DNA of 64,000 nt from Candidatus Caldarchaeum subterraneum (GCA_937934305.1 CALHAG010000001.1:12422-76421), one strand, 5' to 3'. Positions 1 to 64,000 are shown, numbered from the stretch's first letter. The notes: generated by a model from the sequence alone, not told the origin. A program made the numbers and translations.

Positions 1-1
1 A

Positions 2-442
2 ATGCTGTCGGTGTGTTGTATGCTGGTGACGGTGGTGCGTAAGCCTGTTAAGGTGGAGGTTTATGATGTTTATCCCCTGACGCTTGGACACTGTCCCCAC
101 TACAACCTGCTTGCGGCAGAGATGTACGCCGCCGGAGCCGAGTTCTGCGAGCTCTCCACACAAGCGGCTGAGTATCCTGACGATGTTATCAAAAGCCATC
201 AGAGGGCCGCTGAGGTTGTGAGGTTTCTGAGAAACGTGTTTAGGGGCCGGGAGATGAACGTGGAGGTGGAGATGGTTAACCTCATTTCTCCGACTGGGTT
301 TTTCAAGAGTATGTTGAAGAGGGTTTGGCGCCGGCCGGCTGTCGTCGTAGACGGTGTCAAGGTTTGTGAGGGAGGTGTTGATTGGGAGAGGTTGAGGACG
401 GTGGTTGAACAGGCTTGGCTCACGAAAAACAACACTATATAG
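2..442 (+). CDS. Hypothetical thioredoxin-fold / ArsD-like protein (possibly truncated at the window start)
   Basis: 146-aa ORF with a 'KVEVYDV...GHCPH...PAVVVDGVKVCEGGVDWERL' layout reminiscent of small thioredoxin-fold/ArsD-type proteins. The CxxC / Cys-cluster motifs are absent. It sits beside the ArsA-like ATPase genes. Confidence 0.3.
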   Translation: MLSVCCMLVTVVRKPVKVEVYDVYPLTLGHCPHYNLLAAEMYAAGAEFCELSTQAAEYPDDVIKSHQRAAEVVRFLRNVFRGREMNVEVEMVNLISPTGFFKSMLKRVWRRPAVVVDGVKVCEGGVDWERLRTVVEQAWLTKNNTI

Positions 443-720
443 GCTCGAGGGGTGGCGGCGTCAAGGCCGCTCTCAAGGATTTCTTCTTCGGCGCCCTACT
501 TCTCGGGCTCTACGGCGAAGTTGTACGCCTCAAGCAAAAGTATAACGACATTTTTTTCTCGCTGGTTATGGGTGAGTTTCTCGGCATCCCTCTGCTCTGT
601 AACTACTTCACCCTCAGGCTGCTTCCCTACCTTGTTCCAGAGATTGAGTCAGCGAGGAAGCGGCTGCTACAGGATGTTGATGTTCTGGTTCTTCTTCGGG
701 AGGGGCCCGCGGTACATTAG
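415..720 (+). CDS. Small conserved hydrophobic protein, paralog A (shares a G(E/D)xLG(I/F)P(L/I)L..Y..LRLLPY motif with ORF 2686..2973)
   Basis: 101 aa with a GGG N-terminus and hydrophobic segments. Clearly paralogous to 2686..2973: 'MGEFLGIPLLCNYFTLRLLPYLVPEI' aligns with 'MGDMLGFPILPPYYSLRLLPYAIPNV'. Convergent with ArsA-like gene 1. Confidence 0.45.
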   Translation: MAHEKQHYIGSRGGGVKAALKDFFFGALLLGLYGEVVRLKQKYNDIFFSLVMGEFLGIPLLCNYFTLRLLPYLVPEIESARKRLLQDVDVLVLLREGPAVH

Positions 721-1715
721 CTTGGAACATATTGACGGATGTCGTCTGTGATGTTGTAGAGGGCTTTGATTCCTCTTATCTCTGTGGGATACATTCTGAC
801 ATAGCCGCGGATATACTGGCCCATGTCCCGCTCTATAGTGCTGAGATAGCTCCTCTGCTCCTCGAGCTTCGCGGCCAAGTATCCCGATGGGTCTGAAGCC
901 ACATCTTCTCTGTCGAGAACCATGTTGACGAACACTCCGCCGACAGGTATGTTGAATGACTGCACCATCGAGATAAAACGTTTCACAACAGAGATGGGGA
1001 GGCTCTCGGGAGTTGTCACGAAGTAGAAGCGGGTCTTCTCAGGGTCGACGATGGCTTCGCGGGTTTTAGCGAACTTGTCGTAGAGGTTTAGAAGGTCTGC
1101 GACAACGGGGTCTTTCTTTATCTCCTCCATCACCTTCTCCTTCCTGATGGAGAGCCTTAGACGATATTCTTGCGCCTCCTTCCTCGACTGTATCATTCTG
1201 GCGAGCCATAGGCCGTAGAGCTTGCTCAGCCCTATGAGGCGGACGGCGTTGGCGACCGCGGCTGTGTCGAAGACCACGAGGTCATAGTTCTGCCCCTCGT
1301 TGACCATTATGTCCATGACTTTGTCGAACATGGCTGATTCCTGGAAAGCGGGGTTTGTTGTCGCTATTTGGATGAAGGGCTCCGGGTTTATCGGTATCTC
1401 GGCCCATTTGAAGAACTCTTTGAGCCGCGCCTCCATGTTCTGGCGATATCTTTCAATCAGGTCAGATATCTCTACCTCGACGACTGTCAAACCATCTACA
1501 CCCTCGATTTTACAGAATCTTCCCCCGGAGACGTTTTGCATAAACAGTGTTGAGAGCGAATGTACAGGGTTTAGGCTCGCGAGTAAAACAGTTTTGCCTT
1601 GTTGAGCCGATTCGAGTGCAACGGCCCCCGCCAACACAGTTTTTCCAACACCGCCTTTTCCGCCGAGGAAGATGTACTTTGTCCGGCCGATGTCGAGACC
1701 TCTGCTCATGTCCAC
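717..1715 (-). CDS. ArsA/Get3-family P-loop ATPase, paralog 1
   Basis: P-loop 'GGKGGVGKT' and an ArsA-like 'VFDTAAVANAVRLIG' switch region. 332 aa. Its start overlaps the stop of the upstream ArsA-like gene (ATGA-type overlap near 1706-1709). It lacks both the ArsA metalloid-binding cysteines and the Get3 CxxC. Confidence 0.8.
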   Translation of the reverse strand: MDMSRGLDIGRTKYIFLGGKGGVGKTVLAGAVALESAQQGKTVLLASLNPVHSLSTLFMQNVSGGRFCKIEGVDGLTVVEVEISDLIERYRQNMEARLKEFFKWAEIPINPEPFIQIATTNPAFQESAMFDKVMDIMVNEGQNYDLVVFDTAAVANAVRLIGLSKLYGLWLARMIQSRKEAQEYRLRLSIRKEKVMEEIKKDPVVADLLNLYDKFAKTREAIVDPEKTRFYFVTTPESLPISVVKRFISMVQSFNIPVGGVFVNMVLDREDVASDPSGYLAAKLEEQRSYLSTIERDMGQYIRGYVRMYPTEIRGIKALYNITDDIRQYVPS

Positions 1716-2689
1716 TCGATGCCTCCATTCATCAGATGTTTAGCTACTGTGGAAATGCCTTCGAGTCCTCGAGGCTCTTTGGGAAACATGGGGATTATCG
1801 CTGTCACGAGTTTTCCGAATTTGTCCATAATCTCTGTCATGCATTCTCTCTGTTGCTTGAGCTTGTTGGTGATGAAGGGTGATGGGTTGGAGGCCATCTC
1901 CGGCGGAAGCACTTTGTTGACCACTATCCCCGAGAGCTGGAGACCTACTGCTCGAAACATCTCGAGGGCTTTCTCGGTGTCTATAATGGACATTTTCTCC
2001 GGTGTAATGACCATGAAGAAGGCGGCTTTCTCCCTGTCTTTCATCACGTCGGTGAATGCTGTCAACCTTTTTCTGATGTCGTAAAGCTCCTTCAGCACCT
2101 CATCCTCTTTCACAAGCTTCTCACCCCTCAGCCTGCTCGCTATCTCATCATACTCCTTAGCCTTCTCACGCGCCTCCGTCAGCTTCTCAACCCATGCGCT
2201 GAGTATGTCGGCCATCGTCACCATCCGTATACCATGTCCGAAAGGCGGCATGTCAAACACATACAACCCATAGCCTCCCTCAGCCAGATAAGAGGCCATA
2301 GCGTCGTAGGTTGCTGACTCGTACATCGCAGGCTCGGCTACGGAGCTGTCTATGTATGACTCTATCTCTGGCGGTATCTCGGTCTTGTACATGCTGACTA
2401 TCTTCTGCTTTATTTCTTGGATGTATGCGGCGATTTTCGAGTCGGCGTCAATCTCCACGACGAATAGGTTTGGCAACACCTCTATCTCCCCTTTTCCGAA
2501 TATGTTTCTCTCGAAGATGTCGCTAAGGGAGGCTTGCGGGTCTGTGCTGAAGCAGAGAACTTTCTTGGAGCTGCTGACGGCGTAGGAGAGGGCTGCGCTG
2601 CACGTCGTCTTCCCCAGTCCACCTTTCCCCGCGAATATAACCATCTTAAGCTCTGGTTTTGACGCGAGAAATTCGCTGAACCCTTTCAT
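1706..2689 (-). CDS. ArsA/Get3-family P-loop ATPase, paralog 2 (the ORF extends to 2740; start at Met 2689 preferred)
   Basis: P-loop 'FAGKGGLGKTT' and 'VFDMPPFGHGIRM'. Starting at the internal Met (MKGFSEF...) gives a 4-nt overlap with the stop of small paralog B (2686), which suggests translational coupling. Confidence 0.8.
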   Translation of the reverse strand: MKGFSEFLASKPELKMVIFAGKGGLGKTTCSAALSYAVSSSKKVLCFSTDPQASLSDIFERNIFGKGEIEVLPNLFVVEIDADSKIAAYIQEIKQKIVSMYKTEIPPEIESYIDSSVAEPAMYESATYDAMASYLAEGGYGLYVFDMPPFGHGIRMVTMADILSAWVEKLTEAREKAKEYDEIASRLRGEKLVKEDEVLKELYDIRKRLTAFTDVMKDREKAAFFMVITPEKMSIIDTEKALEMFRAVGLQLSGIVVNKVLPPEMASNPSPFITNKLKQQRECMTEIMDKFGKLVTAIIPMFPKEPRGLEGISTVAKHLMNGGIEWT

Positions 2690-2973
2690 CCATAAATCAC
2701 GTCTGTGAAGTCGCGTTCGCGGTAGAACCTGTGTTTCCATGCCTTGACGTTTGGGATGGCGTAGGGCAGAAGCCGTAATGAATAGTATGGCGGTAGAATG
2801 GGGAACCCGAGCATATCACCCATAATCATGAGAATGAACATGTGCTCCATGTACATGCGTGTTTTGAGGATGGATGTGACTTGCTGATGAAGGGCCACGC
2901 CATAGAACATGTCGCCAACTGCTTTCTTGAGACCTGAGAAGAAGCCGCCGCCTTTTTTCTCGCTCACGTCCAT
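2686..2973 (-). CDS. Small conserved hydrophobic protein, paralog B (first gene of a smallB-arsA2-arsA1 operon)
   Basis: 95 aa. GGG N-terminus, and the motif 'MGDMLGFPILPPYYSLRLLPY' shared with ORF 415..720. Confidence 0.45.
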   Translation of the reverse strand: MDVSEKKGGGFFSGLKKAVGDMFYGVALHQQVTSILKTRMYMEHMFILMIMGDMLGFPILPPYYSLRLLPYAIPNVKAWKHRFYRERDFTDVIYG

Positions 2974-3026
2974 ACAACACCCCGCATAATAAAAAAACTT
3001 TACTTATAAAAAATTTTTTAGGGTGT

Positions 3027-4817
3027 TTATGCTTTTACCTCTATTTTGGCGGCTCGTCGGAACCCTCTGACAAAGTAGACAGCCATCGCCAAGCCTATGA
3101 TGAACATTATGGCGCCGACCACTGTTGAGAAACCGTTGATGCCTTGCACAGCCAAGATACCGCCAGCGTTTTTCAGTATGTTCTGAGTTGGGTGGAGAAG
3201 TTTGGCTCCGACGGTTGCGTCGGCGAAAACATAGGTCTGGTAGGCTATGGCGGCTAGTGTGGTCACCATCATGAAGATTCCGGGGATGGTTGTATACCAG
3301 TGGAATCTTTTCTGCGTGTAGAGGAAGAGGCCTACTATGAGTAGGGCGAAGCCTGCGAGAAGCTGGTTTGTTCCGCCGAAGTAGAGCCAGATGTTGGTCC
3401 AGCTGCCTGTGAGCACGAAGATTATCGGGAGGACGAAGCCTAGAATCGATGCGATTAACTTGTTCCCGAGTATGGATAATGGTGTTCCGCCGAAGACCTC
3501 GGCCATCGTCACACGCCAGAACCTGCCCAATATTGTGAGGATTGTCACAGCCATGCCGACCATGTAGTTAGCGAAGAATATGCGGAGGAACGGGGCCGCA
3601 GCTTCTCCACCGAGCAGCGGAGATGTCAAAGTTGTCGCACCTAGAACAAAGTTGCCGGGAGATGCTCCACCAGCGGCCGTCAACAGAGGTATGGATGACC
3701 ATGCGGCCAGCGCCGTGAGACCTACTAGGTTTTCGGTTATCATCGCGCCTGCGCCGACTGGTCTGATGTCTGTCTCGACGTCTATCTGCTTCGAGGTTAG
3801 ACCTGTGCTTATGAGGCTGTGCCATCCCGAGATGGCTCCGCAGGCGATGGTGACAAATAGAGCTGGCCATAGGGGGCCGACGGTGAACACCTCGGCCCAG
3901 CCTCTGAAGTCGGGAACCTGTAGCTTAACTCCTGTAGCAGGTGAGACGAGGGCTCCCACTGTTAGGAGGATGACCGCGGGGATGAGCGAGTAGTAGGCGA
4001 TGTAGTTCATCGGAGTTATTAGACGCGGCATCGGCAGCAGCGAGCCGAGGACTAGTATAGCGACGAGGGGAATGAGCCAGTAGGTGTATGGGTTGGCTGC
4101 AGCGGCTACACCTTCAGGAGGCGGTGTGAAGACGAAGGTTCCAGGTGGTGGAACGTTCGCGAGCACGGTGGAGCCGAGCGCTATTCCTATGGCTTGAAGA
4201 ACCACGGCGAGTATCGTCACGGGCGCGACGTTCATCTTAACCTTGAACAGGAGGTGGCCTGTTATCACAGCGGCTATGACGAGGACCAGCAGCGACCAGA
4301 AGGAGCCTGGGAATGCGTTCATCACCGTTGCGACGACGAAGAGGAACGCGGCGTTGATGAGAAGTAGGTAGAAGAGGAGGAAGCCGAGCAACAGTTTCCT
4401 CGGCGTCGGCCCAAGCATCTCATAGGCAAGAGGCCCGAAGGACCTGCCCTCTTTTCTCACCGACAGAAACATGGCGCTGTAGTCTTGAACCCAGCCGATC
4501 AACAGGGCGGCGAAGAGAATCCATAGAAACGCGGGAAGCCATCCAAAGGCTAGGGCCGCTGTCCCGGGGCCGATTATTGGCCCGAGCGCGGCTATGCTGT
4601 TCCACTGAAAACCGTAGAGAACAAACCTTCCCACCGGAAAGAATTCGACGCCGTCGGCATAGACATGGGCTGGCGTGGGCCTCGACCTGTCGGGGCTCCA
4701 GACCTTTCTATCGATTATTTTGCTGTAAACGCTGTAGGCTATGAGGAAAACAACCAACCCAACGATGGTAAAGCCGAAAGGTGTATCGAAAACCATCGGC
4801 ATAAAATATCTATACAT
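3027..4817 (-). CDS. cstA: Carbon starvation protein CstA-family membrane transporter
   Basis: 596-aa polytopic membrane protein with the CstA-like 'SIAALGPIIGPGTAALAFGWLPAFLWI' signature near the N-terminus. Confidence 0.65.
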   Translation of the reverse strand: MYRYFMPMVFDTPFGFTIVGLVVFLIAYSVYSKIIDRKVWSPDRSRPTPAHVYADGVEFFPVGRFVLYGFQWNSIAALGPIIGPGTAALAFGWLPAFLWILFAALLIGWVQDYSAMFLSVRKEGRSFGPLAYEMLGPTPRKLLLGFLLFYLLLINAAFLFVVATVMNAFPGSFWSLLVLVIAAVITGHLLFKVKMNVAPVTILAVVLQAIGIALGSTVLANVPPPGTFVFTPPPEGVAAAANPYTYWLIPLVAILVLGSLLPMPRLITPMNYIAYYSLIPAVILLTVGALVSPATGVKLQVPDFRGWAEVFTVGPLWPALFVTIACGAISGWHSLISTGLTSKQIDVETDIRPVGAGAMITENLVGLTALAAWSSIPLLTAAGGASPGNFVLGATTLTSPLLGGEAAAPFLRIFFANYMVGMAVTILTILGRFWRVTMAEVFGGTPLSILGNKLIASILGFVLPIIFVLTGSWTNIWLYFGGTNQLLAGFALLIVGLFLYTQKRFHWYTTIPGIFMMVTTLAAIAYQTYVFADATVGAKLLHPTQNILKNAGGILAVQGINGFSTVVGAIMFIIGLAMAVYFVRGFRRAAKIEVKA

Positions 4818-4818
4818 T

Positions 4819-5445
4819 TTATATAAGCTTTTCTAGAACATTCAACAACGCTTTTGTTTCCTCGGGGCCTTTTGGGGAGAAATAGGCCTGTAGATGGGGC
4901 AGCGACCTGCTGACTGATACGAGGTACAGTTCATCGAATCCGGCCACAGTGGATACATGTTTTTCCAGAAAATCAATGTCCGGATTCTGTTCACGGGAGC
5001 AGAACATGAACCCTTCTTTTTCACCAACTATCTTTCCCCATCGGCTTGCGTATCGGTAGGCTGGAGTGTTTTTTCTCACAAGCGTGTAAGAGCGTGTGGG
5101 CGTCTTCGCGTGTTTGGCTCTTAAGATGACTAGCTCTCTTCTCCCCATCAACCTAGCCACGAGATATGAGAGAGGGTTCATGAAGGGAGGAATAGTCACC
5201 ACCGCGGACAAGTCGGTGAAGCCGCCCACATCCTTGCATGAGACGACGGCTGCTGATACACCTATACGCGACCCGGTTAAACGGCCTCCACGAGCCTTAG
5301 CAGCCTCTGAAAAATCACGGACAATTCCCGCGACACGACGTTTGCCATAAACAGAGCCCGCGATGTAGAATACCAGAAACAGGACGGCCATAGCGAGCAC
5401 AGCCGCCGTCGGGTCGAGCACCAAATCCACAAAAATGTAAAACAA
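4819..5445 (-). CDS. Hypothetical membrane-anchored protein (co-directional, 2 nt after cstA)
   Basis: 208 aa with an N-terminal TM segment. No recognisable motif. Tightly packed with cstA. Confidence 0.35.
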   Translation of the reverse strand: MFYIFVDLVLDPTAAVLAMAVLFLVFYIAGSVYGKRRVAGIVRDFSEAAKARGGRLTGSRIGVSAAVVSCKDVGGFTDLSAVVTIPPFMNPLSYLVARLMGRRELVILRAKHAKTPTRSYTLVRKNTPAYRYASRWGKIVGEKEGFMFCSREQNPDIDFLEKHVSTVAGFDELYLVSVSRSLPHLQAYFSPKGPEETKALLNVLEKLI

Positions 5446-5545
5446 TCCATTGCTTTTAATTTTGCATCATGTATTCACGCAGAGAGGGCGTCATGCTTTA
5501 AGCGGAGATGAGAATAGAATAAACAACCATCATGTTATAGGTCCC

Positions 5546-5618
5546 TAGCCCCGGTGGGATTTGAACCCACGTCGCGGGCTCCAAAGGCCCGCATCCTTGG
5601 CCGCTAGACGACGGGGCT
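5546..5618 (-). tRNA. tRNA, probably Gln (anticodon UUG)
   Basis: Reverse complement reads AGCCCCG...GTGGGTTCAAATCCCAC...CGGGGCT-A. This gives a 7-bp acceptor stem, a TTCAAAT T-loop, an anticodon stem CGGGC/GCCCG and loop CUUUGGA. No CCA is encoded. Confidence 0.65.
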
Positions 5619-5644
5619 GTTTTATTGTTTGTTTGGTTTGTTTT

Positions 5645-5947
5645 TTAAGTTTGTTGTTTGGTGGGGTGTGAGTAGGTGACTTGGTCTACGCTGTGGACTG
5701 CTGCGCCTAGTTGTTTGACGGTGTTGGCGATTTGCTCGAAGTTGATGTTGTTTCCCTCGATGGTTAGCTTGACTGTTTCGGTGTCGGCGTCTACCTCGAT
5801 AATTGACACCTCCACCCTCGTAACACCCTTGAGCCCTGTCAAAGCCTGCGCAAATTCGACCATGCCGGGTTTATGGGGCTTCAGCACATCTAGGACAAGC
5901 CGGGTAAGGACCAGCTCATGTTTATCAGGCATTTTGGGTCTATTCAC
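5645..5947 (-). CDS. DUF211/COG1888-like small archaeal protein
   Basis: 100 aa. 'LVLDVLKPHKPGMVEFAQAL...VEVSIIEVDADTETVKLTIEGNNI...VHSVDQV' matches the pattern of the conserved archaeal DUF211 family. Assignment from memory. Confidence 0.5.
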   Translation of the reverse strand: MNRPKMPDKHELVLTRLVLDVLKPHKPGMVEFAQALTGLKGVTRVEVSIIEVDADTETVKLTIEGNNINFEQIANTVKQLGAAVHSVDQVTYSHPTKQQT

Positions 5948-6076
5948 CCGGGGGTTATGGTTGTTTAGCTGGCTTTTTTATGTTGATTTGTTACCTTTAA
6001 ATAGACTTCTCAAACCCTGCGGAAACTATGCAGAATTTATTTATAAACAGGTGTAAAAACTTTCCAAACGTGATGA

Positions 6077-6113
6077 GAGCGGGTATTTCTGACCGGTGAT
6101 GACAATACCCGTT
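6077..6113. promoter_or_regulatory. Imperfect palindrome (GAGCGGGTATT-N15-AATACCCGTTC), candidate operator upstream of crtI
   Basis: 11-nt arms with one mismatch. Lies 60-100 nt upstream of the crtI start, in the divergent intergenic region between the DUF211 gene and crtI. Confidence 0.4.
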
Positions 6114-6141
6114 CTGATGAATACTTGTATCTGGGTTAGGA

Positions 6142-6149
6142 TTTTATAG
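6142..6149 (+). promoter_or_regulatory. Archaeal TATA box (TTTTATAG) for crtI; predicts a leaderless transcript
   Basis: A/T-rich TATA-like element centred about 28 nt upstream of the TTG start at 6174. No SD-like sequence lies between them. Confidence 0.45.
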
Positions 6150-6173
6150 TAATAACTCGCGTGTCGGGTCAGG

Positions 6174-7643
6174 TTGAGAATAGTCGTTGTTGGCGCCGGA
6201 GTAGGCGGTCTAGCGGCCGCAGCTCTCCTGGCTAGAGATGGTCACGAGGTGACGATTGTCGAGAAGAACGAGAACGTCGGTGGAAGAGCTGGAGTACTCA
6301 GCCGAGACGGGTTTACCTTCGACATGGGCCCCACATGGTATCTTATGCCGGAGATATTCGACCGCTTCTACAGCCACTTTGGCAGGAAAACCTCCGACTT
6401 TTACAATCTTCTGAAACTTGACCCGGGGTACCGTGTCTTCTTCGATGACGGGGGCAAAGTGGATATATCGGCTGAGCTTGACGAGAACATCAGTTTATTC
6501 GACAGCCTCGAACCCAACGGGGGTGAAAAGCTGCGTAGATTTCTAGCAAAATGCGAAGAACTCTACAAGAGCGTATCAAAAACCCTCTACCTTGACCTCG
6601 ACTCACCTTTCAGCTTCCTCAACCCGGAGATACTTTCACAAGGCATCAAGATAAACATCTTCGAATCCGTCGAATCCTATGTCAAGAAATGGTTTCAATC
6701 AGACAAAGCCCGTAAACTGCTTCTCTACTCAATTGGTTTCATCGGGACACCACCCTCCAAAGCACCCGCGTTCTACGCCATACTCAACTACGTCAAACTC
6801 GTTCAAGGTGTCTATATGCCGGAGCATGGCATCAGACAGGTTGTCAACGCATTATACAGATTAGCGAAGCAGGAAAATGTAGAGTTTCTCCTCGGCCAGG
6901 AGGTCAGTAAAATCGAGGTTAGAAACTCTAGAGCAGAACGCATCTACATGAACGGTTCTTCGATGAAGGTGGACGCCGTCGTCGTTAACGCTGACTATGC
7001 ATCTTTCGAGACAAAGATTCTTGAACCCCGTCACCGCACCTACGATGTCGATTACTGGAGCAAACGAATGTTCACACCATCCGCTCTCATCGCATACATA
7101 GGACTAGACAAAAAGGTTGAAAATCTTATTCCGCATAACGTTTTTCTTGAAAAAGACTGGGGTGAAAACTTTCAGCAAATATTCGACCAACGTTACGCGA
7201 AATGGCCCGAATACGCTTCCTACTATGTGCATGTGCCCTCGAAGATAGATAAAACAGCTGCACCAGCCGGGGGAGAAGCGGTCTTCATATTGATACCGGT
7301 CGCCCACGGCATAGATGATGATGACAGCAAACGCGAAACACTCTTAAACAACATACTGCAAGACCTCGAGCAGAAAACCGGCGAAAAAGTCCGCGAAAAC
7401 ATAGTTTTCAAACAATTGTTCAGCATAAGAGATTTTTCAGCACGTTACCACGCATACCGCGGCTCGGCGCTTGGCCTAGCCCATACACTTGGCCAAACAG
7501 CTTTCTGGAGACCCAGGCATAGAAGCAAAAAGGTCAAAAATCTTTACTACAGCGGCCAGTATACTCATCCCGGCATAGGGGTGCCGATGGTTTTGATATC
7601 CGCGGAGATTGTACGTAACAAGCTGCGGAAGGAGTTGATGTAG
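6174..7643 (+). CDS. crtI: Phytoene desaturase (CrtI family FAD-dependent oxidoreductase)
   Basis: N-terminal dinucleotide-binding 'IVVVGAGVGGLAAAALLARDGHEVTIVEKNENVGGRAG'. 489 aa. The stop is immediately followed by the crtB ATG. Confidence 0.8.
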   Translation: MRIVVVGAGVGGLAAAALLARDGHEVTIVEKNENVGGRAGVLSRDGFTFDMGPTWYLMPEIFDRFYSHFGRKTSDFYNLLKLDPGYRVFFDDGGKVDISAELDENISLFDSLEPNGGEKLRRFLAKCEELYKSVSKTLYLDLDSPFSFLNPEILSQGIKINIFESVESYVKKWFQSDKARKLLLYSIGFIGTPPSKAPAFYAILNYVKLVQGVYMPEHGIRQVVNALYRLAKQENVEFLLGQEVSKIEVRNSRAERIYMNGSSMKVDAVVVNADYASFETKILEPRHRTYDVDYWSKRMFTPSALIAYIGLDKKVENLIPHNVFLEKDWGENFQQIFDQRYAKWPEYASYYVHVPSKIDKTAAPAGGEAVFILIPVAHGIDDDDSKRETLLNNILQDLEQKTGEKVRENIVFKQLFSIRDFSARYHAYRGSALGLAHTLGQTAFWRPRHRSKKVKNLYYSGQYTHPGIGVPMVLISAEIVRNKLRKELM

Positions 7644-8528
7644 ATGCTTGTTCCAAAGCCTCCGCGTGTCCAGAAACCTTTGTTCAACCTGTTCCAGAAA
7701 GGAAGCACAACCTACTTTAACAGCACCCTCTTCTTCCCCGAAGACATCAAAAAAGACGTTTTCAAGCTCTACGCATTCCTGCGTAAAGCAGACAACTACG
7801 TTGACATTATTCCGCAGGATATAGAAGGATTCTATGCGTTCAGAGAAGAGTATGAGCGAGCCGCATCCGGGCATCAATCGTCCGACATCGTCATCAACGA
7901 GTTCGTAAAACTTTCTAACAGGAAGAAATTCGAGCAAGAATGGATAACCGCCTTTCTCGACGCGATGGAGTCAGACCTCTACCGGAAAACTTACTACACA
8001 CTCGACGAGCTCTGCGTCTACATGTATGGTTCCGCCGAGGTCGTCGGCCTATTTATGGCTAAGATTCTTGATTTGCCTGAGGAGTCCTACATCTACGCAA
8101 GGTTTCTCGGTCGGGCGATGCAGTACATCAACTTCATTAGAGACATTCGGGAGGATTATGAGCTGGGTCGCCAGTATCTACCGTACGAGGAGTTGCGCAT
8201 GTATGGAGTTAAGGATTTTGACCCGGCGAGTTTCTGCGGAAAACAGGAGAGTTTCGCACGGTTCATCAGGCTGCAGATTGAGCGTTATTTCGAGTGGCAG
8301 CGGTTTGCTGAAAAGGGTTACAGATACATACCGTACCGTTACTTGATACCTATTAAAACCGCGGCAGACATGTACAAGTGGACGGCTAAAATAATTTACA
8401 AACGTCCATCGTTGGTTTTTTTGCGAAAAGTGAAGCCCAGAAAACGTAGAGTGGTTTACGGGGCTCACGTCAATTTTGTAATGGCTCTTCGGCACAAAAT
8501 TTTTCCCGGTGGGTTGGCGTGGCCCTAG
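7644..8528 (+). CDS. crtB: Phytoene synthase (squalene/phytoene synthase family)
   Basis: 'YAFLRKADNYVD' and 'DIREDYELGRQYLP' Asp-rich motifs of trans-isoprenyl diphosphate head-to-head synthases. Confidence 0.8.
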   Translation: MLVPKPPRVQKPLFNLFQKGSTTYFNSTLFFPEDIKKDVFKLYAFLRKADNYVDIIPQDIEGFYAFREEYERAASGHQSSDIVINEFVKLSNRKKFEQEWITAFLDAMESDLYRKTYYTLDELCVYMYGSAEVVGLFMAKILDLPEESYIYARFLGRAMQYINFIRDIREDYELGRQYLPYEELRMYGVKDFDPASFCGKQESFARFIRLQIERYFEWQRFAEKGYRYIPYRYLIPIKTAADMYKWTAKIIYKRPSLVFLRKVKPRKRRVVYGAHVNFVMALRHKIFPGGLAWP

Positions 8529-9385
8529 AAACTGTCCAGAAAGTGCTTAAGGTTTCGCGGTTTCGCTTCTGGATATATGCCGCGGGGCCCTATGTCGTGG
8601 GCTACACACTCGGCGCCTCGGAGTTCAACGACTTTCTCCGACCCGAATACTACATCTACCTAATCTACTTCTTCATCCCCGCCAACATATTGATATATGG
8701 TGTGAATGACTATTTCGATGTCGAGACGGATGTTCTGAATCCGAAGAAGAGTTCTAAGGAGATGCGTGTGGTGGGTGAGGATAGGGTTAGGCTGCGGAGG
8801 CTGCTTTTCGGTGTGCTTGGTGTAAGCTTTGCGTTGATGCTTATTCAGGATAATGTGGCGCGTCTACTGTTTGGCGGATTTCTGTTTCTGTCGATTTTCT
8901 ACAGCGCGCCCCCAGTGCGTTTTAAGAGTAAACCCTTTCTCGACTTCGCCTCGAACTATCTCTACATTATGCCAGGTGTTTTCGGCCACTACATAGCCTC
9001 AGGCCGTCTTCCCGAGCCGCTCATACTCTTGGCAGGGTTCCTGCATATATCAGCCATGCATATCTTCTCAGCGGTTCCCGACATAGAGTTTGACCGAGCA
9101 GCCGGAATCAAAACAACGCCGGTCGTTATTGGCAGAAAAAACGCGCTGATGCTTGTGACGGTTTTCTGGACAGGACTCGCATATCTCGCCATCATCCTCA
9201 CAGGATTTCATCCTCTAAGCTTTCTGGCACTAGTCTATCCCATGGTGCCGATATCTGTTCTGGTTTTTGGGCTCGACATAAACCGTGTTTACTGGCTTCT
9301 TCCATACATCAACACATCCTTGGGCGGGCTTCTATGGCTCGGGCTCGTCAACCACAAAATCATCCCGTTTTTCCCGAAGTTTTAG
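8519..9385 (+). CDS. UbiA-family prenyltransferase (carotenoid-cluster associated; lycopene elongase-like or related)
   Basis: GTG start overlapping the crtB stop by 10 nt. Multi-TM protein with UbiA motifs 'NDYFDVETD' and 'DIEFDRAAG'. Confidence 0.65.
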   Translation: MALETVQKVLKVSRFRFWIYAAGPYVVGYTLGASEFNDFLRPEYYIYLIYFFIPANILIYGVNDYFDVETDVLNPKKSSKEMRVVGEDRVRLRRLLFGVLGVSFALMLIQDNVARLLFGGFLFLSIFYSAPPVRFKSKPFLDFASNYLYIMPGVFGHYIASGRLPEPLILLAGFLHISAMHIFSAVPDIEFDRAAGIKTTPVVIGRKNALMLVTVFWTGLAYLAIILTGFHPLSFLALVYPMVPISVLVFGLDINRVYWLLPYINTSLGGLLWLGLVNHKIIPFFPKF

Positions 9386-9395
9386 AGAACCGGTT

Positions 9396-9923
9396 ATGCA
9401 GATTTTTAGGCCATACGTGGATTGGGTCAAGTCTGCAGCGGTGCTTGATGACCTACGGCTCGGTAAACAGCGTGTAGAGGCTAAGCAGGTTCTGAATGTT
9501 TTTCTACGGAAGGCCGGTATTCTCCGAGATGGGTTGCGCGGCTGGCTTAACCATCCGATTGTTCTGCTCTACTACAACGACGGCAGGCCCTATGTTGACG
9601 ATGTTGTGGGCATGTTCACCGCCTGTGTCAAAGAGTGGATGAGAAGGGGGAAGCAAAGCAACATAAACCTCGACGACATCCGGCATCTACTTGACCAGCT
9701 GGAGAAAACACCAGGCACGCCCATAACGCGTCTCCATGAAATTGAGTATCGGCGTATTCTTCTCCTCAAAAACCCCGACCACTACATCAGAACCTTCACA
9801 GAGGAGGAGGTTAGGGAGGTGCTGGAGACCGAGCCCGTGAAAATAAGCGGCATAAACTCATGGATATTCGATGACATGCGGCTTTACAGGCGGCTGTTGA
9901 AGAAAATCAAGTCAAAGCTATAG
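9396..9923 (+). CDS. Hypothetical soluble protein downstream of the carotenoid genes
   Basis: The ORF 9285..9923 overlaps the UbiA gene. The internal Met at 9396 gives a non-overlapping 175-aa product ([12 protein letters not shown]...). No recognisable motif. Confidence 0.35.
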
Positions 9924-10406
9924 CTTGTATCCTATTTTTCTGAGGAATTGTTTGCGGGCCTCGATGTGCTGCTCGGTTTCTATGCCTTTTGGTTTGTGGC
10001 CGTCGACTACTCCGAGGACGCCGCGGCCCTGCTCCGTCTCGGCGACTATTATCTGGAGGGGGTTGGCTGTAGCGGCGAGGATTGTGCATACCTCGGGCAC
10101 GTCTTTGAGACGTTGCATGATGTTGATGGGGTAGAATCCCTTGATGAAGAGGATGAAGGTGTGGCCGCATCCTATCTTGAGCATGGTTTCGGCGGCGTGT
10201 TTCCGCAGCTCCGGGTCTGTTCCCTCATGGCGGACGAGGCATTCTCCGCTCGCCTCCATAAACGCCAGCCCAAACTTGGCCCCGGGAACCGTGTTAACAA
10301 CCGCCTCGTAAATGTCTTCGACGGTTTTGATGAAGTGGGAGACGCCGAAAACCACGTTGCAGCCCTCGGGAATCTCAACACTAACAACCTCTATCTTAAC
10401 GCTCAC
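9918..10406 (-). CDS. Adenosine-specific kinase-like protein (PF04008/DUF355-like), tentative
   Basis: 162 aa. '[26 protein letters not shown]...[19 protein letters not shown]...ATANP' resembles the conserved archaeal DUF355 family. Assignment from memory. Confidence 0.4.
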
Positions 10407-10438
10407 AGCTCTAGTTGTCGCGGCTTGCTTATGTGTTT

Positions 10439-11500
10439 TTAGAGGGTTCTTTCGATGAGGAATGTGGCGAGTTTTTTGAGTTTTGTTTTGGCAGGTGTCT
10501 GGGATAGAAGCGGTTCAACTCTGTTCCATGCCTCGTGAACGCTTCGCCTCATAACCTCCCGCGCATATTTGTCTGCGCCCGATTCTCTGATGAGGTTGAT
10601 TGCTTCTGTGAGCTCTTGTTTGTCGGATGTGTGGCTGTGAAGTATCTGTCTGAGTCTTTTCGCTTTTTCGGATGAGAGATGTGTCAGGGCATACACCGTC
10701 ATCAGAGTGTATTTGCCCTCGGTTATGTCGCCGCCTATCTCCTTGCCGTATCTCGCCTCGTCGCCGAAGATGTTGAGGTAATCATCCTGTATCTGGAAAG
10801 CTGTTCCAACAGCTTCGCCGAAGCGTCCAAGCTCTTCGAGAAGGTCTTCGCGTCCGGCGTATATGGCTGCAAGCTCGACGGCGAACCTTGACAAAGCACC
10901 TGTCTTGAAAGCGGCCATCTGGAGATAATGTTCCTCGGTGATGTCTGTGAAGAGGCCTCTGTGCCAGACGATGTCCATTGTTTGGCCGAGGCTGAGCTTG
11001 GTCATCGTCTCGAGATATTTCTCGAGAAAGAGCGTGGCCATGTTTTTGGGCAGCTTTTTCGCGGCTATGTATACCGGGATGTAGTAGTAGGCGTTGCCTG
11101 CGTTGATGGCGATGTCTATGCCGTAGATGCGGTGGATGCATGGCTCTCCTCTTCTCATGAGGCTTCCGTCTTCGACGTCGTCAACTATCAGGGTGGCGTT
11201 GTGGATGATTTCGGGAACGGCTGCCAGGGTGTAGATGCCTGGGTCGCCGCCGCCCAGAGCCTCATAAGCTATCACCGTCAGAGCCGGCCGCCATCTCTTG
11301 CCGCCTCTCCTGAAAAGCTCCCAAAACGGTTTAGCCAGCCCCTCGGTAAACGACTCGGGGCTGTAGCGGTAAACAGGTTCACCGAACTCTTTCACAAGAA
11401 AACCTGTATCAAAAATTTTTGGTGTGAGCTTTTCAACAGCCTTCTCTATAGGCTCCACATATTCGGAGAGAATGGATAAGACCTCCTCCTCTAAGCTCAT
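10439..11500 (-). CDS. Geranylgeranyl diphosphate synthase (short-chain trans-prenyl diphosphate synthase)
   Basis: First Asp-rich motif '[15 protein letters not shown]' and second Asp-rich motif '[13 protein letters not shown]'. 353 aa. Confidence 0.85.
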
Positions 11501-11538
11501 CGCCGTGTCTGGGTCTGCGAGGAATTTAAACGGTGATG

Positions 11539-12312
11539 CTAAACTTTTATCCCCTGTTTTCTCAGAAAGGCTGAAAGCGCTGCGTATGACTGTTTGATTT
11601 CCTTGTCTGCGCGGAGCTGCTCTGCGAGGTATTCGGGATAGGTTCCGGAGAAGTTTGCATATTTTTTGAGATAGTTTTCGGTTGAGAGGATTTGGTCGGC
11701 GTTCTCGATGTATTTTCGCGCTTCTTCGACTGTGACGGGTTTGTAGCCGTCGATGTGGATAATGTTTTGAAGCGGCCAGCGGGGCCTCGGCGGAGGTGTT
11801 TCATCTTTTTCACCTATCAAGAGAAGAATCATGGGAATCACTCCGGTCGGCAGCTTCAATAGGGCCGATAATCTCTCGCACTCGTATATGCCGCAGTCGA
11901 GCAGCAAGGTGCCGTAGCCAAGGGCCTCTGACGCTATGACCATATTTTCGACAACCAGCCCCAGCTCGAAAACTGACAACAGCGTCTCCGCTGGGTATGT
12001 GTCGAGCTTGAGGAAATGCTCCGGAGAAACGGTTTCCGCGAAAACAGATAACCTGTTGAAGTCCAGACATATGAGGAGAACGGCGGAGGCCTGTTTGATA
12101 GACTCTGAGCCGCAGACATCGTAAACGGCTTCAACCAGCCTGTCAGACCTAAGCCATATGATTGAATAGGCTTGGAAATAGGATGGAGCCGACTGCCCAC
12201 TCTCCACAATCATGCCGAGAACCTCCTCACTCATCGACGATTTGCGGAAACGACGAATAGAGCGGCGACTCGCCAGAAGCCCTAAAACACTCTGCTCAAC
12301 CCTTCTCTTCAA
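11539..12312 (-). CDS. Nitroreductase-family protein
   Basis: N-terminal 'RRSIRRFRK' signature and overall nitroreductase-fold length and composition. Confidence 0.7.
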   Translation of the reverse strand: MKRRVEQSVLGLLASRRSIRRFRKSSMSEEVLGMIVESGQSAPSYFQAYSIIWLRSDRLVEAVYDVCGSESIKQASAVLLICLDFNRLSVFAETVSPEHFLKLDTYPAETLLSVFELGLVVENMVIASEALGYGTLLLDCGIYECERLSALLKLPTGVIPMILLLIGEKDETPPPRPRWPLQNIIHIDGYKPVTVEEARKYIENADQILSTENYLKKYANFSGTYPEYLAEQLRADKEIKQSYAALSAFLRKQGIKV

Positions 12313-12348
12313 CAGAAGATAAAATGATAAAAAGGGGGTTTTTTGTTT

Positions 12349-13434
12349 TTAGGGGAGCTGGGAGACGGGCTTGATTCCCAGCTGCTCCAGTATCTTATCT
12401 ATTTCTTCACCGTTTTCTTCGCCGATTCGCTGGTCGACGCTGGTGGGTGTTATCTCGTTGATCTCGACTATTTGCTCGGTTGAGGAGAGGCCGGTGAGTA
12501 TTAGTGAGACCTGCATCGAGGAGCTGAAGGTTTCGTCTATCCGCGCACCCCATATCACCAGCCCATCTTCACCCATCAGCTCTGAGATAATCTCCGCCGG
12601 CCTCGCCGCTTCCGCGAGCTGCATGTCCTCTCCTCCGCAGACATGGACTATGGCTCCTGAGAGGCCTTCGTAGGATGCGTCGAGTAGCGGGGACTGGAGA
12701 GCGTTAAAGGTGGCTTCCTCTGCTCTGTTGGGTGTTGAGGAGCGGCCTATTCCAAGTGATGCGAGTTTGCCTCGGCTGACCACTGTTTTGAAGTCTTCGT
12801 AGTCGATGTTTATCAGCCCTGGCTTGGCGATTGATTCTGTTATGCTCTGTATCATGTTGCTGATGACCTCGTCGGCGAGGCTGAAGGCTCTCCGTAGGTT
12901 GTGCTGCGGATAGAGGTCGAGGAGCTTGTTGTTATCGACGACGACCGATGTATTGGTGTAGTTTTTCAACTCCTCGAGCCCGGCCTGCGCGATTCTTTTT
13001 CTCACCATCCCCTCGAAGACAAACGGGAGAGAGACGACGCCGACCACTGTCGCGCCTTCTTCACGGGCTATGCGTGCGACGACCGGTGCCGCTCCTGTTC
13101 CTGTTCCTCCTCCAAGACCTGCCGCGAGGAAGACAATGTCCGCTCCCTCGAGGGCCCTGCGTATCTCCTCCTCAGATTCTTCAGCGGCTTTTCTTCCACG
13201 GACCGGGTCTCCTCCTGCTCCACGAAGCCGTGTGACTGATTTGCCGAGTAGAATTTTCTTGTCGGCTCTAACCATGTCGAGATGCTGCAGGTCCGTGTTT
13301 GCGGCTATGGTGTAGACTCCTGTGAGACCGAGGGAGTTGAGTCTGTTGACTGTGTTGCAGCCTGCTCCGCCTACTCCGATTAGCTTGATTCTTATCTCCT
13401 CTGTGGTCTGGACAAGGTCTTCTACGCTACTCAC
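12349..13434 (-). CDS. ftsZ: Cell division GTPase FtsZ
   Basis: 'IKLIGVGGAGCNTVNRL' and the tubulin signature 'GGGTGTGAAPVVA'. 361 aa. GTG start at 13432-13434. Confidence 0.9.
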   Translation of the reverse strand: MSSVEDLVQTTEEIRIKLIGVGGAGCNTVNRLNSLGLTGVYTIAANTDLQHLDMVRADKKILLGKSVTRLRGAGGDPVRGRKAAEESEEEIRRALEGADIVFLAAGLGGGTGTGAAPVVARIAREEGATVVGVVSLPFVFEGMVRKRIAQAGLEELKNYTNTSVVVDNNKLLDLYPQHNLRRAFSLADEVISNMIQSITESIAKPGLINIDYEDFKTVVSRGKLASLGIGRSSTPNRAEEATFNALQSPLLDASYEGLSGAIVHVCGGEDMQLAEAARPAEIISELMGEDGLVIWGARIDETFSSSMQVSLILTGLSSTEQIVEINEITPTSVDQRIGEENGEEIDKILEQLGIKPVSQLP

Positions 13435-13573
13435 TTATCTGGACCTCCGTGCGGATGAAGTCTCTCAGGGCCATGCGTATGGCCTCGGCTCGGTTGGGAT
13501 ACAGCCTGCGTTTCACCAGCTCGTCTATCGCCTGTAGATATGGCTCGGGCAGATGCACCGTTACAACTTTCAT
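13427..13573 (-). CDS. Ribbon-helix-helix (CopG-like) small DNA-binding protein overlapping the ftsZ start
   Basis: Internal Met of ORF 13427..13735 gives 'MKVVTVHLPEPYLQAIDELVKRRLYPNRAEAIRMALRDFIR', a classic RHH beta-alpha-alpha pattern. Its last codons overlap the ftsZ GTG. Confidence 0.5.
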   Translation of the reverse strand: MKVVTVHLPEPYLQAIDELVKRRLYPNRAEAIRMALRDFIRTEVQISE

Positions 13574-13767
13574 CTCCCACCTATCACCTCCATTTGCTCC
13601 GTGCTGTTGTCTGAGCTGGTTATAACTAAAGGTAATACGCTCGTATGTATCAACACGCGTTTTTGCCGCCATTTTTGGCCAACTCATGTGCAAAAAGTTA
13701 CAATTTCTAAAAGTTAGAAACAATAAAATAATCATTTGATGAGCATGTTGTCGGACGGCGTCTCAAC

Positions 13768-14136
13768 ATGGTTGATGAAATTCACTACGAAGAATTTCGA
13801 AAAACACTCGAAAACCTTGTAGCAGAAGCAGTCGAAGACGTTGTTGTTCTTGTGGAGGGTGTGAGGGATGAGAAGGCTCTACGCCTCGCGGGTGTTCGTG
13901 CGAAAATTGTGTATGTTGGCAGGTTTCGTGAAGAAGTGGAGAGGATGCCGAGGCCGCGTAAAATTATTCTGCTTCTCGATTTTGACAGCGAGGGGATGAA
14001 GAACGTGAAGAGGGTTTCTCGGCTGCTTAGGCAGATGGGTTACGAGGTTGACGAAAGCTATCATAGGCGGCTACGTGTGCTCAAGCGCTTCGGCATAACA
14101 ACCGTCGAGGCGTTGGCCAAACTCCTCGAGGTTTAG
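13768..14136 (+). CDS. Small TOPRIM-domain protein (COG1658-like primase-like protein)
   Basis: 122 aa with 'VVLVEGVRDEKAL' (Glu) and 'IILLLDFDSEG' (DxD) TOPRIM motifs. Confidence 0.6.
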   Translation: MVDEIHYEEFRKTLENLVAEAVEDVVVLVEGVRDEKALRLAGVRAKIVYVGRFREEVERMPRPRKIILLLDFDSEGMKNVKRVSRLLRQMGYEVDESYHRRLRVLKRFGITTVEALAKLLEV

Positions 14137-16172
14137 CCCTCCTCGGGCGACATGTCAGAAAACCCGCCATCAACACTTATCACGGTGTATTTCTCCTCGA
14201 GCAACCGCTCGTAAACATCGCTGCCAAGGCCAAACTCTCTGCAGAAACTTTGGAGAGCGTTGCCAAGCAGCTTCAAATCTGTTTCGCCGAGCCTGCGATA
14301 GGACACAAGATGTTCCCTGTAGTATTTTGAGGTGTAGAGTTTTGATATGCGTTTGAAGGGTTCGGGTGGAAGGTTTTCGCGGAGGTCTTGGATGGTTATT
14401 TTCTCGAGTGTGATGAGTTTTGTGTATGTTGGTTGGTCTATTTGGCCTTCGAGCAGGAGGCCGCGGAGATATCTTTTGACGTCTTCTCTCGGGGGCTGCA
14501 GCCCTATCCGCCACATGTCCACACGTCCTCTGACGTAGATGACGCCGCCGACCATTCCCGTCGCCACGTATCGCCCAACCAAGCATTCGTCGCTGTCGAG
14601 GCTGTCCACCCCCAGAACCGCGACAACTCCGCCGGCCATGTATTCGCCGAGATAATCATCCACCCTCCCACCAACTACCAGAACAGGCTTGTTTTCTCGG
14701 AACTCTCGCATCTGGATAGCCACCCTGTTGCCCGCGCTTCCCCTGACAAAGATTTCACCGGCTTGGAAAGCCTGCGCCAAAACATCTCCCGCGTTCCCAT
14801 GTATTACGACTCGGCCGCCATACATCGCGTCAGCTACATCGTCCTCCGCGTTCCCGTAAACGGTTATGAAGCCTCCTTTGTTGAAGTTGGCCAAACAGTT
14901 TCCCGCGGTGCCGTAGATGTTGAGGGAACGGCCCGGAGGCACGTTGACACCGAGATAGCGGTGGCCGTTTACGTTAACCACATCCACCTTCTCCACGCCT
15001 TTTGCGAAAGCTTCTGCGACCATTTTGTTGACGCGTCTATAGTCGAGGCCGGCGGCGTCTACAGCCATGTTCACCGGCCTTGGCTTCACCGTCCTCGGCT
15101 GATAGTGGCGTATGTTTTCCCTCCCCGCCAGAACAACACCTCTTTTCATAGATGCGAGAAATATTCCCCCGGGTTTGACGGGCCAGACCACGGCATCCGA
15201 GGAGAGCTGCCGTATCTCCGCCTCCTCGCTCGCCACGTAGATTCTCTTCTCATCGTAGCCGACGACGAGGGGCCTAAATTTTGACCTGTCAGCCAAAGCC
15301 AGCATGTAGACGTCTTCGCCGTCGCAGTATCCTGCTACCACGCTGAATGGGCCGTCGAGGCCTGTGCCACGCCATCGAACATATTCATCCACTCTGTCGA
15401 GGTCGTCTTCAAAACCGTTTACGAGTAGCTGAGCCGCTTGGAGAAGTGGTAGACGCTGTATGTTGGTGAGGTAGTCGAGGAGATAGGCTATGAGTTCGCT
15501 GTCTGTGCCGACGAAGCTTCTGTAGCCGCGGAACCTGATGAACTCCATGTTTGCTCCGAAGCTACTGATGTCTCCGTTGTGCGCTATCGCCCATTCCTGG
15601 CTCGCGAATGGATGCGACCATATGGGGTAAACGCCTGGAGAGTTGGTGGGCTGGCGTGTATGAGCTATCCACATATCCGCTTCAAGATTTTTCTCCATCA
15701 ATCCATACATGTTGGAGACGTCGACAGGGTATCCGACCCCCTTGAAGACCTCGACATACCTGCCCCATGAATAAACTCTTCCACGCATCCCCGCGTTGAA
15801 AAGCTCGTAGTTAATGCTGTCAACAAGTTTCCTCAACGCTTCCTCAGACGTCTCCACGTAAGCGCTCCACGAGGCGAACCTACTTGTTGAAAAACTGTCG
15901 AAGCCCAGCTCATAGAAACCTCCGTCAACACGTGTCTTGAGGGTCTTCTTAACATGCGAAAGAGTGTTTTCCGAGTCGATGAATATCTTGAGCTTATGCA
16001 TGCCGTTGCTACCGTCGAGGTTGTAGGCGGCGAAGCCTGCGCCATATCTGCTGCCGCGGAAACGTACGCATTCAATAGATGAGACCGCCTCGTCAGCTTT
16101 CACCTTCTCAGCGCCCCATCTACGAAGCACGCCAAGTATTCCGCATGCAGCTATTTCCCGCCTCGTCTCCAT
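14133..16172 (-). CDS. Glutamate synthase subunit: class-II glutamine amidotransferase fused to the GXGXG (beta-helix) domain
   Basis: N-terminal 'M..AACGILGV' Ntn-type nucleophile Cys. C-terminal half carries GXGXG repeats 'VYGNAEDDVADAMYGGRVVIHGNAGDVLAQAFQAGEIFVRGSAGNRV'. Confidence 0.8.
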   Translation of the reverse strand: METRREIAACGILGVLRRWGAEKVKADEAVSSIECVRFRGSRYGAGFAAYNLDGSNGMHKLKIFIDSENTLSHVKKTLKTRVDGGFYELGFDSFSTSRFASWSAYVETSEEALRKLVDSINYELFNAGMRGRVYSWGRYVEVFKGVGYPVDVSNMYGLMEKNLEADMWIAHTRQPTNSPGVYPIWSHPFASQEWAIAHNGDISSFGANMEFIRFRGYRSFVGTDSELIAYLLDYLTNIQRLPLLQAAQLLVNGFEDDLDRVDEYVRWRGTGLDGPFSVVAGYCDGEDVYMLALADRSKFRPLVVGYDEKRIYVASEEAEIRQLSSDAVVWPVKPGGIFLASMKRGVVLAGRENIRHYQPRTVKPRPVNMAVDAAGLDYRRVNKMVAEAFAKGVEKVDVVNVNGHRYLGVNVPPGRSLNIYGTAGNCLANFNKGGFITVYGNAEDDVADAMYGGRVVIHGNAGDVLAQAFQAGEIFVRGSAGNRVAIQMREFRENKPVLVVGGRVDDYLGEYMAGGVVAVLGVDSLDSDECLVGRYVATGMVGGVIYVRGRVDMWRIGLQPPREDVKRYLRGLLLEGQIDQPTYTKLITLEKITIQDLRENLPPEPFKRISKLYTSKYYREHLVSYRRLGETDLKLLGNALQSFCREFGLGSDVYERLLEEKYTVISVDGGFSDMSPEEG

Positions 16173-16174
16173 CC

Positions 16175-17086
16175 CTATCCCTCGCCGGCCAACTTGATGC
16201 TGAGAAGTGCTCTTATGTCTCGAGGCAGCTCGACAGCTCTAAGCAGCTCCCTGTTGCCCACTATGGTGTTGAAGATGTTGGAGACGCCGGCCGCTCCCGC
16301 GAGCAGCTTAATTTCCCTTTGAAGGCCGAGGAGAAGGTTCTCCATCTTCTCCCGCACATGTGAAGTATCATGTGTGAGAAGTGGTTCGAGGGTTTTTTCG
16401 ACGCATGTGGAGAGCATTACCGCGTCGGCTCCGAGGGCCACGAGCTTGAACACGTCGTCGGCTCCTCTCACGCTCCATCCACCGGCTACCAAGCTCACAG
16501 AATTGCGTACACCATGCCTCCGAAGCTCCCGGTCCAACAACGATACAACAACCTCAACATCATCGACTCCGCCCAAATCCTCGTCAACAACAATCCCCGA
16601 AACATGCTCCAAAACAGGCCCAAGCCACAAAAAATCCGTCGAAGCCCCTACATGGGCGAAAAAAGGTTTACCAGATTCTCGGCATCGACTTGGCTCACCA
16701 TAATAGCCTGCGTAAACTCCGTCGCCAACGTATGCCGGCTCTGTGAGAAGGCCTTCTCCATATTTTTCGAGACCCGTGGGGTTGTCAATCATCACCAACA
16801 CACCCATGCAGTAGCACGCTCTTACAACACCTTCTCTGAAGCTGTTTGATAGATGGTGTCCGAGCTTCACGACAACAGGCATCGAAAGCCTGAGCCTGCC
16901 TCCGCAGAGATAGACATGTGATTCGACGGGTTCGCGGTAGGGGTCGATACTCGGCCTAGTCACCTGCGCGCCGTCTATGACTATGTGGTCGCGTATGAAG
17001 AATGGTTCCTCCACATAGGGAGGGCCTGTGCTGCCCATGCTCACTATCGGCGGCTCCGCCGGCTGCCTGCCAACAACGCCCGCCAT
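16175..17086 (-). CDS. Glutamate-synthase-related TIM-barrel protein (central-domain-like paralog)
   Basis: 303 aa. 'SLVAGGWSVRGADDVFKLVALGADAVMLST' parallels '[29 protein letters not shown]' in the adjacent FMN-domain protein. The FMN/Fe-S motifs themselves are missing. Confidence 0.45.
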   Translation of the reverse strand: MAGVVGRQPAEPPIVSMGSTGPPYVEEPFFIRDHIVIDGAQVTRPSIDPYREPVESHVYLCGGRLRLSMPVVVKLGHHLSNSFREGVVRACYCMGVLVMIDNPTGLEKYGEGLLTEPAYVGDGVYAGYYGEPSRCRESGKPFFAHVGASTDFLWLGPVLEHVSGIVVDEDLGGVDDVEVVVSLLDRELRRHGVRNSVSLVAGGWSVRGADDVFKLVALGADAVMLSTCVEKTLEPLLTHDTSHVREKMENLLLGLQREIKLLAGAAGVSNIFNTIVGNRELLRAVELPRDIRALLSIKLAGEG

Positions 17087-17123
17087 CTCCTGCAGATGCT
17101 TGATACGGGCCGGTGTCCATCCT

Positions 17124-18365
17124 CTAAGCAGATGTCTTCACCCCCATGACGCTCAGCTGGCTCGGCTCGACGCCACGGGCCACCAGCAAATCTCTCCGTC
17201 CACACAGCTCTCTTACGCTTTCCACACCGAGCCTCTCGAGTATAAGCTTCAGCTCCGCTGTCCAGCCTTTAACCATGTTCACAACCCATTTGGTCGCCGT
17301 TTCAAGGGAAAGCAGCTTAACCGGGTTTTCTTCGATTTTGTTGGTCAGCACCGCGGGGCAAAAGCCGAGGTGGCACTTGTGCACCATGATGCAGCCCATC
17401 GCAATCAGCGAGGCTGTGCCCAGCGAGACGAGGTCCGCGCCCAACGCTATCAGCTTAGCTGTGTCCTCGGCGCTGCTCACACGCCCCGCCGCAACCACGG
17501 AGAACCCTTCACGCAAACCCTCGCGCCTAAGCATCTCGTCAACCACTGGAACAGCTATCTCAACAGGCAGCCCAACATTATTCCTCACAACCTCGGGCGC
17601 CGCACCGGTCCCCGCACCCTGACCATCCATGATAATCCCATCAGCACCCATCCGTGCAACACCGCATGCGATGTAGCCGATGTAGTTCGTCACACCGACC
17701 TTGACGAAAACAGGTTTGCCCGTGGCCTCCTTCAGCGCCATAATCCGTTGGCCGAGGTCTTCGATGGAGTAGATGTCGTGGTGGGGTGCTGGAGAGATGG
17801 CGTCGACGCCTACGGGTATGCGTCTTGTCTCGGAGATGAGACGCGACACCTTCACTCCCGGCAGGTGGCCTCCTATGCCTGGCTTCGCACCCTGCCCAAT
17901 CTTGATAACTATACCCATACCGGTGTTGAGAACGTCGATGTCCACGCCGAAGCGGGCGGAGGCCCACTGCACAGTAATTCGTCTACATTTCCTCACCTCG
18001 GGGTGGAGACCGCCTTCACCCGTGCCCGTGAGTATACCCGTTAAATCCGCGGCACGTGCGAGGGCTATGTTGGGGACGCCGCTGAGGGCTCCGAAGCTCA
18101 TGTCGCCGAGGTAGATGGGTGTGGTGAGAGAGATTTCGCCGCCAGCCATGGAGACCGATGTATCTATCTCCTCCGCAGACGCGAGTGAACCGCTCACATC
18201 TTCCTCGAGCTCGGCCCTGAAAAACAGCCTATCGAGAAGACGGCGCGAAGAATATTTGGCCCTGTCCCACACCCAGACAGGCTCGCCGAACCGGGCCAGC
18301 TGCCTGATATGCTCAATCCTCGTACTGTTCCAGAACTCGGGCCCATCCTGCCTCGGCACAGGCAA
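17124..18365 (-). CDS. Glutamate synthase FMN-binding domain protein (archaeal GltB-type)
   Basis: '[10 protein letters not shown]', '[17 protein letters not shown]', '[14 protein letters not shown]' and the cysteine cluster '[14 protein letters not shown]'. Confidence 0.85.
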
Positions 18366-18534
18366 GTAATCAGCAACGAGCTTCGCCGTCCACCCATCAC
18401 CCCGTTGTGGTTATCTTCTGACAAAAAAGCAATATTTAACCATAATAACCGTCAAAAAGACAAAACAACACAACAAACATCAACAAAAAACCAATCCACA
18501 AAGAGCAAAATAAGACAGCAATTCACACAGCTGC

Positions 18535-19362
18535 ATGGTAGACCTCCTAACTGTGTTAGTAATCTCGTTTCTGGCTGGGCTGGTTGGCTCTATCACGGGG
18601 CTGGGAGGAGCCAGCATAACCACGCCTCTTCTAACCTTGGCCGGCGTGCCGATAAAATACGCCATCGCGGCCGGCATAGTCTCCATCATAGCCACCTCGA
18701 GCGGCGCCGCTGCTTCATATGTCCGCGGCGGATTATCCAACGTAAAGGCTGCAATGTTTCTCGAGATGTTCACGATAGTGGGAGCGATAATCGGCGCCAT
18801 CATAACAATCTACGTCTCGGCGCGGCTTCTCTACTTTCTCTTCGCAGGGTTTCTTCTCACATCCTTCATCGGCATCAGACGTCACTTGGGTGAAGAGCTT
18901 CCGACAAACGTGAACCAGGACAGGGCCGCTCGATGGCTGGGCCTCGAGGGCGCCTACTACGACCACAAGCTGGGCAGAGAAGTGTCCTACAAGCTTACCC
19001 GGCCTATTGCAGCGGGAGGCGGAATGTTTATCGCCGGCGTCGCGGCTGGGATGCTGGGCATAGGCGCCGGAGCCTTCAAAGTAGCCGTCCACGAGCTGGT
19101 CATGCGGATGCCGTCCAAAGTCTCATCAGCCACCAGCACCTTCATCATAGGCATGACAGCATTAGCGGGGGCCAGCGTATACTTCAGCTCGGGGCTACTG
19201 TACCTGACTCTCGCCGCGCCGATGGTTCTCGGCACAACCTCGGGAGCGGTCGTGGGCTCCCGCATCCTCGGACATATCAGCAACAGAGTAACGCGGCTGT
19301 TTTTCCTAGCTGTTGTTTTTGTTCTCTTTGTGCAGATGCTTCTGCGGGGGATACTGGCTTGA
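18535..19362 (+). CDS. TauE/SafE (DUF81) family sulfite/anion exporter
   Basis: 275-aa polytopic membrane protein with Gly-rich TM repeats typical of DUF81 (LAGLVGSITGLGGASITTPLL...IAGVAAGMLGIGAGAF). Confidence 0.7.
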   Translation: MVDLLTVLVISFLAGLVGSITGLGGASITTPLLTLAGVPIKYAIAAGIVSIIATSSGAAASYVRGGLSNVKAAMFLEMFTIVGAIIGAIITIYVSARLLYFLFAGFLLTSFIGIRRHLGEELPTNVNQDRAARWLGLEGAYYDHKLGREVSYKLTRPIAAGGGMFIAGVAAGMLGIGAGAFKVAVHELVMRMPSKVSSATSTFIIGMTALAGASVYFSSGLLYLTLAAPMVLGTTSGAVVGSRILGHISNRVTRLFFLAVVFVLFVQMLLRGILA

Positions 19363-19382
19363 GCCGTTACGAGAAACTGGAC

Positions 19383-19715
19383 ATGATTATCAGCTGGATA
19401 CTTGTCACCGGCGTCGCCGCCAGCCTAGCCGTGACAACATGGGCCCTCGCATCATATTATTTGAGCAACGGCCCAGCTTTAGCTCTCAGCGACGAATACA
19501 GAGTATCCTCGAAGAGCTTCTTCGACTATCTGCTTCACCTACCCAAGAGCGGTGTGGCAGGCGTTATGGCGATAGGCGTAGCCGCGCTCATGCTAACACC
19601 CTACATCAGAGCGCTGGCCTCGCTAATCTACTTCATAGCCAAACGCGACATCAAATACATTCTCATAACAGCCTTCGTCTTCACCATATTGACAGTGAGC
19701 TTACTAACCAGTTGA
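19383..19715 (+). CDS. DUF1634-like small membrane protein (usual partner of DUF81)
   Basis: Internal Met of ORF 18933..19715. 110 aa, 3 predicted TM segments. Its position directly after TauE matches the conserved DUF81-DUF1634 pairing. Confidence 0.5.
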   Translation: MIISWILVTGVAASLAVTTWALASYYLSNGPALALSDEYRVSSKSFFDYLLHLPKSGVAGVMAIGVAALMLTPYIRALASLIYFIAKRDIKYILITAFVFTILTVSLLTS

Positions 19716-19744
19716 GCAGAGCATTTTGGAAAAAGGCTTTGAAG

Positions 19745-20602
19745 ATGTTGAGGTTTAATAGCTCGGCGATGGCTTTCAAACTCATGGCGGAGCGCCGTAG
19801 AACTCTCCTGAAGGCTGCGCTGGGCTCCTCGCTTCTCGTCACTCTCGCGCCTTTCCTCTCATGGGGAGGCTATCTGTATAGGCCCGAGGCAACATCTGGA
19901 CAGATTAGGCAGAGGCTTATCAACCTGAAAGATTTTCCCGTCAACTCAAAGCTTACTTTCCCGTTCCCCGCAACAGGCGACCCAACCGTGGACTCGGACC
20001 CCTTCAGACAATACATACTCGTCCACCTCCCATCCGGAGACCTCAAAGCATACAGCAAAGTCTGCGTACATCTCTGGTGCCTCTACGACTACTTCCCCGA
20101 GAAAAGGCAGTTCCAGTGCCCATGCCACGGAAGCATATACAACCCCGACACAGGCGTAGCGACAAAGGGCCCCGCATCGCTACAGCCCTACCCCACCAAC
20201 TCACTGCCCGAGCTCAACCTCGAGGTTGACCCCGACGGCACCATATATGCGACGGGGCTGAGAGGTCGAATAGGATATGGCCGCGAATGGAGAGCCGAGG
20301 CGGCGTGGATACAGCAGAGACAATCAAGCTCACCCAACACACCCGTAACAGGCTACGTCGTCTTCAGAGACCCTCTGCCACCCGATAACATCCTCTCACT
20401 AATCCGCGGCGTCGACGCAAAGATAGTCAAATGGTATGGATACGTCGACAAATCCCCAACCGAGCGCGAATGGCTGACCGGCGAAGGCGAGCAGAACATC
20501 ACATCGGCCACCGCGGTATACGGCGTAGACGCATCAGCAACACCCTCCTCACATCTCAAACTCCTCGAAAACCCGCAGATCATACTCATCCTCCCCCGAT
20601 AA
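19745..20602 (+). CDS. Tat-signal Rieske [2Fe-2S] protein with a C-terminal extension
   Basis: Twin-arginine signal 'AERRRTLLKAALGSSLLV'. Rieske boxes 'CVHLWC' and 'CPCHGS'. Possible starts at 19745, 19769 or 19784. Confidence 0.65.
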   Translation: MLRFNSSAMAFKLMAERRRTLLKAALGSSLLVTLAPFLSWGGYLYRPEATSGQIRQRLINLKDFPVNSKLTFPFPATGDPTVDSDPFRQYILVHLPSGDLKAYSKVCVHLWCLYDYFPEKRQFQCPCHGSIYNPDTGVATKGPASLQPYPTNSLPELNLEVDPDGTIYATGLRGRIGYGREWRAEAAWIQQRQSSSPNTPVTGYVVFRDPLPPDNILSLIRGVDAKIVKWYGYVDKSPTEREWLTGEGEQNITSATAVYGVDASATPSSHLKLLENPQIILILPR

Positions 20603-20635
20603 AACACAAATACCGAGAACACTCCCCTCAAAACA

Positions 20636-20720
20636 GCGGGGGTCGCCAAGCCTGGTCAACGGCGCAGGACTGAGGCTCCTGTCCCGAAGGGGTTCGTGGG
20701 TTCAAATCCCACCCCCCGCA
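20636..20720 (+). tRNA. tRNA-Leu (anticodon GAG), type II with a long variable arm
   Basis: GCGGGGG...CCCCCGC acceptor stem and GGTTCAAATCC T-loop. Anticodon stem CAGGA/TCCTG with loop CUGAGGC. Long extra arm 'TGTCCCGAAGGGGTTC'. Confidence 0.8.
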
Positions 20721-20822
20721 AATTCAAGCATTAACTCTCCCAATTTCCTCTTACTGGATTAGAAGGATTGAATGGGAGGGGGTTGAGCTGAAGAGACTCC
20801 GCATCACCGTCATAAACCTATT

Positions 20823-21689
20823 ATGAAGACTTATCTGCGTCAAGGCTGGATGAATAATGTGGAAACCTGGGTTCTTACGGGAAGCGCCGAGAATTGGGAG
20901 AGAGCTCTCACCGCCTCGTTATGGGGTGTCACCGAGAAGTTAAAGACAAGATGGGAGAGAGTGGCCAGAGACGATCTACTTCTTTTCTACTGTAAATCTC
21001 CTGTGAAGGGAGTCATAGGGTATGGTAAAGTTAAGGGGAAGTTTAAACAGGATAAGCCCTTCTGGGCCGAGGAGATTAAACAAAACAGGGTCATATGGCC
21101 CTACAGGATTGAGTTCGAAGTTGGCTATGTTCTCCCAAGGCCTGACTGGGTGAGAGAAGCCGTCAGGGCGAAACTTGGGAAAAGGACGATAGTTGGGATA
21201 AGCATCGTCACCGACCAATCACTGGTCCAGCAGATAATGGATGAGATAAGTAGCAGGTGGAGAACATCTGTGAAAGTTGTTGAGAAACCTGTTTCTGAGC
21301 ATGACGAGGTGAAGAGCCTCGTCGCCGAACTTGGACGGCTCAGTAACTATATCGTGGATGTGGAGTATCGGATGCCAGATATCTCAGAAAGGTTGGATGT
21401 GGTTTGGAGACGTGTGGCCGCCAGTGTTCCAACATTTGTTTTCGAAGTTCACATAGGTGGCAATCTGCATCAAGCCCTCACAAAGCTCAAACACGCATAT
21501 GATATCTGGAACAGCAACATCTACCTAGTCGTGAAGGAGGATAGATATGATGAGGTTATGAGGTATCTGGAGGGCGCGTTTCACGAGATAAAACCTGTTA
21601 TCCGGGTTCTCAAGGTATCGCAGGTGAGGAAACTGCATGAAGTGCAGAGTTTAGACTATAGGTTGAAAGCTGAAGCTGGGCTACGGTGA
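20823..21689 (+). CDS. EVE (PUA-like) domain protein fused to a C-terminal domain of possible PD-(D/E)xK nuclease type
   Basis: N-terminus 'WVLTGSAENWERALTASLWGV...DLLLFYCKSPVKGVIGYGKV' fits the EVE/PUA-like fold. The C-terminal ~140 aa carry a 'LDVVW...FVFEVHIGG...KLK' pattern. Lies between two tRNA genes. Lower GC than the surroundings. Confidence 0.5.
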   Translation: MKTYLRQGWMNNVETWVLTGSAENWERALTASLWGVTEKLKTRWERVARDDLLLFYCKSPVKGVIGYGKVKGKFKQDKPFWAEEIKQNRVIWPYRIEFEVGYVLPRPDWVREAVRAKLGKRTIVGISIVTDQSLVQQIMDEISSRWRTSVKVVEKPVSEHDEVKSLVAELGRLSNYIVDVEYRMPDISERLDVVWRRVAASVPTFVFEVHIGGNLHQALTKLKHAYDIWNSNIYLVVKEDRYDEVMRYLEGAFHEIKPVIRVLKVSQVRKLHEVQSLDYRLKAEAGLR

Positions 21690-21702
21690 ACACTCGCTAA
21701 GT

Positions 21703-21776
21703 TGCGGCCGCCGGGATTTGAACCCGGGACCTGCGGGCCGGGGCCCCGCCGTCCTACCTGGCTAGACTACGGCCGC
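21703..21776 (-). tRNA. tRNA-Gly (probable anticodon CCC)
   Basis: Reverse complement reads GCGGCCG TA GTCT...GGAC, anticodon stem GCGGG/CCCGC with loop GCCCCGG, CCGGGTTCAAATCCCGG, CGGCCGC-A. Fits the 73-nt cloverleaf without an intron. The anticodon loop is atypical (C at position 33). Confidence 0.7.
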
Positions 21777-21805
21777 CTGTTTTGTTTCTATGTTTGGCAG
21801 GTTTT

Positions 21806-22114
21806 TTATGTTTTTGGGATGAAGTGGATGATGGTTACGGGGTCGTCTGGGCCGAGGCTGTTGTAGATTTTTTTGATGCTTTGGTAGAGTTCCTCGGGTG
21901 AGCTGTATCCCTCCAGCTGATATCGTGTGTTTACGGCTTCTCGGAGTGTCATGACCTCGACGGCGAGCAGCTCAGCGGCTATTCTGCGGTTTCCATCTGT
22001 TAGAATCAGCTCCCTGGCATACTCGCCGCCGTCTCCGGGCCTGATGGTTGATGTCTTCAAGCCCTTGAGAATAAGGTCGAGATACATGGGCTTGAACCGG
22101 AGAATCCGCCGCAT
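21806..22114 (-). CDS. ASCH-domain protein (PUA-like superfamily)
   Basis: 102 aa with 'FKPMYLDLILKGLKTSTIRPG', matching the ASCH GxKxxExR-type motif. Confidence 0.6.
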   Translation of the reverse strand: MRRILRFKPMYLDLILKGLKTSTIRPGDGGEYARELILTDGNRRIAAELLAVEVMTLREAVNTRYQLEGYSSPEELYQSIKKIYNSLGPDDPVTIIHFIPKT

Positions 22115-22197
22115 CGTCAGTCCACCCAGCTACCGCCCAGAAAATCCAGCGCCATAAAAAGTTAAGCCTATAACTTGTCCAACCATTTTCCGAGACG

Positions 22198-22842
22198 GTG
22201 ACGGCGGCAGGCATCAGAGATTTTTTCACAGCCGGCTTCAAGCCCACAGCATCTTATCTGCTGTATGGTGAGGAGAAGTCAGGTAAGACAGCGTTGCTTC
22301 TCTCAGCGGCTGCTAAGATAGCTGAGAAAGGTGGAAAGGTTGTCTGGATAGATTGTGGAGCACGTCTCCACCCAGCGCGTCTTAGACAGATTTTCCCCGT
22401 TGAGAGGCTTAACCAGCTCTACATCAGCCAGCCCCGAACATTTCACGAACAATTCGAAACAATGCTCAACGTCCACGACTTCCCGCCCTCGGATGCTTCG
22501 CTGATAGTCTGCGACGACTTCACCTACCTACACAAGCTCGAGCTCAGCGGAAAACCATCAACAGACCTCCCCATATACAGGGCCCTTTCCCTGCAAGCCG
22601 CTTTGCTGAAAAGCCTTGCAATCGCGAGGAAAATCTCGGTTGTCTTGGTGGGTCTTGTCCACTCTATTCCAGCCATCGATGCGCAGGAGCCTGTCGCTGC
22701 CCGGATAGTTACCTATTGGTCTGACGTGGTTGCGAAGGTTCAGCGGGGGCGCGAGGCTTCGGTGGTTATGCAGGAGAAGCCTGTGGCTCAGAAAATCTAT
22801 TTCAAGGTTGTGGAGAAGGGGGTGGAGGTTCTACGTTTTTGA
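22198..22842 (+). CDS. RecA-superfamily ATPase (KaiC/RadB-like)
   Basis: Walker A 'YGEEKSGKTALLL' and Walker B 'LIVCDD'. 214 aa, with no extra domains. Confidence 0.45.
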   Translation: MTAAGIRDFFTAGFKPTASYLLYGEEKSGKTALLLSAAAKIAEKGGKVVWIDCGARLHPARLRQIFPVERLNQLYISQPRTFHEQFETMLNVHDFPPSDASLIVCDDFTYLHKLELSGKPSTDLPIYRALSLQAALLKSLAIARKISVVLVGLVHSIPAIDAQEPVAARIVTYWSDVVAKVQRGREASVVMQEKPVAQKIYFKVVEKGVEVLRF

Positions 22843-23250
22843 TAGGTATCCGCCGATTAGTCCGAGAGCTGCGAGCGTGATGAGCAGGGTGCTGAAAAGC
22901 AGCATGTAGCGGGAGGCTCTAGGGCTGAATCGTTTGCTGAAAGCCACGCCGTATAGCAAAAGTCCGACGAAGCCGAGGATGTAGAAGGTGGCGACAACCA
23001 TCATCTCAGCAACCGTCTGAACCCGCGTATCAGGGTAAAACACCCGGACAGAGTCGCCGATAAACGCTACACCAATAACCACACGGGAAGCAACGTTATA
23101 CACAACACCCGCCAACACAACACTCGAGACAACCACCGCAACCCATGCCATCAGTTCCTGGAACCCAGGCCGCGAAACCAGCTCATACACGGCGTCGACA
23201 AGCCGCTTAACTCTCTCAGCCATCCCCGGCATCTTTTCCTCATCCACCAT
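22831..23250 (-). CDS. Hypothetical membrane protein
   Basis: 139 aa with 3-4 hydrophobic helices. Convergent with, and overlapping, the RecA-like gene. Confidence 0.35.
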   Translation of the reverse strand: MVDEEKMPGMAERVKRLVDAVYELVSRPGFQELMAWVAVVVSSVVLAGVVYNVASRVVIGVAFIGDSVRVFYPDTRVQTVAEMMVVATFYILGFVGLLLYGVAFSKRFSPRASRYMLLFSTLLITLAALGLIGGYLSKT

Positions 23251-23319
23251 TTAAAAATATGTTTCCGGTGAAGCCTGTTCAACGGTTTTATCGAATGGCT
23301 GTGAAAAAAATGTGGATGT

Positions 23320-25041
23320 TTAGAAGGTGGGTTGCTGTGGCTGTGGTTGTCTTCTTCTGCCGACGACTATGGCTGTGGCTATGAGGACGGCTATCATGAT
23401 GAGGAGCATGGGCAGTATGTAGGTTGAGACGGGCTCTGGGAAGGCGACGGTTGTTATCTGTGTCAGGGTTTGGGTGGTTGATTGTGTTTGCGTCGTTAGG
23501 ATGGTGGATGTCGTCGTCGCTGTCGTCGTGGTTGTCACGGTCTGAGTGTTTGTCGTCGTCTGTGTCTGAGTCGTTGTAACGGGGATGGTTGTGGTGCTGG
23601 TCGCGGTTGAAACAAAGATGACTGAGCTGGTCTGCGTTATGGTTGTAGTCGCTATAGCGTAAGCAGTTGTAGTGGTCGTAGCCGTCGCCGTGGCCGTGGT
23701 CGTCGTTCCAACGGTCGATGTAACCGTTGTTGTGCTTGTTGAAACAAGGTTGTCTGGGCAGAACCTTGAGTAGAAGGAGTTGATGGCTCCAGCTGTATCT
23801 ATTGGGGGAGTAAAGGTAGCGACCCCGGGTGAAGGCGAGGGCACGGAGGGGGAGACGGTGACCGTGGACGGTGTCGGAGCTTCAACCGTCAGCGAAACGG
23901 AGGAGGACTGCGCGTTTTGGAGGTCGTTTATGACGTAGAAGAGAGGTAGGTTGACGTGTTGACCCGCTGGATACACGCATGCTCCGAGTGATGCTGCTGC
24001 ATTGGCTTGGTCGTCGCCTGTTGGGCCGCCTGTGATGAAGAACGAGTGTGAGAATGTTCCGTCGGGGGCGAAGGCGGCGAGCAATACGTCTCGTGTTCCG
24101 TAGCCTGTTGTATAGCCTGCTAGATAGATGGTCCCACCTGCAGCCGCTAAGCCATACGCAATTTCGTCGCCTGTTGATGTTCCGAAGGCTCTAACCCATT
24201 GTAGCGTTAGACTAGAGTCCAGACGGGCCAAAACCGCTTCATCCATCCTACCCGCTATGACTGTTTTGCCTGCGAGGTAGATGTTCCCACCAGAGATTAT
24301 TATGTCGTGTGCCTCGTCGTTTCCTGCGCCTCCTATCTCCCTCGTCGCCAAATGGTTGCCGTTGGTGTCGAAAACGGAGACAAACATCTCAAGCGAGCTT
24401 CCGTCGTCAGATGTTCCCGCAACGTAGACGCGGCCTCCTGAGAAAGCCACCGCGTTCGCCACATCGTTTCCCCCACGCACTCTGAAGTTCTTCGCCCACA
24501 CCACGTTGAGGCTTGAGTCAAGCTTCTCCACAAATGCACCGATACCCGGCTGATAGCCCACGACATAGAAAGAGGGAGAGGCCGCCGGCTCGACGGCTAT
24601 ATCTGTTGCTTCTTCGCCCGGCCCTATGTCGTAGAGGTTTATGGTCTGGAGGGCGCAGCTGGTGTCGAAAACGGCGACGAAATGGTTGGGAGGAGTGGGG
24701 CCGGATGTTGTTCTTCCGAGCATGTATATTCTGTTGTTGTGAAATGTCAAGGCTCTTGCTTCTTCGCTGGCGCCTAGGTCGAGTGCTACGCTGCATCGGT
24801 GGCTGTTATCGCTGTTAAAGATTGTGAGGAACGCGTTGGGTGTGTTGGGGCCAAAAGACGATGTGAAACCCACGGTGTATATGCCGTTGGAGTCTACGTA
24901 GATGTCTGTGGTGATGTCGTCAGCAGAACCGCCGTAGGAGCGGCGGAAACTCACAACCTCAGCGGACACGCTCAACATCCCGATAAGCATCAAAGCAGTC
25001 AGCAGACAAATTGAGGGCGATGTTTTCATTCTCATGTTCAA
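23320..25041 (-). CDS. Secreted SBBP beta-propeller-repeat surface protein with a Thr-rich stalk and C-terminal membrane anchor
   Basis: Signal peptide 'MKTSPSICLLTALMLIGMLSVSA'. Repeated 'G(G)xIYxAG...DxFV' SBBP-like blades. About 90-aa poly-Thr region, then a C-terminal TM 'ILPMLLIMIAVLIATAIVVGRRR'. Confidence 0.55.
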   Translation of the reverse strand: MNMRMKTSPSICLLTALMLIGMLSVSAEVVSFRRSYGGSADDITTDIYVDSNGIYTVGFTSSFGPNTPNAFLTIFNSDNSHRCSVALDLGASEEARALTFHNNRIYMLGRTTSGPTPPNHFVAVFDTSCALQTINLYDIGPGEEATDIAVEPAASPSFYVVGYQPGIGAFVEKLDSSLNVVWAKNFRVRGGNDVANAVAFSGGRVYVAGTSDDGSSLEMFVSVFDTNGNHLATREIGGAGNDEAHDIIISGGNIYLAGKTVIAGRMDEAVLARLDSSLTLQWVRAFGTSTGDEIAYGLAAAGGTIYLAGYTTGYGTRDVLLAAFAPDGTFSHSFFITGGPTGDDQANAAASLGACVYPAGQHVNLPLFYVINDLQNAQSSSVSLTVEAPTPSTVTVSPSVPSPSPGVATFTPPIDTAGAINSFYSRFCPDNLVSTSTTTVTSTVGTTTTATATATTTTTAYAIATTTITQTSSVIFVSTATSTTTIPVTTTQTQTTTNTQTVTTTTTATTTSTILTTQTQSTTQTLTQITTVAFPEPVSTYILPMLLIMIAVLIATAIVVGRRRQPQPQQPTF

Positions 25042-25145
25042 GTCAGCGTTAAGAAGAGGTTTAAATGATTTATGTTGTCGTGGAGGACTCGTATTTATTC
25101 GAGAGTCTTTTCGTATGTTTGGAAATAGGTTTTTAGTCTGGTGTT

Positions 25146-27266
25146 TTGTGGAATTGGTTTAGAACGGGTTTGTCTGTTGTGCGTGTTTTGTCTGGGCTGA
25201 GGCGTGTGGACCGTGTGCTGGGTGGTAGGCATCGGTTGGCTGAGCTGGGTATTCTCATGCTGTTGTTGAGCACGGCGTTTGTTCTCCGTGTTCTGCCTCT
25301 CCGCTGGGGTGTGGCTCTCTCCGAGTTTGACCCATGGGTTCAGTATAAGGAGGCTTTGTTCGTGATTGAGCGGGGCTGGGGAGGGTTTGCCGAGTTCTTC
25401 AGCTGGCATGACACGATGTCATGGTATCCATGGGGCAGGGACATGGGGCGCACAGCCTTCCCCGGCATACCCTTCGCCATGGCCTTCATCTACCTCTCCC
25501 TCAAATCCCTCGGCATAACAGTCGACACCCTCGAGCTCGCCGCAGTTCTTCCAGTTGTCTACGGAGTGTTAACCGTGGTTGCCATCTATTTTCTGGGTAA
25601 ACGTGTCGGCGGCACTTCCACAGGCTTGGCCGCGGCCCTTTTCATGGCTATTAGCACGGCGCATATAGGGCGTACTCATCTGGGATGGTTTGACGACGAG
25701 AGCCTCAGCCTACCCTTGATGCTTGGTGGATACATCTTCTATCTCGCGGCGATTTCCGAGAAGAGAAGCATCCGTGGGACGGTTGTTTACGCAGTGTTGT
25801 CGGGATTGTTTCTCGGGTTCATGGCTGCGAGCTGGGGTGCTCACAAGTTCCCCCTCGCTTTCGTTCCCTTGTTCAGCGTATTCCTCGCAGTCATCGGCAG
25901 ATACCGGAGAAGCCTGCTCGTTGCAACAGCTGTAGCCTTCGCCATATACACATCCATCGCGGTCTCCGTCCCCAAGCTTGGCCCCGGCTACATCCGTGAG
26001 GTAACAATCTTCTCAGGATTTATCGCCCTGTTCATACTCGCCGTGTTTGAAGCGGCTTCGCGGATAAAGCAGCCTGAGACAAGGCGTCTAACAATCTTCA
26101 CCGTTCTTCTTCTCTCGGCTATCGGGTTCTTCGCTCTCCTGGGCCTCGGAGTCCTCGGTGTGCCTGGTCTCAAGTTCCTCTCAGTGATACTGCCCGGCCT
26201 CCGCGACGCTTTGCCCATCGTTGAATCGGTTGCGGAAAACCAGATCCCGACATGGTCCATCATGTTCTCCGACTTTGGCCTTGCCCTCGCTCTCGTGCCC
26301 GTAGGAGTTTACCAGCTCATCAAGACGAGACGTGACCCCGACCTCTTCATAGTCCTCTTCCTCCTGTTCTCGGCTTATTTTGCATCGTCGATGGTTCGTC
26401 TCTCGCTGCTCGCCTCCCCCGCTGTCGCACTCGTAGCAGGACACGGCTACGCGTTTGTCTTCTCTCGGCTCGGTGACTTGATTGCCCAGAGACGTGCTTC
26501 GAAGAAACGGGGCGAGGAAGTGAACATAGGGCTCGCCGCCTTCACTCCTGTGCTGCTTGTTCTTCTGCTTCTCGTCTCGATTGTGCCATCGGTGTATGGA
26601 GGGCTCGGCTCACGCGTCACTTTGTCTCCCATCGACCAAGGCTACCAGCCTGCGACAATAGTTACATCAAGCTTCCCCGCTCGCCAGTCAATACCCGACT
26701 GGGTCAGGGCCCTTGCATGGATGAGGGACAACCTTCCCAAGGACGCTGTTGTGGCTTCGTGGTGGGACTACGGCTACTGGATAACCATACTCGGCGAGAG
26801 AATCACGCTCATCGACAACGCAACAATCAACTCGACGCAGATAGGTGATGTGGCCCATGCCTTCATGAGTGATGAGAGAACCGCGATGGAGATTTTCCGT
26901 CGGCACAACGTTACACACGTGGTTATCTATGTGACGCATCAGTTTGTTGTGCAGGGTGGTCAGGCGTATGGCCGTCTATTAGGGTTCGGCGACGAGGGCA
27001 AGTGGATTTGGATGCTGCGGATAGCCAACCAGACGGGCCACTTCTACCGTGAATCCGACTACGTTGACCAGAACTTCCAACCCACCCAGCGGTTCTGGCA
27101 AACACTCCTCGGACAGCTCATCCCATACAAACCAACACAGACAGCCTTCGGCCCCGGACACCTCTACAACCCCAGCCAACTCAACTACTTCCGCCTCGTA
27201 TACCAGTCAAGCCCACCATACCAATCACTCGCATACGTATACATCTACGAGGTAGTTTACCCGTAA
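25146..27266 (+). CDS. aglB: Archaeal oligosaccharyltransferase AglB (STT3 family)
   Basis: 13-TM N-terminal domain plus the 'WWDYGYWI' signature motif. 706 aa. Confidence 0.85.
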   Translation: MWNWFRTGLSVVRVLSGLRRVDRVLGGRHRLAELGILMLLLSTAFVLRVLPLRWGVALSEFDPWVQYKEALFVIERGWGGFAEFFSWHDTMSWYPWGRDMGRTAFPGIPFAMAFIYLSLKSLGITVDTLELAAVLPVVYGVLTVVAIYFLGKRVGGTSTGLAAALFMAISTAHIGRTHLGWFDDESLSLPLMLGGYIFYLAAISEKRSIRGTVVYAVLSGLFLGFMAASWGAHKFPLAFVPLFSVFLAVIGRYRRSLLVATAVAFAIYTSIAVSVPKLGPGYIREVTIFSGFIALFILAVFEAASRIKQPETRRLTIFTVLLLSAIGFFALLGLGVLGVPGLKFLSVILPGLRDALPIVESVAENQIPTWSIMFSDFGLALALVPVGVYQLIKTRRDPDLFIVLFLLFSAYFASSMVRLSLLASPAVALVAGHGYAFVFSRLGDLIAQRRASKKRGEEVNIGLAAFTPVLLVLLLLVSIVPSVYGGLGSRVTLSPIDQGYQPATIVTSSFPARQSIPDWVRALAWMRDNLPKDAVVASWWDYGYWITILGERITLIDNATINSTQIGDVAHAFMSDERTAMEIFRRHNVTHVVIYVTHQFVVQGGQAYGRLLGFGDEGKWIWMLRIANQTGHFYRESDYVDQNFQPTQRFWQTLLGQLIPYKPTQTAFGPGHLYNPSQLNYFRLVYQSSPPYQSLAYVYIYEVVYP

Positions 27267-27341
27267 TACGTTGAAAACATGCCGGGGCCAAGACAAGCCA
27301 ACTCTTAATAGAGAACACACTATGCGAAACAAAATTGAGTC

Positions 27342-29570
27342 TTGAGAACAACCGTCCTGACACTAATATTATTCACAGCTCTCGCCCTACATCCAGCTAC
27401 AGCAGACCCCGCCTACGGACTACTACGGACATACACAGATCAGGGTTCGCGGATAGCTCAAGCCTATGACATAGAGGTGGACAGAGACGGAATATACATC
27501 GTGGGCCTAAGTAATGATAGGTACAATAAACCTGCTTTAACAATCTTGAACTCGGACCACACTCTTCGCTGCAGCACCCGGATAGATGAACCAAGTTCAT
27601 CTTCCGTGGTTCAAGGAGTAGCCATGACTGTTGAGATTAATCAGACATATGTCTTCGTAGCCGGCATCCTATCAAACACGCCTGATAGCAGGACATCGTT
27701 CAAGCTAATTTATGTCGCAGCTCTCCGAAAAAACGATTGCTCACTTGTAGAACCCTTCTACACAATCGATCTAACAAGTTTATCCTTAGGCCTTCGACCT
27801 TTCTCTGAATGGAGTGAAGGTATAGACTTGGCTGTGGATGATACGGGAGTCTATCTGTTAGTAGGGCTGTTTATTTTTGATAATCGGGGATTTCTCATTC
27901 TGAAACTTGACCATTCTCTTCAATATGTTACACACAAATTCATTGTCCTGAGTACTCCCAATGGCGATTTTGGCATGTCTATAGCCCTTGGAGACCAGAG
28001 TCTTTACGTGGCTGGAATCATGGGGTTTGACCCTTCTACGTTTTCAGGAAACAGCTTATTTGTCAGTAAATTCGACAAAACATCTTTAACACTTCAAAAC
28101 ACGGTCAATCTAGGACCGTCGTTCCGGGATGTTTTTTTCGCGGGTCTGGAGATGGTCGTTGACGAAAATAATGACATCTACGTTGTTCAGACCCAGCGAA
28201 CAACTGGAAATTATGACTCCATAGTGGTTGATAAACTCGATAGTAATATGAACAGTATTTGGAAACAGGCTTATCTAATCGACAACGTATACATGGATTC
28301 CTCTCTTTCCCTTCCGCAGCACATCCTTCTGAATTGGACTTATGGCGTGACGGCGGCGGTTTCTGATAGCTATCTCTTCATAGGAGGTTTCACCACCAAC
28401 TTCTACGTGAACCCAAAAGGAGGGGAAAACCCTGTGCATGGGCTGGTTCTTGCGGTGAGCAGGTTTGATGGGGAAGCACAGGTTGCTTTCCGCATCAGAG
28501 GACAACGAAGTCCTGACAACAACGTGCAAGTAATAGGTGTTGATGCTTTTGACGACTGTGTCTATCTTGCAGGATATTCGGACTACTATAGGCTTGAGTA
28601 CGTGCTTCTAAACCTTAACAACCAAAGCTTATCACCATCACTGGTCGCCTTCCCAGTTCTTTCTAGACCACCATCACAGGAAATGAGGAATCTTGATTTC
28701 AAGCTGACGTCACAAAGTTGGTCTCCTGTGTTTGACCAAGATGGTGCAAGTAGTTACGCACTCTACGGTATTCTGTGTCCTGGTTCTCTGACTCGTCAGA
28801 CGACAACCACCTCTACATCCACCGTCACGAGCACAGCCACCGAGACTACGACCAGCACCTCGGTTGTCTCATCCACAACCACTTTAACAAGTACAAGAAT
28901 ATCGCGATTTACGGTGACATCAACTTCCACGGAGCTAGTCCAGGAGACGGTGACTGTTCCGTCAACGGTTTACACCACCTATACTGAGTATTCGACGGAG
29001 AGGGTTTCGCAAACCGTGTTCGAGACCGTCCGCACCATAGTTACCGACCGGTTCCAGGCGCCGCAGATAATCACGGTGTACGATGGCGCAGGTGCTACGA
29101 CGGCCACTGTTTTCCGCAACACGACGACGACCGCTACTTTGCAGTTGACCACAACCGTAAAGGGTGAGGTGAATTGGCTGGAGCTGCCGCCGTGGTTCTA
29201 CCTACCGTTTTTCCTCCTACCTCTTCCTCTTGTCGCCGTGCTTCTCAACAACCGCCGTGTGAAAATCATCATCAACAGGAGCGAGGGGCCGCTTACGGTC
29301 TGGAGCCATGGCGACGAGCCGCTGGTCGAGGACATCTACATGACGCCAAGCATAGCATCCGTGAAGAAAGGCGCCAAAATCACCTTCGTCAACAAAGACA
29401 ACGTGCCCCACGTTATTGAAGCATATGAGGGCCCAGCAGAATACCTCTTCACATCGGAGGAAATCAAGCCAGGTGGGAAATGGCGGCACAAACTAGAAGC
29501 ACCGGGCATATACCGCGTCAGAAGCATAACCAAACCTTACATGGGCTGCATCATACGTGTAGAGGATTAG
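27342..29570 (+). CDS. Secreted beta-propeller-repeat surface protein, paralog 2, with Ser/Thr-rich stalk, hydrophobic anchor and a C-terminal cupredoxin-like domain
   Basis: TTG start. Signal peptide 'LILFTALALHPATA'. N-terminal 'SRIAQAYDIEVDRDGIYIVG' parallels paralog 1. S/T-rich region at about 28790-29160. Hydrophobic 'WFYLPFFLLPLPLVAVLL'. C-terminus 'ITFVNKDNVPHVIEAY...PGIYRVRSITKPYMGCIIRV'. Confidence 0.5.
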   Translation: MRTTVLTLILFTALALHPATADPAYGLLRTYTDQGSRIAQAYDIEVDRDGIYIVGLSNDRYNKPALTILNSDHTLRCSTRIDEPSSSSVVQGVAMTVEINQTYVFVAGILSNTPDSRTSFKLIYVAALRKNDCSLVEPFYTIDLTSLSLGLRPFSEWSEGIDLAVDDTGVYLLVGLFIFDNRGFLILKLDHSLQYVTHKFIVLSTPNGDFGMSIALGDQSLYVAGIMGFDPSTFSGNSLFVSKFDKTSLTLQNTVNLGPSFRDVFFAGLEMVVDENNDIYVVQTQRTTGNYDSIVVDKLDSNMNSIWKQAYLIDNVYMDSSLSLPQHILLNWTYGVTAAVSDSYLFIGGFTTNFYVNPKGGENPVHGLVLAVSRFDGEAQVAFRIRGQRSPDNNVQVIGVDAFDDCVYLAGYSDYYRLEYVLLNLNNQSLSPSLVAFPVLSRPPSQEMRNLDFKLTSQSWSPVFDQDGASSYALYGILCPGSLTRQTTTTSTSTVTSTATETTTSTSVVSSTTTLTSTRISRFTVTSTSTELVQETVTVPSTVYTTYTEYSTERVSQTVFETVRTIVTDRFQAPQIITVYDGAGATTATVFRNTTTTATLQLTTTVKGEVNWLELPPWFYLPFFLLPLPLVAVLLNNRRVKIIINRSEGPLTVWSHGDEPLVEDIYMTPSIASVKKGAKITFVNKDNVPHVIEAYEGPAEYLFTSEEIKPGGKWRHKLEAPGIYRVRSITKPYMGCIIRVED

Positions 29571-29607
29571 AAGGGGTGAAAACCTTTAAAACAAGCAATC
29601 CATATCT

Positions 29608-30165
29608 ATGCCGATGTCTCTTCTGACAGCGATAGTGGATATAGTAGTGGCGTTGATTCAGCTGGTTTTCGCCGTGGCCCTCGCCCTCTTCAGCATAACC
29701 GTCGCCATCAACATCCTCAACAGAGTCACGAAAGACATCAACGAGTTCGAGGAGATTCGGAAGAAGAACTTAGCCGTAGCGGTGTACATAGCCGGTATAC
29801 TTATCGCGGTCGGCAACGTGGTTGGGCAAGCGGTCTCAGGAATCAGCAAAGCAGTTGTCCCCGGCGCCTTTAACCTACCCGCTATCATCGGTGGCCTGGT
29901 TCAGCTATTCATCGGCCTGCCTCTCGCCATAGTGGTGATAACCTGGTCACAGAACAGGGTGTATACATGGTTTGTCAAAGCTGCCTCAAAACTGCCCAAA
30001 GTCGAGATTGAAAAGTTCAACATACAGGATGAGCTGAAGAACGGAAACCTCGCCGTCGCGCTGGTGCTTTTCGGAACCTTCGTCGCCATCTCGCTCGTAA
30101 TCAGCCAAGGCGTTTCATTCCTCTCCGAGCCGATAGCCTCGGCCCTGACATCTCTGCTCGGCTAA
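29608..30165 (+). CDS. DUF350-family membrane protein
   Basis: 185 aa with internal repeats carrying 'KKNLAVAVYIAG' and 'LKNGNLAVALVLFG', matching the DUF350 repeat signature. Confidence 0.5.
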   Translation: MPMSLLTAIVDIVVALIQLVFAVALALFSITVAINILNRVTKDINEFEEIRKKNLAVAVYIAGILIAVGNVVGQAVSGISKAVVPGAFNLPAIIGGLVQLFIGLPLAIVVITWSQNRVYTWFVKAASKLPKVEIEKFNIQDELKNGNLAVALVLFGTFVAISLVISQGVSFLSEPIASALTSLLG

Positions 30166-30178
30166 AACCCCCAATTTT

Positions 30179-30979
30179 TTATCCGATGTAGAAAGGCTCT
30201 TTGGATGGCTTCTCGTCCGAGACTATTTTTCTACCGGTTAGGCCGAGCTGCTCAACCTCCTGCATAGCTCTGGCCTGTTTCTCAATCTCTGTGTCGAGGG
30301 CCTTGAAGTCAACCTCTATGCCGAGGTAGCGTGACACAACTTCGAGCAGTCTGCGTGCGGCGAGGTTGTCGGGGATGTATGAAGCGGAGTCGGAGAAGAG
30401 CATCGAGACTTTTTTTCCGTCGCGGGCGAAGAAGAGCATGAGAAAGCCTGAGACTCTGTCGACTGGAAGTGTTTCGAGGCTGGGGCTCCGCTTGGCCCCT
30501 GCGTCGAGAAGAGCCTTGGACTGGTCGAGGCTTGTGGTGGAGACGAAGACGCTACCGTCCCCCGTTACTCTGCCGCTGGCGAGAACAAGATACTCGTTTA
30601 CGTTGTGTCGTGCGAGAAACTGGTATAGCTTGGAGGCGAGCTCATAGCTTCCCTCGTTGCTCTCAACGGGGAAAACACGGCTGAGAAGAAGAAGCTTCAA
30701 CCCTTTAACATTCACGAGATAAAGCTCAAGCTTCGGCCGCGAAGCTATGCCGTCATCATCAATAATGCTTATCTGGGGAAAATGAGGCGAAACAATCTCC
30801 CCCACCAGCACCGCGTCAAAAACCTCCCGCAGATAATTCACCGCGAGAATACCCGCGGCCCCCGCCGTGGGCGAGCCCTCGATAAAAATCGCTCCATCAA
30901 TCTCCACCCCGTCGACAACATCGATACGAGTCTCCAAACCCATGTCTACACACGTTGCCGAAAGGCCTCTAAAAAGCAT
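30179..30979 (-). CDS. PAC2-family (proteasome assembly chaperone-like) protein
   Basis: N-terminal 'AIFIEGSPTAGAAGILAVNYL' resembles the 'IEGFPGVGLVG' start of archaeal PAC2 proteins. 266 aa. Confidence 0.5.
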   Translation of the reverse strand: MLFRGLSATCVDMGLETRIDVVDGVEIDGAIFIEGSPTAGAAGILAVNYLREVFDAVLVGEIVSPHFPQISIIDDDGIASRPKLELYLVNVKGLKLLLLSRVFPVESNEGSYELASKLYQFLARHNVNEYLVLASGRVTGDGSVFVSTTSLDQSKALLDAGAKRSPSLETLPVDRVSGFLMLFFARDGKKVSMLFSDSASYIPDNLAARRLLEVVSRYLGIEVDFKALDTEIEKQARAMQEVEQLGLTGRKIVSDEKPSKEPFYIG

Positions 30980-30996
30980 ATCTCAGCCGACAAGCT

Positions 30997-31767
30997 CTAT
31001 GACTTGCCTGCGATGTCGTCGACAGCCTGTTTGAAGCTTTTGTAAATGATGCCTGTATCCACGGAGTAGGCCACATACTTTACACCTTGAGACATTAGCT
31101 GCCGCGCTTTCTCAACAGTCGGTGCGAAAGAGCCAGCGGAAACATTGTTCTGCAGGCATGTCTGGACAAGCTTCTTCAACGCCGCCAAAACCTTTTCATT
31201 GTCCACGTCTCCCGGGACACCAAGCGCCTGCGAGAGGTCGTAGGGCCCCACAAACAAGACATCCACACCCTTCACCGAGGCTATCGCCTCCATGTTCTCA
31301 ACACCCTCCACCCCCTCAATCTGCAAAACCACCATCGTCTCCCTATTTGACACAGCAAAATGCTCACGCGGAGATATACTTGTGTACCATGCGGCGCGTG
31401 TATAGGGGGATACTCCACGCATCCCTTCAGGTGCATACTTGACGGCCTTGACTGCTTTCTCCGCCTCAGCCGCAGACCCTATGTGAGGAATCTCTACACC
31501 ATGGGCACCTGCCTCGAGAGCCTTCAACACAGCCTCCTCAAAAGACTCCGGCACACGCACCACAGCAGTCAAACCATGAACATCCGCGGCTCTGACCATG
31601 TTCTCCATGGTTTCATAATCAATTACCCCATGTTCGAGGTCGATTATCACGAAATCAAACCCCGCAACAGCCGCCAGCTCAACTATCGACGGACTCGGAA
31701 TAGTAGCGAACAAGCCCACACACGGTTTCCCCATCCGCAGCTTCTCCTTCAACACATTCTTCTTCAT
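30997..31767 (-). CDS. HpcH/HpaI-family 2-keto-3-deoxy-sugar-acid aldolase
   Basis: 'GLFATIPSPSIVELAAVAGFDFVIIDLEHG' and TIM-barrel aldolase composition. 256 aa. Confidence 0.75.
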   Translation of the reverse strand: MKKNVLKEKLRMGKPCVGLFATIPSPSIVELAAVAGFDFVIIDLEHGVIDYETMENMVRAADVHGLTAVVRVPESFEEAVLKALEAGAHGVEIPHIGSAAEAEKAVKAVKYAPEGMRGVSPYTRAAWYTSISPREHFAVSNRETMVVLQIEGVEGVENMEAIASVKGVDVLFVGPYDLSQALGVPGDVDNEKVLAALKKLVQTCLQNNVSAGSFAPTVEKARQLMSQGVKYVAYSVDTGIIYKSFKQAVDDIAGKS

Positions 31768-31844
31768 GACAGGTCATGAAAAATAGAGCGGTAAATAAAC
31801 AATAGCCACAAAACCCATTAAAGTGAGCATTTGGGCATAAATTC

Positions 31845-32807
31845 ATGACTGTGTTAGTCACGGGAGCGACTGGGTTTATAGGAGCTTGGGTGGCCCGCAA
31901 CCTGCACAAGAAAGGCGTCAAATTCATCCTATCAGACATCCGCTTCGACACCTCTCGGCTCAAATACCTCATAGACAACCCCGAGTCTCTACCCTTCATA
32001 ACGCTTGACTTACGCAACGCATCAGACCTCGACAAAGTGTTGAGGGAGCATGATGTCGAGCGGATAATTCACTTGGCCGCTCTCCAGATTCCACAGTGTA
32101 GAGCTGACCCTGTCAACGGCGGTCTGGTGAACGTGGTTGGTTTTCTGAAGATTTTCGAGGCGGCGAAAAAATATGGCGGCGTAAAAAACATCGCATACGC
32201 GAGCTCGTTTGCTGTTTATGGGCCTCAAGAGCTTTATGGTGAAAAACCGTTGAACGAGGACGCGCCGCTAAAGCCTACGACTCACTACGGCGCCTTTAAG
32301 GTTTGCAACGAGTTGTCGGCGTACGCTTACTGGGTTGAGAACGGTATACCGAGCGTGGGGCTGAGACCTCATACCGTCTACGGCTTCGGACGAGATGTTG
32401 GTGTAACCTCCGACGTGACGACGGCGCTTAAAGCGGCCATTCTAAAGAAACCATTCAAGATAAGGTTCGGTGGAAAAGTCTCCATGCAATACGCGGCCGA
32501 TGTTGCCGAAGCATTTGTCGCAGCAGCATTCGCCAACCCTTCTGGAGCGAAAGTCTACAACCTAGGCGGCCCCGTTGTCTCTGTATCCGAAGTAGTCGAC
32601 ACCATCTGCAAAATAGTTCCCGACGCATGTGAACTAATTTCACACGCCGACAGTCCGTTGCCTGTGGCTTATGCTGTAGATGATACAGCCTTTAGAAGAG
32701 AAATCAAAGACATGTCCTATACATCGGTCAAGGACGGGCTCATGGAAACCTATGAAATCTACCAACGCGTCAAAGCCGCAGGCGAACTAGTTCTTCCACA
32801 GCAGTGA
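31845..32807 (+). CDS. Extended-SDR NAD-dependent epimerase/dehydratase-family protein (possible sugar 1-dehydrogenase)
   Basis: 'VLVTGATGFIGAWVARNL' Rossmann motif and a catalytic 'YGAFK' (YxxxK). 320 aa. Confidence 0.75.
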   Translation: MTVLVTGATGFIGAWVARNLHKKGVKFILSDIRFDTSRLKYLIDNPESLPFITLDLRNASDLDKVLREHDVERIIHLAALQIPQCRADPVNGGLVNVVGFLKIFEAAKKYGGVKNIAYASSFAVYGPQELYGEKPLNEDAPLKPTTHYGAFKVCNELSAYAYWVENGIPSVGLRPHTVYGFGRDVGVTSDVTTALKAAILKKPFKIRFGGKVSMQYAADVAEAFVAAAFANPSGAKVYNLGGPVVSVSEVVDTICKIVPDACELISHADSPLPVAYAVDDTAFRREIKDMSYTSVKDGLMETYEIYQRVKAAGELVLPQQ

Positions 32808-32813
32808 ATAACC

Positions 32814-33740
32814 ATGAAAATAGCGAGGATAATGGTTCCTAGGCTTGGGAAACGTCTAGCCATAGTAGACGACGAAGAGGCCCTTGTTTTATCGAATCCA
32901 CGCTACGGTGGCCCAAGAGGCTTTCTAGCACTGGTCAAAGAGGCGCAGGCCAAAAAAGTCTCCATCGAACAGCATATCCGCGACGTTGTAAAAAAAGACA
33001 GGAGAATTAAGCGGACGAGGCTTCCGCAGCAGCTTGATGAAGAGGAAAAATCTCCACGTTTATTGATACCACTTCTGCCTCCCGAGGTATGGGGCGCGGG
33101 TGTAACATATCTTCGGAGCCGCGAAGCCCGCGAATACGAGACCGTCGCCAAAGGGATTTACGACAGAGTCTATGAAGCGAAAAGGCCCGAGATATTTTTC
33201 AAGGCAACTCCTTCACGATGTGTCGGCCCCGGCGAGGACGCATTCATCCGAAGCGACACCAACTGGTCCGTGCCCGAGCCTGAACTTGCCCTAATCATAG
33301 GCCCAAGACACGAGATAATCGGATACACTATAGGCAACGACCTTTCCGCGAGAGATATAGAAGGTGAAAACCCGCTGTATCTTCCGCAGGCAAAAATCTA
33401 CAGAGGAAGCTGTGCATTGGGCCCAGTCATATCTACTCAGGAAAGCGTAGGCGACGCGAAAAACCTCACCATCACCATGACCGTTTACAGAGGCGGTGAG
33501 AAAGTTTACGAAGGCTCAACTTCGACGGCAAAGCTCAAGCGCAGTTTCGAGGAGCTTATTCATTACTGGGTTTTAGACAACGTTATACCGGTAGGTGCTG
33601 TTTTGTTGACGGGGACGGGTATAGTGCCTCCTGATGATTTTTCGCTTCAGGATAACGATGTTGTGGAGATTTGGATTGAGAAAATCGGTGTCCTCAGAAA
33701 CAGAATTCGGCGTCTCAGTAGCCGAGATAAACGGTCTTGA
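32814..33740 (+). CDS. Fumarylacetoacetate-hydrolase (FAH)-family hydrolase/dehydratase
   Basis: '[44 protein letters not shown]' core of the FAH fold. Confidence 0.7.
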
Positions 33741-35193
33741 GCTTGGAGTAGAAGTCCAGCGCAGTTTCTCCCTGCTCCTTTATGTCGCCATAGCTTGACC
33801 TTTTGTATCCTCCGAAAGGCACCTGGAACTCGAGTCCAGTCGTCGGCTTGTTGACCTTCACAACACCCGCTTGGACACGTTGAATGAATTCGAAAGCACG
33901 CGGCAAACTCGTTGTAAACACCGAGGCGGACAACCCATACTCAATTTTGTTAGCAACCTCGACAGCCTCGTCAAAGTCATGCACATGTATGATGGATAAA
34001 ACGGGTCCGAATATTTCTTCTTGCGCTATCTTCATGTCGGGTGTGACGTCGGTGAATATTGTCGGCTCTAGGAAGAATCCCTTCGAGTGCTCTTGCGAGG
34101 TTAGTCTCTTTCCCCCTATGAGGAGTTTTGCCCCCTCCTTAACACCGATATCCACGTAGGAGAGAATTTTCTTCATCTCTTTTTCGCCTACCACGGGGCC
34201 CATCTCCACACCATCAGCCAAGCCGTTGCCCACCCGTATCCGCTTAACACGTTCAACAAGCTTTTCCTCAAATTGTTTAGCGATTTTGTCGACAACAATT
34301 GCCCTGCTGGTGGCTGTGCATGCTTGGCCCGTCAGACCAAACGCGGCCCGTGTAACCATCTCCACAGCTTTATCCAGGTCAGCATCCTCGAGAACAACCG
34401 ATGGATTTTTCCCGCCGAGCTCCAGCTGAACACGTATGTTGGACCTGCAAGCGTATTGCTTAATTTCCTCCCCAACCTCAGCCGAGCCTGTGAAAGAAAT
34501 TGCGTCAACTTTATCGTTTATGATGAGTTCCGCCCCAACCTCTCCACCCGAGCCTGTGACAAAGTTCACAACGCCTGGCGGTATGCCAGCGGCGTTAAGA
34601 GCCTCGACTATCTTGTAGCCTATCAGCGGAGTGTAGCTCGCCGGTTTAAAGACCACTGTGTTGCCGCATACAAGCGCTGGAGCGATTTTCCAAGACGGTA
34701 TGGCGATGGGGAAGTTCCATGGAGTTATTATCGAGACGACGCCGAGAGGTTCTCTCAGGGTGAATAGATGTGTCCGCGCGTCAGCGGAAGGCGTAAACTC
34801 TCCTCTGATACGGCTGCCCATCACGCCGTAGAACTTGAAAATATCTATGGCGCGGGCGACCTCCGCTCTGCTCTCGTTAAGGGTTTTTCCCTCTTCTCTC
34901 GTCAGTATCCTCGCAAGCTCCTCCGCCTGGCTCTCCATGATTTGCGCCGCCTTGACGAGATATTTCCCCCGTTGCACAGGTGAAAGAGCGGCCCACTTTT
35001 CAAAAGCCTCTTCCGCCGAATCTATGGCTTTTTTCACGTCTTCTCTGCTCAGAAGCGGAAAAACAGCAACAACCTCGTCCACATCCGCAGGGTTCCGATC
35101 TTCAAAAACACCGTAAACACCAGCCTGAACCCGCTCACCATTTATGATACATGGATATACGCTTGACATAAACCTCCCTACGCAGACTGACAT
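33715..35193 (-). CDS. NAD(P)-dependent aldehyde dehydrogenase
   Basis: '[11 protein letters not shown]' and catalytic Cys 'GQACTATSR'. 492 aa. Confidence 0.9.
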
Positions 35194-35267
35194 AAAAACA
35201 CTTAACAGAACTTCTAAAATTCACATAATTTCTACGATGTACGGAATAAGTTTATATCCAACATATA

Positions 35268-36956
35268 TTGCAAGATTTGTCGATGAATCTGGAAAAATAT
35301 AACGTTACGCGGAGGAAGGCGATAAGCACTGGCGCAAAAGTTGCTACCGCGGCTGTTGTGACAGGCGTTGTCGGAGGACTTGCAGGCTATTTAGCTGGGA
35401 CATCTGGCCAGCAAGAATCCACCGTCACCAGAACCGTCACGGTAGGCGGAGGAGGCGGACAGACAGTCACCGTAACAAACACCGCAACTGCAACAGTCAC
35501 AACCACGGCAACCAGAACTGTGACGGCCGCAACAGGCCCCGTAACACCTGAGGTCAGCATAACCTTTGCCTCACCGGAGTGGTTGCCGGGTAGGCTAACA
35601 GGCCTCATAGCGCAGGATTTCCCAGCATGGTCCAAGGCGAACATCGGAAAAGCCGTCGAAGTTAAGATGGACCTAATTCCCTGGGACGTGATATTTGAGA
35701 GGCTTTCCACAACACTGATTGCGCGGTCCAAGGAGCCCACTCTCCTTATATCAGACAGCCAGTGGCTTGGTCAGTTCTATGTCGGAGGCCACATCAGACG
35801 CCTCAACGACTACATATCGAGAGACCCTGAGCTTCAGCAGCTTCTTAACAGGTTTGACCCAGCTCTAGTGTACTTCTACATGACCTTCCCGCAGGGCAAC
35901 TACGACAACATAGTAGGGTTTGCCCACGAAGGCGACACACTCTTATTTGTCTACAGACATGACCTATTCACCCACCCAACCGAGCGTGAAAACTTCAAAG
36001 CACAATACGGCTACGACCTACCAGCCAATTATGAGGACTGGTATCCCGGCCAGCTCGACTGGTACCAAATACGTGACATCGCCGAGTTCTTCACCAGAAA
36101 AGCGGGAGACGAATTAGCCGGTAAGAGGCTTGAAGAAGACTTCTACGGAATAGCCGTCCACATGTCAAGGGCATACGACGCAATAGCTTGCCCATTCGGC
36201 TCGATTCTATACTGCCACGGTGAATACTGGTGGGACCCTGAAACAGGAGAGGTTGAGGGCTACATAAACAGCGAGAGAGCTGTAAAAGCCCTTGAATTCT
36301 ACGCATCTCTGGTACAGTATTCGCCTCCTAACGCTCTGGAGCTGTGGTTCGACGAAGCCAACGCGGTGATGCAGGCGGGGCGTGTTGCTATGATATACAA
36401 CTGGGCTGGATTCCTGCCAAGCTTGTTCGACCCAGCCGCCTCGAAGGTCTATAATTTGATAAGGGTGGTTCCACCGCCCGGACACCGCGGCGACGACGGC
36501 ATCTTCAGAAGATACAGCGGAATAGGTGGCCAGCCGATGTGCATAAACGCGTACAGCGACCGTGTTGAAGAGGCTCTGGCGTTCATCAAATACTGGTTCC
36601 AGCCGCAGAACCAGCGGAAATGGGCTGAAGGAGGAGGAGGCGTATGCATCAAAGACATCATCCAAACAGAATGGTTCAGAAACCTCACACCATACAACAG
36701 AGCGTACGCCGACTCGATACCTTTCCAGGTAGACTTCTGGAACGTGCCCTTCTTCGCAGAGATGTTGACGGCTGTGCAAGAGGAGATACACTCCGCTCTG
36801 GCTGGAGCAGTAAGCCCACGAACAGCTCTCGACAACCTCGCAAGAAGACACAAAGAGATAATCCAAAGAGAAAACTATCCACGGGCATTCGAGAGGTACG
36901 GACGACCAGCGAAAAATGTTGCGCAGCTCATCAGACGAGGTCTGCCTATCAGCTAA
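35268..36956 (+). CDS. ABC transporter extracellular sugar-binding protein (family 1) with Thr-rich linker
   Basis: N-terminal 'RRKAISTGAKVATAAVV' anchor, then the linker 'TVTVTNTATATVTTTATRTVTAAT'. 562 aa. Confidence 0.7.
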   Translation: MQDLSMNLEKYNVTRRKAISTGAKVATAAVVTGVVGGLAGYLAGTSGQQESTVTRTVTVGGGGGQTVTVTNTATATVTTTATRTVTAATGPVTPEVSITFASPEWLPGRLTGLIAQDFPAWSKANIGKAVEVKMDLIPWDVIFERLSTTLIARSKEPTLLISDSQWLGQFYVGGHIRRLNDYISRDPELQQLLNRFDPALVYFYMTFPQGNYDNIVGFAHEGDTLLFVYRHDLFTHPTERENFKAQYGYDLPANYEDWYPGQLDWYQIRDIAEFFTRKAGDELAGKRLEEDFYGIAVHMSRAYDAIACPFGSILYCHGEYWWDPETGEVEGYINSERAVKALEFYASLVQYSPPNALELWFDEANAVMQAGRVAMIYNWAGFLPSLFDPAASKVYNLIRVVPPPGHRGDDGIFRRYSGIGGQPMCINAYSDRVEEALAFIKYWFQPQNQRKWAEGGGGVCIKDIIQTEWFRNLTPYNRAYADSIPFQVDFWNVPFFAEMLTAVQEEIHSALAGAVSPRTALDNLARRHKEIIQRENYPRAFERYGRPAKNVAQLIRRGLPIS

Positions 36957-36991
36957 AAATAAATTCCACTTTCCTTTTCTTCTTTTTCAGA

Positions 36992-37870
36992 ATGGGTCGT
37001 AGGAATTTGAGGTCTCCAATAACTTATAGAGCTTTTCCAATATTTTTGATAATTCCCGCCGTAGCTCTCGTAATTTTTCTGGTGATATTTCCACTGATAT
37101 GGGCCCTCGGGCTCAGTTTCTACTCCTACAACGCTCTTCGAGGAGACTCTCCCGTTTTCGTCGGTTTAGATAACTATTCGCTGCTTCTAAACAGCGGCGA
37201 GATATGGCGCAGATTCATCACAACAGGCCAGTTTGTGTTATATGCTGTTGTTCTCGAGTTTTTGGTTGGTTTTGCTCTTGCCCATCTTTTCTTCACAAAG
37301 TTCAAGGGTCGTCGGCTTGCAATCACTCTAGTGACCACCCCGCTGCTCATAGCACCGGTTGCGGTAGGGATATTCTTCCGCTACATCTATGACGCCACCT
37401 TCGGCGTCTTCACCTACTTTGTCGAATTAGTAACGGGACAGAGAATCAGAATGCTTTCTCAGCAACCCATGCTGGCGGTCGTTTTCATGGATGTGTGGCA
37501 GTGGTCGCCTTTCATGATGCTTTTCATACTCGCAGGACTGGAGGCCATACCGAAACACATGCTAGAATCCTCCGAAATCGATAGGCTTTCATGGATAAAC
37601 AAGTTCAGATACGTTGTCTGGCCCAAGATAAAGCCGTTGGTTGCGTTGGCCCTCCTGTTCAGAACCATGGACGCATTCAGAACATTCGACACAATTTTCA
37701 CCCTCACGGGAGGAGGCCCTGGCACACTCACAGAGGTGCTGTCAATCACCATCTACCGCACCGCTTTCCAGTTCTTCCGAACAGGTGAGGCGACGGCGCT
37801 GGCCTTCATATTCCTAGTTATAATAATATTGTTGACCAACCTCTATCTGAGGTTAGCTCGGAGGGAGTAG
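36992..37870 (+). CDS. Sugar ABC transporter permease (MalF/UgpA-like)
   Basis: Internal Met of ORF 36644..37870. 6-TM permease. Confidence 0.75.
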   Translation: MGRRNLRSPITYRAFPIFLIIPAVALVIFLVIFPLIWALGLSFYSYNALRGDSPVFVGLDNYSLLLNSGEIWRRFITTGQFVLYAVVLEFLVGFALAHLFFTKFKGRRLAITLVTTPLLIAPVAVGIFFRYIYDATFGVFTYFVELVTGQRIRMLSQQPMLAVVFMDVWQWSPFMMLFILAGLEAIPKHMLESSEIDRLSWINKFRYVVWPKIKPLVALALLFRTMDAFRTFDTIFTLTGGGPGTLTEVLSITIYRTAFQFFRTGEATALAFIFLVIIILLTNLYLRLARRE

Positions 37871-37872
37871 CC

Positions 37873-38781
37873 ATGGCGAACAGTAACAGACGGAGTAACC
37901 GTAGGGCTCGGAAAATCCTCAAATCAGTGGCCACCTACGTCGCCGTAGTTGTGACAGTTGGTTTCTTCATCTTTCCGCTTTTCTGGCTTATCGCAACCTC
38001 TCTCAAGACAAGAGCACAGGCCTTCAGTACGCCCCCTCTCTTCATATGGGAACCAACGTTTAGAAACTTTATTGACATATTCCTCAAACGCCAGACAGAG
38101 ATAGAAGCTATTACGGGACAGGAGCTTGAACTCGCAACAGGAGCTGAAATCTTTTTCTTTAACAGCTTCGTTGTCACATCCTTCAGCATAGCGCTCGCAA
38201 TCGTGATAGGCGTCCTCGCGGCATACAGTTTCTCCCGATACAAGCCACTCGGCACCAACACGCTGATGTTCTTCATCCTCTCCACGAGAATGCTTCCCGG
38301 CATAGTGGTCGCCATCCCCATCTACTTCTTTTACCGTTCCATAGGCCTCTACAACACATACCTTGGGTTAATACTGCTGTACACAATGTTCAACCTGCCC
38401 TTCGCCATCTGGATGATGAAAAGCTTCTTCGACGACATACCCAAGGACATTGAGCAGGCGGCCTTTGTAGACGGCTCGTCACCTCTAAGAGTTTTCAGAA
38501 AAATTGCGCTTCCGCAGGTTTCCGTGGGCTTGGGCGCGACAATAGGCTTCCTGATAATCAACGTCTGGAACGAGTTTCTCTTCGCATTGTTGTTGACAGA
38601 GCGGACAACACGTACAGTGCCAGTCCTGATAGCCAGCACAAGAGGCGAGGTCGGAATCAACTGGGGCCTTATAGCCGCCATCGAAACCCTCTACATACTG
38701 CCCGCACTCGTTCTAATCTTCCTGCTGCAGCGTTACCTACTCCGCGGAATGACTTTCGGCACAGTCAGAGGTGGCCAGTAA
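37873..38781 (+). CDS. Sugar ABC transporter permease (MalG/UgpE-like)
   Basis: 302 aa, 6 TM. Immediately follows the first permease. Its stop abuts the ATPase ATG. Confidence 0.75.
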   Translation: MANSNRRSNRRARKILKSVATYVAVVVTVGFFIFPLFWLIATSLKTRAQAFSTPPLFIWEPTFRNFIDIFLKRQTEIEAITGQELELATGAEIFFFNSFVVTSFSIALAIVIGVLAAYSFSRYKPLGTNTLMFFILSTRMLPGIVVAIPIYFFYRSIGLYNTYLGLILLYTMFNLPFAIWMMKSFFDDIPKDIEQAAFVDGSSPLRVFRKIALPQVSVGLGATIGFLIINVWNEFLFALLLTERTTRTVPVLIASTRGEVGINWGLIAAIETLYILPALVLIFLLQRYLLRGMTFGTVRGGQ

Positions 38782-39864
38782 ATGACCCGTGTCGAAGTCA
38801 AGTCGTTATGGAAATCCTTCGGCAAGGTCCAGGCGCTGCGGGGCCTGGATGTCACGGTTGAGTCAGGCGACATAGTTGCGTTGCTCGGGCCTACAGGAGC
38901 CGGTAAGACCACTTTGATGAAGTGTATAGCAGGTGTGGAGAGGCCGGATAAGGGTGACATATTATTCGACGGCGAAAGCGTGTTGGATACGCCGCCTTGG
39001 GAGAGAAACGTTGCTATGTTCTTCCAAACGTATGCACTTTATCCGCACATGAGTGTTTACGACAACATCGCCTACCCGCTTAGAGAGAGAAAAATGGCGG
39101 AGAACGAGATTAAAGACATAGTGCAGAGAGTTGCCGAGAAGCTGAGAATATCGCATCTACTCGGCCGGAAAGAGCCTGCTACGCTCAGCGGCGGGGAGAT
39201 GCAGCGCGTGGCTCTGGCCCGCGCCCTTGTCAGAGAACCCCGTGTCCTCCTTCTAGACGAGCCCATCTCAAACCTTGACGCAAAACTTCGAGAAGAAATG
39301 CGGGCCGAGTTTAAACGATTACACCGAGAACTTAAACGAACCCTCATCTACGCTACGCCCGACTACTTAGAAGCCTTTGCTGTCGCGGAGAAAATCGCTT
39401 TGATAAACGAAGGACAGGTAATACAATATGATACGCCGATAAACATCTTAAGAAAACCCCGCAACAAGTTTGTCGCAACCTTTGTCGGCAGCCCCACAGC
39501 AAACATACTACGGGGTGTAATAAAGCTCGGCAAAGAAAACCTTCTCCTGGACACTGGAGAGTTTCAGCTGACTCTGAACAAAACCGGTCTAAGAAACATA
39601 GACGGCAGAGAGGTGGAGGTTGCAATAAGGCCCGTAGATGTGGTGCTCGAGCCTGTTTCTGGACAAAACCTGTTAAGAGCCAGAGTGGTTTCCTCTGAGA
39701 AACTCGGAACTCACACCATCGTCACGTTAAAGGTCTCCAACGTAGAGATGAAAACTGTTGTCAAAGGAATAAAGAACTACAGATACGGTGAAGAGGTGAA
39801 AATCGGTATAGAGGGTGATAAGCCGCTTTTGTTTGACGCCGCATCTGGCGAGGTGCTCGGCTGA
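38782..39864 (+). CDS. Sugar ABC transporter ATP-binding protein (MalK-like), copy 1
   Basis: Walker A 'GPTGAGKTT', ABC signature 'LSGGEMQRVALARAL', Walker B 'LLLDEPISNLD'. MalK-type C-terminal regulatory domain. Confidence 0.9.
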   Translation: MTRVEVKSLWKSFGKVQALRGLDVTVESGDIVALLGPTGAGKTTLMKCIAGVERPDKGDILFDGESVLDTPPWERNVAMFFQTYALYPHMSVYDNIAYPLRERKMAENEIKDIVQRVAEKLRISHLLGRKEPATLSGGEMQRVALARALVREPRVLLLDEPISNLDAKLREEMRAEFKRLHRELKRTLIYATPDYLEAFAVAEKIALINEGQVIQYDTPINILRKPRNKFVATFVGSPTANILRGVIKLGKENLLLDTGEFQLTLNKTGLRNIDGREVEVAIRPVDVVLEPVSGQNLLRARVVSSEKLGTHTIVTLKVSNVEMKTVVKGIKNYRYGEEVKIGIEGDKPLLFDAASGEVLG

Positions 39865-40128
39865 ATGAAATTGAAAAACGTTATCGAAAAGATTGGTTTG
39901 GCGCTGTGTTTTGCGGGACTGGCGCTGTTGTTCCAACCTTTCACGGATAGGCTTCTACTCTACGGCTTCATTATCATCGGAATAGGCGGCTTCATGTATG
40001 TCTATACGACATACATTCCTGACGAGGCAGATGGAAAGACCATGGTCAAATGGTTTGTGACACTGGTCGGCACAGTGGTCTTCTTCGTGGTGTTATCAAT
40101 TTATTTAGTGCCGATTCTGGTGGTGTAG
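39865..40128 (+). CDS. Tiny 2-TM membrane protein between the two ABC ATPase genes
   Basis: 87 aa. Its ATG starts immediately after the ATPase-1 stop. Strongly hydrophobic, no motif. Its 3' end overlaps the likely start of ATPase 2. Confidence 0.3.
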   Translation: MKLKNVIEKIGLALCFAGLALLFQPFTDRLLLYGFIIIGIGGFMYVYTTYIPDEADGKTMVKWFVTLVGTVVFFVVLSIYLVPILVV

Positions 40129-41225
40129 AGAAGTTGGTCAGTGTTGAGGCGCGAGCGGTTTCAAAATTTTTCAAGACAACAAAGGCCCTTGACAACGTGA
40201 GTTTGGTTGTTGACGACGGCAGTTTCTTCTGTCTGTTGGGGCCCAGTGGTTCGGGGAAAACCACGCTCATGCGGATTCTAGCTGGACTAGAGACGCCTAG
40301 CAGTGGTCGTGTATACTTTGGCGGAGAAGATGTCACCGACCTCTCGCCCTCGCAGCGTAACATCGCCATGGTTTTCCAGTTCCCATCCATCTACCCGAGC
40401 CTCAACATCTACGAAAACATAGCACTGGCGCTGAGGCGGGAAACCTCCGACCCTAATGAGATACGTGAAAGAGTTATGCAGGTCGCCTCACTTCTAAAAA
40501 TAGAGGAGCATCTCAACAAGAAAAGCCATCAGATAGACTTCGGTATTTTGCAGAGGGTTTCGATAGCGAAGGCTATTGTGAGAAAAGCAAATGTTTACAT
40601 CTTCGACGAGCCGTTAAGCAACCTCGACACAAAACTGCGAGAAACTCTGCGGTCAGAGTTTCAGAAAATACATTCCGAAGTTCGGGGCACGTTTCTCTAC
40701 GTTACACATGACCAGCTCGAGGCTATGGCGATAGCGGATAAAATCGGCATACTAAACAACGGTAAACTTCTGCAGGTTGGTTCGCCAGATGAGATTTACA
40801 GCCAGCCTGCGAACAGGTTTGTCGCATACTTTATCGGCTCACCGACCATAAACCTCATCGAGAGCGAGGTCAGGTTGGTGGAGAACACAGTCTACGCCTC
40901 TGTTGGAGACGGATACATACCCCTAAACAACAAGGCCTTGAAACTTTTCCAGACATCGCGGGAGCCGAGAAAAATCATCCTCGGCATAAGGCCCCATGAA
41001 ATCTCTCTAAGCAGAGAGCCTTTGCATAACGCGTTGCCAGCTGAAGTGAGCCTCATAGAGTCGCTTGGAACAGCTCAGGTCATCGAGCTACGAAATGGCT
41101 CAACCGTCTTCAGATGCTATGTGGACGGTCTCTCCGACTTTAAAGAAAAGGAGAAGGTATACGCCGTGTTCAACATCGAAGCCATCTACGCGTTCGACCC
41201 GAAAACAGATGAGAGAGTTTTCTAA
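40125..41225 (+). CDS. Sugar ABC transporter ATP-binding protein (MalK-like), copy 2
   Basis: Walker A 'GPSGSGKTT', signature 'ILQRVSIAKAIV' (degenerate LSGGQ), Walker B 'IFDEPLSNLD'. The ORF runs from 40050. An alternative start near 40125 avoids most of the overlap. Confidence 0.8.
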   Translation, partial: VEKLVSVEARAVSKFFKTTKALDNVSLVVDDGSFFCLLGPSGSGKTTLMRILAGLETPSSGRVYFGGEDVTDLSPSQRNIAMVFQFPSIYPSLNIYENIALALRRETSDPNEIRERVMQVASLLKIEEHLNKKSHQIDFGILQRVSIAKAIVRKANVYIFDEPLSNLDTKLRETLRSEFQKIHSEVRGTFLYVTHDQLEAMAIADKIGILNNGKLLQVGSPDEIYSQPANRFVAYFIGSPTINLIESEVRLVENTVYASVGDGYIPLNNKALKLFQTSREPRKIILGIRPHEISLSREPLHNALPAEVSLIESLGTAQVIELRNGSTVFRCYVDGLSDFKEKEKVYAVFNIEAIYAFDPKTDERVF

Positions 41226-41231
41226 TTCAAG

Positions 41232-41789
41232 ATGACTCAGGTGCCCCCGTGGTGGCGCGTCTATCTTGAGCCGAAGCCAGGCTGGGATGCTGCAGATTAC
41301 GAGGAGGTTTTGAAAGAGTTTGAGAAGAAGCCTCCGAATAGGCAGCTTCTCAGCCCCATTTTAGCGGGGTTCATAGCTGGCGTGGTGCAGGCGAATGGCT
41401 CGCTAGGATATCTCAAAATTCTTCAAAACCCTGAAACATACACTCCTTTCACCGAGATAAAATGTGATGTGGAGACTTTGAATTTTATTTCGCGGCAGAT
41501 TAATGATGGCTGGGGGTTTGTAAGTGAGAGAGGTGCTCGACTGATTGTCATAGGTCTTCGCTGCATTCTTTTGCTGAAGATTATCGGCCCTTATCTACGC
41601 GGCTGGAAATACAGGGCCTATGACGCGATAATAGGTAACGGCTACAAGTTGCATGGGCCGATGCTGGAGAAAATTTTTCAAACCTATGAGCTGGACTATG
41701 GGCTGAGAACAGTCTCGATAGAGGGAAAAAAATTTAGGATGTATGTTTTTAGAGGGAAATTACCTCAGCAGGGAGACCTTAAGTCTTAG
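41232..41789 (+). CDS. Hypothetical protein
   Basis: 185 aa. Contains 'LAGFIAGVVQANGSL', which loosely resembles a degenerate LAGLIDADG motif. Otherwise unrecognised. Confidence 0.3.
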   Translation: MTQVPPWWRVYLEPKPGWDAADYEEVLKEFEKKPPNRQLLSPILAGFIAGVVQANGSLGYLKILQNPETYTPFTEIKCDVETLNFISRQINDGWGFVSERGARLIVIGLRCILLLKIIGPYLRGWKYRAYDAIIGNGYKLHGPMLEKIFQTYELDYGLRTVSIEGKKFRMYVFRGKLPQQGDLKS

Positions 41790-42185
41790 GCCTTCGGGCC
41801 CCGCTTTCCCCTCGGCCACTCCAAGAGTCCAATTGAGAAACCTGTATTCGGGAATCTGTGTGTGGAAGAATATGAACAGTCTTATCGCGAGCCCGTCTTT
41901 AGATGGGACAGCATATCCCTGCCTAATCCCCGAAATAATTCCCTTGTCGGTTGTTATTGTTTCTCTGACGTATACGTGGACTACGTCGCCGACCTCGGTT
42001 TTGACAATTGTTCCATAATCTATACCTTCATAGGTGCCGTTTATCTTGCCTTTGACGGTGCCTTTCATGTGGAAGTTGGAACGGCGTCCGTATGGTGTCT
42101 CGCCTATCTCCTCGGTTCTGACAATATTTGCCTCCAGTTCATAGAAAGGCTCAAGCTCCATGCTTGTCACCTCTCGACAACCCAT
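41760..42185 (-). CDS. Hypothetical beta-rich protein
   Basis: 141 aa, Gly/Thr/Val-rich (possibly DUF3224-like). Coding-like compared with the two ORFs on the opposite strand. Confidence 0.3.
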   Translation of the reverse strand: MGCREVTSMELEPFYELEANIVRTEEIGETPYGRRSNFHMKGTVKGKINGTYEGIDYGTIVKTEVGDVVHVYVRETITTDKGIISGIRQGYAVPSKDGLAIRLFIFFHTQIPEYRFLNWTLGVAEGKAGPEGLRLKVSLLR

Positions 42186-42979
42186 GAATGCTCCGTGGCG
42201 TAGCGAAGGCTTTCACCTGGGTTGAGAAACACGAGCTTTGTCGAAGGCGACATGACGGAAACAGCTTGTTTAAGCTTCTCCTTATCCAGCCTCTGCCTCG
42301 GGAAAGTGTCGTAGTGGCAGGGGATGGCCAGTTTGGGCTTGAGTATTTTACATGCATATGCGAATTCTCTCACACCCATGTTGTATTGGCCGCCAGCGGT
42401 CATAATGCATATCTCCGGGCTGTAGAGCTCCTGTATCATATGCATCTCCATGGAGACGCCTGTGTCTCCCGAGAAGTAGATGACCGGCCCGTCTTCAGGG
42501 GTAATGATGTAGCCGACCGGTGCATCGGGGTATCTTGTCTTGTTTTTGATGTAGTCGTAGTGCATGATGCTGCTTGAGTGGAAAGCGGGGACAGCGGTGT
42601 AGGTGACTTTGTTGATGGTGCAGCTTCCGCCAACGTTTATCGGATACATCCAGTATTTTCTACCAGCCTTTTCATCTGGTTCAGAGTCATAGGGGATGCC
42701 GTAGATGTCCGCATACATACCCACTTCAGGTGTGCAGACAAGGCATGCTCCTGTCTTTTTGACTATCTCGATGGCGTGGCCAAGGTGGTCGATGTGTCCA
42801 TGTGAGACGAGAACCACGGTGGCATCCTTAACGTCTTCAAGCCCGATTGGGCTGACGGGACTGTTCCCCGCGCCGCTTTCGAGAGGCGTTTTGAGCCAGG
42901 GGTCGATATAGATTACCTCGTTTCTCCACTTTATGGAGAAGGATGCATGTCCGATAAAGTTGATAATGATTTCGGACAT
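42167..42979 (-). CDS. Metallo-beta-lactamase-fold hydrolase
   Basis: 'VVLVSHGHIDHLGH' HxHxDH motif. 270 aa. Confidence 0.8.
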   Translation of the reverse strand: MSEIIINFIGHASFSIKWRNEVIYIDPWLKTPLESGAGNSPVSPIGLEDVKDATVVLVSHGHIDHLGHAIEIVKKTGACLVCTPEVGMYADIYGIPYDSEPDEKAGRKYWMYPINVGGSCTINKVTYTAVPAFHSSSIMHYDYIKNKTRYPDAPVGYIITPEDGPVIYFSGDTGVSMEMHMIQELYSPEICIMTAGGQYNMGVREFAYACKILKPKLAIPCHYDTFPRQRLDKEKLKQAVSVMSPSTKLVFLNPGESLRYATEHSWVVER

Positions 42980-43012
42980 CGTGCTCTCATCCTCTGCAAG
43001 GTATTTTAACTT

Positions 43013-44011
43013 TTAGCGACCGCTTTTCTTCAGAGCTTTTAGAACCTTCTCAGGAGTTATCGGCAAATCTGTTATCTGTACACCAATCGCGTCATACACA
43101 GCGTTCACGATGGCGGGCGCGATGCTGTTGACAACCATCTCGCCGACGCCTTTCGCGCCGAATGGACCAGTCGGCGTCGGTGACTCAACAATCTTGGCGA
43201 CTATTTCGGGGATGTCGCCGGCGGTGGGCAGGACGTAGTCTCGGAAGCTGGTTGTCTGGAAGTCGAGGACGGGATAGCGTGGATAAACTGTTTCAGTCAA
43301 GGCTGCGCCCATGCCCATCACAATGCCGCCGATTATCTGAGACTCGACGAGTTGTGGATTGATGGCCTTGCCCACTTCATACACCGTGTAGACCTTCAAG
43401 ACCGTGACGAACCCTGTCTCCGTGTCCACTTCAACCTCCGCAACTGTGCATCCATGCGCCATGGTTGAGTGCGGGTCGGATGCACCGGTTTCGGGGTCTA
43501 CAGAGCTTTTCGGCTTGACGTAGAACCCTTTGCCTACAACAGGGGTGTTGTAGGTGAACTGAGCCTGGCTAATAACCTGTTTAACCTCCACGCTTTTGTC
43601 AGTAACTCCCTTGACCCAGACTCTTCCTTCACGTATCTCGAGGTCGTTGGGGGAAGCCTCAAGCATCTTGGCCGCGGTGTTCAACACGATTTCACGTATC
43701 TCCTCAGAGGCTTTTATCACAGCGTTACCCATTCTATGGGTTGACCTGCTCGCGAAGGTGCCTGTGTCATGGGGCGCGGACTCTGTGTCACCGAACCTCA
43801 CCTCTATGTCCTCGACCGGGACGCCAGTTATCTCTGACGCAATCTGCGCCAGCACAGTCTTTATCCCCTGCCCAAGCTCCACGCTTGCCACATTAACCAC
43901 GAGCCTGCCATCAGGCTGCGCCACGATAACCACTTGGCTCGGGTCTCCGCCCAGGTTCATACCGGTCGGATAGTTTATTGCAGCTATTCCTCTTCCCCTA
44001 AGCTTCGCCAT
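43013..44011 (-). CDS. Xanthine dehydrogenase/CODH-family molybdopterin-binding subunit, C-terminal part
   Basis: The ORF runs to 44176 but its first ~55 codons are Arg-rich and look non-coding. The preferred start is 'MAKLRGRGIAAINYP' at 44011, preceded by AGGTGA. Contains 'EVGKAINPQLVESQIIGG'. Confidence 0.75.
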   Translation of the reverse strand: MAKLRGRGIAAINYPTGMNLGGDPSQVVIVAQPDGRLVVNVASVELGQGIKTVLAQIASEITGVPVEDIEVRFGDTESAPHDTGTFASRSTHRMGNAVIKASEEIREIVLNTAAKMLEASPNDLEIREGRVWVKGVTDKSVEVKQVISQAQFTYNTPVVGKGFYVKPKSSVDPETGASDPHSTMAHGCTVAEVEVDTETGFVTVLKVYTVYEVGKAINPQLVESQIIGGIVMGMGAALTETVYPRYPVLDFQTTSFRDYVLPTAGDIPEIVAKIVESPTPTGPFGAKGVGEMVVNSIAPAIVNAVYDAIGVQITDLPITPEKVLKALKKSGR

Positions 44012-44022
44012 TTCATTCACCT

Positions 44023-45378
44023 CTAAGAAGAGAGTTGAAGAAGATGGGGTGGTAGCTTGACGCCGGCGAGGGCGGCGGCTTCCTTCATAACCTCGATGAG
44101 GTAAGCGTCGTCTATGGGTCTGCCTGTGGCGGTTACTTGGTTGTTGCGGTAAGCGTTGATGAATCGGAACTCCCACGAGTCTATACCGAGTTTGCGGGCG
44201 GCCCTCTCCATATGCAGCTCAACCGCGTAAGAGACCTCGAAAACGCCGTAGCCGCGCATCGCGCTTGACGGCTGACGATTCGTGAAAACACAGTATCCTT
44301 CGTAGCGGAGGTTCTCAATGTTGTAGGGCCCTGAAAGGTTTACCGTCGATTTTATGACACCATATGGCGATGTGCGAGCATATGCTCCCGCGTCGTGGAG
44401 TAGTTTGGCTTTTCTACCAAGTATGCGGCCCTCTCTCGACAAGGCATCTTTCAGCTCTATTTTGACAGCTGGCCTCGTCGTTGATATGGTGAACTCTTCT
44501 TCTCTTGTCCATCTCCATTTGACTGGCCTGCCGACAACCATTGCAGCCACCGCGACCTGCATCTCAAACTCTGGATCAACCTTGGCACCAAACGCTCCTC
44601 CCACATGGGGAGAAACAACTCTTATGTTTGAAGCGGGGATGTTCAGTATTGTCGCAACGTTGTCTCTCACGAAGTAGGGTGCCTGCGTCGGCGTGTAGAT
44701 GGTTAATTTTCCAGATGGCTCGGGCTTGGCCACGCAGATGTGAGGCTCCAGCGGAGCATGCTCAATCGGTGGAATCAGGTAACTACCCTCCACCACCTCG
44801 TATGCATTAGCGAAAGCCTGCTCAACATTACCCCTCTTCACCAAGAAGTACGGCCGCTTAGGTGAACTTGGCGGAGTAGCACCATCCATGCCGCCGCCGA
44901 ACATAAACACATTAGACCCCCATTTCTTTATAGCCGGCGCACCAGGTTTAAGCGCCTCCTCCATATCGAGAACAGGCGGCAACTCTTCGATGTCAACCTC
45001 GACAAGGTTCGCAGCCTTCGCAGCCGTTTCCTCATCTTTTGCGACCACAAGGCATATGGCTTCTCCCTTGTAGTTCACCTCATCCTCGGGTAAAACCGGC
45101 TCATCCGGCGGACCCACCCCAAGTCCCGCCAAGTTGACGTGATAATTGTTTGGCACATGTTTTGCGGTGATGATTTTGACGACACCGGGGATTTTCTCGG
45201 CTTTCGAGTAGTCGATTTTCTTGATTTTTCCACGTGGAACCGGGCTTCGGACAGCTTTAATCCACAGCATGCCAGGGAAAGTTATGCTGTCTATGTACTG
45301 TGTTGCACCCGTGACGTGATTAACGATTGAACTGTTCTGCAAACTTTTCCCGACAACAAAGTAGTTGGACATGCTCAT
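44023..45378 (-). CDS. Xanthine dehydrogenase/CODH-family molybdopterin-binding subunit, N-terminal part
   Basis: 451 aa with an Ald_Xan_dh hammerhead-type N-terminus ('VTGATQYIDSI...MLWIKAVRSP'). Ends 12 nt before the start of the C-terminal part. Confidence 0.75.
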   Translation of the reverse strand: MSMSNYFVVGKSLQNSSIVNHVTGATQYIDSITFPGMLWIKAVRSPVPRGKIKKIDYSKAEKIPGVVKIITAKHVPNNYHVNLAGLGVGPPDEPVLPEDEVNYKGEAICLVVAKDEETAAKAANLVEVDIEELPPVLDMEEALKPGAPAIKKWGSNVFMFGGGMDGATPPSSPKRPYFLVKRGNVEQAFANAYEVVEGSYLIPPIEHAPLEPHICVAKPEPSGKLTIYTPTQAPYFVRDNVATILNIPASNIRVVSPHVGGAFGAKVDPEFEMQVAVAAMVVGRPVKWRWTREEEFTISTTRPAVKIELKDALSREGRILGRKAKLLHDAGAYARTSPYGVIKSTVNLSGPYNIENLRYEGYCVFTNRQPSSAMRGYGVFEVSYAVELHMERAARKLGIDSWEFRFINAYRNNQVTATGRPIDDAYLIEVMKEAAALAGVKLPPHLLQLSS

Positions 45379-45830
45379 CGCCTCGCAGCAGATTTAACAG
45401 CCTTCACAATCGGCACGTAGCCCGTGCATCTGCAGAGGTTGCCCGCGAGAGCGTCGAAAATCTCCTCATCACTTGGCGACGGGTTTTTGTCGAGGAGAGC
45501 TTTGGCAACCAGAACCATACCGGGTGTGCAGTATCCACACTGTGCTGCATTATTCTCCACAAACTTCTTCTGCAGAGGACTCAGCTCATGGTCGGACAAC
45601 AAACCAGCAACTGTGGTGACTTTTTTATCATTTACCGATGCTGCGAAAGTGAGACAGGAGTACCGCAGCTTGTCGTCGACCAGAACCATGCATGCGCCAC
45701 AGCTCCCCTCGCCGCAGCCATAGTGAACAGATGTTAAACCCAGTTTGTCGACCAGAACCTTCAGCAGAGTATCGGTCGGTTTTACATCGACTTCTACAAG
45801 CTGACCATCCAGATAGAACCTTATCATCAT
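45375..45830 (-). CDS. [2Fe-2S] ferredoxin-type small subunit of the molybdoenzyme (CoxS/CutC-like)
   Basis: 'CGEGSCGACMV' and 'CGYCTPGMV...CRCTGY' cysteine clusters. 151 aa. Confidence 0.9.
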   Translation of the reverse strand: MMIRFYLDGQLVEVDVKPTDTLLKVLVDKLGLTSVHYGCGEGSCGACMVLVDDKLRYSCLTFAASVNDKKVTTVAGLLSDHELSPLQKKFVENNAAQCGYCTPGMVLVAKALLDKNPSPSDEEIFDALAGNLCRCTGYVPIVKAVKSAARR

Positions 45831-45837
45831 TTCTGAT

Positions 45838-46647
45838 TCACCGAGATGATGTTAGACGGGTTAAAATTCTTTTGTACAGCACTCCGGCGAGGTGGCGTAG
45901 ATATTCTCTTGAGACAAGACCTGTGTCAGATGCTTCTTCGGCTACGTTCTGGGCCGTTGTCTCAATCAGTTCCTCGGATATTTTTTGGCCTAGCAACATT
46001 TTCTCAACTCTTGATGCTCTGTAGGGATGAGGAGTTAGCCCACCTACCGCCACGCCAACTCTCTTAACTTTGTCAACAGAATCCAGCGCTACAGAAACGG
46101 ATGCCAAAGTCTGGCCTCCATATTTGTAGATGCTCTGTTTCATGAACATCGAGTGTTTGGGCGGTTTTCCTATCCGAATAGCGATTAACAGCTCGTCGCT
46201 GCGAATGTTGTAGGTAAGCGGCCCTTTGTAAAACTTTGTGAGCGGAACAATTCTTCTGCCCCGTGAGCTACTCATTATGAGCTGTGCATCGAGGCTGAGC
46301 AGAGCCGTGGCCATGTCTCCACCAGGAGCCGGTGTAAAGATGTTGCCGCCGATGGTTGCGTTTTGCTTCAAAGCCAATCCATGTATCCCCTTAGCGGCTT
46401 CCAAAAGACAGTTAGGAACTCCGTCGCTCTCCAATATCTCAGCCGCGGTCGTGGTGGCGCCGATTTCAATCATGTTACCCTTCTTCTTAACATAATTTAG
46501 CGGAAGATTCTCGAGAGATATTATGGCCGCAGGCGAGATCAGCATCTTCGTGACAAGCTGAACAGACGCCGTTCCACCAGAGACGACAAGAGCCGAATCC
46601 CTGTAGAGCTTTTTTAGCTGGAGAGCCTTATTAACCGATTCAGGCAT
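45838..46647 (-). CDS. FAD-binding medium subunit of the molybdoenzyme (CoxM/CutB-like)
   Basis: 'ALVVSGGTASVQL' FAD-binding PCMH-type domain. Start at the internal Met preferred, because the ORF's first 26 aa look like a spurious hydrophobic extension. Confidence 0.75.
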   Translation of the reverse strand: MPESVNKALQLKKLYRDSALVVSGGTASVQLVTKMLISPAAIISLENLPLNYVKKKGNMIEIGATTTAAEILESDGVPNCLLEAAKGIHGLALKQNATIGGNIFTPAPGGDMATALLSLDAQLIMSSSRGRRIVPLTKFYKGPLTYNIRSDELLIAIRIGKPPKHSMFMKQSIYKYGGQTLASVSVALDSVDKVKRVGVAVGGLTPHPYRASRVEKMLLGQKISEELIETTAQNVAEEASDTGLVSREYLRHLAGVLYKRILTRLTSSR

Positions 46648-46746
46648 CAGAAAAGACTCATTTATCTCTTTCAAGGCGGTCACTAAACCGAAAAACACTA
46701 ATATAAGTGTTATCATGTTTTTCATGTCTGAAATCTTAAATATTGG

Positions 46747-47979
46747 ATGGATTATCCAACCAAGGCAATGAACAAAACAACCACCACCCTAACACTCCTC
46801 ATAATCATAGGGCTGGTGGGCGGGTTTTTCCTCGGCCAATCCACCGCTCAGCCCGGTGTTCGTACGGTTTATGTGACGTCTGTTGATACGCGGACTGTTT
46901 CTGTGACGTTTACGGTGGCTACAACTGTGACGGAGGTTGTTGAGCGTCATGGGCCTGATGTGAGGTATGCGAAGCTGTTTGCTCTAGAGAACCGTGGAGG
47001 ATATGTTTTGCTGCGTGATGGATTGAATAGAACTGTTGTGGCTGTGCCGCGTGGTGCCGCTGTGCCTGATGTGAGGGCTGATTTGGTGGTGCGTATTCCT
47101 GTGCAGCGTGCCGTGTTGATGTCGGCTACTCATGTGGCTCTTGTCGAGAGACTTCGCGAATATGACCCCGCGTTGCTCGGCCGCGTCGCGGGACTGATGT
47201 GGGGCGGCAGCTACTCATGGTTTTTCCCCGAGGTTGAGAGATTGCTGCAGAGAGGTGTGATAAAGGATGTGGGCGCGGCGTGGTCGCCTGACTATGAGCA
47301 GCTTGTCGCGCTTCAGCCCGACCTCGTCATGATATACACTTATCCAGGGGACCCTGTTGTCTCGAAGCTTGAGGAGCTTAAGCTGCCCTACGTCGTCGTC
47401 TCCGAGTATCTCGAGGATGATTTGCTTGGACGGTTTGAGTGGATAAAGTTTGTGGCGGCCTTTTTTGAGCTGGGAGATGTCGCGGATAAGGTGTTTAGCT
47501 TTGTTGAGCAGAGTGTTCTGCTCACTTCTCTCCGGGCTAAAGCTCTTGTCGCGCATGGTGTTTCCGCTCCTAAGGTTGTCTGGTTCAGCGTTTACCGTGG
47601 AACGGTGTATGTCGCGGGTGGCGGAAGCTATGTGGCCAGAGCGTTGAAAGACCTCGGCGCATCCTATGTCTTCTCCGACATCGCTTCAACTGGCTCGGCG
47701 ACCGTCACACCTGAGGAACTTGTAGCACGTGCACTTGACGCCGACGTCATCATCCTCTCGACAGACCTCATCACCACCCGTGAGGACCTGTTGAAGGAGC
47801 TGCCTCAGCTCGCAGATTCGAAGGCTTTCCGCGAGAACAGAGTGTATCGCTACAGCAGCGACATCTTTCAGCTGGGCTACTATGCTTCCGAGGATTGGTT
47901 CAGGGATTTGGCTAAGATGCTTTATCCCGAGGCTTTTGACGGCGGAGGTGGGCCGAGGTTTTTCGTGGAGGTGCGTTAG
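46747..47979 (+). CDS. Iron-siderophore/cobalamin-type ABC transporter substrate-binding protein
   Basis: N-terminal TM anchor plus a Thr/Val-rich linker, then a class III SBP-like body. First gene of an SBP-permease-ATPase operon. Confidence 0.65.
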   Translation: MDYPTKAMNKTTTTLTLLIIIGLVGGFFLGQSTAQPGVRTVYVTSVDTRTVSVTFTVATTVTEVVERHGPDVRYAKLFALENRGGYVLLRDGLNRTVVAVPRGAAVPDVRADLVVRIPVQRAVLMSATHVALVERLREYDPALLGRVAGLMWGGSYSWFFPEVERLLQRGVIKDVGAAWSPDYEQLVALQPDLVMIYTYPGDPVVSKLEELKLPYVVVSEYLEDDLLGRFEWIKFVAAFFELGDVADKVFSFVEQSVLLTSLRAKALVAHGVSAPKVVWFSVYRGTVYVAGGGSYVARALKDLGASYVFSDIASTGSATVTPEELVARALDADVIILSTDLITTREDLLKELPQLADSKAFRENRVYRYSSDIFQLGYYASEDWFRDLAKMLYPEAFDGGGGPRFFVEVR

Positions 47980-48981
47980 ATGCGGGGCTGGGCTTTTCCC
48001 CTTCTCTCAACAGCTCTTTTCGCATCGTTTCTCTCCTCTGTTTTTTTCGGCAGCGTACGTGTTCCGCCCAGCGATGTTTTGATGTATCTGCTTGGTTGGA
48101 GAAGCGGGGTCCCTGTGTTCGATGTGGTTGTTGACATGCGGCTGGTGAGAGGGGTTGCGGCTGTTTTGACCGGGGCTTCGCTCGGTGTGGCGGGCGCCGT
48201 TCTCCAGTCTCTTTTCCGCAACCCTTTGGCGGACCCGTTTGTCCTCGGCATATCCTCGGGCTCCTCCCTCGCCATCGCGCTCACACTCGTCGCAGGATTG
48301 GGCGCGGGCCTCATCCAAGCATACGACCCCTACGCGCTCTACGTGGCCGCAGCCGCGGGAGCCGTAGCCACATCACTCGCCGTCGTCATCTTCTCAACCA
48401 TCGCTAAGACAGCGATTGGCCTGATACTCGCTGGAGTGATGCTCGGCTACCTAAACGCTGGCCTCACAACCCTGCTGATAACCCTCTCACCCGTGGAGAC
48501 GATGCGTGCCTTCAGCTTCTGGACGCTTGGGACTTTTTCGGCTGCGAAGTGGTCTCTGGTTGAGCCTGTGCTTCCCCTGTTCGCCGTTGGTCTTGTTGCT
48601 TCTCTTCTCGTCGCCAAGCCCCTCAACGCTCTCACATTCGGTGAGGAGATGGCTGCTTCCATGGGAGCATGGGTTCGCGGGGGCCGTGTCGCAGCTGTCG
48701 CCGCCTCTTCTGCCGTGGTCGCTCTCGCAACAGTTGTCGCAGGGCCCATAGGGTTCATAGGCCTCGCCGCTCCACACGTCGCCCGTCTCCTCGCAAAATC
48801 GGTTGACAACCGCGTCGTCATCCCACTCTCAGGCCTCGCCGGAGCAACCCTCGCCACAGCATCCGACATCGCAGCACGCAACATCATGCCGCCCCTCGAC
48901 CTGCCGCTCACAGCCATCACATCACTTTTCGGCGCACCCATCATTCTCATACTTCTACTCCGAGGTGGGAAATGGGTTTGA
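47980..48981 (+). CDS. FecCD/BtuC-family ABC permease
   Basis: 333 aa with about 9-10 TM segments and Gly/Ala-rich helices typical of FecCD. The ATG overlaps the SBP stop. Confidence 0.8.
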   Translation: MRGWAFPLLSTALFASFLSSVFFGSVRVPPSDVLMYLLGWRSGVPVFDVVVDMRLVRGVAAVLTGASLGVAGAVLQSLFRNPLADPFVLGISSGSSLAIALTLVAGLGAGLIQAYDPYALYVAAAAGAVATSLAVVIFSTIAKTAIGLILAGVMLGYLNAGLTTLLITLSPVETMRAFSFWTLGTFSAAKWSLVEPVLPLFAVGLVASLLVAKPLNALTFGEEMAASMGAWVRGGRVAAVAASSAVVALATVVAGPIGFIGLAAPHVARLLAKSVDNRVVIPLSGLAGATLATASDIAARNIMPPLDLPLTAITSLFGAPIILILLLRGGKWV

Positions 48982-50195
48982 TGCGGGTTTTCGGCCTATC
49001 AGCGGGCTATGGCTCTGTGCCTGTTGTCTCGGATGTGGACTTGGGGCTGTGGGCCGGCGAGTTTGTGGTGGTCATCGGCCCCAACGCCGCGGGCAAAACA
49101 ACCTTCCTCAAAACCTTGGCGGGGTTGGCTAAGCCTGTCAAGGGAGTTATCTATCTATCCGGTGAGGATTTGCGGATGCATGGGCTTCGGCAGAGGGCGA
49201 GGAACATAGCCGCTGTCTTGACGGGGAGGCCCGACGTCTCGGGGATGCTTGTTGAAGAGGTTGTGGGGCTAGGACGATACGCGTGGACGGGGCCGCTTCA
49301 CATGCTTGGCCCCTTGGATAAACAGGCCGTGGAGGATGCGATGAAGAAGACAGGTGTTGCGCATCTCAGGGGCCGCAGAGTCTCCGAGCTAAGCGACGGC
49401 CAGCTCCAGCGCGTGTTGATAGCGAGGGCCCTCGCCCAGCAGCCCCGCGTCCTCATCCTCGACGAACCCACCACACATCTCGACGCAAAATCAAGACTCG
49501 AAATCATCACCCTCCTACACAGCCTCGCTCACCGCGAAAACCTCACAGTCATCGCCTCAACCCACGAGCTCGAACTCGCCCTCCGCTTCGCCGACAGACT
49601 GATACTCATAGCAGAAGGAAAAGCAATAGCCGCCGACGACCCCTCAGAACTCATCAAAGACCAAAGATTCATCAAAGCCTTCGGACTAGCCGACGGCGTA
49701 ACACTCTCCCACACAACCCTCTCAATAGAATACCGCCCACACAGAAACACCGGCGTAGCCCCTGTCTTCGTAATCGCTGGAGCCGGAACCGGCGCAGCTT
49801 TCTACAGGCTATTACTCAAGACAGGCTATGATGTTGTGACGGGTGTGCTTCACGAGAACGATGTCGACCACCATGTAGCTTCCAGCCTTGGCCTCGACAT
49901 CGTTTCCGAGCGGCCCTACACGAGGATAAGCTGGGAAAAGCTGAGCCAAGCCGAGGAAAAAATGTGCAACGCATCCGCAGTTGTTTACACCAGTCCACCC
50001 CTCGGCGAGCAGAACATGGGGAACTACATCTTGTTAGAGAAAGCCGTTGAACACGGTCTCCCCACATACGTCGTCGGAATAATCCATAGAGGAGCCGAGA
50101 CAATTCACACGCCCCGCGAACTCGTAGCCAAACTCGCCAAAACACAGAACTCAGGAAGAGAGGCCTTGAAGCCTTTTCCTCGCCCTGACAAGTAA
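48972..50195 (+). CDS. FepC/BtuD-like ABC ATPase with an extra C-terminal domain of about 150 aa
   Basis: Walker A 'GPNAAGKTT', signature 'LSDGQLQRVLIARAL', Walker B 'LILDEPTTHLD'. Residues about 255-407 form an additional domain ('VFVIAGAGTGAAFY...'). Confidence 0.75.
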   Translation: MGLMRVFGLSAGYGSVPVVSDVDLGLWAGEFVVVIGPNAAGKTTFLKTLAGLAKPVKGVIYLSGEDLRMHGLRQRARNIAAVLTGRPDVSGMLVEEVVGLGRYAWTGPLHMLGPLDKQAVEDAMKKTGVAHLRGRRVSELSDGQLQRVLIARALAQQPRVLILDEPTTHLDAKSRLEIITLLHSLAHRENLTVIASTHELELALRFADRLILIAEGKAIAADDPSELIKDQRFIKAFGLADGVTLSHTTLSIEYRPHRNTGVAPVFVIAGAGTGAAFYRLLLKTGYDVVTGVLHENDVDHHVASSLGLDIVSERPYTRISWEKLSQAEEKMCNASAVVYTSPPLGEQNMGNYILLEKAVEHGLPTYVVGIIHRGAETIHTPRELVAKLAKTQNSGREALKPFPRPDK

Positions 50196-50312
50196 CTCAC
50201 CAGTCTTACTGCCCGGCACAAAATTCACCGGATGAGGCGAAGCCGTCTCACCGCCACAGCTGGGACACCGCTCCCTCAAAGTATAGACACCGCATACAAC
50301 ACATCGCCTCAT
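50151..50312 (-). CDS. nop10: H/ACA ribonucleoprotein component Nop10
   Basis: Internal Met of ORF 50151..50366 gives 'MRRCVVCGVYTLRERCPSCGGETASPHPVNFVP...'. This matches the archaeal Nop10 pattern C..CG.YTL.E.CP.CG..T..HP..F.P. Confidence 0.6.
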   Translation of the reverse strand: MRRCVVCGVYTLRERCPSCGGETASPHPVNFVPGSKTGELLVRARKRLQGLSS

Positions 50313-50382
50313 CCTCCCAGCCTTCAACAACCAAAACAATTTAGGGAAAACTATAAACCTGTTCACTCAAGGACGCTGTGGG

Positions 50383-51114
50383 ATGAAACCTGTTGTTCTC
50401 TGCGGCGGCGAAGGAAGCAGGCTGAGACCCCTCACCTACTATTTTCAGAAGACCATGATCCCCATCGGACGAGGGCAAAAGCCTCTGCTCGAGTACATTC
50501 TGATGCATCTCAAGGCTCATGGGTTTGAGGAGGCGGTGCTGCTTGTAGGATACAAGGGGGAGCAGGTTGTCAACTATTTTGGCGACGGCGACAGAGTTGG
50601 AATGAGGCTCACCTATGTGTGGGATAGGGAGGATGCTAAGGGGACTTGCGGAGCATTGTTAAACGCCTTGAGAGAAAACGCCTTCGCCATGGATGACACT
50701 CTTCTCATCTATTACGGCGACATCCTCACCAACCTCAGCCTCTCAGAACTCGTCGAACAACATGCCCGAGAGAAAGCAATCGCAACCCTTGCCGTCTCAC
50801 CGCGCTACCAGCTTCCCGTCGGCGTCGCCACAATCGAGAACAACCGCGTAACCGAAATGCGTGAAAAACCCTTCATCAACATCAACGTAACCATAGGACT
50901 ACTCATCCTCGAGGCAAAAGCACTCGCATACGCGGAAAACGCTTCAGACATCATGTCAGACCTCATCCCTAGGCTGATAGAGAAAAAAGAAAAAGTCGCG
51001 GCATATGTCACAGAAGCTTTCTGGTATGACGTCGGCTCAACCGAGAAATACGAAAAACTCACCCACGACATCGTCGAAAAATATCTTGAAGGCCTCCATC
51101 AAACAAGTCACTAA
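50383..51114 (+). CDS. Sugar-phosphate nucleotidyltransferase
   Basis: 'VVLCGGEGSRLRPLT' N-terminal signature. 243 aa. Confidence 0.8.
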   Translation: MKPVVLCGGEGSRLRPLTYYFQKTMIPIGRGQKPLLEYILMHLKAHGFEEAVLLVGYKGEQVVNYFGDGDRVGMRLTYVWDREDAKGTCGALLNALRENAFAMDDTLLIYYGDILTNLSLSELVEQHAREKAIATLAVSPRYQLPVGVATIENNRVTEMREKPFININVTIGLLILEAKALAYAENASDIMSDLIPRLIEKKEKVAAYVTEAFWYDVGSTEKYEKLTHDIVEKYLEGLHQTSH

Positions 51115-51336
51115 ATCCGCCGCTTTCTCCGCAACAAAGCCAATTTTCTACGCACAAAAGATGGATGAGCTCCTACATCCCTAGCTATGATGCTGGCGTC
51201 GTCAACACCTCTCCTCCAAAATTCCTCTATTCCAGCGTCGACGGCTATCCGCCTGAGCCATGAGTAAAGCTTACGGGGAATTCTCAGCCCATAGTTCATC
51301 CTTAGAACATCCAAGTTTTCCAAGATAACGAAAGCC

Positions 51337-51564
51337 TTACGTTTCAAAACTGTACCTGGAAGCTGCGTCGAGGATGGCTTTGCCGAGCGAGGTGTTGGAT
51401 ATGGTGAACACATCACCCATCCTCTCCACGTAGCCATTCTCTTTCAGAGACTTTAGAACCCTGTAAGCCTGCCGCCTGCTAACACCCAGCTCAAAAGCCA
51501 AATCCTTCACAGACATGGGGCTCCTCAACAACAGCTCCAGACATTTAGCAGCCGTGCCCATCAA
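51337..51564 (-). CDS. Small winged-helix transcriptional regulator
   Basis: 75 aa. 'MSVKDLAFELGVSRRQAYRVLKSLKENGYV' is a typical HTH. Confidence 0.55.
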   Translation of the reverse strand: MMGTAAKCLELLLRSPMSVKDLAFELGVSRRQAYRVLKSLKENGYVERMGDVFTISNTSLGKAILDAASRYSFET

Positions 51565-51671
51565 AGTAAATCACGCATTCCTACGTCACAAATATATAAA
51601 CCCGTGTCATTAAAATGTTAATCTCAGAGCACAAACACAACAACTAATAGAGGAGCTTATCCATATTTCAC

Positions 51672-52061
51672 ATGGTTCTGGATGAGAATGTGAAGAGAAT
51701 TGTTCACGGCCGAAACTTTGGTTTCTTGGCGACGGTGAACCCTGATGGTTCTCCGCAGGTTTCGCCTGTTTGGGTTGATGAGGCGGATGGCTACCTCTTC
51801 GTCAACACGGCTGTTGGACGGGTGAAGGAGAGGAACACGCGGCGTGACCCGAGGGTTGCTTTAGCCGTGCCCGACTGGCAGAACCCATATGAATACGCCT
51901 ACATCACGGGCCGCGTCGTCGAACGTATAACGGGCCCCGAGGCCGAGGAACACATCGACAAACTCGCCATCAAATACACAGGCGAGAAATTCAAGTGGCG
52001 AACACCGGGCGTAAAAAGAGTCATTCTCAAGATAAAGCCCGAAAAAGCCGGCATATACTAA
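51672..52061 (+). CDS. Pyridoxamine 5'-phosphate oxidase-like FMN/F420-binding protein
   Basis: 'GFLATVNPDGSPQVSPVW' split-barrel signature. 129 aa. Confidence 0.7.
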   Translation: MVLDENVKRIVHGRNFGFLATVNPDGSPQVSPVWVDEADGYLFVNTAVGRVKERNTRRDPRVALAVPDWQNPYEYAYITGRVVERITGPEAEEHIDKLAIKYTGEKFKWRTPGVKRVILKIKPEKAGIY

Positions 52062-52199
52062 ACCATCCAAATCTCAGATGCATCCGAGCAGGGCGGCGAC
52101 CTAGGGACATTAGCTCGTCGAATCTCCTTTCAGCAACAATCTTCTCTAACCATTAGATACTCCTCGAACAATAACATAGAAAGGCATCGACTATACAGG

Positions 52200-52649
52200 T
52201 TAAAGCTCGTTTAGAAAGATAAGCTGCGTCTCGAAAGGTTGTTTGTTGATTTCTTCTTCAAGCTCTTTTTCCTTTTTCGCGAACATGACTTTAAACCCAT
52301 TTTTTTCTCCAGCGGCTATGGTTATACAATCGACCAGTGATAAAGCTCGTCGGCATTTTAACTGTGCCGCCCTCCGCAAGTAGGGCGTTATGTCCAGCAT
52401 GTGTATGTATCCGGAATTTAGCAGTTTGTTAACTATTTCTTCGGCCTTTTCCCATCCAAGTTTTCTGCAGATGAGGTATCTGAGTTCTGTTATGTTAATC
52501 TCCGTGGTGAAGGAGTTGATCATTTCTTGCCTAATAAGTTCGGCCAGCCGTTTCCCGGCCTCTGTCCCCGCCAGCAGCTCAACAAGGACGCCTGTATCAA
52601 GTATTGTATCGCCGAGCTCTTTTCTCCTCATCCAGCCGTCTCTCCTCAT
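52200..52649 (-). CDS. vapC: PIN-domain toxin VapC
   Basis: 'ILDTGVLVELL' N-terminal Asp and a later 'SLVDCITIA' Asp. About 140 aa. Overlaps the upstream small gene. Confidence 0.65.
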   Translation of the reverse strand: MRRDGWMRRKELGDTILDTGVLVELLAGTEAGKRLAELIRQEMINSFTTEINITELRYLICRKLGWEKAEEIVNKLLNSGYIHMLDITPYLRRAAQLKCRRALSLVDCITIAAGEKNGFKVMFAKKEKELEEEINKQPFETQLIFLNEL

Positions 52650-52845
52650 AAAGCTCTTCCGTCGATATCATGGGGACGGAGCCTATTATCGAATCCAGCA
52701 CCTCAGGCTTCTTCTCCTGTCTCAGAAGCAAATGCCGTATAGCTTCGTCTAGGTCTACACGGCGGCCATATCGTTTTTGAAGTGTAGCAGCGAAGCGGAC
52801 AAGCATCTCCTTTGTTTGTTTTGCTACCTTTATAGTTGAAGACAC
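52597..52845 (-). CDS. vapB: Putative antitoxin VapB
   Basis: 82-aa basic protein directly upstream of, and overlapping, the PIN gene. Confidence 0.5.
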   Translation of the reverse strand: MSSTIKVAKQTKEMLVRFAATLQKRYGRRVDLDEAIRHLLLRQEKKPEVLDSIIGSVPMISTEELYEERRLDEEKRARRYNT

Positions 52846-53133
52846 CAGCTACACCAAGTATACTAAATATATCGTAAAATTTAAGCCATCAGCCAGCTAC
52901 AAACCTCTCGAAAGACACAAAAATGTTATGAACCCTTCCAGGTCGAGCCGTGTGTTGGAGATGTTGTTTATCGGGGAGAACTAACCGCCTTAGGCTAACA
53001 TGTCATAGGGGACCGGGGCGGGTGAAGAGGTTTGTTGTAACGTATTTTGTTTTTGTGTCGGGTTTTTATTTTGGTTGTTTTTCGATATATCGTGATGCGT
53101 AGAATTTGGCCCAGCCATGGACAGTTCTTCGCC

Positions 53134-53571
53134 ATGAAACGTGGCGGTATTAGGCTACTCATCCTCAGGGCTCTTAGCCAGCGGCCGATGCATGGTTATG
53201 ATGTTGCGAAGGAGATTTCACGGATGTTTGGTGGCTTGTATGAACCGAGCGCTGGCACAATCTATCCTACTCTTCAGTGGCTTGAGGATGAGGGGATGGT
53301 TGCTACCGAGATGGTTGATGGGAAGCGTGTTTACCGGTTGACCGAGGCGGGTGCACGGTATCTTGAAGATAACAGGGAGAGGCTAGAGGGGTTGATGAAT
53401 CTTTGGAGCAGCGAATGCGGCTCCGAGAAAATGGAGCTTCTGAAGACGGGTAGAAGGCTTGCGCAGACATTCATGATGGTGATGGCGGAGAATGATGCGG
53501 AGAAGCTTCGAGCCGCGGCCGATATTTTGGAGGATGCGAGGAGAAGGCTTTCGGAGCTGGTGATGCGGTGA
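53134..53571 (+). CDS. PadR-family transcriptional regulator
   Basis: 'LLILRALSQRPMHGYDVAKEISRMFGGLYEPSAGTIYPTLQWLEDEGMV' PadR winged helix. Internal Met of ORF 53047..53571. Confidence 0.8.
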   Translation: MKRGGIRLLILRALSQRPMHGYDVAKEISRMFGGLYEPSAGTIYPTLQWLEDEGMVATEMVDGKRVYRLTEAGARYLEDNRERLEGLMNLWSSECGSEKMELLKTGRRLAQTFMMVMAENDAEKLRAAADILEDARRRLSELVMR

Positions 53572-54566
53572 TGGAGTCGATTGTTGTTGAGGGGCTTGTG
53601 AAGAAGTTCGGCGACTTTACGGCGGTGAACGGTGTGAGCTTCTCCGTCGGAGAGGGTGAGCTCTTCGGCTTCCTCGGCCCCAACGGCGCAGGCAAAACCA
53701 CAACCATCAACATCCTCACCACACTGCTCAAGCCAACAGCGGGAAAAGCCACAGTCGCCGGCTACGACGTCTCAACACATCCACACCAGGTTAGGAAACG
53801 GGTCGGGCTTGTGCCTCAGGAGCTAACAGTCGACGATGACTTGACAGGCATGGAGAACCTGATGCTCCAAGCAGGGCTATACCACATTCCACGCAGCGAG
53901 GCTCGGCGCAGAGCACTCGAGCTTCTCGACCTCGTCGGTTTACGAGAGTTCGCGGACAAGAGGGTGGAGACCTATTCAGGCGGTATGCGGAAACGGCTTG
54001 ACCTGATAGCGGGTCTGATGCATGAGCCGGAGGTGCTTTTCCTCGACGAGCCCACTCTCGGCCTCGACGTCGCCACCCGCGCAGCAATCTGGGACTACAT
54101 CAGACGCCTGCGAAAAGAAACGGGAACAACAGTTTTTCTCACAACACATTACATGGACGAGGCCGACAACCTCTGCGACCGCATCGCGATAATCGACAGA
54201 GGCGTCATCAAAGCAATCGACACAGGTGAGGGGCTGAAGGCGAGGCTTGGTGGAGACATCATCGAGCTTGAGCTGGTGGAGAATGGTTTGGATGTTGTGC
54301 GTCTGCTCGAGGGTGTTGAAGGGATCAGACGCGTGTATGTCGACGGCGGTGTCTATAGGTTGACTGTAGAGAGAGGTGATAAGATGCTTCCGCATGTTCT
54401 CGAGGTGCTTATCCAACGTGGTGTAGCTGTGAAGCGTGTTAGCATGAAGAGGCCTTCGCTTGACGAGGTGTTTCTCGAGTTCACGGGCCGTAAGCTCCGT
54501 GAAGAGTCTGGCAGCTGGGAGGACACGTTTAGGAGAAGGATGGTTCTGAGGAGGATGAGAGCATGA
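53568..54566 (+). CDS. ABC-2-type exporter ATP-binding protein
   Basis: Walker A 'GPNGAGKTTTI', signature 'YSGGMRKRLDLIAGL', Walker B 'LFLDEPTLGLD'. Confidence 0.9.
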   Translation: MMESIVVEGLVKKFGDFTAVNGVSFSVGEGELFGFLGPNGAGKTTTINILTTLLKPTAGKATVAGYDVSTHPHQVRKRVGLVPQELTVDDDLTGMENLMLQAGLYHIPRSEARRRALELLDLVGLREFADKRVETYSGGMRKRLDLIAGLMHEPEVLFLDEPTLGLDVATRAAIWDYIRRLRKETGTTVFLTTHYMDEADNLCDRIAIIDRGVIKAIDTGEGLKARLGGDIIELELVENGLDVVRLLEGVEGIRRVYVDGGVYRLTVERGDKMLPHVLEVLIQRGVAVKRVSMKRPSLDEVFLEFTGRKLREESGSWEDTFRRRMVLRRMRA

Positions 54567-55435
54567 GGGAGATACTGGGTGAGATAGGTGTGTTGACCAT
54601 GCGCGAGATACGTAAATGGCTGCGGTCGCCGTTTCTGATGTTTTTCACGCTTGTCCAGCCGGTTATCTGGATGGGGCTGTTCGGCAAAGCATTCAACATC
54701 ACAGGCTTCATCCGCATACCTGATGAGATGCTCCAAAACCTGCCGCCATACGTTACGTCTCAGCTGGCGGAGATATTCAACAACATGATGACAAGGCTCT
54801 TCGGGACAGCGGACATCGACTACTTCAGCTACATCGCGGTCGGTATGCTCAGCATCACTATTCTTTTTTCCTCGATGTCGAGCGGCATGGGCATCGCATG
54901 GGATAGACGACTAGGTTTTCTCAACAAGCTTCTCGCAGCACCCATTTGGCGCGGCTCCATCATCGTCTCCAAAGTGTTGTCAGGCGTGTTACGGGCGGTC
55001 ATGCAGGCTGCGCTGCTTCTTCTCGTGGCCCTCGCATTCGGCGCACGGTTCCATGTATTGTTTCCGCTGGGGCCTCTTGCGGCTTTTGGGGCGCTTTTCT
55101 TCCTCGCGCTAGGGCTTACCTCGCTATTCATCGCGCTCGGGCTTCGGCTGAAGAGCTGGGAGTCGCAGGCAGCTGTCATGAACCTGCTCAACCTCCCGCT
55201 CATGTTCGCGAGCAACGCACTCTACCCCATCGCTCTCATGCCATCGTGGCTCCAAGCCGTCGCACAAGCCAACCCCATCAGCTACGCCGTAGACGCCGTC
55301 CGACAGTCGCTCATCTACGGTGCGGCCGCAGACCCTTCAAAGCTCCTCCTAGACCTAGGAGCGGTGGCCGTCTTCGCAATATCCTTCACCGCAATAGGTG
55401 TGTTGATAGCTGACAAAGGCCTCAGAGGAGGCTAG
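54563..55435 (+). CDS. ABC-2-family transporter permease
   Basis: 290 aa, 6 TM. Overlaps the ATPase stop by 4 nt. Confidence 0.8.
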   Translation: MREILGEIGVLTMREIRKWLRSPFLMFFTLVQPVIWMGLFGKAFNITGFIRIPDEMLQNLPPYVTSQLAEIFNNMMTRLFGTADIDYFSYIAVGMLSITILFSSMSSGMGIAWDRRLGFLNKLLAAPIWRGSIIVSKVLSGVLRAVMQAALLLLVALAFGARFHVLFPLGPLAAFGALFFLALGLTSLFIALGLRLKSWESQAAVMNLLNLPLMFASNALYPIALMPSWLQAVAQANPISYAVDAVRQSLIYGAAADPSKLLLDLGAVAVFAISFTAIGVLIADKGLRGG

Positions 55436-55612
55436 GCTTAAAGCCATCGTCAAATGACTTCCATCAACATAGATAAATGGTGTAGTTTGGCAGGCCTACA
55501 GGGTATAACGATGGCCAAGTTCAAATTATCCCATACAAATGGTATTCATTCGGCTCTGTGTCAGATTAAAACTCTTAAATAAGTCTCCGCTGAAGATATC
55601 GGTGAAGGTTAA

Positions 55613-56923
55613 GTGTCCAAGGAGGAGGCAAGACTTCGACTGAAGTCGATCACAATACAAAACTGGAAGGGCTTTAAGGACTGCAAATTGGAGCTATACG
55701 ACGGCCTAAACGTTTTGGTTGGCCCCAACTCGTCCGGTAAGACAAGCCTCCTTGAAGCGTTCAAGTTCCTCAAGAAAGCACTTGTCGAGATGGAGTCGCC
55801 ATACCTGTCGCATTTAGAGTGGTGGACCTACAGAAACATAGTCTACGGAAACGACGAAACAAAACCGATAAGATTCGAGCTTGAATTCGAGCTACCGGAG
55901 GAATATACTGCAACATACGAGGTTGTTTTTACAGGAGTTGGGGGCAACATCAAAATAGCAAAAGAGAAGATGGAGATAAAGAAGGTTGTTTCTTTCACAA
56001 AGGAAGGTGAAACGCTAACTATCGAGTATGACCGGGATTTTTTCGAAAAGAATATAAACATAGTAAATCGTAGGGCATACAAAATTGAACAAAAGAGACG
56101 AATTAAAGTAGATTTTTCATACTGGAGTTTAGTTTTTATATCCGGAATAATACCATTGATACCAATTAAAAAATATGTAGAGAATGAGGTCGAATTGCTT
56201 TCCTTCTTTTTACACATTTTCCGTCCGGTGCGTGAGGTTTTTTTATTGTCCCCAGAATTAAAAACACAAAAAAAGCCTTTAGTGTCCTATGCATTGTATA
56301 GTACAAAAGAATTTTTCGAAAAAATTTTATTCATTAGACATCCAGATTTGGTTGATATCAGGCAGCCTAAGCCTCATCAAAGCGGCTATACCTTATCTGA
56401 ACGTGGTGAAAACTTGGCCGCGATACTGCATAGATGGTTTTTACAGGGCGGCGGCCGGTTACCGGATAGAATCGAAAGAGCTCTACAGAACCTTTTCCCC
56501 TACTTCACTCTGAGACCAGACATAACTGTGGATGGAAGAGTGTTTCTATCGATACAGGATGGTATGTATGGTGCTAGACTTGACCCGCCATCCATCCCCG
56601 ATGGATTCTACAAACTTCTGCATGTTTTGACGGCTGTCGAGAGCGAGCCATCAATACTTTTGATTGATGAGTTGGAGAACTCTCTTCACAGTGAAATACT
56701 CGAATACATCGTAGAAGAGTTAAAAAACGCGAACATCACCTCCATAGTTGCAACTCACTCACCGATAGTGGTGGATGTTGCGGGGCTTGAGTGTCTGCAA
56801 CTGCTTGAGAGAACACCTGAAGGGAATAAAGTGAGACGGGTTGAGAACTTGGAGGAGATACAGAGGTGGATGAGGGAGAAGAAGCTGACGCCCAGCGAGA
56901 TGTGGCTTTACCAGCTTCAGTGA
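55613..56923 (+). CDS. OLD/AbiL-type ABC-like ATPase (AAA_15/AAA_21-like)
   Basis: 'IQNWKGFKD...LNVLVGPNSSGKTSLLEA' Walker A. 'SILLIDELENSLH' Walker B (D-E). 'VATHSP' H-loop. AT-rich gene in an AT-rich islet. Confidence 0.75.
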   Translation: MSKEEARLRLKSITIQNWKGFKDCKLELYDGLNVLVGPNSSGKTSLLEAFKFLKKALVEMESPYLSHLEWWTYRNIVYGNDETKPIRFELEFELPEEYTATYEVVFTGVGGNIKIAKEKMEIKKVVSFTKEGETLTIEYDRDFFEKNINIVNRRAYKIEQKRRIKVDFSYWSLVFISGIIPLIPIKKYVENEVELLSFFLHIFRPVREVFLLSPELKTQKKPLVSYALYSTKEFFEKILFIRHPDLVDIRQPKPHQSGYTLSERGENLAAILHRWFLQGGGRLPDRIERALQNLFPYFTLRPDITVDGRVFLSIQDGMYGARLDPPSIPDGFYKLLHVLTAVESEPSILLIDELENSLHSEILEYIVEELKNANITSIVATHSPIVVDVAGLECLQLLERTPEGNKVRRVENLEEIQRWMREKKLTPSEMWLYQLQ

Positions 56924-57423
56924 AACCGATTTACATCATCTGTGAAGACCAATACGGGAAGTTATTTTTTCAAAACCTGTGTAGGAGGATAAGTAACCGT
57001 ATCAATGTCAAGGTGAAGTCAGCTAAAGGCAGAGGCCGAATACCCTATGAGGCACCCCGCATAATCAAGGCAGCCGCACAGGATTACCGTAAGTTTATAG
57101 TTGTTTTTGACTCGGATGGAGAAAACAACGCAGAACAGGAAATTCAGCAGAAACTTACGAGCGAACTTTCTCAATACAACTTACAGATAGAATTAATTGT
57201 AGTTGCATGCAATCCCTGCATCGAAGAATGGATTGTAGCAAACATGTGCCTCAACGATGCCAAACCCCTCGAATTTTTGAAACGGAACCATAAATATGAA
57301 AAAAGGCACTTGCCCGGCTACGCCGATAGACTCGACATTGATATTCTGTCGAGTAAATCACAGAGTTTCAGGAAATTCTTTGATGCCTTGCGTCGCTTTT
57401 CAGAAAGTCGTTGGGATGTTTGA
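56920..57423 (+). CDS. Small TOPRIM-like partner protein (DUF4276/OLD-Toprim-like), GTG start overlapping the ATPase stop (GTGA)
   Basis: 'KPIYIICEDQYGK' (Glu) and 'FIVVFDSDGEN' (DxD) TOPRIM-like motifs, plus a later acidic 'CNPCIEEWIV'. The ORF from 56866 overlaps the ATPase by 58 nt. The GTG at 56920 gives classic 4-nt coupling. Confidence 0.55.
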   Translation: MKPIYIICEDQYGKLFFQNLCRRISNRINVKVKSAKGRGRIPYEAPRIIKAAAQDYRKFIVVFDSDGENNAEQEIQQKLTSELSQYNLQIELIVVACNPCIEEWIVANMCLNDAKPLEFLKRNHKYEKRHLPGYADRLDIDILSSKSQSFRKFFDALRRFSESRWDV

Positions 57424-57498
57424 ATGCGACAGTGAGTATATTCAAGCGATATGTTAACGGTGTGCTGTTAGCTGACAGAGGCCTTAGAAGGGGCTAGC

Positions 57499-58389
57499 TC
57501 ATGACCAGGCGTCGGATAGCTTCCGGTAGTCTTCTTCGGCGAGCCTCCATCCTGCTCCGCCGGCGTTTTCCTCGAGATGCTCCCGGCGGATGGCTTTGGG
57601 TATGGTTATGACGTGTGGTTTCCAGATGACCCAGTTCAACGCCACCTGTGTAGGTGTTTTGCCGTATTTTTTGGCTAATGTTGTGAGGGCCCTGCCTCTC
57701 TCCGTGTTTTTCGCGGCTTCGGCCGCTATTCTGCCTTTGCCCAGCGGCGTGTAGGCGACCACGGTGATTTTGTTTTTCTCGCAGAAGGGTATGACCTCCC
57801 GCTCGTTCTCCCTGTTCTCCAAACTATAGATAATCTGGTTGGAGACGATTTCCTCGCTTCGGCACGCCTCCATCGCCTCCTGTAAAAGCGGGACGTCAAA
57901 GTTGCTGACGCCTATGTAGCGGACCATTCCATCCTTCACAAGCTTCTCCAGAGCATGCATCGTCTCTGCGACAGGGATGCGTGGATTGGGCCAGTGAATC
58001 ATGTAGAGGTCGACATATTTGAGCTGAAGCCTCTCAAGGCTTCTGCGGCAGGCTTTGATGACGTCGTCGTAGCGGAGGTTGGAGGGCCAGACCTTTGTGG
58101 CGACAAACACCTCTTCACGCGGAATTGTTTTCAACGCTTTCCCGACAAGCTCCTCGCTGTGACCTCCGCCGTATATCTCGGCGGTGTCGATGTGGTTCAT
58201 GCCAAGCTCTACTGCATATCTGATGGCGTCTATGGCTTGGTCGTCTTGGCTGTAGTCAGGGGTTTCACGGCCTCCGATGCCCCATGTCCCAAGACCTATC
58301 GCCGCAACCCATTCACCCGATTTACCCAGCTGCTTCTTCTCCAAACCCTGTATGCAAATGTTTGGAACGTTTAAAGGCTTGCGCATCAA
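57499..58389 (-). CDS. Aldo/keto reductase
   Basis: 'LGKSGEWVAAIGLGTWGIGG' N-terminus and AKR barrel motifs ('IDTAEIYGGGHSEELVG'). Confidence 0.85.
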   Translation of the reverse strand: MMRKPLNVPNICIQGLEKKQLGKSGEWVAAIGLGTWGIGGRETPDYSQDDQAIDAIRYAVELGMNHIDTAEIYGGGHSEELVGKALKTIPREEVFVATKVWPSNLRYDDVIKACRRSLERLQLKYVDLYMIHWPNPRIPVAETMHALEKLVKDGMVRYIGVSNFDVPLLQEAMEACRSEEIVSNQIIYSLENRENEREVIPFCEKNKITVVAYTPLGKGRIAAEAAKNTERGRALTTLAKKYGKTPTQVALNWVIWKPHVITIPKAIRREHLEENAGGAGWRLAEEDYRKLSDAWS

Positions 58390-58459
58390 ACCAGTGGACG
58401 TGGGCGAGGACAGCGACTACTGGGTCATCAAGGTGCCGAAGCCGAGGCGGCTGCTGAAA

Positions 58460-58675
58460 ATGTTTGCAAAGCTTTCGCGAGTTGTTATAGAGGGGTTGTC
58501 CTCATCGATAAGCCTCGACACCCCTCTCATACTCATCTCAGCGGTCTCGATAGGCATCGTCACATTCCTAGTCTTCACACTCGTGTACAGAATCCCCGAA
58601 GTGGTCGCTGTCCTCTTCTCCATCCTCCTCGTCGTCCTCTACCTACTGTTTCTCCGCAGAGAGCTGCGACGCTGA
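58460..58675 (+). CDS. Small 2-TM membrane protein (start uncertain)
   Basis: The ORF from 58277 overlaps the AKR start. An internal Met at about 58460 gives a 71-aa hydrophobic protein with a 'LFLRRELRR' tail. Confidence 0.25.
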   Translation: MFAKLSRVVIEGLSSSISLDTPLILISAVSIGIVTFLVFTLVYRIPEVVAVLFSILLVVLYLLFLRRELRR

Positions 58676-59962
58676 GCCCCATCTCCAGAAAAGGCTGGCC
58701 TCTATTTTCTGGGCCTGAGATGTTTGAGCGGCGTAGCATGCGAGGGCTAGGGCCATGACGTAGTCGTCATGTTCTCCGGCGGGGGCTTCATATTTTAATG
58801 AGTGGCCTGTGTTTATTTCCTGGTAGAGGCGTAGCTGGTTTATCAGGGTTTTTTCGTCGGCGGGGATGATGAGTTTTTTGTTGAGGATGTTGTTGCGGAG
58901 GTTGTTGACAAGGATTTGCTTTGTTGATGACGTGATTGTTATGGGCTGGAGATGTGGTATGGTTTTTGCGAGTGTTTCGGCGAGGGGCGCGCCCATGCCT
59001 GTGCTGTCTACGGCGACGACAGCTGGTTGAAGAACCATGTTGGCCCTATTGATTGCTTCGAGCTGTGCCGCGAAAGGCTTCTGCCTCAGCTCCTCGACAT
59101 AACACACTCGCAGCCTCTCTCCATCCTCGACGACGGCTATTATCACTGTCGAGTCTCGGAACCTCCCGAAATCCACGCCAACATACACACGTCCCCCGAC
59201 AACACGCGCGGGCACAAAATCCTCCACACATTCCAGAATCTTCTCATAGGAGATGAAGGCATTAACTTCGTCGAGAAACTCGCACATCATCTCCTGCCTC
59301 CACTCGAGAGGTGACATGGTTTTACGCAGCTCCTCGAGGTCGTGCATGGTTATGTGGGGTGAATCGCCGAGTTTGACGAGATGTTTGGACCATGTGTTCT
59401 CTGTTATCCAGGCTTCGTGGAACCATCCTCTCTTTCCTTTCGGTGTTGAGACGAGTGTGACGCGCCCGTTGCGTGCGACGGTTGTGAACATGATAGCTGT
59501 TTTCAGGTTTGTGTCGTCTCTGAAGAACGCGGCCTCATCGACGTAAACCGCGTCTGCCCTGTATCCGCGGAGAGACTCAGGGTTATTGGGGAGCGAGATT
59601 ATGCGGCTGCCGTTGCCCAGCTCCACTGTTCTCGCACCGATTTTAGCCATCAGCCTGTATATGCTGTGTCCATGTTTGAGCCGTGTGTTCTCGAGACGTG
59701 AGAAGATTGTTCTTACGTGGCGGAAAATTTCGAGGCTTTGCCTAAGCGAGTAGCTTATCAGGAGAATTGTTGAAGCTGGATGTGTCAAAGCCTCGGCACA
59801 GGCTTCTGCCGCTATCGTGAATGTTGCGCCCGCGCCGCGGTGTTTGAGGATAATTCTGAAGCGGCTGGGGTCGTCGATGAAGTTTTTCTGCCATGGATGA
59901 AGCTTCACATCAAGTCCTGCGGCATGGAGTAGAAGCTGCACCACATCACTTCGTTTCATCAC
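58643..59962 (-). CDS. Phage/virus terminase large subunit
   Basis: N-terminal ATPase (deviant Walker A 'KHRGAGATFT', Walker B 'AVYVDEAAFF'). C-terminal RNase-H-like nuclease motifs ('VAVDSTGMGAP', 'GEHDDYVMALA'). Confidence 0.75.
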   Translation of the reverse strand: MMKRSDVVQLLLHAAGLDVKLHPWQKNFIDDPSRFRIILKHRGAGATFTIAAEACAEALTHPASTILLISYSLRQSLEIFRHVRTIFSRLENTRLKHGHSIYRLMAKIGARTVELGNGSRIISLPNNPESLRGYRADAVYVDEAAFFRDDTNLKTAIMFTTVARNGRVTLVSTPKGKRGWFHEAWITENTWSKHLVKLGDSPHITMHDLEELRKTMSPLEWRQEMMCEFLDEVNAFISYEKILECVEDFVPARVVGGRVYVGVDFGRFRDSTVIIAVVEDGERLRVCYVEELRQKPFAAQLEAINRANMVLQPAVVAVDSTGMGAPLAETLAKTIPHLQPITITSSTKQILVNNLRNNILNKKLIIPADEKTLINQLRLYQEINTGHSLKYEAPAGEHDDYVMALALACYAAQTSQAQKIEASLFWRWGSASQLSAEKQ

Positions 59963-60158
59963 CTGTCCCCAGCGCCTCGTTGAGCATCTCGTCTATGATG
60001 CGTTTGAGACGGTCTGCGTCACGCTTGGTCCGTGCACGGCCTTCGACGACAAGGTCTTCTCCGACGCTTCGCACAACACAGCTAATACCCATGACTGTCT
60101 CCGACTGTTTATCCGCTTCTACGGCTTTTTTACCCCCGGTTCTTAGAAGCCAACTCAT
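59946..60158 (-). CDS. Hypothetical small provirus protein
   Basis: 70-aa ORF sandwiched between, and overlapping, virus-like genes. Confidence 0.25.
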   Translation of the reverse strand: MSWLLRTGGKKAVEADKQSETVMGISCVVRSVGEDLVVEGRARTKRDADRLKRIIDEMLNEALGTGDETK

Positions 60159-60684
60159 CTACACCACCTCCGCCAAGCACAATCCTCTCCAGCGTCATCA
60201 GCTTAACAGCCAGACACACGACTAAAGCTTTGAAATCAAGTCCACCATCAGAGGCCCTTAGCTCGGGAGCAATCTCCTCAGCGAGAAAACCTATTTCCCA
60301 CCGTCCCGCGCGCCGATATTTCTTCGGCTTCGGTAGCTGCAGGGCTGCGAGTTTCTGTTCATCTATTTCTGTTATGTCTGTTTTATCGGATGATGTGGAG
60401 GGTATGGTTATGTTGGCTGTGATTATTTCGGCTGCGGGGTTTTCTGCTGAGCCTATTGTGAGTGTGTAGGGCTGCTGGGCCTCTATCCGTGTCGGCGTTA
60501 TCTTCACGTTTGCGACAAGGGCTCCGTCCACGGTTTTCTGCACAACAGACTCAAGCAGCTCGATTCTCATCCTCAGCCTGCTATTTTCTTCGCGGAGACG
60601 CTGGTTCTCTGACTCGAGAGTCTTGAGCTTCTCCGCCACCTTGGCTGGCAACCCCGACTCTGGGTCGAGAAACATTATCTTCAT
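60130..60684 (-). CDS. Provirus coiled-coil protein (possible scaffolding/assembly protein)
   Basis: N-terminal heptad-rich 'KLKTLESENQRLREENSRLRMRIELLESV'. 184 aa. Confidence 0.35.
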   Translation of the reverse strand: MKIMFLDPESGLPAKVAEKLKTLESENQRLREENSRLRMRIELLESVVQKTVDGALVANVKITPTRIEAQQPYTLTIGSAENPAAEIITANITIPSTSSDKTDITEIDEQKLAALQLPKPKKYRRAGRWEIGFLAEEIAPELRASDGGLDFKALVVCLAVKLMTLERIVLGGGGVDELASKNRG

Positions 60685-60687
60685 GTT

Positions 60688-61368
60688 CTACACCGCGATG
60701 AGGTATAGCTCAGCCCCGCTTGTTGCCGATGGCTTGATTATTGATATTTTGTTGACGGCGACCGGGGTGTCGAACGTGTCTAACAAAGCGTCTGTTGTTG
60801 ATGGATTATAAAGGGTATAGAATGCATTATCGTCAAATATGAACGAGGTCTGAGGGTCGAGCTTGTAACCCGTTACAAATAGTTGTCCTATGTTAAGCTC
60901 ATCAGCCGTTACAGAGGTTTTATTGTTATTTAGTAGATATACCGTCAAAGAAGGATTTGCGACATAACTTGTATTTGAAGTCGCGCGAGTATGCCATAGT
61001 TCCCATGTTACTACCCCGTTTGTCGGTGTGTTACGGTCAACTGTTGCGCTCTGTGTAACATAAGTAGTCGAAGTCGTGCGATGTGTCGTGCCAGCGACTC
61101 CAAGGATTTTCATATAAGCATCACTATAACCACTGCTACCGCTACTTACTCTATGTTGAAATGAATAAGATATTCTTACGGTGTCGTAGAAATTGGGAAG
61201 CGTGTTGACGAAATTGGCGATATTTATGCTGCCTGATGTGGCTAGAACCCATGATGATGAGTTTGTGCTCCATTCTCCAGAATAGGAGGCTGTGTTATTC
61301 CAAACCGGTATGTTCCAGTAGAGGGTAAATCTGCGGCCTACGTCGCCTATGCGGAGTGTAACGCTCAC
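60688..61368 (-). CDS. Provirus structural protein, Ser/Thr/Asn-rich, beta-rich (fibre/receptor-binding candidate)
   Basis: 226 aa. High S/T/N/Y content typical of fibre or adhesin-type virion proteins. Overlaps the upstream gene by 4 nt. Confidence 0.35.
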   Translation of the reverse strand: MSVTLRIGDVGRRFTLYWNIPVWNNTASYSGEWSTNSSSWVLATSGSINIANFVNTLPNFYDTVRISYSFQHRVSSGSSGYSDAYMKILGVAGTTHRTTSTTYVTQSATVDRNTPTNGVVTWELWHTRATSNTSYVANPSLTVYLLNNNKTSVTADELNIGQLFVTGYKLDPQTSFIFDDNAFYTLYNPSTTDALLDTFDTPVAVNKISIIKPSATSGAELYLIAV

Positions 61369-63230
61369 AGCTGAGTCACCTCGCTCCAGAATAGCAACGC
61401 CCGCTTAAACTTAGGCGATGTAGATGATGCGTTCGGCCTGCTCATGTTCACCTCAACCACAAGCTTCTCATATGTTATCGCCGTGAATACATGGTCAAAG
61501 TCGATGTAATATGTGCCGGCGGGGAGAATAACCTGTAACTGGTTGATGTTGCTCCAGCTCGGTGTCCCCGTGGCCACGAAGTCGGATAACTTCTTGACGT
61601 ATTTTTGGAATTTTCCAGAGGAAACGGTTATCTGAGCAGAGTAATAGTTGGATGTGTTTGTCAAGGCTTTTACCGTGATGGTGGCGTTCGCGACTGGATA
61701 GACGTAGATGTTGAAGTAGCGGCATTCTGAAAGGTTCCATGCGAGCGAGCCGGTGGCGGGGTAGGTGAGCGTCATGGTGGTTGTCCCCGTGGCCTTGAGA
61801 GAGTAGCGAGAGATGACGGAGATGTTTGAGTCGCTGAGCGTGCCGCCCGATATAGACCACTTGGATGCATCTTTCTCAGCTAAGGTTTTCCGCGTCGGGA
61901 TGTAGGGGAAATTGTAAGGCGAGGATATGTTGTTTTTTATCACCGAGTCGTCGCCCAGCTTCAGATTAACCGTAACGCTTCCACCGCCGACATCTCTGTC
62001 AAACTTCAGCGTCTTAGGCTCCACGTTCTCCGAAGAAGGCATAAACTCAAGCGTAAACCAACCCGATGTAAACCCGCTAGCCAACACAATCTCCCCCACA
62101 TCATTATAGGTTATGTTCTGCCCCGACGTATAGGGTATCGGTGGAACATACATCGTCATGAATAATTGTGGAATCAACTGGGTGGTGAACCGTTTGGCAA
62201 TCGACTGCGACAAAGCAATAGCGTTTCCCACAGCCTCTGCGACGGACATTTGTTTGCCAAACCTTGCAGCAGGGTCTCCGCCGAACTTTTCATCCAGAAC
62301 ATCCTCAAGCAGCTCCAGCCGTCCCCCCAGCACAACTTCGTAAAGCAGCGTATCTGTCTCGTATCTGATTTCGAGTATGTAGAGGTCTTCGTTGTCTATT
62401 CCGAGGGTTGGTAGGTTGACTGTGACGGTGTCGCCGAGGTCGAGGCCCAGGTTGGAGAAAATCTGCTGATGCATCTGGAGTCTTAGTGAGCGGCCGTATT
62501 CGCTTGCCATGTCGAGACGTGTCTGGGCCCTTCGCATGGCCTCGGAGCTGTCGGTTAGGAACGGGTCATGGACAACGAGAGGCAAATCGCCTAACCCAGT
62601 GTAAACGTCTGCAAGCACTTCACCACCTGCGCCAACATAAACAACCCTGTTACGCAGCCTCCACCTATCCTCGCTATACTCTGCAGACAGTATTTTGCCC
62701 ATGTCTAGTGAGGCGGATGAGGAGGATGTTGTCTTTGGTTTGTAGACCAGCTTCTTCCCGGGCCTCATGCGTAGCCAGTGGTTGGTGGCTTTTGCGATGT
62801 CCTGCATCACTTTCAAAGCCTCGACATTTTCTAATGACCAATTGCTGGTGAGAGCAGGTCCTTCACTTACCTCGGTCACGTCGACACCCTGTTCAAGCGA
62901 TGCAAGGTCTCTGATGATTGCTCCCGCTGTAGTCCCTGTTGGATATTCGCGGAAAACCACGTGACGTTCGTAGAGTATCAAGTCGCTGTGAGCTGTGAAG
63001 CTGCAGCGGGGTATGTCGCCTCTCTGATGTCTTCTGCTCACTTCGTAAACCACTCCCTCAAAAAGAATGGTTGAACCGCGGCGAAGCCTCACCCTCTCAC
63101 CCACATTCACGTAGTCGAGCATCTCTGCTTCGAGAGCCTCAAGGCTACGGCTCTCAAGTCTCCATCGCAGCGACGTCACCACACCCGAGAAATCAACCCA
63201 CGAATCCCCTCTGTAAACCTCGAGAATCAT
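61365..63230 (-). CDS. Provirus large structural protein (tail/baseplate candidate)
   Basis: 621 aa, immediately downstream of the tape-measure-like gene (4-nt overlap). Composition typical of a distal tail or baseplate protein. Confidence 0.4.
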   Translation of the reverse strand: MILEVYRGDSWVDFSGVVTSLRWRLESRSLEALEAEMLDYVNVGERVRLRRGSTILFEGVVYEVSRRHQRGDIPRCSFTAHSDLILYERHVVFREYPTGTTAGAIIRDLASLEQGVDVTEVSEGPALTSNWSLENVEALKVMQDIAKATNHWLRMRPGKKLVYKPKTTSSSSASLDMGKILSAEYSEDRWRLRNRVVYVGAGGEVLADVYTGLGDLPLVVHDPFLTDSSEAMRRAQTRLDMASEYGRSLRLQMHQQIFSNLGLDLGDTVTVNLPTLGIDNEDLYILEIRYETDTLLYEVVLGGRLELLEDVLDEKFGGDPAARFGKQMSVAEAVGNAIALSQSIAKRFTTQLIPQLFMTMYVPPIPYTSGQNITYNDVGEIVLASGFTSGWFTLEFMPSSENVEPKTLKFDRDVGGGSVTVNLKLGDDSVIKNNISSPYNFPYIPTRKTLAEKDASKWSISGGTLSDSNISVISRYSLKATGTTTMTLTYPATGSLAWNLSECRYFNIYVYPVANATITVKALTNTSNYYSAQITVSSGKFQKYVKKLSDFVATGTPSWSNINQLQVILPAGTYYIDFDHVFTAITYEKLVVEVNMSRPNASSTSPKFKRALLFWSEVTQL

Positions 63231-64000
63231 AGCGCAGCCCTCAGCCTCCTCACAATCTCGCGGCTAAGAACCTCGGCAGCGTCGGCGCCTCTTTCGCCGG
63301 AGAAGTTTACGCTCATGTTGACGTTCACGACTGTGGTTGCGCCGCCTCTGCGAAACCACTCAGCCACAGCGCGGGGCAGCACCATCTCACCCTCATGCAG
63401 AATCGCGGGCCCAGTCCTCGGCACATACCATGCACCACGCTGATATTCTTCAAAAAAGCGGCCGCCTGTCTCATGCACTATTCCAGAGCCGTTCGTGCCG
63501 CCTGTGGTGCTATGTATTGTGACATGTTCCTCGACGATTGTGTATCTGACCACTTGGCCGTTGAGTGTGTTGAGGTAGTTGATGAGTGACTGGACGCTGG
63601 AGACGTTGCCTTCGACGGCTTGACGCGTGGTTTCGAGTGCCTTGACAAGCATTTCGTGAAGAGAGCCGGCTACGTTGCCTGCGTTAACTCCAAGGGTCCC
63701 CAGCAACCCGATGAACTCCGCTTGTGTGACTGTTCCATCTGCGAGGGCCTGTGCTAGGCCCTGCATCATGGCTGTGAGCATGTCGCCTGCCTCGGTGGCC
63801 CCCATCATGTAGAGCTGGAGAGCTTGTTGCTGGAGGGAGAGGAGCTGGCTGGTGTAGTTGACTACCGACTGCGCCGCAGCGAGATACTCCATGCTCTTGG
63901 CCTGCTCCTCTGTCAAAGGCTCAGCGACACCAAGCGCTTCATGCACCTGTTTCAACACGTTGTAGAAATCCAGGCCAGCCGCCAAACCCTTCGAAGCCAA
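63227..64000 (-). CDS. C-terminal part of a tape-measure-like protein (gene continues beyond the window end)
   Basis: The ORF is open to the window edge. Ala/Gly/Leu/Gln-rich helical repeats 'LLSLQQQALQLYMMGATEAGDMLTAMMQGLAQALADG' typical of TMPs. Confidence 0.45.
   Translation of the reverse strand: MASKGLAAGLDFYNVLKQVHEALGVAEPLTEEQAKSMEYLAAAQSVVNYTSQLLSLQQQALQLYMMGATEAGDMLTAMMQGLAQALADGTVTQAEFIGLLGTLGVNAGNVAGSLHEMLVKALETTRQAVEGNVSSVQSLINYLNTLNGQVVRYTIVEEHVTIHSTTGGTNGSGIVHETGGRFFEEYQRGAWYVPRTGPAILHEGEMVLPRAVAEWFRRGGATTVVNVNMSVNFSGERGADAAEVLSREIVRRLRAAL

What the first reader, a model, noticed from the sequence alone, without database searches (positions are those of the whole stretch)
58643..64000. 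Partial tailed-virus-like provirus with an atypical gene order (tape measure through structural genes to terminase)
On the minus strand, a tape-measure-like C-terminus, a 621-aa and a 226-aa structural protein, a coiled-coil protein and a terminase large subunit follow one another with 4-nt overlaps. Putting the terminase downstream of tail and fibre-like genes is unusual for Caudoviricetes modules. Either this element is rearranged or defective, or it has a novel architecture. The neighbouring ATPase/TOPRIM pair could be carried by it, or could act against it.
Basis: partly seen in the sequence, partly recalled or inferred. Interest (0 to 1): 0.6.

Follow-up and report, generated by a model that had tools for sequence, protein, structure and literature searches.

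The report
Known Caldarchaeum head-tail provirus, tail end
The region is the tail-tip and DNA-packaging end of a virus-derived gene cluster already described in Candidatus Caldarchaeum subterraneum as CalSub-Pro; putting the terminase last is normal for this group of archaeal elements, and the cluster has been inherited with the chromosome rather than recently acquired.

Summary
The ORFs are real. On the minus strand they run: tape-measure C-terminus, 621-aa baseplate hub, 226-aa variable beta-sandwich protein, 184-aa coiled-coil protein, an overlooked 70-aa ORF, then the large terminase. The element looks partial only because the window ends. Exact-sequence look-ups place a portal and a tail tube on a contig of the same length as the window's. 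A strain 96% identical carries the full set: ParB, portal, S78 protease, HK97 capsid, adaptor, tube and tape measure, about 19 kb.

Window proteins fall in the same 90% clusters as CSUB_C0623–C0628, so this is the published CalSub-Pro (Krupovic et al. 2019). Terminase after the fibre genes recurs in five further lineages, so it is a family trait and not a rearrangement.

New here:
- The element sits at the same locus (aconitase on one side, aldo-keto reductase on the other) in four Caldarchaeales lineages.
- Its synonymous divergence equals that of the flanking host genes.
- Its genes are under purifying selection (omega 0.04–0.27).
- It has no integrase and no att repeats.

These points favour a fixed, possibly GTA-like domesticated element, but one lineage has deleted the head and tube genes.

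The ATPase/RloB pair lies beyond a host gene and is an independent defence cassette.

The parts
63227..64000 (-). C-terminal 257 codons of the tail tape measure protein, cut by the window end. The full gene is 764 aa in the near-identical strain, so it would start near window position 65,520.
   Evidence: phrog_2854 5.6e-4. The 319-aa fosmid-truncated copy of this same protein (L001, whose hub is 100% identical to the window's) falls in a 90% cluster with 764-787-aa 'phage tail tape measure protein' members, including BAJ50482.1 of Ca. C. subterraneum. Orthologues carry PF10145. omega 0.13 against L005.
61365..63230 (-). 621-aa baseplate hub / tail-tip protein. The N-terminal ~340 residues have the gp27 / Mu gp44 / XkdQ hub fold, followed by C-terminal beta-sandwich domains.
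   Evidence: AlphaFold model, mean pLDDT 82.8. Foldseek hits: HFTV1 tail 9h4p_BD 5e-20; MuSo2 43-kDa tail protein 3cdd 3e-17 with TMt 0.63; Mu gp44 1wru 4e-16. Many homologues carry PF24032 YQBQ-like. phrog_9983 'tail protein' 4e-8 at residues 466-581.
60688..61368 (-). 226-aa fast-evolving all-beta protein at the position of a receptor-binding or fibre protein. This role is inferred.
   Evidence: No Pfam or PHROG hit. Only 4 homologues among 1.84 billion representatives. It is 81.5% identical in a strain whose neighbouring genes are 94-100% identical, and has the highest omega of the element's genes against L005, 0.27. It is replaced by unrelated 362-853-aa proteins in sister elements. AF2 pLDDT 81.7, two beta-sandwiches with weak matches to tail-fibre and lectin jelly rolls such as 8ke9 and lambda gpJ.
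60130..60684 (-). 184-aa conserved protein with an N-terminal coiled coil and a C-terminal domain weakly resembling the S74 intramolecular chaperone of tail fibres. Probably a fibre or fibre-assembly component.
   Evidence: Coiled-coil Pfam hits; Peptidase_S74 E=0.0097, below the gathering score, in 3 of 6 family members. In the same 90% cluster as CSUB_C0626. Orthologues sit at the same position in L015, L017, L021 and HR01. A profile search of PDB sequences found nothing significant.
59946..60158 (-). 70-aa conserved ORF immediately upstream of, and overlapping, terL. It is a candidate small terminase or packaging accessory protein by position only.
   Evidence: 96% identical in L005, 74% in L015, 56% in HR01, 43% in L021. 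omega 0.04. In the same 90% cluster as CSUB_C0627. No family hit.
58643..59962 (-). Large terminase subunit (439 aa) with an ATPase domain and an RNase H-like nuclease domain. It is the last gene of the late operon.
   Evidence: Terminase_6N 5e-16, Terminase_6C 7e-8, phrog_2 1e-49. In the same 90% cluster as BAJ50487.1 / CSUB_C0628. Walker B D142-E143, coupling motif S172-T173-P174 and nuclease residues D264, D319 and H398-D399-D400 are invariant across the family and Thermus phage Riverbug. The Walker-A lysine has moved (LKHRGAGAT versus SRQAGKST). omega 0.12.
58379..58675 (+). 98-aa small predicted membrane protein, convergent with terL (33-nt overlap of the 3' ends) and divergent from the host aldo-keto reductase. 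It marks the border zone, and whether it belongs to the element is undecided.
   Evidence: Called in every element-bearing relative between TerL and the aldo-keto reductase. 76% identical in L005 and 38-40% in L015 and HR01, so it evolves faster than the flanking host genes. No PADLOC hit. Not homologous to the small ORF at the element-free locus L039.

Best explanation
Window 58.4-64.0 kb is the distal third of the late (virion-building) operon of a roughly 19-kb element derived from a head-tail virus. The element is the orthologue of CalSub-Pro of Ca. Caldarchaeum subterraneum.

Shown, gene functions in order of transcription: tape measure, baseplate hub, a hypervariable putative receptor-binding protein, a conserved coiled-coil fibre-like protein, a 70-aa protein in the small-terminase position, and a large terminase with its catalytic motifs conserved.

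Shown in a 96%-identical strain, the rest of the element just beyond the window edge: SNase-like nuclease, gp10-like tail completion protein, tube, S8 protease, adaptor, HK97 capsid, S78 prohead protease, a divergently oriented portal, an ABC-ATPase/GNAT fusion protein and ParB. It ends at the host aconitase and reverse gyrase genes.

Shown: 'terminase last' is the standard layout of this archaeal virus family.

Inferred: if the map is closed into a circle, the order is the usual terminase, head, tail order. The chromosome junction simply falls right after terL.

Inferred from shown data: the element has no integrase, no att repeats and no replication genes. It has stayed at one chromosomal locus through the divergence of several Caldarchaeales lineages, evolving at the host's synonymous rate under purifying selection. 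The most likely status is therefore a fixed element that has lost autonomy and is kept by the host, possibly as a GTA-like particle producer. A recently arrived provirus or a random wreck is less likely.
For: Identity:
- The window TerL, p184 and p70 share 90% clusters with CSUB_C0628, C0626 and C0627, and the tape measure (via its fosmid-truncated copy in L001) with BAJ50482.
- Portal, capsid and tube clusters include CSUB_C0612, C0615 and C0619. An exact portal (P0124) and tube (P0143) lie on a 176,926-bp contig, the same length as the window proteins' contig.
- The full gene order is seen in L030, L031 and L033-35. That contig is 95.6% nt identical to the window over the element and 97-98% in the flanks.
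- CalSub-Pro is described in PMC6563490.

Functions.

Family-wide order (TMP, hub, fibre, TerL):
- L006, where TerL is followed by divergent ParB, Cas4-like and RecA-like genes.
- L013-16.
- L017-20, found on 20 contigs.
- L021, where a portal directly follows TerL.
- HR01.

Vertical inheritance:
- The borders are the same (aconitase...aldo-keto reductase) in the subterraneum-like strains and in L022/L014. The aldo-keto reductase side is also the same in L005 and HR01.
- TerL and TMP identity fall together with host-protein identity. Against L005: 90/88% versus host 85-95%. Against L015: 62/68% versus host 72-75%. Against HR01: 54/58% versus host 55-73%. Family members at other loci reach only 42-49%.
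- dS of element genes is 0.42-0.66 and dS of flanking genes is 0.42-0.71. omega is 0.04-0.27.
- There are no direct repeats of 12 nt or longer at the borders.
- No integrase or replication-protein hits were found.
- GC content is no different from the host's.
- An element-free neighbourhood with reverse gyrase about 5 kb from the aldo-keto reductase exists in a more distant lineage.
Against: - The DNA of the window's own contig beyond 64000 could not be read. The upstream part is inferred from a 96%-identical strain and from matching contig lengths.
- One lineage (L014/L022) has deleted the block from portal to tube, and one of its genomes (L013) has a split TMP and a split TerL. L005 has a nonsense codon near the start of its TMP. 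The element is therefore dispensable and can decay.
- The hub, at 43-45%, does not follow the co-divergence trend. It has either evolved very fast or been swapped by recombination, which implies contact with related viruses.
- No expression, particle or packaging data exist.
- The absence of replication and integration genes rests on profile searches, and several ORFs have no hits.
Confidence: 0.85

Rival explanations
1. An autonomous, inducible temperate virus. Related viruses repeatedly integrate at the same chromosomal site, and co-speciation of virus and host mimics vertical inheritance.
For: The virion gene set is complete and the TerL motifs are intact. The receptor-binding gene is hypervariable and the hub does not follow the host divergence trend. 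Related elements with replication or partition genes exist elsewhere: L006 and L017.
Against: There is no integrase, no att repeats and no replication module within the 19 kb. Synonymous divergence equals that of the flanks. Both borders are identical in lineages whose host proteins are only 72-84% identical. A viral-contig scan with TerL returned only a 50%-identical relative and none of this element.
Confidence: 0.1
2. An inert, slowly decaying provirus remnant with no present function. The intact ORFs merely reflect too little time to decay.
For: Head and tube genes are deleted in the L014/L022 lineage, with split TMP and TerL genes in L013. L005 has a premature stop in TMP. No att, integrase or replication genes are present.
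Against: omega of 0.04-0.15 for TerL, p70, TMP and hub at dS of about 0.5, the same as housekeeping neighbours. The reading frames called for TerL, TMP, hub and p70, and the one visible for tube, are uninterrupted in HR01, where host proteins are only 55-73% identical. TerL catalytic residues are invariant. Krupovic et al. also argue that conservation of the morphogenetic module speaks against decay.
Confidence: 0.25
3. A locally rearranged or chimeric element, with the terminase moved downstream of the tail genes by a rearrangement peculiar to this genome.
For: The order differs from the canonical one seen in the nearest isolated phage by TerL, Riverbug. The portal is inverted relative to the late operon.
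Against: The same p70-TerL position after the fibre genes is found in five other lineages with 40-49% hub identity, including non-syntenic elements.
Confidence: 0.02
4. Not viral: a secretion or adhesin gene cluster.
For: The 226-aa and 184-aa proteins have no significant family hits. The hub fold is shared with T6SS VgrG and contractile injection systems.
Against: TerL, portal, HK97 capsid, prohead protease, tube and tape measure are all present. No sheath gene was called. The best structural match is the tail of an archaeal siphovirus.
Confidence: 0.01

Closest known systems
CalSub-Pro, the putative provirus of Ca. Caldarchaeum subterraneum (Krupovic et al. 2019, PMC6563490; genes about CSUB_C0612-C0628)
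   Same: It is orthologous. TerL, p70 and p184 and the tape measure fall in the same 90% clusters as the C. subterraneum proteins; the portal, capsid and tube of the 96%-identical strain do too. It has the same features as published: S78 protease upstream of an HK97 capsid, no att sites, no replication genes, and borders that are only approximate.
   Different: It comes from a different strain or species (hot-spring WGS LJSS01). The 226-aa fibre-like gene is divergent. Next to the element, beyond the reductase, the window carries an ATPase/RloB cassette that several sister strains lack.
Nvie-Pro1 and NCAV2-Pro1, head-tail proviruses of Nitrososphaerota (Krupovic 2011; Abby 2018, PMC5797428)
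   Same: They are integrated Caudoviricetes-like morphogenetic modules without att sites or replication genes, and a GTA-like status has been suggested for them too.
   Different: The authors describe them as highly divergent and derived from distinct viruses. Their protease is fused to the capsid protein, whereas here it is a separate S78 gene.
Gene transfer agents (RcGTA of Rhodobacter capsulatus; VTA of Methanococcus voltae)
   Same: A head-tail structural cluster of about 15-20 kb without integrase or replication genes, fixed at one locus, vertically inherited and under purifying selection.
   Different: No evidence of particle production or of random host-DNA packaging. The gene order differs, since RcGTA starts with the terminase. 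One lineage has lost the head genes. There is no detectable sequence relationship beyond the shared folds.
Haloferax tailed virus 1 (HFTV1) tail, PDB 9h4p
   Same: It is the best structural match to the 621-aa hub (Foldseek 5e-20). It is an archaeal siphovirus tail-tip protein with a gp27-like hub domain followed by further domains.
   Different: 12% sequence identity. It is a halophilic euryarchaeal virus.
Thermus phage Riverbug and Meiothermus phage MMP17
   Same: They are the closest isolated-virus TerL proteins, 33-34% identical over about 90% of the length.
   Different: They are bacterial myovirus-type phages with the canonical order TerL-TerS-portal-head-tail plus an integrase. Riverbug, the one aligned here, has a canonical Walker-A lysine, which has moved in the archaeal family.

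Membership tests
Caudoviricetes-type head-tail morphogenetic module | Large terminase with an ATPase domain and an RNase H-like nuclease domain | tested here: met
   Terminase_6N 5e-16 and Terminase_6C 7e-8, phrog_2 1e-49. Catalytic motifs are conserved.
Caudoviricetes-type head-tail morphogenetic module | Portal protein and HK97-fold major capsid protein in the same element | tested here: met
   They are not inside the window. PF04860 portal and PF05065 capsid lie 7-8 kb upstream of the TMP in a 96%-identical strain. An exact portal sequence sits on a 176,926-bp contig, the same length as the window proteins' contig.
Caudoviricetes-type head-tail morphogenetic module | Tail tube, tape measure and baseplate hub | tested here: met
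   PF18906 tube and PF10145 TMP in orthologues. Hub fold confirmed by AlphaFold and Foldseek.
CalSub-Pro (Krupovic et al. 2019) | Orthology to the C. subterraneum genes | tested here: met
   Same 90%-identity clusters as BAJ50482, 50485, 50486 and 50487 for proteins encoded in the window (the tape measure via its fosmid-truncated copy in L001), and as BAJ50471, 50474 and 50478 for the portal, capsid and tube of the 96%-identical strain.
CalSub-Pro (Krupovic et al. 2019) | No identifiable att sites, integrase or replication genes | tested here: met
   No shared repeat of 12 nt or longer at the borders, and 11-mers occur at the chance level. No integrase or replication family among the called genes.
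Gene transfer agent (domesticated head-tail element) | Fixed chromosomal locus with vertical inheritance across species | tested here: met
   Same flanking genes in four lineages. dS of the element equals dS of the flanks. TerL and TMP identity track host identity.
Gene transfer agent (domesticated head-tail element) | Purifying selection on the structural and packaging genes | tested here: met
   Pairwise NG86 omega of 0.04-0.27 against L005. Only the genes inside the window could be tested.
Gene transfer agent (domesticated head-tail element) | Complete structural gene set kept in all carrier lineages | tested here: not met
   The L014/L022 lineage lacks portal, protease, capsid, S8 protease and tube. 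L013 has split TMP and TerL genes. L005 has a stop codon in its TMP.
Gene transfer agent (domesticated head-tail element) | Particles that package random host DNA, with a head too small to hold the element's own gene cluster, and production under host control | not testable with these tools
   This needs particle purification and sequencing of the packaged DNA.
Mu-like transposable prophage (database names such as 'prophage MuMc02 terminase' and 'FluMu gp28-like') | MuA-type transposase and MuB ATPase | tested here: not met
   No transposase family appears among the genes from ParB to TerL. Only TerL and the hub resemble Mu proteins.
AbiL / HEC-01 / PARIS-like two-gene defence cassette (neighbouring pair 55613-57423; not part of the element) | AAA_15/AAA_21 ATPase followed by a small RloB/TOPRIM-like protein | tested here: met
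   ATPase: AAA_21 1.5e-22 and AAA_15 1.3e-17. Second gene: RloB 2.8e-8. PADLOC PDC-M25A 3e-30, HEC-01A 3e-29, AriA 2e-24, AbiLi 4e-23, and HEC-01A/AbiLii for the second gene. Defence activity itself was not tested.

The most novel reading that the evidence does not exclude
CalSub-Pro and its orthologues may be a working gene transfer agent, or another host-kept phage-like particle, of Caldarchaeales. It would be a 19-kb integrase-less head-tail cluster inherited vertically since before the Caldarchaeum/HR01 split, with a fast-evolving receptor-binding gene. That would make it the first GTA-like system outside the Euryarchaeota among archaea. Krupovic et al. raised this possibility in 2019. The co-divergence and dN/dS evidence found here strengthens it but does not prove it.
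Probability: 0.3. Interest if true: 0.7.

Novelty: already known. Interest (0 to 1): 0.3.

Why it matters
For the scan, this resolves the flag. The odd gene order is a property of a whole family of hot-spring archaeal head-tail elements, and the element itself is already published.

What adds value is the evolutionary picture:
- The element has the same locus in several lineages.
- It diverges at the host's synonymous rate.
- It is under purifying selection.
- One lineage has lost the head genes.

That turns the published speculation of a GTA-like, domesticated element into a concrete and testable hypothesis for an uncultivated thermophilic archaeal group, and it names the genomes in which to test it.

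Tried and rejected
Attempts to read past position 64000:
- Exact look-ups of the hub and TerL returned only contigs that end inside the TMP. Two of them (L001, L002) are fosmid inserts that still carry vector sequence.
- The partial TMP is not on record as a gene product.
- The 176,926-bp source contig was never delivered.
- A word-indexed homologue search with the TMP fragment missed its own close relatives.
- What worked was the cluster look-up of the fosmid-truncated TMP.

Attempts to extend the IMG/VR relative L006 with exact DNA patterns gave no new sequence. A TMP scan of viral contigs found nothing.

Ideas rejected:
- That repeated contig breaks in the TMP signal a repeat or a genome terminus. 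The break points differ, two are cloning ends, and many contigs cross the region.
- That other virion genes are scattered within the window. tblastn of relatives' ORFs found none outside 58.6-64 kb.
- That the 226-aa protein is the C-terminal domain of the 546-aa protein of the sister lineage. They share no similarity.
- That the 98-aa border ORF is a host gene conserved at the element-free locus. It is not homologous.

The S74 chaperone domain in p184 stays below threshold. The bacterial-type promoter and terminator scan is uninformative for an archaeon.

Full report
**Observation.** The minus strand of 58,643-64,000 carries a tightly packed gene string:
- the C-terminal 257 codons of a tape-measure-like protein (63227-64000)
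- a 621-aa ORF (61365-63230)
- a 226-aa ORF (60688-61368)
- a 184-aa ORF (60130-60684)
- a 439-aa large terminase (58643-59962)

Two junctions overlap by 4 nt. The others are a 3-nt gap, a 29-nt overlap and a 17-nt overlap. TerL is unambiguous: Terminase_6N 5e-16, Terminase_6C 7e-8, phrog_2 1e-49. The tape-measure fragment alone scores weakly (phrog_2854, 5.6e-4). GC content is the same as in the rest of the window, and there is no tRNA gene nearby.

**Getting past the window edge.**
- Exact look-ups of the hub and TerL found contigs that all stop inside the tape-measure gene.
- Two of these (L001, L002) begin with cloning-vector sequence: M13/T7 primer sites, a polylinker and GGATCC-CAC. They are 37-kb fosmid inserts, so the 'break' is a cloning end.
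- The species-representative genome hit (L005, a 'Nitrososphaerota archaeon' MAG; hub 86% identical) also starts in the tape-measure gene.
- The route that worked was a cluster look-up of the truncated fosmid tape-measure protein. Its 90% cluster holds full-length proteins of 764-787 aa named 'phage tail tape measure protein', including BAJ50482.1 of Ca. Caldarchaeum subterraneum.
- Looking up the 764-aa member, and then the portal found next to it, gave the whole element on many contigs.
- One of those contigs (SRR21619488_2071) is 95.6% nt identical to the window across the element and 97-98% identical in the flanks.
- An exact portal (P0124) and an exact tube protein (P0143) lie on a contig of 176,926 bp. 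That is the length of the longest contig carrying the window's own hub, TerL, p226 and p184. The window's contig therefore almost certainly continues into the head genes.

**Anatomy of the whole element.** In late-operon orientation:

Host reverse gyrase and aconitase | ParB(-), 90(-), 55(-) | 167, ABC-ATPase/GNAT fusion 482 | 161(-), 139(-), portal 355(-) | 83, S78 prohead protease 202, HK97 capsid 316, head-tail adaptor-like 273, 119, subtilisin-like S8 protease ~300, tail tube 296, 118, gp10-like tail completion 107, SNase-like nuclease 187, [86(-)], tape measure 764, hub 621, 224/226, 184, 70, TerL 439 | 98(-) | host aldo-keto reductase.

The element is about 19 kb. No integrase, transposase or replication protein was detected. 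The borders share no direct repeat of 12 nt or longer, and 11-mers occur at the chance level.

**What the window genes are.**
- *Hub (621 aa).* The protein models well (pLDDT 82.8). Its first ~340 residues have the gp27 / Mu gp44 / MuSo2 hub fold: 3cdd 3e-17 with TMt 0.63, and 1wru 4e-16. The best overall match is the tail of the archaeal siphovirus HFTV1 (9h4p_BD, 5e-20). Its 95 homologues come mostly from Ca. Caldarchaeum and other hot-spring archaea, and many carry PF24032 (YqbQ/XkdQ-like).
- *p226.* It has only four homologues among 1.84 billion representatives. It is the most variable gene: 81.5% identical in a strain whose neighbouring genes are 94-100% identical, with omega 0.27-0.37. 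Sister elements carry unrelated proteins of 362-853 aa in its place. It models as two beta-sandwiches (pLDDT 81.7) with weak similarity to tail-fibre and lectin jelly rolls. I infer a receptor-binding role.
- *p184.* It has an N-terminal coiled coil and a C-terminal segment that resembles the S74 intramolecular chaperone of tail fibres, but below threshold. Searches of PDB sequences found nothing.
- *p70.* It is highly conserved (omega 0.04) and always sits directly upstream of terL. It is a small-terminase candidate by position only.
- *TerL.* It keeps Walker B (D142-E143), the S-T-P coupling motif and the nuclease acidic residues (D264, D319, H398-D399-D400). The Walker-A lysine has moved: 'LKHRGAGAT' in the family versus 'SRQAGKST' in Thermus phage Riverbug. 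From general knowledge, this resembles the deviant Walker A of lambda gpA.

**The gene order.** 'Tape measure, hub, fibre, (p70), TerL' is not peculiar to this genome. It recurs in:
- L006, an IMG/VR contig with hub 49% and TerL 50% identical, where TerL is followed by divergently oriented ParB, Cas4-like nuclease and RecA/KaiC-like ATPase genes
- L013-16
- L017-20, found on 20 contigs
- L021, where a portal directly follows TerL
- archaeon HR01

The closest isolated phage by TerL (Riverbug, 34%) has the canonical order. If the map is closed into a circle, the family order is canonical: p70-TerL-(portal)-protease-capsid-tail-fibre. In the integrated form, the chromosome junction simply lies right after terL. 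In the CalSub-type the portal block is inverted as well. This circular reading is an inference.

**Already known.** Krupovic et al. 2019 (PMC6563490) describe CalSub-Pro in Ca. C. subterraneum. They report an HK97 capsid, portal, S78 protease upstream of the capsid gene, and tail, baseplate, tape-measure and fibre genes. They found no att sites and no replication genes, could place the borders only approximately, and explicitly raise GTA-like domestication as a possibility. Window proteins share 90% clusters with CSUB_C0626, C0627 and C0628 and with the CalSub tape measure. A 'provirus-like sequence' in that genome is also mentioned in PMC3293823. 'Mu-like' prophages of Caldarchaeales are mentioned in PMC10547907. 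The Mu label is not justified beyond TerL and the hub, because there is no transposase.

**What this analysis adds.**

*1. The element occupies the same locus in several lineages.*
- Aconitase lies on one side and the aldo-keto reductase on the other in subterraneum-like strains and in the L014/L022 lineage.
- The reductase side is also the same in L005 and HR01.
- A more distant lineage has reverse gyrase about 5 kb from the reductase with no element.

*2. TerL and TMP identity fall in step with host-protein identity.*

| Compared with | TerL / TMP identity | Flanking host proteins |
|---|---|---|
| L005 | 90 / 88% | 85-95% |
| L015 | 62 / 68% | 72-75% |
| HR01 | 54 / 58% | 55-73% |
| Family members at other loci | 46-49 / 42-49% | not applicable |

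*3. The element diverges at the host's rate under purifying selection.* Against L005, element genes have dS of 0.42-0.66 and flanking genes 0.42-0.71. omega is 0.04-0.27 for element genes and 0.08-0.22 for host genes.

Together these points argue for vertical inheritance under purifying selection. They argue against repeated integration and against neutral decay.

Counter-evidence:
- The L014/L022 lineage has deleted the contiguous block from the 161-aa gene to the 118-aa gene, which includes portal, protease, capsid, S8 protease and tube. It has also gained three metabolic genes.
- One genome of that lineage (L013) has split TMP and TerL genes.
- L005 has a Tyr-to-stop change near the start of its TMP.
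- The hub plateaus at about 44% identity, which suggests very fast evolution or replacement by recombination.

**The neighbouring ATPase/RloB pair (55613-57423).** It matches AAA_21/AAA_15 and RloB and the PADLOC models PDC-M25A, HEC-01, AriA and AbiL. The host aldo-keto reductase separates it from the element. It lies in a 2.2-kb indel (window 55318-57529) that is absent from the 96-98%-identical strain and from L005 and L015. HR01 has it at the same spot, and there it is 77-88% identical while the flanking host proteins are only 55-73% identical. That points to horizontal exchange of a defence cassette. It is not cargo of the element.

**Verdict.** However, the order is a family trait, the element is complete apart from the window cut, and it is already published. 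The most interesting open reading is that it is a functional GTA-like element of Caldarchaeales. The new divergence data strengthen that reading, but it remains unproven.

Noticed in passing
window 55318-57529 (ATPase 55613-56923 +, RloB 56866-57423 +); L038 10935-12730: The two-gene AAA_15/21 ATPase + RloB cassette (PADLOC PDC-M25A / HEC-01 / AriA / AbiL-like) is an indel between strains that are 97-98% identical. In the distant archaeon HR01 it sits at the same spot and is 77-88% identical, while the flanking host proteins are only 55-73% identical. This suggests horizontal exchange of a defence cassette at a fixed site.
   Followed up: partly
L001 1-123 and L002 1-58: Public metagenome contigs (ENA ERZ922823 k127_2779 and JGI Ga0134319_100070) start with cloning-vector sequence: M13 forward and T7 primer sites, polylinker, BamHI-CAC. 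They are untrimmed 37-kb fosmid inserts, and their ends are cloning ends rather than biological breaks.
   Followed up: yes
L033 11941-13389 (-); L017 245-1255; L021 1837-3136; L022 10001-11356: A 450-500-aa protein fusing an ABC-type ATPase domain to a GNAT acetyltransferase domain (phrog_11143 1e-28) is conserved inside the head module of this virus family. It is even kept in the lineage that lost the capsid gene. Its role is unknown.
   Followed up: partly
L033 5702-6613 (-); L017 4918-5808; L021 4558-5769: A subtilisin-like S8 protease gene sits between the connector genes and the tail tube throughout the family, in addition to the S78 prohead protease. This is unusual for a tail module.
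   Followed up: no
L022 8113-24860 (= L014 contig Ga0105160_1000153); L013: This is the positional orthologue in another Caldarchaeum lineage. It has lost the portal-to-tube block, so the ABC/GNAT gene abuts the gp10-like gene. It has gained TPP-enzyme, alcohol dehydrogenase and SCP2 genes between gp10-like and SNase. In L013 the TMP and TerL are each split in two.
   Followed up: partly
L005 126-128: An in-frame TAA replaces a Tyr codon near the start of the tape-measure gene in MAG contig JBEPYN010000002.1 ('GIAF*EAGAY' versus 'GIAFYQAGAY'). It lies close to the contig end, so it may be a pseudogene or an assembly error.
   Followed up: partly
window 58646-59962 (-), residues 38-47: The canonical Walker-A lysine of TerL is replaced (RGAGAT) and a conserved Lys appears five residues upstream of that position (LKHR). 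This holds across the whole archaeal family but not in Thermus phage Riverbug (SRQAGKST). It looks like a relocated lysine, a 'deviant Walker A'.
   Followed up: partly
window 52200-52845 (-): A PIN-domain protein (149 aa) has an overlapping upstream 82-aa ORF, which looks like a VapBC-type toxin-antitoxin pair. It is 94.6% identical in L005 with an unusually low dS of 0.11 compared with about 0.45 for its neighbours.
   Followed up: no
L022 2697-4442: A second ATPase-plus-small-protein pair (AAA_15/AAA_21 359 aa plus a DUF3226-like 221 aa), together with a HEPN-nucleotidyltransferase fusion, lies a few kb from the degraded element in the sister lineage. This suggests a defence-gene neighbourhood.
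   Followed up: no
window 58379-58675 (+): A 98-aa predicted two-helix membrane protein is convergent with terL (33-nt overlap) and is present in every element-bearing genome. It evolves faster than the host genes. It might be a holin-like gene of the element, but there is no evidence for that.
   Followed up: partly
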